Both the position numbers and the translations under genes were made by a program. From Candidatus Woesebacteria bacterium (GTDB lineage Bacteria; Patescibacteriota; Microgenomatia; UBA10105; UBA927), in the NCBI GenBank assembly GCA_020057765.1, contig JAGVFE010000093.1, positions 1 to 26,429 of the forward strand: DNA of 26,429 nt, written 5' to 3'. Positions 1 to 26,429 of the stretch are shown in pieces; the stretch's first letter is position 1, and each line of letters begins with the position of its first letter. The notes beneath the pieces were generated by a model. That model had not been told where the DNA came from, made no database searches, and saw only the letters and a list, made by a program, of their open reading frames with translations.

Positions 1-885
1 CCCATGTACGTGTATGGTAGAGAATTTTCCGCTGACATAGACAAGCGCTGCGATTGTCCGAAAGCCATTTATGAGCTTGAGGATTATTCCACGCGTCCGG
101 TAGGGTACGTGCGCGAAGCACGAAAAGACGTCATCGGCATACTTTTGCGTGATCTGCTGCAAAAAGCACTGGGCGTATCGCCATCGAAATACTGGGGGCA
201 GCTATTCCAAATGTTATTGACCGAGATCAACGAGAAACACGTATTGGCCTATATGCACGACTCCGGCACACAGAAAGCACTCGAAAGCTTTAACCTAGGG
301 GGCCGCATCATGACGGCGAGCGAAACAGCCACCCTTCTCAAATACAAAGAAGGGAACGGGTGGGACTATATCCACCTTAACAATAGCAATATGGCTGGGG
401 CCAAGTCCAACATGTTTGTGAGCCAAAAGGTAACAAAAGACGTGACTGTGAATGGCGATGGTACTGCAATGACGAAACTGACCGTTGATTATAAAAACCC
501 ATATCCAGGAAGCGATTGCGGTTTGGAAAGCGGTGGTCTCTGTCTCAATGCGCCGCTTCGTAATTGGGTACGTGTTTATGCGCCAAGTGATAGTAAACTG
601 GTTGATAGCAAAGGAACGATTTCGCCAAAGGACAGTAAAGCAGTTCCGATGGACACCTACACAGGTTTAGGCAAGACGGTATTTGAAGGATTTCTCATCA
701 TTAATCCGTTGGGAACGGCAAAACTTGAGTTAACCTATTCTTCGCAGGTGAAATCAGCAGACGGCAAGTATCGCCTGCTTATCCAAAAACAGTCTGGTAC
801 GGACAAAGATGAATGGACGATCAAACTCAACGGGAAAGAACGAAAAAAGTTTCCTCTCCAAACCGACACCGAACTGGTCCTATAA
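1..885 (+). CDS. C-terminal part of a DUF4012-like extracytoplasmic protein (5'-truncated by the window edge)
   Basis: Frame is open from base 1. Motifs such as HLNNSNMAGAKSN, NWVRVYAP and LLIQKQSG match my recollection of the C-terminal region of CPR DUF4012 proteins. Confidence 0.65.
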   Translation, partial: PMYVYGREFSADIDKRCDCPKAIYELEDYSTRPVGYVREARKDVIGILLRDLLQKALGVSPSKYWGQLFQMLLTEINEKHVLAYMHDSGTQKALESFNLGGRIMTASETATLLKYKEGNGWDYIHLNNSNMAGAKSNMFVSQKVTKDVTVNGDGTAMTKLTVDYKNPYPGSDCGLESGGLCLNAPLRNWVRVYAPSDSKLVDSKGTISPKDSKAVPMDTYTGLGKTVFEGFLIINPLGTAKLELTYSSQVKSADGKYRLLIQKQSGTDKDEWTIKLNGKERKKFPLQTDTELVL

Positions 886-888
886 ATC

Positions 889-1440
889 ATGTCCACCGGC
901 AGATTCTATACGGTTGAAGGAATAGTCCTTAAGCGAAAGAATAGTGGAGAAGCAGACCGCATCATTACGTTGTTTACCAAAGAAAAGGGCAAACTTGTGG
1001 TGACAGCAAAGGGCATCCGCCGAATCACAAGTAAACGCGCACCACATTTGGAAGTATTTAGCCGCGGAAGACTCCTCCTTCATCGCGGCCACTATCGGGA
1101 TACCATTTCAGAAATTGAGCCGCTTGCTACGTATGCGGACTTGCGAAATCATCTTGGGCGGGTCAGCGTTGCGTACTATCTTTGCGAAGTTATTGACGTA
1201 CTTTTGCCGGAACAGCAAGAGCACCGGGATGTCTATAGTCAATTAACTCAGGCGCTGGTCATCCTTGATCGCGGCAATCCTGCGGATGATTATATACAAG
1301 TATTTACGGAGAAGTTATTGATTTTGCTTGGATTTTTGTCTGCACAGCGGCGTTTGTCAACCGAAGAAGTGCTTGCATACGTTGAACAGTTGACAGAGCG
1401 CAAGTTGCGGACACGAAGGTTGTTGCTTCAACTAGCATGA
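889..1440 (+). CDS. recO: DNA repair protein RecO (short form, no C-terminal zinc finger)
   Basis: N-terminal OB-fold signature GIVLKRKNSGEADRIITLFTKEKGKL..AKGIRR.TSKR. Neighbours glycyl-tRNA synthetase, as in many bacteria. Confidence 0.92.
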   Translation: MSTGRFYTVEGIVLKRKNSGEADRIITLFTKEKGKLVVTAKGIRRITSKRAPHLEVFSRGRLLLHRGHYRDTISEIEPLATYADLRNHLGRVSVAYYLCEVIDVLLPEQQEHRDVYSQLTQALVILDRGNPADDYIQVFTEKLLILLGFLSAQRRLSTEEVLAYVEQLTERKLRTRRLLLQLA

Positions 1441-1724
1441 TGGCCGCCAAGATGGATGTCTTCAAGTTTTTTTACCCGTTGCGGAAGTTTTTGTTCGAAG
1501 TGTTCCTGTGATTCATCAAGAAGACTGGTAAGTGCAGTTTTTGCGAAATCTGCAAATTCTACTAAGTCATTAATTTTTTTGTTCGCTGAATCTGCAAATT
1601 CTACAAGATTGGCGAGTGTCGGCTTAGCGTAAGCGATAAATTCATTGACTGGTTTGAGCTTTTCGTTTAGTTTTCCGTCAATAAGCTCTTTGATTGCCTC
1701 TAGATCATCTTGGGTTAACTTCAT
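1428..1724 (-). CDS. Small hypothetical coiled-coil protein (98 aa) with an internal 14-aa repeat
   Basis: ORF MKLTQDDLEAIKELIDGKL... The start at 1724 (rather than GTG 1745) is supported by a TTGACA-17-TATGAT promoter ending 6 nt upstream. LVEFAD occurs twice, 14 aa apart. Confidence 0.75.
   Translation of the reverse strand: MKLTQDDLEAIKELIDGKLNEKLKPVNEFIAYAKPTLANLVEFADSANKKINDLVEFADFAKTALTSLLDESQEHFEQKLPQRVKKLEDIHLGGHHAS
1547..1604. repeat. 16-bp direct repeat AATCTGCAAATTCTAC with 42-nt period
   Basis: Copies at 1547-1562 and 1589-1604, encoding the two VEFAD repeats on the minus strand. Confidence 0.95.
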
Positions 1725-1730
1725 GTTTTG

Positions 1731-1759
1731 ATCATAGAGTTTCACCCATTGGTTGTCAA
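1731..1759 (-). promoter_or_regulatory. Sigma70-type promoter for the small antisense gene (leaderless)
   Basis: Minus strand reads TTGACA (1759-1754), 17-nt spacer, TATGAT (1736-1731), CAAAAC, ATG (1724). Confidence 0.8.
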
Positions 1760-1769
1760 TGCATCCATC

Positions 1770-1778
1770 TGATACAAT
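1770..1778 (+). promoter_or_regulatory. Extended -10 promoter for glyQS
   Basis: TGATACAAT (TGn + TACAAT) lies 8 nt before ATG 1787. TTGTCA at 1753-1758 is only 14 nt away, so probably not a usable -35. Confidence 0.55.
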
Positions 1779-1786
1779 TTTTTTAT

Positions 1787-3070
1787 ATGGGAATGATGGA
1801 CGACATAACGGCTCTGGCCAAACGACGTGGATTTATATACCCAGGCAGTGAAATTTACGGGGGAATCACTGGCTTTTGGGATTACGGACCGCTTGGGGTA
1901 GAGCTTAAGAATAATATTAAGCGACAATGGTGGCAGGCGATGGTCTACGAGCGGGAAGATGTCGTGGGACTTGATGCAGCAATTGTGATGAATCCTGCAG
2001 TGTGGGAAGCATCGGGACACGTTTCCGGATTTACCGACCCGTTAGTCGAGTGCAAAACGTGTCATAAACGTTTTCGAGCAGATAAGCCAGAACAACTTGA
2101 ACAACACACGGCAGCCCATGATGGGAAATCCGAGTGGACAAATGCAAAGAAGTTCAACCTTTTGACAGAAGTACTTCTTGGAATTACGGAACCCAAGGAG
2201 TTGACCTATCTTCGCGGAGAGATAACACAGGGGGTGTTTGTCAATTTTAAGAACGTGGTTGACTCAACCCGGGTGAAAATCCCTTTTGGAATCGCTCAGA
2301 TCGGAAAAGCATTTCGCAATGAGATTACCCCGGGAAATTTCACTTTCCGAAGCCGCGAGTTTGAACAGATGGAGCTTGAGTATTTTATTAAACCTGATGA
2401 GAAAGAAGGGCAGAAAATTTTTAAATACTGGAAGGAAGATCGGATGAAATGGTATGTGTCGTTGGGCATGACAAAAACGAAGCTTCGGTTTCGAGAACAT
2501 GAACCGGACGAACGCGCACACTATGCGCAAAAAGCAGAAGATATCGAATACGAAGCCCCTTTCGGATGGAGTGAGTTTGAGGGGATTCACCATCGGGGAG
2601 ATTGGGATCTTTCCCGTCACAAATTGACCTACACAGATTCCCAATCCAATGAGGTTTACACTCCATGGGTCATTGAAACTTCTGGCGGGGTAGATCGGGC
2701 CACACTATTTTTCCTTGTCGATGCCTATGTGCAAGAGGAAAAGCGGATAGTCTTAAAACTTCACCCGAAACTTGCACCCGTGAAAGTCGCCGTATTTCCT
2801 TTGGTTGCCAACAAAGACACCATTATCGGGAAAGCTAAAGAGGTCTATGCGGTGCTCAAAAAGAAGTTTGTGACTGCTTGGGATGATCGGGGAAACATCG
2901 GGAAGCGCTACTTGTCCCAAGATGAAGTAGGTACTCCCTGGTGCGTGACGATTGACTATGATACGCTGGAATCTGATACGGTTACGGTTCGAGATCGGGA
3001 CACAACCAAACAGGATCGGGTTAACGTAAGTAAGTTGGTTGAATATTTCAGCTCGAAGCTGGAAGAGTAA
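1787..3070 (+). CDS. glyQS: Glycine--tRNA ligase, alpha2 (GlyRS-1, eukaryote/archaea-like) type
   Basis: AKRRGFIYPGSEIYGG, DYGPLGVELKNN, motif 2 FRNEITPGNFTFRSREFEQME, anticodon domain GKRYLSQDEVGTPWCVTID. Start at ATG 1787 (alternatives 1793, 1796); the ORF-track extension to 1694 overlaps the antisense gene and is unlikely. Confidence 0.96.
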   Translation: MGMMDDITALAKRRGFIYPGSEIYGGITGFWDYGPLGVELKNNIKRQWWQAMVYEREDVVGLDAAIVMNPAVWEASGHVSGFTDPLVECKTCHKRFRADKPEQLEQHTAAHDGKSEWTNAKKFNLLTEVLLGITEPKELTYLRGEITQGVFVNFKNVVDSTRVKIPFGIAQIGKAFRNEITPGNFTFRSREFEQMELEYFIKPDEKEGQKIFKYWKEDRMKWYVSLGMTKTKLRFREHEPDERAHYAQKAEDIEYEAPFGWSEFEGIHHRGDWDLSRHKLTYTDSQSNEVYTPWVIETSGGVDRATLFFLVDAYVQEEKRIVLKLHPKLAPVKVAVFPLVANKDTIIGKAKEVYAVLKKKFVTAWDDRGNIGKRYLSQDEVGTPWCVTIDYDTLESDTVTVRDRDTTKQDRVNVSKLVEYFSSKLEE

Positions 3071-3076
3071 TTTCCT

Positions 3077-3541
3077 ATGAAAAAGAAAAATTTTCTTATT
3101 GTTTGCGCGGTCATAGGTGTCATTGTCGTTGGCATCGTTGGACTTAAAGTGCTCTCTTGGCCAAAGAAACAGGCACCAACGTTTGTAGAAGAAACCCCGG
3201 TTGTGGAGCTGGAGCCGCTTGCAACATCGGTGGTTGTTGCTGTTACAAAAAGCAAAACGAAAGACAATACTCTCGTTTTGAGTATTTTTGGTTTGCAAAG
3301 CAAGCATACGGCCGTTGCCTATGAGTTAAGCTACGATAGCCAGGGCATTACACAGGGAGTAACGAGCAAGCCGATTGATATTGCCGGAAAAGACAGTTTT
3401 GTGCGGGATGACATTTATATGGGCACGTGCTCCAAAAACATCTGCCGTCCGCATCCAGGCGTCGAAAAAGTGTCGCTCGTCTTAGAATTTACCAGTGCCT
3501 CCGGCAAAAAGAGCCAATTCTCCAAAGACTTCGACCTCTAG
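3077..3541 (+). CDS. Hypothetical protein with N-terminal membrane anchor and a C-S-x3-C motif
   Basis: Basic N-terminus followed by a hydrophobic helix (FLIVCAVIGVIVVGIVGL), a beta-rich body and GTCSKNIC. Sits 6 nt after the glyQS stop. Confidence 0.75.
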   Translation: MKKKNFLIVCAVIGVIVVGIVGLKVLSWPKKQAPTFVEETPVVELEPLATSVVVAVTKSKTKDNTLVLSIFGLQSKHTAVAYELSYDSQGITQGVTSKPIDIAGKDSFVRDDIYMGTCSKNICRPHPGVEKVSLVLEFTSASGKKSQFSKDFDL

Positions 3542-3567
3542 TCTCTTTCAAGTTTTTTTTATTTGTC

Positions 3568-3655
3568 GTGAAATGGGGATGTGAAATGGGGTATTGACAT
3601 GGCGTGAAAGATGGGAGAGTATGGATAAAGATGGAAAGAAGTGGTAGACTTGGGC
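3568..3655 (+). promoter_or_regulatory. mraZ/dcw promoter with phased MraZ-binding direct repeats
   Basis: TTGACA at 3594-3599 and a possible -10 GAGTAT at 3617-3622. TGG-N2 boxes start at 3612, 3622, 3632, 3642 and 3651. GTGAAATGGGG occurs at 3568 and 3581. Confidence 0.7.
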
Positions 3656-3656
3656 A

Positions 3657-4058
3657 ATGAAGTTATTCCTTGGGGAGTATGACCATGCTTTAGACGATCG
3701 GGGCCGTGTAACGCTCCCGGCAAAGTTACGGCAAGAGATTGACGAACGGGAAGTGGTACTAGCGAAGGGGTTTGACCCATGTATATTCGGCTTTGATAAA
3801 GGAAGTTGGGAGCACGAAGCAGCCAAACACCTAGAGATACCTGTTACAGACGAAAAGGCACGGAATTTACGAAGGTATTTGTTTGCGGGAGCCCAAAAGG
3901 TAGAGGTTGATAAGCTTGGACGCATACTCTTGCCTGCCCAGCTCAAGGAATACGCCAAAATTGCCCGGGAGGTAGTCATCATCGGTGCGGGAGATCACTT
4001 TGAAATTTGGGATAAAGCCAAGTGGAGGCAGCACGCTGCTACGCTGACCGGCGTATGA
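3657..4058 (+). CDS. mraZ: Transcriptional regulator MraZ
   Basis: FLGEYDHALDDRGRVTLPAKLR and the second DKLGRILLP repeat, GAGDHFEIW. First gene of the dcw cluster. Confidence 0.97.
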   Translation: MKLFLGEYDHALDDRGRVTLPAKLRQEIDEREVVLAKGFDPCIFGFDKGSWEHEAAKHLEIPVTDEKARNLRRYLFAGAQKVEVDKLGRILLPAQLKEYAKIAREVVIIGAGDHFEIWDKAKWRQHAATLTGV

Positions 4059-4906
4059 GTACATTCCATACGCCGGTATTTTTGAAAGAGGTGATAGAAG
4101 GATTAAAGGTAAAAGAAGGAGGGAAATACATTGATGCAACGATAGGCGGAGGAGGACACGGGGTGGAAATAGTCAAACGGGGTGGGAAATTGTTGGGAAT
4201 TGATGCGGACTCGGATGCATTAGAGTTTGCTAAAGAGAAGTTGGAAGTGAAATTAATACACAGAAATTTTAGAGATATAGAACAGATAGCAAAAACGAAT
4301 GGATTTGAGAAAGTCGATGGAATATTGTTTGATCTTGGCGTGTCGAGTCATCAACTTGATACACCCGCGCGCGGATTTAGTTATCGGTTTCCTGATGCGC
4401 CGCTTGATATGCGCTTGAGTGACACCACGAGCGTGACGGCGTCAGATATAGTCAATACCTATTCGGAGGAGGAACTTTATGAAATTTTTGCACGATTTGG
4501 TGAGGAACAGTTGGCTCGGCCACTTGCTCACGCTCTTGTGGGCGCCCGTCATATGAAAGCAATCGTCACAACCGGTGATCTCATAAACGTCATATCCCGT
4601 CTGGTATCGGATCAAAATCACCTGTCTGCCACTCTCTCGCGTATTTTCCAGGCCATCAGAATCGTCGTCAACGATGAATTAGGGGCTCTCAAGGCTGGTT
4701 TGGCCGGAGCGGCACATATTTTGCAGCCGGGTGGCAGAATTGCCGTCATATCCTTTCACTCGTTGGAAGATAGGATTGTTAAACAATTCCTGCAGGGTGC
4801 TTCTTGGACAGCGGTGACTAAGCGCCCAATGGTTGCCTCAGATGACGAGGTAGCACGCAATCCACGCGCTCGAAGTGCAAAACTTCGGATTGGAGAAAGA
4901 TTATGA
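4055..4906 (+). CDS. rsmH: 16S rRNA m4C1402 methyltransferase RsmH
   Basis: HTPV, DATIGGGGHG, DLGVSSHQLD, PLDMR, ISFHSLEDRIVK, NPRARSAKLR. ATG overlaps the mraZ stop (ATGA). Confidence 0.97.
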   Translation: MSTFHTPVFLKEVIEGLKVKEGGKYIDATIGGGGHGVEIVKRGGKLLGIDADSDALEFAKEKLEVKLIHRNFRDIEQIAKTNGFEKVDGILFDLGVSSHQLDTPARGFSYRFPDAPLDMRLSDTTSVTASDIVNTYSEEELYEIFARFGEEQLARPLAHALVGARHMKAIVTTGDLINVISRLVSDQNHLSATLSRIFQAIRIVVNDELGALKAGLAGAAHILQPGGRIAVISFHSLEDRIVKQFLQGASWTAVTKRPMVASDDEVARNPRARSAKLRIGERL

Positions 4907-5190
4907 AACTTATTCGACTCATCAGTACCCTCCTGCCTGCCGCCGGACTCGTGCTCATTCTTTTGCAATTGGTCGTCAGCAACCAACTCGCCGGGGCGGG
5001 TAAAAATACACTTTCTTTGGACAAAACCATTATATTATTGCAATCGCAAAATGAATTGCTGCGTCAGCAGGTGGCTGCACAAACGTCTCTCATTGCAATC
5101 GAAGTGAAAGCCAAAGAGCTCGGTTTTGCCACATCTCTTTCTACGATCGCCCTGCCTCCTCCCGATGTGGCATATAACCGTCCTCAATAG
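4903..5190 (+). CDS. ftsL: FtsL-like cell division protein
   Basis: One TM helix, a coiled coil and IEVKAKELGF. Occupies the rsmH-ftsI slot. Confidence 0.65.
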   Translation: MKLIRLISTLLPAAGLVLILLQLVVSNQLAGAGKNTLSLDKTIILLQSQNELLRQQVAAQTSLIAIEVKAKELGFATSLSTIALPPPDVAYNRPQ

Positions 5191-5194
5191 TTAA

Positions 5195-6868
5195 ATGATA
5201 CGTATCTGGTCTGTTTTCTCTCTCTTTCTGGTTTTTTTTGGCGTTATTATCACGCGTTTGTTTTACTGGCAAGTCGTTTCTGCTGAAGACCTCCAGCGAA
5301 AGGCTGCCTCACAGTATTATTTAGAATTTACGCTTCCGGCCACGCGCGGCGATATCCAGACATCTGACGGCAAGCCGGTTGTGATGAATCAGCCGGCATA
5401 TTTGGTATTTGCCGAACCCCGCAATATCAAAGACGTACGAACTTTTTCCCGGCTCGTTGCTCCGATCCTTAAAAAAGAACCGGCAGACATTGAGGCTCAA
5501 CTGACGATTGCGGATCGCGTATGGATTCCGCTTGGACGGAAAGTAGAGACTGCCGTTGCTGATGAACTCAGAAATCTCAAACTAATCGGGTTGGGTTTGG
5601 AAAAAGAATCGAAACGGTATTATCCCGAAAGCTCGATGGCTGCTCAACTGATGGGTTTTGTCGGTTCCGACGAGAACGGACGGGACAAAGGCTACTTTGG
5701 TCTGGAGGGCTATTACGATCGTGAGTTGCGCGGCAAGGATGGCAAAATTCAGCTGGAAAAAGATGTACGGGGTGCTCCGATCTTAGTAGGAGAGTCCAAG
5801 CGCGTTGAGCCGGAAAACGGCAGAAGCCTTGTTCTTTGGCTTGATCGGGTGATTCAGCACTCGGCAGAGGTGCGGCTCAAGCAAGGTTTGGAAAAATACG
5901 GGGCCAAAGAGGGCACGGTTGTTATCTTGGATCCCAAAACCGGCGGAGTCTTGGCGATGGCGTCCTACCCTAACTATGACCCGTCTGCCTTCGGCGATTT
6001 TGCCAAGGAACTGTATAAAAATCCCGTCGTAGCAGGGTCCTATGAACCCGGATCTACATTTAAAACGCTTGTGATGAGCGCAGGTCTTGACGAAAAAGAA
6101 GTGACTCCCTCAACAATTTTTGACGAAAGCGGCCCGGTTCCGATCGGTGAATACACCATCCGTACATGGAATAACCAATACCATGGTCCTATCTCGATGA
6201 CAAAAGTGATTGAGCATTCTTCCAACGTGGGCATGGTGTTTGTGGGAAAAAAGCTTGGGAAAGACCGATTGCTCAAGCATGTTCATCAGTTTGGGTTCGG
6301 GGTACCCACGGATATTGATTTGGAAGACGAAGCATCTGCTGATTTGCGGCCGGATAAAGAGTGGCACGAGATTGATTTGGCAACGGCATCTTTTGGACAA
6401 GGTATAGCCGTAACGCCAATCCAGATGGCCCGGGCAGTTGCTGCCCTAGCCAACGATGGATGGCTTATGGAGCCGCGGGTGGTAAAAGAAGTGGTTGACG
6501 CCAAAGGAAATCGAGTCACTATTAAGCCAAAAAAGCTCAAACAAGTGGTCAGTTCCGCCACAGCCCACGTGATGGCCGAGATGTTGGTTGCGGCTGTGGA
6601 CAATGGCGAGGCCAAATGGGCCAAACCAAAGGGCTATCGGATAGCCGGAAAAACGGGCACCGCCCAGATTCCTGTGGCTGGCCATTATGATGACAAAAAG
6701 ACGATTGCCTCTTTTGTCGGTTTTGCGCCTGCAGATGACCCTAAGTTTGTCATGCTTGTGACCCTTCGCGAACCGACGAGCTCTCCCTGGGGCTCGGAAA
6801 CCGCCGCCCCGCTCTTTTTTGCGATTGCCAAGGACATTTTTCGCTATTGGGGCATACCTCCGCAATAA
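5195..6868 (+). CDS. ftsI: Class B penicillin-binding protein (FtsI/PBP2 family)
   Basis: N-terminal TM, RGDI, RYYP, GLEGYYD; transpeptidase motifs STFK, SSN, KTGTAQ. Confidence 0.92.
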   Translation: MIRIWSVFSLFLVFFGVIITRLFYWQVVSAEDLQRKAASQYYLEFTLPATRGDIQTSDGKPVVMNQPAYLVFAEPRNIKDVRTFSRLVAPILKKEPADIEAQLTIADRVWIPLGRKVETAVADELRNLKLIGLGLEKESKRYYPESSMAAQLMGFVGSDENGRDKGYFGLEGYYDRELRGKDGKIQLEKDVRGAPILVGESKRVEPENGRSLVLWLDRVIQHSAEVRLKQGLEKYGAKEGTVVILDPKTGGVLAMASYPNYDPSAFGDFAKELYKNPVVAGSYEPGSTFKTLVMSAGLDEKEVTPSTIFDESGPVPIGEYTIRTWNNQYHGPISMTKVIEHSSNVGMVFVGKKLGKDRLLKHVHQFGFGVPTDIDLEDEASADLRPDKEWHEIDLATASFGQGIAVTPIQMARAVAALANDGWLMEPRVVKEVVDAKGNRVTIKPKKLKQVVSSATAHVMAEMLVAAVDNGEAKWAKPKGYRIAGKTGTAQIPVAGHYDDKKTIASFVGFAPADDPKFVMLVTLREPTSSPWGSETAAPLFFAIAKDIFRYWGIPPQ

Positions 6869-6870
6869 AG

Positions 6871-6879
6871 TGGTATAAT
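6871..6879 (+). promoter_or_regulatory. Internal extended -10 promoter for murE (leaderless)
   Basis: TGGTATAAT fills most of the 17-nt ftsI-murE gap; ATG 6886 is 6 nt after TATAAT. Confidence 0.7.
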
Positions 6880-6885
6880 TTACGT

Positions 6886-8058
6886 ATGCTTCGGAGCTTC
6901 AAAGGGCTTTATCACCTGATTGTTGCGATAGTTGCCAATATTTGGTTTGGTTTTCCCAGCAGGAGGCTGACCGTGGTAGGCATTACCGGTACGGACGGCA
7001 AATCGACTACGACCACGATCACCTACGAAATACTCAAAAACGCTGGCTTTAAAACTTCCATGATTACCTCCGTTCATGCAGTTATTGCCGGTAAAGCATA
7101 CGACACGGGCTTCCACGTGACGACGCCAACGGCCTGGTGGGTGCAAAAGTATCTGCGGGAGGCAGTTAATCACAGGGATACCCATTTTGTTCTGGAAGTG
7201 ACCTCTCATGCTCTCTCACAGTATCGGGTGTGGGGAGTCAAGTTTGCCGTAGGTGCCATTACCAACGTGACGCATGAACATCTTGACTGGCATGGAACAT
7301 ATGAACAGTATTTGCGCACCAAACTATTGCTGCTTGGCGCATCAAAGATAGCGGTCTTAAACCGTGATGATGCCGACGTCTATGACCAGGCCATGGCAAA
7401 ATTACGAAACAAAAAAGTCGTTACGTATGGCATCCGCCGCGATGCCATGGTGACAACTAAAACCCATCCATTTACCACGCAATTGCCAGGAATCTTTAAT
7501 CAATACAATTGTTTTGCTGCGTTGGCAATTTCCGGTGCATTGGGTGTTGATAAGAAAAAAGCAGCTCAAACAATTAAATTTTTTAAAGGAGTGCCCGGTA
7601 GGATGGAAGTGATCCAGAGAAAACCATTTGGTGTCATCGTGGATTTTGCCCACACGCCCAATGCCATAACGCAAGTCCTCAAGACCGTCCGGCCGATGAC
7701 CCAAAAGCGCCTGTTTCATGTTTTTGGCAGTGCGGGACTTCGCGACCGTACAAAACGGCCCATGATGGGCAATGCATCGGCTGAGTTTGCCGACGTGATC
7801 GTCTTGACCGAAGAAGATTATCGTACGGAAGGCGTCAATAGCATCATAGAAGAAATCGCTTCCGGCATCCCGCCAACCAAAGAGGTTTATAAATTTCCAA
7901 ATCGGCAAGTCGCTATTTCGTTTTCACTTCATACAGCCAGTCCTGGTGACCTGGTCATCATTACGGGCAAGGGCCACGAAAAAAGTTTGTGTCGGGGGAC
8001 AGCAGAGTACCCGTGGAGCGATCAAGACTGCGTCAAAAAAATCCTCAAACAATTATGA
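6886..8058 (+). CDS. murE: MurE-family ligase lacking most of the canonical N-terminal domain
   Basis: GITGTDGKSTT P-loop at about residues 32-42, LEVTSH, TNVTHEHLDWH, PGRME, VDFAHTPNA, FGSAGLRD, GKGHE. Confidence 0.88.
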   Translation: MLRSFKGLYHLIVAIVANIWFGFPSRRLTVVGITGTDGKSTTTTITYEILKNAGFKTSMITSVHAVIAGKAYDTGFHVTTPTAWWVQKYLREAVNHRDTHFVLEVTSHALSQYRVWGVKFAVGAITNVTHEHLDWHGTYEQYLRTKLLLLGASKIAVLNRDDADVYDQAMAKLRNKKVVTYGIRRDAMVTTKTHPFTTQLPGIFNQYNCFAALAISGALGVDKKKAAQTIKFFKGVPGRMEVIQRKPFGVIVDFAHTPNAITQVLKTVRPMTQKRLFHVFGSAGLRDRTKRPMMGNASAEFADVIVLTEEDYRTEGVNSIIEEIASGIPPTKEVYKFPNRQVAISFSLHTASPGDLVIITGKGHEKSLCRGTAEYPWSDQDCVKKILKQL

Positions 8059-8774
8059 TGCAAAGACACCTTGGTTTATATCAGTCGACCCTTCTGCAGA
8101 GAGTTCCGTCGCTTTTGCATGGTTTTTCAGGAAGAGCGATGGGCAACATGAAAAAGGATTTGGCGGCACGGAAACGTTTTTTTGATGCTGTTGGCATTGA
8201 TGGGGATGTTACGATATCAGAACAAATTCATGGAGCCGTTGTGTCGTTTGTTGACGGGGCAAAAGAGTCGCCTATAGTGGGATCAGATGGTCTAGTGGTG
8301 AATAAAGCAGGAAGAGCTCTTGGAGTTTTTACTGCAGATTGCGTACCGATACTTTGTGTCGATCCAACGTCACGGACCATTGCGGTAGCACACGCTGGAT
8401 GGCGCGGAACATACGGCAAAATTGCGCAACACGCCGTCGAATCTATGAAGTCTGGAGGAGCTCAAGTTGCCAATATTCTTATCTGGGTTGGACCACACAT
8501 AGGTATGTGTTGCTACTGGGTTGACCAAGATCGAGCAAAACGATTCGTCGATGGTTTTGGCAAGGATCCGCAAATGGCATCATTTTTTGAAAATTCCTGG
8601 CATTTGGATCTTGGATATGTCAATTATCGCCAACTTATTGAATCAGGGATTAAATCAGAAAACATCGACGTTGCGATCACCTGTACCTCATGTCAGCATG
8701 ACGAATTTTTTTCGTATCGGAAAGACTCAAAAGAAACTTTTGGAGAAATGATGGGGGTGATTGAATGGATATAA
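8055..8774 (+). CDS. pgeF: Peptidoglycan editing factor PgeF / YfiH family
   Basis: HGFS, EQIHG, TADCVP, HAGWRG, CTSC, FFSYR. ATGA overlap with murE. Confidence 0.9.
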   Translation: MMQRHLGLYQSTLLQRVPSLLHGFSGRAMGNMKKDLAARKRFFDAVGIDGDVTISEQIHGAVVSFVDGAKESPIVGSDGLVVNKAGRALGVFTADCVPILCVDPTSRTIAVAHAGWRGTYGKIAQHAVESMKSGGAQVANILIWVGPHIGMCCYWVDQDRAKRFVDGFGKDPQMASFFENSWHLDLGYVNYRQLIESGIKSENIDVAITCTSCQHDEFFSYRKDSKETFGEMMGVIEWI

Positions 8775-10174
8775 ATCTTTCGAAGGTAAAAAAAATACAT
8801 TTCGTGGGAATCAAGGGGATTGCCATGGCCTCGTTGGCGGTTTATGCCAAAGAACGGGGATTTGCGGTGAGCGGGACGGATACCGCGGAAAAGTTTCCTT
8901 CTGATGACGTGCTTGCACAAAAAAAGATTATCTCCATGATAGGATTTGATCCGGCACATATTTCCAAAACCTCGCCAGACCTGGTCATCTATACCGGTGC
9001 GCACGGTGGGCGGGACAATGGAGAAGTTCAAGAGGCAATTAAAAAAGGAATTCCGGTGTTGCCCCATGGTAAGGCACTTGGGTTGTTCATGACGAGCAAA
9101 CGCCAGATTTCTGTGGCCGGCAGTCACGGCAAGACGTCGACGACCGCTATGATTGCCACAATTTTGGCGCACGCCGGGTACGATCCATCATATGCCATCG
9201 GTTGTGGACAAATTGCGGGACTTGGGTTGCCCGGTCATTATGGTCATGGAGATTGGTTTATTGCTGAGGCAGATGAATACGTCACTGACCCAGGCCATGA
9301 TGCAACTCCTCGTTTTCTTTGGCAGACTCCGGAAATTCTCGTTGTCACTAACATTGACTATGATCATCCGGACGTGTATGGTTCGCTTAATGATGTTGTT
9401 GCCGCGTTTGTTCGTCTCCGTGATAAAGTGACGAGCCGCGGTGAAGTTATTCTTTCTTCTGATGATCCTGCTTGCCGGCCACTCATACGGCGGGAAAATT
9501 CTGTGGCCTTAGTGGGATTTAATGGAGCAGATTACGAGGTGAAAAATGTCCATTTTAGCCAAGGGCGGACGTTTTTTGAACTGGAAATGCCGTCAGTTGC
9601 AATCGGTGAGTTTATTTTGCAGGTTCCCGGCAGACACAATGCGCTCAATGCCGCCATGGCTGCAGTGGCGGCATACGGTGCCGGTCTATCGTGGCAGGAG
9701 GTCCGAGATGGTTTGTTTACATTCAGTGGAGCCAAGCGTCGTTTTGAAAAAATTGGTGCTGTGGGCACAAGTATTTTTTATGATGATTACGCCCATCACC
9801 CATCCGAGATTTCCGCCACACTTGACGCTGCGCGTGCGTGGTATCCCAAGCGGAGAATCATTGCGGTGTTTCAGCCGCACACGTATTCGCGGACGAAAGC
9901 TTTGCTTGATGAATTTTCCGGCGCGTTTGTTGACGCCGACATGGTTTTAGCAACAGATATTTACGCATCAGCGCGCGAGCAGGATACCTTTGGAGTTTCC
10001 GGCGTCATGTTGGCTGAACGGATTGCTAACCGTCATCCAAACGCATTTTTTGCCAAGGACAAGGAGGGCGTCAAAAAACTTCTGTCCGCCAAAACGCAAG
10101 ACGGAGACGTGGTTATTTTTATGGGAGCGGGTGATATTGGGAATTGGGGAAGAGAGATTGTTGACCAAATATGA
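8765..10174 (+). CDS. murC: UDP-N-acetylmuramate--L-alanine ligase
   Basis: HFVGIKGIAM, GSHGKTSTT, EADE, DDYAHHPSEI, FQPHTYSR, MGAGDI. Confidence 0.95.
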   Translation: MDINLSKVKKIHFVGIKGIAMASLAVYAKERGFAVSGTDTAEKFPSDDVLAQKKIISMIGFDPAHISKTSPDLVIYTGAHGGRDNGEVQEAIKKGIPVLPHGKALGLFMTSKRQISVAGSHGKTSTTAMIATILAHAGYDPSYAIGCGQIAGLGLPGHYGHGDWFIAEADEYVTDPGHDATPRFLWQTPEILVVTNIDYDHPDVYGSLNDVVAAFVRLRDKVTSRGEVILSSDDPACRPLIRRENSVALVGFNGADYEVKNVHFSQGRTFFELEMPSVAIGEFILQVPGRHNALNAAMAAVAAYGAGLSWQEVRDGLFTFSGAKRRFEKIGAVGTSIFYDDYAHHPSEISATLDAARAWYPKRRIIAVFQPHTYSRTKALLDEFSGAFVDADMVLATDIYASAREQDTFGVSGVMLAERIANRHPNAFFAKDKEGVKKLLSAKTQDGDVVIFMGAGDIGNWGREIVDQI

Positions 10175-11151
10175 ATACTAAAATACAGGAACTGAAGAAA
10201 ATATTAGGAGAACGGGCGAAAGAAAATGAATTGCTCGCTCGATACACCACGTTTAAAGTGGGTGGTCCGGCAGACCTTTTCTATGATGCAAAAACCGCTG
10301 ATGAATTAACCCAAGCCGTGATTTCCGCGCGAAGGCTTAGTGTTCCAATTTTTATATTGGGTGGAGGCTCCAACATACTCATCGGAGACAGGGGGATGCG
10401 GGGACTGGTTGTCAAAAACAGCACCAACGCCATCGTCATGCGCGGGGCTAAGGGCAGCTATAAAAGCGGTCAGTCAACCGGAAAAGTGTTCGTGGAAGCA
10501 GAAAGCGGAGTTCTTATCAATAAATTAGTCCGCGACACGATTGAGGAGGGACTCGGTGGGCTAGAAATGCACTTGGGTTTACCCGGCACCGTCGGTGGGG
10601 CTATGTTTATGAACTCCAAGTGGACCAAGTCCGAGTCGTATGTGGGCGATGTCGTCTACCAAGCAACCATACTGACTCCTACCGGTGATATGCAGACCGT
10701 TTCGCGTGACTACTTTCATTTTGGATACGATCAAAGTGCAATTCAAATAACCGGAGATCTTGTTCTGAAAATAATTTTCGCCTTGACGCCGACTTCCAAA
10801 GAGACATTATGGGAAATAGCTAATCAGAGCGTCGCCTATCGACGAGAAAGTCAGCCGCAGGGCGTGATATCTGCCGGGTGCACATTCCGCAATATATCCA
10901 AAGCAGAGGCGCTATCCGTTCCAACTCCTAATCACACGACATCAGCCGGTTTTTTGGTTGATCATGCAGGGCTTAAAGGCGCAATTGTTGGTGGCGCACA
11001 AATATCGCCAATACACGCTAACTTCATCATCAACCAAAATCATGCCACGGCTGCTGATGTAGTACAATTGATTGAACGAGCCCGCGCCAAAGTACTTGAA
11101 AAATTCGGCGTAACACTGGCTGAAGAAGTAGTTAGGGTAGGAGAATTTTAA
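10171..11151 (+). CDS. murB: UDP-N-acetylenolpyruvoylglucosamine reductase
   Basis: YTTFKVGG, LGGGSN, GLPGTVGGA.FMN, SAGCTFRN, HANFI. Confidence 0.96.
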   Translation: MNTKIQELKKILGERAKENELLARYTTFKVGGPADLFYDAKTADELTQAVISARRLSVPIFILGGGSNILIGDRGMRGLVVKNSTNAIVMRGAKGSYKSGQSTGKVFVEAESGVLINKLVRDTIEEGLGGLEMHLGLPGTVGGAMFMNSKWTKSESYVGDVVYQATILTPTGDMQTVSRDYFHFGYDQSAIQITGDLVLKIIFALTPTSKETLWEIANQSVAYRRESQPQGVISAGCTFRNISKAEALSVPTPNHTTSAGFLVDHAGLKGAIVGGAQISPIHANFIINQNHATAADVVQLIERARAKVLEKFGVTLAEEVVRVGEF

Positions 11152-12485
11152 TGGAAAAATTCATTATTAATGGAGGTATTCCGCTACATGGAACCGTGGC
11201 TGTCGGCGGGGCCAAAAACGTGGCGCTCAAAACGTTTGTTGCAGCGCTTCTGACCGATGAGCCCGTCGTCATCCACAACGTACCGCTGATTCGAGATGTC
11301 ACGTACATGATGGATGTGTTGCGCAGCCTAGGGGCGACTATTGAAATTTCCGATCACACAGTGAGGATACAAAATAGCACGTCCGTCACAACTACGGTAC
11401 CCCTGGAGGTAGGCGCTCGACTTCGCACGTCTTCTATGGTCATTGGTCCGCTCCTTGCACGATATGGTGAGGCAAACATTCCCAATCCCGGCGGCTGCCG
11501 TATCGGTGCGCGCCCCATTGATCGGCATATCGAGGGACTCAAAGAGATGGGTGCAGAGATTATATACAATCACGACGACGGATATTTTCATGCAACATCA
11601 TCCGGTCTTCATGGAACAACGTATCGTTTTCCAAAAAACACCCATACCGGCACGGAAACATTGCTCTTGGCTGCCGTCCTTGCCCAGGGGGAAACAATTC
11701 TTGAAAATGCAGCCGAAGAAATAGAAATCGATGATCTCATCAAACTCTTGCAGTCTATGGGTGCAGATATCGCGCGGATTTCTGCTCGGACCATCAAGAT
11801 TCATGGTGTCAAAAAGCTCCATGGAACAGAATTTACTATCATGCCGGATCGGAATGTGGAAGTAACGTTTGCTCTGGCTGCCGCAATCACCGCAGGAAAG
11901 ATTACGGTTCAAAACTCGCAAAGACACAACATCCGGTCATTCCTTAGCGCGTTGGGTTCTGCCGGGGGTGTCACGGGAGAAGTGGATGAGCACACAACCA
12001 CGTATTCGGGCAACGGGAACTATAAGCTGACATCCATCGTTACCGCGCCTGACCCAGGATTTATGACTGACTGGCAGGCGCCGTGGGCAGTCTTTATGAC
12101 GCAAGCCAGCGGAAGATCCGCCATTCACGAAACGGTGTTTGAGAGTCGTTTTTCCTATGTTTCGGAACTGAAAAAGATGGGCGCAGAGATAGAATTTTTC
12201 GATCCGCCGGTCGAAGATCCAGAAGCGTTTTATAATTTTAACTGGAACGATCATCCGGACGGCTATCACCAGGGGATTAAGATACTAGGACCGACCATTC
12301 TTCATAACGCGATTTTGGAAATTGACGATCTGCGGGCAGGCGCAACGCTCGTTTTGGCAGCACTTGCGGCTAAAGGTGAAAGCTATGTTCACGGAGTAGA
12401 AATTTTAGACCGGGGCTATGAAAATTTTGAAAAAAGTCTCAAAAATCTCGGAGCAAACATTGAGCGAGTAAAGGAGGAAGTATGA
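11151..12485 (+). CDS. murA: UDP-N-acetylglucosamine 1-carboxyvinyltransferase
   Basis: GAKN, PGGCRIGARPIDRH (active-site Cys retained), PGFMTDWQ, ETVFESRF, DLRAGA, RGYE. Confidence 0.96.
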   Translation: MEKFIINGGIPLHGTVAVGGAKNVALKTFVAALLTDEPVVIHNVPLIRDVTYMMDVLRSLGATIEISDHTVRIQNSTSVTTTVPLEVGARLRTSSMVIGPLLARYGEANIPNPGGCRIGARPIDRHIEGLKEMGAEIIYNHDDGYFHATSSGLHGTTYRFPKNTHTGTETLLLAAVLAQGETILENAAEEIEIDDLIKLLQSMGADIARISARTIKIHGVKKLHGTEFTIMPDRNVEVTFALAAAITAGKITVQNSQRHNIRSFLSALGSAGGVTGEVDEHTTTYSGNGNYKLTSIVTAPDPGFMTDWQAPWAVFMTQASGRSAIHETVFESRFSYVSELKKMGAEIEFFDPPVEDPEAFYNFNWNDHPDGYHQGIKILGPTILHNAILEIDDLRAGATLVLAALAAKGESYVHGVEILDRGYENFEKSLKNLGANIERVKEEV

Positions 12486-13747
12486 AGAATGGTTTTTCAG
12501 TCGTATTACTTGCTGCAGGAATGTCTTCCCGTTTCTGGCCATTGTACGAGAAGTTTGCATTGCCGATGTTTGGTAAGCCGCTTATTTTGCATGAAATTGA
12601 TCACATACAACGCTTACGGCCCAAGGGCATCGTAGTTGTTGCAAATGAATCTAATGTATCAATGCTTCGGTCGATACTTGGTAAACAGTACAAGCTTGTT
12701 GATTTAGTGGTGCAAAAAGGTGAAGGACAGGGAGCCGCTCTTGTTGCGGCTGCTGAAAAAATATACGGTCCAACGCTGATAGTAAATAGTTCTGATGTTT
12801 ATTCATTCGAACTTCTTGATCAACTTGTTGCCAAATGGCAAAAGCAGCGTGGCATGTTGATTACTGCACGAAAAGTCACTCATTATTATCCAGGTGGATA
12901 TCTCAAACTTCACGAAAACGGTAGTGTCGAGCGTATTATCGAAAAGCCAGATCCTGCCGATGTGCCAAGCGATTTGGTTCGCGTCGTAGCGGAGATGGCG
13001 CCTTCATTACAAGAACTTGCAGATGCGTATTTACCGGATGATGACCCAAAAGAAGGTGAAGTTGCTATTCTTAATCGACTCATCTCGAAAGGACATACGT
13101 GTGACACATTTGTGACCAATGAATTTTGGACCCCAATAAAATACCCATGGCACCTTCTTGATGTCCTTGAGTACTTTTTGGGAATTCTGACACCGCAACG
13201 CGGTAAAAATTTAGTACTTGCCGATAATGTGCATATTTCAGGGACAGTCTATTTGGGCGATAATGTGAAGATTTTTGAAAACACCAAGATCACGGGTCCG
13301 TGCTACATCGGCAATAACACGATTATCGGAAACAACAATATCATTCGCGCCAGTCATATCGGGGCCAACTGTGTGACGGGGTTTAATACCGATATAACAC
13401 GAAGTTACATCGGCGATAATTGTTGGTTTCACAGTAACTACATAGGCGATTCGGTGCTTGAGGGGAATGTCAGCTTAGGATCGGGAACGGTATTAGCTAA
13501 TTTTAGGTTTGATGAAGGGGAAATATATTCGACTGTTAAAGAAGAGCGAGTGAATACTAAGCGAACGAAGCTTGGCGCAATAATCGGAAAAAACGTGCGC
13601 GTTGGTGTCAATACGAGTATCATGCCCGGAATAAAAATCGGCACGAACAGCCTCATCAGTGCTGGGATAGTCGTTGATTGTGATATTGCCGAAAATACAT
13701 TTTGTTACGGCAAAACGGAACTCGTTTTGAAAAAAAATGAGCGATAA
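12482..13747 (+). CDS. Bifunctional sugar-1-phosphate nucleotidylyltransferase/acetyltransferase (archaeal-type GlmU-like)
   Basis: LAAGMSSRFWPL..KF.LPMFGKP NTP-transferase motif, IIEKP, and a C-terminal hexapeptide left-handed beta-helix (YIGDSVL, KLGAIIG). SD AAGGAGG at 12471-12477. Confidence 0.85.
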   Translation: MKNGFSVVLLAAGMSSRFWPLYEKFALPMFGKPLILHEIDHIQRLRPKGIVVVANESNVSMLRSILGKQYKLVDLVVQKGEGQGAALVAAAEKIYGPTLIVNSSDVYSFELLDQLVAKWQKQRGMLITARKVTHYYPGGYLKLHENGSVERIIEKPDPADVPSDLVRVVAEMAPSLQELADAYLPDDDPKEGEVAILNRLISKGHTCDTFVTNEFWTPIKYPWHLLDVLEYFLGILTPQRGKNLVLADNVHISGTVYLGDNVKIFENTKITGPCYIGNNTIIGNNNIIRASHIGANCVTGFNTDITRSYIGDNCWFHSNYIGDSVLEGNVSLGSGTVLANFRFDEGEIYSTVKEERVNTKRTKLGAIIGKNVRVGVNTSIMPGIKIGTNSLISAGIVVDCDIAENTFCYGKTELVLKKNER

Positions 13748-14468
13748 AACGAAACCGCCAATTGTCGTGCTTCACGGATGGGGACTGACCGGCGACACAT
13801 TTTCTCCTTTAGTTGAGGCTTTGCGAGGGCTTGGGTATCAGGCCGAGTCACTGGATTTTCCCGGCTTTGGAGCTGCTCAGCTTCCTGAAAAATCTTGGGG
13901 ATTGAAAGAATACGCAGAGTTTCTGGATAAATGGCTCCAAAAACGAAACCTCAAAAATCCTTTGTTGTTTGGCCATTCGTTCGGCGGACGGGTAGCGCTC
14001 AAATTTGAGCAACTTTATCCCGGCAGAGTCACGGCTCTTGTTTTGAGTGGAACACCAGGCTATACGCCGGCGTCTTTGTGGAGAATGATATTTGGGTTTG
14101 TATTTAGCAAGCTTGGAGGTGCGTTATTTTCTCTTCCGTTATTAAATCTTATAGAAGATCCTACCCGTTTGTTTTGGTACCGGCTCATCGGCGCAAAAGA
14201 TTTTTTGCGCCCACAAAAAGTCATGCGTGACACGTTTAAAAAAATTGTAACGGAAAATCTGGTTGCTCCGATGCGTTCAGTTCGTTGTTCATGTCTTCTT
14301 GTGTGGGGTGAGGACGATCGTATGGTCTCCGTCGGTATTGCCCGTCGGATGGAACGAACGATACCAGGCGCAAAACTTATCGTGATTGCCGATGCACGAC
14401 ATGGCGTGCCATTCAAAAAAGCAAACGAGGTTGCGGCAATCGTGAATGAGTTTGTCAGGTCAATATGA
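13737..14468 (+). CDS. Alpha/beta hydrolase
   Basis: LHGWG oxyanion motif, DFPGFG, GHSFGG nucleophile elbow, WGEDD acid and ARHG His. Confidence 0.92.
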   Translation: MSDKTKPPIVVLHGWGLTGDTFSPLVEALRGLGYQAESLDFPGFGAAQLPEKSWGLKEYAEFLDKWLQKRNLKNPLLFGHSFGGRVALKFEQLYPGRVTALVLSGTPGYTPASLWRMIFGFVFSKLGGALFSLPLLNLIEDPTRLFWYRLIGAKDFLRPQKVMRDTFKKIVTENLVAPMRSVRCSCLLVWGEDDRMVSVGIARRMERTIPGAKLIVIADARHGVPFKKANEVAAIVNEFVRSI

Positions 14469-15928
14469 ATATCATTCTTCTTTTGATTTCCGTTCCCTGG
14501 ACAATCCGTTTGGTTGGCAATCTTCTTTCCTACGTGCACCTCTGGTATGTCAAAGAGTACCGCTGGGATCGGATGTGGATTCACCTTCACACCAAGCAAG
14601 GTAGACTCATTTTGTTCCCCGCCCGACGAATACCACCACTTTCGCCCAAGGCGGTCGTTCTATTTTTTTCAACATTTCTTGCATGCGGCGCTCTTTTTTT
14701 TCTTCTCCCCGTTCATCCGCTCCTTGCGTTGTTTGTTTTAGATATTGCGCTTTTTCCGATTACGGCACTCCTTGTCCTTCTCATGAAACTTCCGACGACA
14801 CTTTATCATGAGTATAAAATTGCACAAGCGCTTGCCAAGTTTGGTGCACAGTCAAAAATGACGGTGATCGGCATCACCGGTAGTTTTGGCAAAACGTCGA
14901 CCAAGGAAAACCTGGCGACTATTTTGGGTTCGAAATATAAAGTTCTTAAAACTGAAGCAAGCAAAAATTCACCGATTGGCATAGCCGAGACCTTACTCGA
15001 AAAACCTACGTCTACTTACGATGTGTTTGTAGTGGAGATGGGGGCTTATAAAAAGGGCGAGATTGCAAGGATGTCTCAAATGGTCAAACCGAAGATAGGC
15101 ATTATCACTGCTATAAACACCCAACATCAGGATCTTTTTGGCACGATCGAAACCACAATGAAGGCAAAGTATGAGCTTATTAGCGGTTTAGTGGGTAAGC
15201 GGATTGCGATTTTTAATGCGGACAACAAATATACGCGGCAGATGGCACAATGGGCAGTTAAAGATGGCTGTCGTGTGTGGCTCTACGCAAAAGAAAATTA
15301 TAAACTGCTAAATGCAGAAAAGATTTTTCGTGCAGAAAACATAGTATCTGATCTTGCCCATGTGGCGTTTGACGTATGTGTGGAAAAAAGTCGAGTGCAT
15401 GTGTCTGTAAATGTTCTGGGAGAACATCAAGTGAGTAATATACTTGCTGCAATAGCAGGTGCGGTAGCCGGAGGAATGACTCTCAATGATGCAGTTAAAG
15501 CTGCAGGAAGTATTCGTCACAATCCCAAAACTTTAGAGTTGATTCCGGGAATCAACGGGTCAATCTATATCAATGATACGTTCAACAATAATCCTGATGC
15601 GGCCAAGGCAGCGCTTGCAGTACTTGCAAAGGCGAGCGGCCGAAAGATTCTCGTATTTCAGCCGATGATTGAGCTTGGATCATATGCTCGAGCAAGTCAC
15701 AATGAGGTTGGTAGAGAAGCGGGAAGAGTTTGTGATGACATCATTCTGACGAATGGCAATTTTGCTGATGACTTTATTGCCGGCGTGCACTCGTCAAGTC
15801 CAGAGAAAAATGTTGTAATTTTGTCTCCGATTGAGACGGCAAAATTTATCCGCGGCACGGGCAAAAAAGACGACGCGGTACTTTTTAAAGGAAAAGAAGC
15901 AGAGTTTGCCTTTCGGCTTCTCATATGA
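14465..15928 (+). CDS. murF: MurF-like ligase with an N-terminal membrane domain
   Basis: About 110 hydrophobic N-terminal residues (about 3 TM), then GITGSFGKTSTKE, VVEMGAYKKGEI, INDTFNNNP, MIELG. Confidence 0.8.
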   Translation: MNIILLLISVPWTIRLVGNLLSYVHLWYVKEYRWDRMWIHLHTKQGRLILFPARRIPPLSPKAVVLFFSTFLACGALFFLLPVHPLLALFVLDIALFPITALLVLLMKLPTTLYHEYKIAQALAKFGAQSKMTVIGITGSFGKTSTKENLATILGSKYKVLKTEASKNSPIGIAETLLEKPTSTYDVFVVEMGAYKKGEIARMSQMVKPKIGIITAINTQHQDLFGTIETTMKAKYELISGLVGKRIAIFNADNKYTRQMAQWAVKDGCRVWLYAKENYKLLNAEKIFRAENIVSDLAHVAFDVCVEKSRVHVSVNVLGEHQVSNILAAIAGAVAGGMTLNDAVKAAGSIRHNPKTLELIPGINGSIYINDTFNNNPDAAKAALAVLAKASGRKILVFQPMIELGSYARASHNEVGREAGRVCDDIILTNGNFADDFIAGVHSSSPEKNVVILSPIETAKFIRGTGKKDDAVLFKGKEAEFAFRLLI

Positions 15929-17142
15929 TTTCTCCTTCCTTGTCCCCAAATACAGATTACCATGATGTGCTGCAATCCCTTCGAATGCTGATTTCTCCAA
16001 CCCAATGGAAAGAAGGGAGTGCGCTGACGTGGGCGAGGCAGTGGTTTAGTCAGCGTCTTGCAGAAGGGGAGTTGGCGTTTTTTAACAGCGGCAGGTCCGC
16101 GCTTTTGGCACTTTTGCAAGCATTTGGCATCAAGGTAGGGGATGAGGTGCTCGTGCAGGCTTTTACCTGTGTTGCGGTGTCCAATAGTGTTTTATGGGTG
16201 GGAGCCAAACCCGTGTATGTGGATATTGATGAGACTTACAATATGGATCCGAAAGATGCGGAGAACAAAATTACAAAAAAGACAAAAGCGCTGATCATTC
16301 AGCACACCTTTGGAATTCCGGCTCAAGCAGACAAGCTCCTTTCGCTTGCAAAAAAGCACAACCTTCCGGTGATTGAAGACTGTGCTCACGCCCTTGGCGT
16401 AGCCTATCATGGCAAAAAGTTAGGTACACTCGGCGACGCCTCGTTTTTTAGTTTTGGCAGAGACAAGGTCGTGTCGAGCGTGTGGGGAGGAGCGTCATAC
16501 ATTAATGACAAATGCCAAATTCCAAATGCCAAATGGAAATTAAGAGAAATCGAAAAAAAATTACAATACCCATCATTTTTTTGGATATTTCAGCAATTGT
16601 TGCACCCGATCGCCTTCTCTCTCATTCTCCCGTCGTACAATATTGGAGTGGGGAAGGCAATTCTGGTTGCATTGCAAAAAATGAAATTGCTTTCATTTCC
16701 GGTCTATCCGGAAGAAAAAAGTGGTCAACAACCCGATGAGTTTCCGAAACGATATCCAAACGCGCTAGCGGCGCTTTTAAAAGTTCAACTCACAAAATTG
16801 GATCAATTACTTCAACAGCGCCGCGCTTGCGCACAACAATACTGGACAGCATTAAAATCGCATCCAGAAGTTCAATTATTGCCATTTTCCAAAGAAGCCG
16901 GCTGGTTGCGGTTTCCCATTCAAGTTGACGATCCGGAGAAATTGCTATCACGGGCCAAACAATCGGGCATATTGCTCGGCAACTGGTATCACAACACCAT
17001 CGATCCGACTGGTGTTGATTATGAGGCGATTGGTTACAAAGCAGGTTCGTGTCCCAAAGCCGAATTTGCCGCCCGCCACATCATCAATCTGCCGACAAAT
17101 GTTATCCCAGAAGAAGCTAGTATAATACTATCGTATGTTTAA
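15925..17142 (+). CDS. DegT/DnrJ/EryC1/StrS family PLP-dependent aminotransferase
   Basis: SGRSAL, GDEV, VYVDID, QHTFG, IEDCAH, FSFGRDK (Schiff-base Lys), INLPT. Confidence 0.9.
   Translation: MISPSLSPNTDYHDVLQSLRMLISPTQWKEGSALTWARQWFSQRLAEGELAFFNSGRSALLALLQAFGIKVGDEVLVQAFTCVAVSNSVLWVGAKPVYVDIDETYNMDPKDAENKITKKTKALIIQHTFGIPAQADKLLSLAKKHNLPVIEDCAHALGVAYHGKKLGTLGDASFFSFGRDKVVSSVWGGASYINDKCQIPNAKWKLREIEKKLQYPSFFWIFQQLLHPIAFSLILPSYNIGVGKAILVALQKMKLLSFPVYPEEKSGQQPDEFPKRYPNALAALLKVQLTKLDQLLQQRRACAQQYWTALKSHPEVQLLPFSKEAGWLRFPIQVDDPEKLLSRAKQSGILLGNWYHNTIDPTGVDYEAIGYKAGSCPKAEFAARHIINLPTNVIPEEASIILSYV
16509..16536. repeat. Heptanucleotide tandem repeat (CAAAT[GT][CG])x4 inside the DegT gene
   Basis: CAAATGC CAAATTC CAAATGC CAAATGG, with degenerate flanks TTAATGA and AAATT. 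Confidence 0.85.
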
Positions 17143-18100
17143 TTGGGTAGATTATGTCATCGTCGGTGTGGCTATTTATTATAGTTTGGAAGGATGGCGG
17201 ACCGGCTTGCCGTACCTTCTGACGAGCCTTGGTTCTTTTTTGGCGTCCCTGTGGTTAGCCGTCAAGTTTCACACACAGGTTGGGAATTTTTTAGGAGAAA
17301 AATTCGGATTACCGGCGCTTTGGACCACAGTATTGGGGTATCTGATCGTTGCGCTGGCAAGCGGGGCGATCATTTCTGAAATTTTGGCGCAACTGGTGGC
17401 GCGGCTTCCGAAAAAAGCAAACTCGTCTGTTGCCAGCAAAGCTGCTGGCGCGTTAGCGTCGGCCGTCAAGGGGCTGGTCATCGTAGCATTCATATTATTG
17501 GTTATCCTTTCATTACCTCTTCGCGGGAATATTAAAAATGACATTAAAGCCTCCGTGTTGTCAACTCATCTTGTTCGGCTTGCGGAACGGTATGGCGGGT
17601 CAGTCAAATCCTCGCTGGATGAGGTTACAGAACAAGTACAGCGTTTTTTGACGATAGAGCCGAATTCCAAAGATCGGGTTGCTCTTGATGTGGCGCCAAA
17701 AGCAAGTGATCTGTCTGTTGACGCTCCATCGGAGGAAAAAATGATTGCGTTGGTTAATGGCGAGCGGGCAAAGTCGGGAGTTGAGACTTTACGGTTGGAC
17801 ACTTCTCTGTGGCAGGTAGCCCGCAAACACAGTCGCGATATGTTTGAGCGGCGTTATTTTTCTCACTATGACTCAGAGGGACATGATGCCAGCTATCGCA
17901 TGGATGGTGCCGGAATTTCTTATACGATTGTCGCAGAAAATTTGGCGTATGCGCCTGATGTAACCATTGCCCATAAGGGGCTCATGGAAAGCGAGGGACA
18001 CCGGCGCAATATATTGGACAGCCAGTTCCATCGCGTCGGTATCGGCATCGTAGACGGCGGATCCAATGGCAGAATGTTTACTCAATTATTTGCGGATTAA
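17135..18100 (+). CDS. CvpA-family membrane domain fused to a C-terminal CAP (SCP) domain
   Basis: NWVDYVIV...EGWRTGL and several TM helices, then VNGER, ARKHSRDM, YFSH, AENLAY, SEGHRRNIL. Confidence 0.88.
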   Translation: MFNWVDYVIVGVAIYYSLEGWRTGLPYLLTSLGSFLASLWLAVKFHTQVGNFLGEKFGLPALWTTVLGYLIVALASGAIISEILAQLVARLPKKANSSVASKAAGALASAVKGLVIVAFILLVILSLPLRGNIKNDIKASVLSTHLVRLAERYGGSVKSSLDEVTEQVQRFLTIEPNSKDRVALDVAPKASDLSVDAPSEEKMIALVNGERAKSGVETLRLDTSLWQVARKHSRDMFERRYFSHYDSEGHDASYRMDGAGISYTIVAENLAYAPDVTIAHKGLMESEGHRRNILDSQFHRVGIGIVDGGSNGRMFTQLFAD

Positions 18101-18103
18101 TAT

Positions 18104-19114
18104 ATGTCTTATGAACTTGCTACGATAATTTCACGAAAAGAATGGGATTCATTTTTTTTGGACCACGGACAGTACGCTTTTTTTCAAAGTTGGTTGTGGG
18201 GACAATTGCAAGAAAGATTGGGTTTTCAGGTATGGCGCTATGGCATATACGAGGGGAAAACATTACGAGGTATTGCGCTGGTCGTCAAGGTTGTCGCACG
18301 ACGTGGCTCGTTCCTTCAAATCAGACATGGACCGATTTTTGACACGCAAGGTAAAGAACAGTGGAAGTGGTTTCTGACAGAGATAAAAGCACTTGCCAAA
18401 AGCCAAAATGTCTGGTTTATCCGGTTAAATCCTCTTATAGAAAACTCAATAGATAATCGAACTTTTTATTATTCCTTGGGATTGAAGCCAGCAGCCATTC
18501 ATGCGATGGACGCCGAATATACATGGGTCTTGCCGCTAGAAAAAAGCCAGGAGGAATTGCTTTCGGGAATGCGAAAGACGACTCGGTACGAAATTCGCCG
18601 TGCCATCAATGCGGGTGTCACGATAGAAAAGACGACTGACCCGGCACAATTGAAGCTATTTTTCTGTCTCTATGACGAAACAATGAAGCGCCAAGATTTT
18701 GTCCCCAATCGTGGGATTGCCGAGGAGTTCGACGTATTTGCCAAGGAAGGAAAAGCGTTGCTGCTCTTGGGTTCTTATCAGGGGAAGATTTCGGCAGCCG
18801 CTATCGTCTTGTTTGATAGCAATCAAGCGATCTATCATTACGGGGCCTCGATCCCTTCAGATGTTGGGGTATCCTATCTGGTACAGTGGGAAGCAATCTG
18901 TGAGGCAAAAAAACGGGGGATTTTACAGTACAATTTTTGGGGTATAGCTCCACAAGACAATCCTCGTCATCCTTGGCGAGGAATAACATTGTTCAAAACT
19001 GGGTTTGGAGGCAGTGTCCACGAATATATTCACGCGCATGACCTACCAATATCCCCTCAGTATATCATTCCAAGATTTATTGAGACATGGCGACGGTGGC
19101 GTAAGGGATATTAA
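18104..19114 (+). CDS. FemABX-family aminoacyl-tRNA-dependent transferase (short FemX-like form)
   Basis: FFQSWLWG, HGP, MRKTTRYEIRRA, YHYGAS, QWEAI.EAKKRG, YNFWGI, FKTGFGG. 336 aa with no obvious coiled-coil insertion. Confidence 0.9.
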   Translation: MSYELATIISRKEWDSFFLDHGQYAFFQSWLWGQLQERLGFQVWRYGIYEGKTLRGIALVVKVVARRGSFLQIRHGPIFDTQGKEQWKWFLTEIKALAKSQNVWFIRLNPLIENSIDNRTFYYSLGLKPAAIHAMDAEYTWVLPLEKSQEELLSGMRKTTRYEIRRAINAGVTIEKTTDPAQLKLFFCLYDETMKRQDFVPNRGIAEEFDVFAKEGKALLLLGSYQGKISAAAIVLFDSNQAIYHYGASIPSDVGVSYLVQWEAICEAKKRGILQYNFWGIAPQDNPRHPWRGITLFKTGFGGSVHEYIHAHDLPISPQYIIPRFIETWRRWRKGY

Positions 19115-19134
19115 TAGCGTATACTTTATTTTTA

Positions 19135-19497
19135 ATGAAAGAATTACTTCGGAAGCACCATATTTCAATAAAAACCGCTTTTTCCGGACTTGTTTGGGCT
19201 CTGACTACGCAGCCAAACTTTCGCATTCATCTTTTTGTGTCGGCGGTGGCATTAAGCTCCGCTTTCTTTTTGAGAGTTAGCAAAGTTGAATTGATTATTA
19301 TTGTCTTTACTGTGATGCTGGGTTTGGTTGCAGAGATGATCAACACAGCTATTGAATCGGTTACGGATCTGGTGACGAGCGAGTGGAAAAAGGAAGCAAA
19401 AATTGCCAAAGATGTATCTGCCGGCATGATGTTGACCGTGGCTATCGGAGCAATTGTTGTGGCAGCCATCATTTTTTGGCCATACGTTTTTGGTTAA
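19135..19497 (+). CDS. dgkA: Diacylglycerol kinase family protein (DgkA/undecaprenol kinase)
   Basis: AFSGL, NFRIH, EMINTAIESVTDL, AKIAKDVSAG, three TM helices. Confidence 0.9.
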   Translation: MKELLRKHHISIKTAFSGLVWALTTQPNFRIHLFVSAVALSSAFFLRVSKVELIIIVFTVMLGLVAEMINTAIESVTDLVTSEWKKEAKIAKDVSAGMMLTVAIGAIVVAAIIFWPYVFG

Positions 19498-19501
19498 TCC
19501 T

Positions 19502-20545
19502 ATGAACCTTCTTCTTGGCGTCGTTTTATTTTCGTGGTTCGTGTCCAGTTTGCTTTATATCCCCTTCATACGGATTCTTTATACCTTCAAGATGCGGAGA
19601 ATGCGGCAGGACACGCGGGACGCGTTCAACAAACGAACACCAATTTTTGACTCACTTCACCAGGCCAAAGTAGGCACACCCGTCGGGGGTGGCTTACTCA
19701 TCATTGTCCTTACGACGATTCTTTTTCCATCGATTCTTTTGTTGATTAAATATTTTTGGATCCCTATCACGTCTGTTTATCCGTTACTTTCGGAGGTAAA
19801 GATTATTTTGTTCACCTTTGTTTCTTTTGGATTGCTTGGATTTTTAGATGACGCCAAAAAAACGTTTGCCCTGCAGGACAAAGAGTTTTTCGGGCTACGG
19901 CTTCGACATAAATTAGTCCTTGAGATCGTTCTGGCTACTATCGTTAGCGTCTGGCTCCTGACGGATTTAAAAATTGATATTCTTTATATTCCACTTCTGG
20001 GAGTTTTCCATTTGGGGTGGTGGTATGTGCCCTTTGCGGTCTTTACTATCATCGGTTTTTCTAATGCGTACAACATTACCGACGGACTCGATGGATTGGC
20101 AACAGGGTTGCTGATGATTGCGCTGACTGCGTTTTGGATAGTATCAGCATCCATTTTAGATACGCCCTTGTCTTTATTTATCGCACTTTGGATGGGAGGG
20201 CTTATTGCCTTCCTTTATTTTAATATATACCCCGCGCGTATTTTCTTGGGCGACGTGGGCGCATTATCTTTTGGTGCCACGTTGGCGGTAATCGGTTTGC
20301 TCTTGGGTAAGGCGCCTGTGCTATTAATAATTGGAGCTCCGTTTATAGTAGAAGTTGCTTCGTCATTTGTTCAGCTAAGCTGGAAGAAGCTTTTTGGCAG
20401 GAAACTTTTTGCGGTGGCTCCACTTCACTTGTGGCTGCAGCACAAAGGGTGGCCGGAGCCAAAAGTCGTCATGCGGTTTTGGACCATAGGGATAGTCTGT
20501 GCACTCTTCGGGTTGTGGCTGGCCATTTTGACAAAATCAGCATGA
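19502..20545 (+). CDS. mraY: Phospho-N-acetylmuramoyl-pentapeptide transferase
   Basis: GTPVGGG, GFLDD, NAYNITDGLDGL, IFLGDVG, APLH. Start taken as ATG 19502, just after the dgkA stop. Confidence 0.92.
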   Translation: MNLLLGVVLFSWFVSSLLYIPFIRILYTFKMRRMRQDTRDAFNKRTPIFDSLHQAKVGTPVGGGLLIIVLTTILFPSILLLIKYFWIPITSVYPLLSEVKIILFTFVSFGLLGFLDDAKKTFALQDKEFFGLRLRHKLVLEIVLATIVSVWLLTDLKIDILYIPLLGVFHLGWWYVPFAVFTIIGFSNAYNITDGLDGLATGLLMIALTAFWIVSASILDTPLSLFIALWMGGLIAFLYFNIYPARIFLGDVGALSFGATLAVIGLLLGKAPVLLIIGAPFIVEVASSFVQLSWKKLFGRKLFAVAPLHLWLQHKGWPEPKVVMRFWTIGIVCALFGLWLAILTKSA

Positions 20546-21642
20546 TCCGGCGAATTCATAAAAGCAGTAAAGCTCCTCCTGATCGTTGGCTCTTTGCAAT
20601 CGTCGGAATTCTTTCATTTTTCGGCATTCTGATGGTCTATGATTCATCTGTCGCCATTGCCATCCGCGAATTTGCCGATCAGTATTATTTCGTCAAAGAG
20701 CAATTCCGCTGGCTCATCATCGGTTGGTTTGTGTGTAGTTTTTGTACACTGTTTGACTATCATAGATGGTACAAATTAGCGCTGCCCCTTCTTGGGATTA
20801 CAGTAGTACTTCTTCTTGCTGTATTTTTTCCGGGTATCGGGGTCCGCGCGCTGGGCGCGAATCGATGGATTAATCTCGGATTTTTTATACTGCAGCCTGC
20901 AGAGCTGGCCAAATTTTCCATCGTTGTCTACCTTGCCGCGTGGTTTTCCGTCAAGGAAAAAGGCAGATTTCTCGCATTTTTGATCCTCATTGCTATGGTT
21001 TTTGGTCTTGTCATCATTGAACCAGACATGGGCACTGCAGCAATCATATTGCTCATCGCCCTGTCACTATATTTTTTTTCCGGTGCACCACTGTGGCACT
21101 TTGGGATGCTTTTGCCCATTTTGGCAGTGGGATTTATTGGCCTTGCCGTCGTTTCTCCGTACCGCATGCAACGACTTACCTCGTTTATCAATCGGGAACA
21201 TGATCCGCTTGGGGCATCCTACCAGATCCGGCAGATCCTTTTGTCGCTTGGATCCGGTGGCGTTTTTGGTTTGGGATTGGGACAATCGCGGCAAAAGTAT
21301 GAATATCTACCGGAGGCAAATACAGACGCGATCTTTGCCATCATCGGCGAAGAACTCGGCTTCATTGGTGCCATAGGAGTCATTTGTTTCTATGCTATGT
21401 TGCTTTGGCGGGGATTTCGGATAGCCAAAGAGGCACCGGATCGATTTGGTCAGCTATTGGCAGCCGGCGTAACTTCGTGGATCGGGATTCAGACGACACT
21501 CAATTTGGCCGCTATGGTGGCCATCATGCCGCTTACCGGAATTCCTTTACCTCTGATATCATACGGGGGTTCGAGTTTGGTTAGCGTGCTTGCAGGTCTT
21601 GGCATTTTGCTCAATGTCAGTAGGCAACGGAAAGTCAGTTGA
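20542..21642 (+). CDS. ftsW: SEDS peptidoglycan polymerase FtsW
   Basis: GANRWI, QPAELAK, EPDMGT, YQIRQ, LPEANTDAIF, TGIPLPLISYGGSS. ATGA overlap with mraY. Confidence 0.95.
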   Translation: MIRRIHKSSKAPPDRWLFAIVGILSFFGILMVYDSSVAIAIREFADQYYFVKEQFRWLIIGWFVCSFCTLFDYHRWYKLALPLLGITVVLLLAVFFPGIGVRALGANRWINLGFFILQPAELAKFSIVVYLAAWFSVKEKGRFLAFLILIAMVFGLVIIEPDMGTAAIILLIALSLYFFSGAPLWHFGMLLPILAVGFIGLAVVSPYRMQRLTSFINREHDPLGASYQIRQILLSLGSGGVFGLGLGQSRQKYEYLPEANTDAIFAIIGEELGFIGAIGVICFYAMLLWRGFRIAKEAPDRFGQLLAAGVTSWIGIQTTLNLAAMVAIMPLTGIPLPLISYGGSSLVSVLAGLGILLNVSRQRKVS

Positions 21643-21643
21643 T

Positions 21644-22693
21644 ATGACAAAAAAACATACGATATTTATAACCGGCGGACATGTCACACCGGCAATTGCC
21701 GTCATTGAAGAAATCCGCAAGCGCAAATTCCCGTGGCAGATTATTTTTGTCGGCAGAAAAAATGCACTCGAGGGCGAAAAATCTGTATCGGCAGAATATG
21801 ACGTGATTACGGGAATGGGCATATCCTTCTTGCCCTTGGTTGCTGGTAGGATTAGTCGTGTCTTGACGCCATTTTCTTTTTTATCGTTGCTTAAAATTCC
21901 ATTCGGATTTCTCCAGGCATCTTGGTATGTGCTGTCGCACCGCCCAAAACTCATTATATCTTTTGGGGGTTATGTAGCGGTGCCGGTGGCTATGGCTGCA
22001 GCATTTTTTAGTATTCCTGTTGTAACACATGAGCAGACACTTCGTTTGGGTTTGGCCAACCGTATTATCGGTCTTTTTGCTAAAAAAGTTTTTTATAGTT
22101 TCGTTACCGGGTTGCCGATGCGACAGGAGTTGTTTCATCCGCCGGCAAAACCTACATTTGTAGTTGCCAACAATAAACCAATTCTTTATATTACCGGCGG
22201 TTCAACTGGAGCTGTATCCTTAAATGAACGACTAGCCCCATTGATGAAAGATTTGCTGGACACCTGGTGCATCATTCATCAGTTAGGGCAGCAATCTCAT
22301 AGAGAGGCGCTTGGTGATACCTATATCACCGCTCCCTATTTTTCAACATCAGATGTTGCATGGATATATAAACATGCTACCCTGATTATCTCAAGAGCTG
22401 GAGCAAACACCGTTTGGGAACTAGCGGTGCTTGGCAAAATTGCGCTCCTTATTCCGCTTCCGTGGTCTGCCGAAAATGAGCAACTCAATAATGCCCGGTG
22501 GTTAGCCGATAAAGGATCTGCCATCGTGTTGGAACAAAAAGATGCGACGTCAGAAAGACTCAAGGAGGTTTTAGACGGAATGGTCAAGCAAAAAAGCGAG
22601 CTTTTGGCTGCCGCAAAGACGTTGCAACCAGATATGCCTCGTGATGGAGCAAAACGGATGGTTGAGGAGATTGCTACAATGGTTGTCGGATGA
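21644..22693 (+). CDS. murG: MurG glycosyltransferase
   Basis: TGGHVTPA, FGGYVAVP, HEQT, TGGSTGA, SRAGANT, EQLNNA. Confidence 0.93.
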   Translation: MTKKHTIFITGGHVTPAIAVIEEIRKRKFPWQIIFVGRKNALEGEKSVSAEYDVITGMGISFLPLVAGRISRVLTPFSFLSLLKIPFGFLQASWYVLSHRPKLIISFGGYVAVPVAMAAAFFSIPVVTHEQTLRLGLANRIIGLFAKKVFYSFVTGLPMRQELFHPPAKPTFVVANNKPILYITGGSTGAVSLNERLAPLMKDLLDTWCIIHQLGQQSHREALGDTYITAPYFSTSDVAWIYKHATLIISRAGANTVWELAVLGKIALLIPLPWSAENEQLNNARWLADKGSAIVLEQKDATSERLKEVLDGMVKQKSELLAAAKTLQPDMPRDGAKRMVEEIATMVVG

Positions 22694-23382
22694 GTGCTTC
22701 GGTCATGTTTCGAAAATTTGGTCGTCCTGCCGTCTTGGTAGTTGCCGCATTGATACTCAGCGGTGTTGTGTTTTGGGTGGTGACCAGCGCGTTTACTCTT
22801 ACGAGGGTAGAAGTTGTAGGCGACGGCGTAGGTCTGACCATCGATCAAAAAAAGTTACCCAAAAATCTATTATTGCTTCCTACCGATAAGCTCCAGGCAA
22901 GCCTGATCCGGCAATATCCGCTCCTTTCATCGATAAAAGTGACCAAGCGGTATCCGCACACACTCATCATTGCCGCAGTCACACGCAAACCCATTGCACG
23001 AATCACCACGGCGTTCGGCATTTTTCTACTCGATCCTGATGGAGTAATAGTCGATGAGAAAAAATCATCAGACAGCCTGCCGATTCTAGACATGCCGGTT
23101 GCATCCATCGCCATCGGTTCCAAACTATCAGATCCTGCAGTCGTAACGGCCCTTGGTCTGTTGGCAATAATTAATCCAGCGATCAACATAGAGCGTATTG
23201 CTATCAACAACGGCACATCGCTAGTTGCCAAAACACCAACAACAGACATACTAATTACTCAAGATGCCAACACAGAGGCCATTGCGACTACTTTACAAAC
23301 GCTCTTTGAGGGGTTTAGAATAAAAGGTACACTGCCCACGCGGATTGATCTCCGTTTTGATAAACCGGTTGTCACATTTTAA
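22690..23382 (+). CDS. ftsQ: FtsQ/DivIB-like protein
   Basis: Single TM, POTRA-like segment (IKVTKRYPHTLII), C-terminal IDLRFDKPVV. Lies between murG and ftsA. Confidence 0.75.
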   Translation: MSASVMFRKFGRPAVLVVAALILSGVVFWVVTSAFTLTRVEVVGDGVGLTIDQKKLPKNLLLLPTDKLQASLIRQYPLLSSIKVTKRYPHTLIIAAVTRKPIARITTAFGIFLLDPDGVIVDEKKSSDSLPILDMPVASIAIGSKLSDPAVVTALGLLAIINPAINIERIAINNGTSLVAKTPTTDILITQDANTEAIATTLQTLFEGFRIKGTLPTRIDLRFDKPVVTF

Positions 23383-23385
23383 ATC

Positions 23386-24689
23386 ATGGCTCGCGATCGC
23401 ATCGTTTCCGGCATAGACGTCGGCACTTCAAAAATCACTACCCTCATTGCGTCAGCCAATGATGATGGGTCGGTCAATGTCCTTGGAGTTTCCACCGTAC
23501 CAAGCAAAGGCATTCGGAAGGGACAAGTCGTCAATATTGAGGAAGCAACTGCGGCAATTTCGTCCTCGGTTGAGGCCTCCGAGCGCATGGCAGGAACCAC
23601 GGTTGCCTCAGCAGTCATCTCTGTGGGTGGCAATCATATTGCTTCCATCAATTCCCATGGCGTGGTAGCAGTTGCTGAACCGGATAAAGAAATTACACCA
23701 AACGATGTCAAGCGTGTCATTGATGCGGCCAAGGCCGTGCAGCTGCCGCAGTCGCGTGAAATCCTCCATGTGCTGCCGCGCGGCTACATAGTCGACGGAC
23801 AGGAGGGAATCGTCGATCCGGGTGGAATGTCGGGTGTGCGGCTTGAAGTAGATACCCATTTGGTCACAGGTGGGGCTACTGCGGTGCGGAATTTGTATAA
23901 ATGTGTGGAGGAGCTTGGTGTAGAAGTTGCGGCAGTTGCTTTTGGCGGATTGGCCTCTGCCTATTCCTCAACAACGGAAACGGAAAGAGAATTGGGCGTC
24001 GTGGTTATTGACATCGGCGGCGGTACCACTGATGTGGCAATTTTTGTCGATGGAGCGCTTTCGTATTCCTCCGTTGTTCCAATCGGAGCAATCAACATCA
24101 CCAAAGATATTGCCGCAGGTATGCGCGTGTCGTTGGAAAGTGCAGAGAAAATAAAATTATTGCTCGGCCAATCACCCAAGTTTCCAACCCTTCCGAGCGA
24201 AGTCGAGGAAAAAGCCAAACCCAAAAAGACTGAGTCGGAAGAAGATTTGGACCTGCGGGGACTGGGGTTGCCTGAAGAGATGACCACGGTATCCAAAAAA
24301 ACGCTCGTGGAGGGTATCGTTAAACCCAGACTCAATGAAATATTTACCATGGTAGGGCTCGAGATAAAACGGAGCGGCTTTGGGGACTTACTCCATCCGG
24401 CCTAGTGCTTGCCCGCGGCGGAGCACTTACCGTGGGAGCCGTTGAAGCGGCCCGGCGCAACTTGGCCATGCCGGTCCGCGTGGGTATGCCTATGTACATG
24501 TCCGGACTCATCGATGAGATCAACTCGCCGGCGTTTTCAACAAGCGTTGGATTGCTCCTTTACGGAACCAAATCAGGAAAAACTGAATTCGGTACATCGC
24601 TTTCGGGACTGTCAAAAGTAAAAGATCGTATAAAAATTGCAGGTGTTGCCGGAAAAGTGGTAGATTTGATAAAGTCCTTTTTACCCTAA
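23386..24689 (+). pseudogene. ftsA: Cell division protein FtsA, split by a 1-nt frameshift near 24393 (genuine lesion or sequence error)
   Basis: Frame 1 has GIDVGTSK and DIGGGTT and stops at TAG 24403-24405. The -1 frame continues PSGLVLARGGA...PAFSTSVGLLLYG to 24689. Adding one C at 24393 gives a contiguous 434-aa FtsA. Confidence 0.85.
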
Positions 24690-24695
24690 ACCTTT

Positions 24696-25880
24696 ATGTT
24701 AATTAAACCCGATATTGCCCGGTTTGCAAAAATTAAAGTCATCGGCATCGGTGGAGCGGGCTGCAACGCAATCAGCTCCATGATCACGGTTGCCCAAATT
24801 ACCGGAGTGGATTTTTTGGGTATCAATACGGATGCGCAAGCGCTCCTGACGTGCCAAGCGACGGCCAAAGTGCAAATTGGCGAAAATATCACCCGAGGGC
24901 TTGGCGCCGGCGGCAATTCGGAGGTTGGCAGACAAGCAGCGGAGGAATCCCGCGAAAAACTCACCGAGTTTTTGCGCGATACGGACATGGTGTTTTTGAC
25001 CTGCGGTGAAGGCGGCGGCACCGGGACGGGTGCAACACCAGTGATTGCCGAAATTGCCAAAGAATTAGGAGCGTTGACCGTTGTGGTAGTTACCAAGCCG
25101 TTTCATTTTGAAGGCACGCGCAGGATGGTGACGGCAGAGGAAGGCATCCTTAACCTCAAAGATAAAGTAGATACTCTTATTGTGATTCCCAATCAGCGAT
25201 TACTTGAAGTCATTGACAAGAAGATGACGCTACTTGAGGCATTCCGGGTTGCGGATTCGGTCCTTTCGCAGGGCGTGCAGGGAATTGCGGATCTTATCAC
25301 CATGCCTGGACTCATCAACGTGGATTTTGCCGATGTGCGGGCCATCATGACCAATGCCGGCTCTGCGTTGATGGGCATTGGGAGCGGAGTTGGCGAAAAT
25401 CGTGCCTCAACAGCTGCAAGGACCGCCATTTCCTCGCCACTTCTTGAGATGTCGATTGAGGGAGCCAAGGGAGTGCTCTTTAATATTACCGGCGGACCTG
25501 ATTTGACGATGGCGGAAGTGGATGAGGCAGCCAAACAGATTGCCGCAGTAGTGGATCCGGATGCCAATATCATCTTCGGAGCAACCATTGACGAGCATAT
25601 GGTTGATCAGGTGAAAATTTCCGTTATCGCTACGGGATTTGATGAAACGAAACGCCGACTACGGGAACTGACTGGAAAGCCACGGGATCCGGCCGGGGCA
25701 TACGCGACGGGTAAGCCGCCGGTATTTACCAAAACCGTCACCTCGTATCAAACACCAACAGATGGGAGCCAATCTCCCGTGCAACCAGCAACAACATTCG
25801 TTCCATCAACCGCAGCCGATGACTTGCCGCCAGAAGAAGACGAATTTGATATCCCGGCATTCTTGAGACAAAGAAGCTAA
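24696..25880 (+). CDS. ftsZ: Cell division protein FtsZ
   Basis: [20 protein letters not shown] signature, NVDFAD, C-terminal DIPAFLR. Confidence 0.98.
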
Positions 25881-25911
25881 TCATCATTGGTAACTTTTCC
25901 GTTTATCATCG

Positions 25912-25931
25912 TATAATACGAAGGTAGAGGG
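25912..25931 (+). promoter_or_regulatory. Probable -10 (TATAAT 25912-25917) and SD-like GAGGG (25927-25931) for ileS
   Basis: Perfect TATAAT in the 59-nt ftsZ-ileS gap. No convincing -35. Confidence 0.5.
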
Positions 25932-25939
25932 ATTTTTTT

Positions 25940-26429
25940 ATGCAAAAATCGTATTTTGAATCTGTGACGCCGAATGTCAACTTCCCCGAGCTTGAGGAGC
26001 GGGTGATTGCGTATTGGAAAAAGAATAAGATTTTTGAAAAATCCATCGAGTCGCGGCCAGCTGACAAGACGTGGACATTCCTTGATGGCCCGCCGTTTAT
26101 CACCGGATTGCCGCACTACGGCACGCTTCTCTCCAGCATCCCGAAGGATCTTTTCCCCCGCTATAAAACCATGCAGGGGTATCGCGTGCGCCGCGTATGG
26201 GGCTGGGACTGCCACGGCTTGCCGGCAGAAAACAAAGTGGAAGAAAAGTTAAAAGTAAAAAGGAAAAAGGAAATAGAGGAAAAAATAGGGGTGAAAAAAT
26301 TTATCGATGAGTGCAAAGCCTACGTAAAAAACGTCTCGAGCGAATGGGAGTGGTACGTGGATCACATCGGCCGATGGGCGGACTTTACCAACGCCTACAA
26401 AACCATGGATATGCCCTATATGGAAACAG
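25940..26429 (+). CDS. ileS: Isoleucine--tRNA ligase, type 2 (eukaryote/archaea-like), 3'-truncated; missing from the ORF track because it has no stop in the window
   Basis: My translation: MQKSYFESVTPNVNFPELEERVIAYWKKNKIFEKS...FLDGPPFITGLPHYGTLLSSIPKDLFPRYKTMQGYRVRRVWGWDCHGLPAE...GRWADF..AYKTMD. Confidence 0.93.
   Translation, partial: MQKSYFESVTPNVNFPELEERVIAYWKKNKIFEKSIESRPADKTWTFLDGPPFITGLPHYGTLLSSIPKDLFPRYKTMQGYRVRRVWGWDCHGLPAENKVEEKLKVKRKKEIEEKIGVKKFIDECKAYVKNVSSEWEWYVDHIGRWADFTNAYKTMDMPYMET

Follow-up and report, generated by a model that had tools for sequence, protein, structure and literature searches.

The window, that is, the whole 26,429-nucleotide stretch of DNA analysed here, comes from a Patescibacterium of the Gottesmanbacteria type and holds its dcw operon, in which seven genes lie between murA and mraY. 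The question that the locus raises is whether these genes belong together and which part of the cell-wall precursor they serve. A sequence-only reading had proposed that all seven form one accessory system, co-expressed with the Mur enzymes, that builds a non-standard precursor. Its open reading frames, domain assignments and flanking genes were reproduced by ORF calls and profile searches, as follows:

11151..12485, + strand: murA (TIGR01072, 448.8 bits, above cut-off); upstream flank, outside the block
12482..13747, + strand: GlmU-like nucleotidylyltransferase/acetyltransferase (NTP_transferase and hexapeptide repeats)
13737..14468, + strand: alpha/beta-fold serine hydrolase, cytoplasmic, 243 aa, cassette gene 1 (Abhydrolase_1, E 5.5e-23)
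14465..15928, + strand: membrane-anchored MurF-type ligase, cassette gene 2 (Mur_ligase_M, E 2.7e-44; Mur_ligase_C, E 2.4e-12)
15925..17142, + strand: DegT-like PLP enzyme, cassette gene 3 (DegT_DnrJ_EryC1, PF01041, E 4e-62, two stretches)
17135..18100, + strand: CvpA-CAP fusion, variable slot (Colicin_V, E 2.8e-17; CAP, E 8e-17)
18104..19114, + strand: FemX-like transferase, cassette gene 4 (FemAB, PF02388, E 1.4e-39)
19135..19497, + strand: DgkA-family small membrane kinase (DAGK_prokar, PF01219, E 3.3e-30, model positions 2-102)
19502..20545, + strand: mraY (Glycos_transf_4); downstream flank

The start of mraY is the ATG at 19502; orthologs align from residue 1 at 89% identity. All junctions from murA to mraY were likewise confirmed in the sequence: ATGA overlaps at 12482, 14465 and 15925, two further overlaps (11 and 8 nt), and gaps of 3, 20 and 4 nt. 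Co-expression of the block had been argued from this packing. The packing stands, but the whole string from mraZ to ftsA is just as tight, its junctions ranging from a 70-nt overlap to a 4-nt gap, and coupling is therefore not peculiar to the seven genes. The same operon encodes the FtsI transpeptidase. It also contains pgeF, a gene for an editing enzyme.

Gene neighborhoods at about 130 related loci (27 relatives, 20 phylum-level loci and the best 80 drawn from at least 598 species-level genomes) divide the block. The order murA-GlmU-hydrolase-MurF-DegT-[slot]-FemX-DgkA-mraY is kept in the 27 relatives, although in three of them (L045, L048, L051) the hydrolase gene is followed by the DegT-like gene with no MurF gene in between; the MurF gene is absent from that position also at five of the 80 closest loci. 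At the phylum-level loci, which lie mostly outside dcw clusters, the DegT-like gene is followed by the FemX-like gene in 20/20, with the hydrolase and MurF upstream in 13/20. Among the best 80 of the at least 598 species-level genomes, FemX lies downstream of DegT in 73 and the full hydrolase-MurF-DegT order, with the hydrolase immediately ahead of MurF, is present in 60. One genome (G157) encodes a 798-aa DegT::FemAB fusion protein, and two relatives without detectable mraY are also without the DegT-like gene. The hydrolase, MurF, DegT-like and FemX-like genes are a phylum-wide co-inherited cassette. Throughout Patescibacteria their order is kept, in at least 598 species-level genomes and whether or not the genes lie within a dcw cluster, and each of the four proteins has conserved catalytic residues. 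The other three genes are inherited apart from these four. The stretch is thus a composite of four things, namely the GlmU-like gene, DgkA, CvpA-CAP and the four-gene cassette, and not the single system first proposed, even though co-location with mur genes is borne out at the locus. The suggestion that the block is widespread in CPR yet functionally undescribed does hold for the cassette, and our literature search turned up no paper describing the gene set.

Two of the independent genes look like housekeeping neighbors. The GlmU-like gene adjoins murA and DgkA adjoins mraY also in relatives without the cassette (G009, G010, G016, G037), and in the 80-locus survey DgkA is missing from Levybacteria- and Woesebacteria-type loci. 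The GlmU-like protein combines a nucleotidyltransferase (PF00483) and a left-handed beta-helix acetyltransferase domain in the manner of GlmU, with scores below cut-off against both Arch_glmU (TIGR03992, 238 bits against 292, model positions 3-393) and the glmU model (98 bits against 367). It is the sole full-length GlmU homolog per genome in the five genomes checked and is therefore needed for the ordinary pathway; it looks like the source of UDP-GlcNAc for MurA. DgkA, a three-helix membrane kinase of the DAGK_prokar type, is probably an undecaprenol kinase that supplies the lipid carrier for MraY. Neither belongs to the cassette.

The third, CvpA-CAP, joins a CvpA-type membrane domain to an extracytoplasmic CAP/YkwD domain (YkwD model, E 4e-32). 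It fills the slot that separates the DegT-like gene from the FemX-like gene in just 12 of the 80 close loci. Elsewhere the slot holds an MBL hydrolase and a holin-like (Phage_holin_4_2) protein or is empty, and relative G010 has CvpA-CAP without the cassette. The protein is a predicted lineage-variable envelope protein outside the cassette. It shares its CAP domain with YkwD-type CAP proteins, and for its N-terminal anchor, of the CvpA type, the MarP family model gives a match. The CAP domain also matches the model of DalA (E 7.5e-11), a divisome-associated peptidoglycan-binding lipoprotein of Rhodobacter (PMC10470522). However, the window protein reaches only 42 bits, far under the cut-off of 200, and its anchor is the CvpA membrane domain, whereas that of DalA is a lipid.

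Within the cassette, the hydrolase has the Ser-Asp-His triad of alpha/beta-fold serine hydrolases (S81, D194 and H222, at least 95% identical in 41 orthologs), whose nucleophile lies in a G-x-S-x-G elbow (GHSFGG). The MurF-like protein has the central ATP-binding and C-terminal domains of Mur ligases, with at least 95% conservation of its P-loop (G136-K143) and of H221. It departs from MurF in two ways: the N-terminal domain that holds UDP-MurNAc is missing, and the family score is below cut-off (TIGR01143, 232.7 bits against 288.6, E 7e-69, match starting at model position 62). About 110 hydrophobic residues precede the P-loop, with segments at 3-22 and 59-114 that are kept in 34/36 orthologs; the UDP-binding domain is replaced by some 110 aa of membrane segments. 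In the two complete relatives examined, G001 and G018, no other MurF candidate was found, and this protein is therefore a core step rather than the accessory gene it had been taken for.

The DegT-like enzyme has PLP fold type I, with a Schiff-base lysine (K181) and an aspartate for the pyridine nitrogen (D152) that are invariant in 26 sequences. Its subfamily is marked by R179-D180 in an SFGRDK motif, and the lysine is followed by roughly 60 additional residues of helix (approximately residues 200-268; helices at 202-266 in the AlphaFold2 model, pLDDT 95). Among solved structures its fold comes closest to ArnB, perosamine synthase and WecE (Foldseek, TM 0.73-0.83). Ordinary DegT paralogs and solved structures match mainly over residues 50-200, the paralogs over 50-196 only, and the best NCBIfam match, a LegC-family model, gives 148 bits against a cut-off of 420, so that a full-length match to a sugar aminotransferase was not found; scores against all NCBIfam sugar-aminotransferase equivalogs are far under their cut-offs. 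By these matches the enzyme belongs to a distinct subfamily with its own C-terminal half.

The FemX-like protein is nearest to S. aureus FemX among solved structures (6snr, E 5e-15). It has the FemABX fold. In its C-terminal FK-x-GFGG motif, which can be aligned with 6snr and 9wqw, F297 and K298 show at least 95% conservation across 46 sequences; the Phe-Lys pair of this motif is essential in W. viridescens FemX. Dependence on aminoacyl-tRNA is presumed. The classical role of FemX enzymes is to add side-chain branches, with the side-chain amine at position 3 of the stem as acceptor and a given aminoacyl-tRNA as donor. Against the FemX equivalog (NF047883) the protein scores 34.7 bits with a cut-off of 500, and the specificity of FemX is therefore not transferable to it.

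The distribution of D-alanine enzymes bears on what the cassette does. In G009, a relative of the same family, the order is murA-GlmU-Ddl-MurF(soluble)-MBL-DgkA-mraY, with Ddl and a soluble MurF in the cassette position. Among 41 relatives, Alr was found in 1/28 cassette genomes versus 4/13 others, and Ddl above cut-off in 0/28 versus 5/13. A phylum sample of 401 genomes, tallied by hand and taken regardless of mraY, gave Alr in 6/70 cassette genomes versus 138/331 others and Ddl above cut-off in 1/70 versus 121/331, a Ddl count that takes in the unpublished genome G193; related genomes in it are not independent, and family f42 alone makes up about 20 of the 70. Each of the six exceptions is weak on one side: five have the lowest-scoring DegT-like matches (E 1e-17 to 1e-22), and in the sixth (G135) the Alr match is below cut-off. 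Cassette and Alr occur together in G008. More than half of the cassette-less genomes likewise have neither Alr nor Ddl, so D-Ala scavenging or peptidoglycan loss must be common in the phylum. A Ddl-family ligase below threshold is present in this genus (contig C110 of G000; a 385-aa protein in G001, 201 bits against 243) and could still make the dipeptide. The near exclusion of Alr and Ddl points away from the precursor's sugar and towards its peptide end.

We favor the reading, to which we give an even chance, that the cassette replaces the Alr, Ddl and soluble MurF branch and both supplies the C-terminal portion of the peptidoglycan stem and attaches it. Gene anatomy, conserved catalytic residues, co-inheritance, the DegT-FemX fusion, the positional replacement of Ddl-MurF and the near exclusion of Alr and Ddl are its directly established footing. 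The set is common to hundreds of CPR bacteria that mostly have none of the usual D-Ala-D-Ala enzymes, and it therefore probably finishes the stem by an undescribed route. Since the FtsI transpeptidase is encoded in the same operon, a donor of the D-Ala-D-Ala type is still expected. In a tentative working scheme, which is rather doubtful as written, the PLP enzyme would set the D configuration on a carrier-bound alanine with a free alpha-amine, e.g., Ala-tRNA; the Fem-type enzyme would form a peptide bond from aminoacyl-tRNA; the serine hydrolase would free the product from its ester; and the membrane-bound MurF would join it to the tripeptide precursor. D-Glu in the same organisms is already made after ligation, by a MurL-like epimerase together with MurD, which fits a lifestyle without pools of free D-amino acids: a MurL-like and MurD pair occurs in relatives and in sister genome G001, where MurI was not found. 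Counting against the favored reading, racemisation or epimerisation of amino acids is not known from any DegT-family enzyme. The loci with no MurF gene ahead of the DegT-like gene, the Alr of G008, the sub-threshold Ddl-family ligase and the many cassette-less genomes with neither Alr nor Ddl also speak against it. The fold and sequence of the DegT-like enzyme are closest to nucleotide-sugar aminotransferases, and classical side-chain branching would account for FemX without new chemistry.

A rival reading is an ordinary Lys-type pathway with tailoring. Here the membrane MurF would add D-Ala-D-Ala that is scavenged or made by the Ddl-like ligase, FemX would add a branch as in Weissella or Staphylococcus, and the DegT-like enzyme and hydrolase would tailor or proofread the branch or precursor, for example by acting on the branch residue's free alpha-amine (epimerisation or transamination) or by removing mis-added residues. 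FemX-family membership with the aligned motif agrees with this, as do a MurT/GatD-like pair encoded by contig C98, with its implication of lipid II in the Gram-positive style, the sub-threshold Ddl-family ligase of this genus, and an operon that already holds an editing enzyme in pgeF; the DegT::FemX fusion suits two enzymes that act in turn on one molecule. The tailoring account nevertheless leaves both the near exclusion of Alr/Ddl and the Ddl-MurF pair in the same slot of G009 unexplained, and a Ddl-like match at E <= 1e-40 was found in only 10/70 cassette genomes, hence it is not a general source of dipeptide. We regard it as possible, at slightly better than one chance in four.

The pathway originally proposed, in which the GlmU-like enzyme activates a nucleotide sugar, DegT aminates it, FemX aminoacylates the new amine and the hydrolase and DgkA give support, is improbable. 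The DegT-like fold is indeed nearest UDP/GDP-sugar aminotransferases, and genes that are always adjacent and sometimes fused are expected if one enzyme makes the acceptor amine of the other. Such amination requires a keto sugar, and neither a 4,6-dehydratase nor a 3-dehydrogenase was seen beside the DegT-like gene at the 27, 20 and 80 loci, searched with the window's own genes as probes and with Pfam searches of slot genes. GlmS is located elsewhere in these genomes. The independent inheritance of GlmU-like, DgkA and CvpA-CAP, the need for the sole GlmU homolog in the ordinary pathway, the low equivalog scores and the subfamily-specific C-terminal half of the DegT-like enzyme all argue the same way, and the Alr/Ddl exclusion points to the peptide end. 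Least probable is that the extra genes share no function and merely ride in the long, tight operon of a streamlined genome. Equal tightness from mraZ to ftsA and a slot that takes unrelated genes would agree with passengers, but a four-gene order kept phylum-wide, also away from dcw, a natural DegT::FemX fusion and conserved catalytic residues would not.

In its most specific form, the favored replacement of Alr, Ddl and soluble MurF would amount to a third way of reaching the D-Ala-D-Ala end of peptidoglycan precursors, one that depends on tRNA, with a DegT-fold epimerase acting on activated, carrier-bound alanine, a dipeptide bond made by Fem, release by the hydrolase and attachment by the membrane MurF, possibly to a lipid-linked tripeptide. 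We consider this version speculative, at little better than one chance in five; if true, hundreds of CPR species would build walls without alanine racemase or Ddl.

Compared with known systems, the DegT-like enzyme shares PLP fold type I, the Schiff-base lysine K181 and the aspartate D152 with the DegT/DnrJ/EryC1 sugar aminotransferases (QdtB 3frk, ArnB 1mdo/4oca, perosamine synthase 3dr7, WecE 4piw). It is only 21-27% identical to them, it alone has the extra helices, the separate C-terminal half and the SFGRDK motif, and it sits among peptide-stem genes without a partner that forms a keto sugar. The FemX-like protein has the FemAB fold, similar length and FK-x-GFGG motif of FemX of Weissella viridescens and FemX/FemA/FemB of Staphylococcus aureus, but it is very distant from them and is always tied to a PLP enzyme, sometimes in one polypeptide. 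In the MurD2/MurL route, L-Glu is ligated first and then epimerised on the nucleotide precursor. The cassette would share its logic, in that D-centers are made after activation and not drawn from a free racemase pool, but it concerns a different residue and a different enzyme family, and MurD2/MurL uses neither PLP nor tRNA. A further counterpart is the Alr, Ddl and MurF branch, which has the same place in the operon (ddl-murF of G009) and the same last ligase family (Mur_ligase_M, Mur_ligase_C). The product expected is also the same, namely a stem whose end serves as donor to the FtsI transpeptidase. The cassette differs in having no alanine racemase and no ATP-grasp ligase; its MurF carries a membrane anchor in place of the UDP-binding N-domain, and its partners are a DegT-fold PLP enzyme, a Fem transferase and a serine hydrolase.

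The window corresponds to contig C96 in G000, a genome bin of 689 kb and 76% completeness. Its wall genes form a near gap-free string on a single strand:

mraZ, mraW, ftsL, ftsI, murE, pgeF (Cu-oxidase_4), murC, murB, murA, the seven block genes, mraY, ftsW, murG, ftsQ, ftsA, ftsZ

The block (12482-19497) consists of GlmU-like, alpha/beta hydrolase, membrane-anchored MurF-like, DegT-like, CvpA-CAP, FemX-like and DgkA genes. Pfam and NCBIfam confirmed every domain assigned to them in the sequence-only reading, and its overlaps and gaps matched exactly when the sequence was re-read. Overlap is as tight at all junctions from mraZ to ftsA as inside the block. Translational coupling thus characterises the operon as a whole and is not particular to the block.

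Three other genes of the window deserve a comment:

6847-8058, murE, 403 aa only, with the murE model matched from position 71
7989-8774, Cu-oxidase_4 (YfiH/PgeF-type) gene, between murE and murC
23386-24689, split ftsA: a 339-aa ORF to 24405, then a 94-aa ORF (24405-24689) with the remaining FtsA domain

By its model match, MurE lacks most of the N-terminal UDP-binding domain, like the MurF-like protein; a search of MurE for a hydrophobic segment detected none. The Cu-oxidase_4 gene keeps its position in nearly all relatives examined, and members of this family are described as peptidoglycan editing factors. The 94-aa ORF covers positions 88-127 of the Pfam FtsA model, and the match seen in relatives does not run past about residue 335 in the first ftsA piece. 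Either a frameshift or a misassembly accounts for the split.

The DegT-like protein was used as a query against 40 relatives, with a full-length ortholog defined by E < 1e-50 over residues 2-403. Such orthologs occur in 27/40; ordinary DegT paralogs align over residues 50-196 only. Up to 20 kb was extracted around each ortholog and the window proteins were mapped on. The order murA, GlmU-like, hydrolase, MurF-like, DegT-like, a variable slot, FemX-like, DgkA, mraY recurs across the family and order. Relatives without a DegT-like ortholog are arranged otherwise. One (G009) reads murA, GlmU-like, Ddl (D-Ala-D-Ala ligase), a soluble 463-aa MurF, an MBL-fold gene, DgkA, mraY; another (G010) reads murA, GlmU-like, CvpA-CAP, DgkA, mraY; and two more (G016 and G037) still have GlmU-like and/or DgkA beside murA and mraY. 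These layouts imply that GlmU-like, DgkA and CvpA-CAP are inherited independently of the other four genes. The sequence-only reading had taken all seven as a single pathway making a non-standard wall precursor; the block is instead composite, with a four-gene cassette (hydrolase, membrane MurF, DegT-like, FemX-like) from which the other three travel apart. Two members of the same family that also lack the DegT-like gene (G003 and G004, 90-95% complete) gave no mraY at E <= 1e-20, and may have lost peptidoglycan synthesis.

GlmU-like and DgkA stand apart from the cassette as ordinary partners of murA and mraY. Each of five genomes checked has the GlmU-like protein as its sole full-length bifunctional homolog of GlmU, and this protein would be the ordinary supplier of MurA's substrate. 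GlmS scores above its cut-off in 32/41 relatives, the window's genome included, and the DegT-like protein was therefore rejected as a GlmS replacement. On chemical reasoning, transamination of fructose-6-P would not yield glucosamine-6-P.

CvpA-CAP also lies outside the cassette. In a minority of genomes it fills the slot that separates the DegT-like from the FemX-like gene; elsewhere the slot contains an MBL-fold hydrolase and a 112-aa Phage_holin_4_2 protein, or is empty. The CvpA-CAP version of the block is restricted to one Gottesmanbacteria subgroup. Pfam and NCBIfam place a CvpA-type membrane domain before a CAP/YkwD domain, and the CAP part is a distant match to the model for DalA, a divisome-associated lipoprotein that binds peptidoglycan (PMC10470522). 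A reasonable guess is that CvpA-CAP may be a wall-facing accessory of the division machinery. The MBL-fold hydrolase (about 210 aa), often with the holin-like membrane protein, is frequent in dcw clusters of this family with or without the cassette, and is absent from the window. Examples are:

L046:8439-9472, locus of the MBL-fold hydrolase
L056:10639-11259, the same
L065:12863-13525, the same
L064:9426-10064, the same

The four cassette proteins all keep their catalytic residues among orthologs: S81, D194 and H222 in the hydrolase; the P-loop and H221 in the MurF-like protein, with K30 and R36 of its membrane part; K181, D152 and a subfamily motif, SFGRDK, in the DegT-like protein; and F297 and K298 in the FemX-like protein, whose motif can be aligned both to S. 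aureus FemX and to an aminoacyl-tRNA-dependent peptide synthase of solved structure. A membrane region precedes the MurF P-loop in 34/36 orthologs, and this protein is the only MurF candidate found in two complete genomes (G001, the sister genome, and G018). The AlphaFold2 model of the DegT-like protein (pLDDT 95) has extra helices at residues 202-266. A membrane hairpin was rejected for this insertion because no hydrophobic segment exceeds the threshold at 200-268 and the model shows confident soluble helices. A predicted complex of the DegT-like and FemX-like proteins scored 0.00, which counts neither for nor against interaction.

Across the phylum the probe was the subfamily-specific C-terminal half of the DegT-like protein. 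Of 401 genomes sampled, 70, belonging to many families, contain it. At the phylum-sample loci the FemX-like gene lies 3' of the DegT-like gene, in the same orientation, in 20/20, and the hydrolase and membrane MurF lie upstream in 13/20. The majority of phylum-sample cassette loci fall outside any dcw cluster. A pattern scan with one genome per species gave at least 598 carriers. Of the best 80 of these, 73 have FemX downstream, 60 show the complete hydrolase-MurF-DegT order and 12 contain CvpA-CAP. Among the matches listed, carrier labels include Gottesman-, Woese-, Roizman- and Levybacteria, Saccharibacteria, Paceibacterota, Spechtbacterales and Portnoybacteria. Three loci (L097, L098, L100) and many others from the pattern scan bear titles such as 'uncultured Gammaproteobacteria', 'Woesearchaeota', 'Pacearchaeota' or 'Anaerolineales', yet their gene content and identity plainly mark them as Patescibacteria; such depositor labels look unreliable. 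One genome (G274) has the DegT-FemX pair only, without hydrolase and MurF, and in another (G157) the two are a single protein:

L092:294-2690, natural DegT::FemX fusion, 798 aa

A literature search for the four-gene cassette and for CPR dcw extras found no paper; a study of dcw evolution explicitly excluded CPR (PMC8871954).

The distribution of the cassette was compared with that of Ddl and alanine racemase (Alr). The same 401 genomes served in every phylum search, and overlaps were tallied by hand.

Table. Alr and Ddl in genomes with and without the cassette. Phylum counts are raw tallies over all sampled genomes, mraY-positive or not, with kinship ignored.
Search; genomes; with cassette; others
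Alr; 41 relatives; 1/28; 4/13
Ddl above curated cut-off; 41 relatives; 0/28; 5/13
Alr (E <= 1e-30); phylum sample; 6/70; 138/331
Ddl above its cut-off; phylum sample; 1/70; 121/331 (including unpublished genome G193)

Each of the six Alr exceptions in the phylum sample is weak on one side: five, G274 among them, are the weakest DegT-like matches, and the sixth (G135) has a sub-cut-off Alr match only. This pattern, together with the Ddl-MurF pair that fills the cassette's position in G009, is most simply read as the D-Ala-D-Ala branch having undergone non-orthologous displacement. The FtsI transpeptidase is retained, so a D-Ala-D-Ala-like donor is still expected. That the cassette replaces Alr, Ddl and MurF is, in our judgement, evenly poised. 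A Ddl-family ligase was also seen in the window's genus, with a partial copy at the start of G000 contig C110:

L096:3677-4834 (sister genome G001), 385-aa Ddl-family ligase, 201 bits against a cut-off of 243, N-terminus divergent; adjoins a TraD/VirD4-like coupling protein and a tyrosine recombinase, with no wall genes around

Between mraY and ftsW, most relatives have murI-murD or else murD with a MurL-like epimerase (367 bits; cut-off 700). Pairs of one or the other kind are found at:

L053:13079-15248
L044:13982-16605
G001:C2:73557-75942

In the window's genus the MurL-like/murD pair is gone from the operon and sits on another contig in G001. Loss of MurD from the genus was ruled out on this ground, G000 being only 76% complete. 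Searches of G000 and G001 turned up no MurI, and this lineage makes D-Glu without it, via the MurL-like epimerase next to MurD. Another Mur ligase lies on G000 contig C98:

L004:460-3326, HtpX followed by a MurT-like ligase (252 bits, sub-cut-off) and a GatD-like amidotransferase

It was ruled out as MurD, being MurT-like with a GatD-like neighbour. The pair is likely a lipid II iso-glutamine synthase, which points to a Gram-positive-type precursor.

The most coherent detailed scheme for the cassette, which we offer tentatively and consider unlikely to hold as a whole, would have the PLP enzyme (DegT-like) impose the D configuration on an alanine that is activated and has its amine free, the Fem enzyme form the peptide bond from aminoacyl-tRNA, the hydrolase cleave the ester and the membrane MurF ligate the product. 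The MurL-like and MurD route offers a precedent for D-centres made after activation. The main alternative is an ordinary MurF with a FemX branch, the other two enzymes tailoring or editing and D-Ala being scavenged. The sub-threshold Ddl-family ligase keeps it alive, as do the many genomes in which the cassette, Alr and Ddl are all missing, and we regard it too as somewhat improbable. The amino-sugar pathway of the sequence-only reading is very unlikely: no keto-sugar-forming partner was seen at about 130 loci compared by means of the window's own genes, and the pathway includes three genes whose inheritance is independent of the cassette. Foldseek matches to the DegT-like model are sugar aminotransferases only and do not discriminate between the readings. 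Public labels of this subfamily as 'perosamine synthetase / dTDP-sugar transaminase' are probably wrong.

New for this window are the composite nature of the block, the limited range of its CvpA-CAP version and the separate standing of GlmU-like and DgkA. Learning how the four cassette proteins work would extend the enzymology of both the DegT and the Fem family, and the answer would help account for D-amino acid supply in the tiny genomes of CPR bacteria. Textbooks treat Alr, Ddl and MurF as near-universal steps, and they are also targeted by drugs (D-cycloserine; vancomycin's ligand). A gene set that spans the phylum, occupies the Ddl-MurF position and is nearly confined to genomes without Alr and Ddl suggests that much bacterial diversity completes the wall precursor otherwise.
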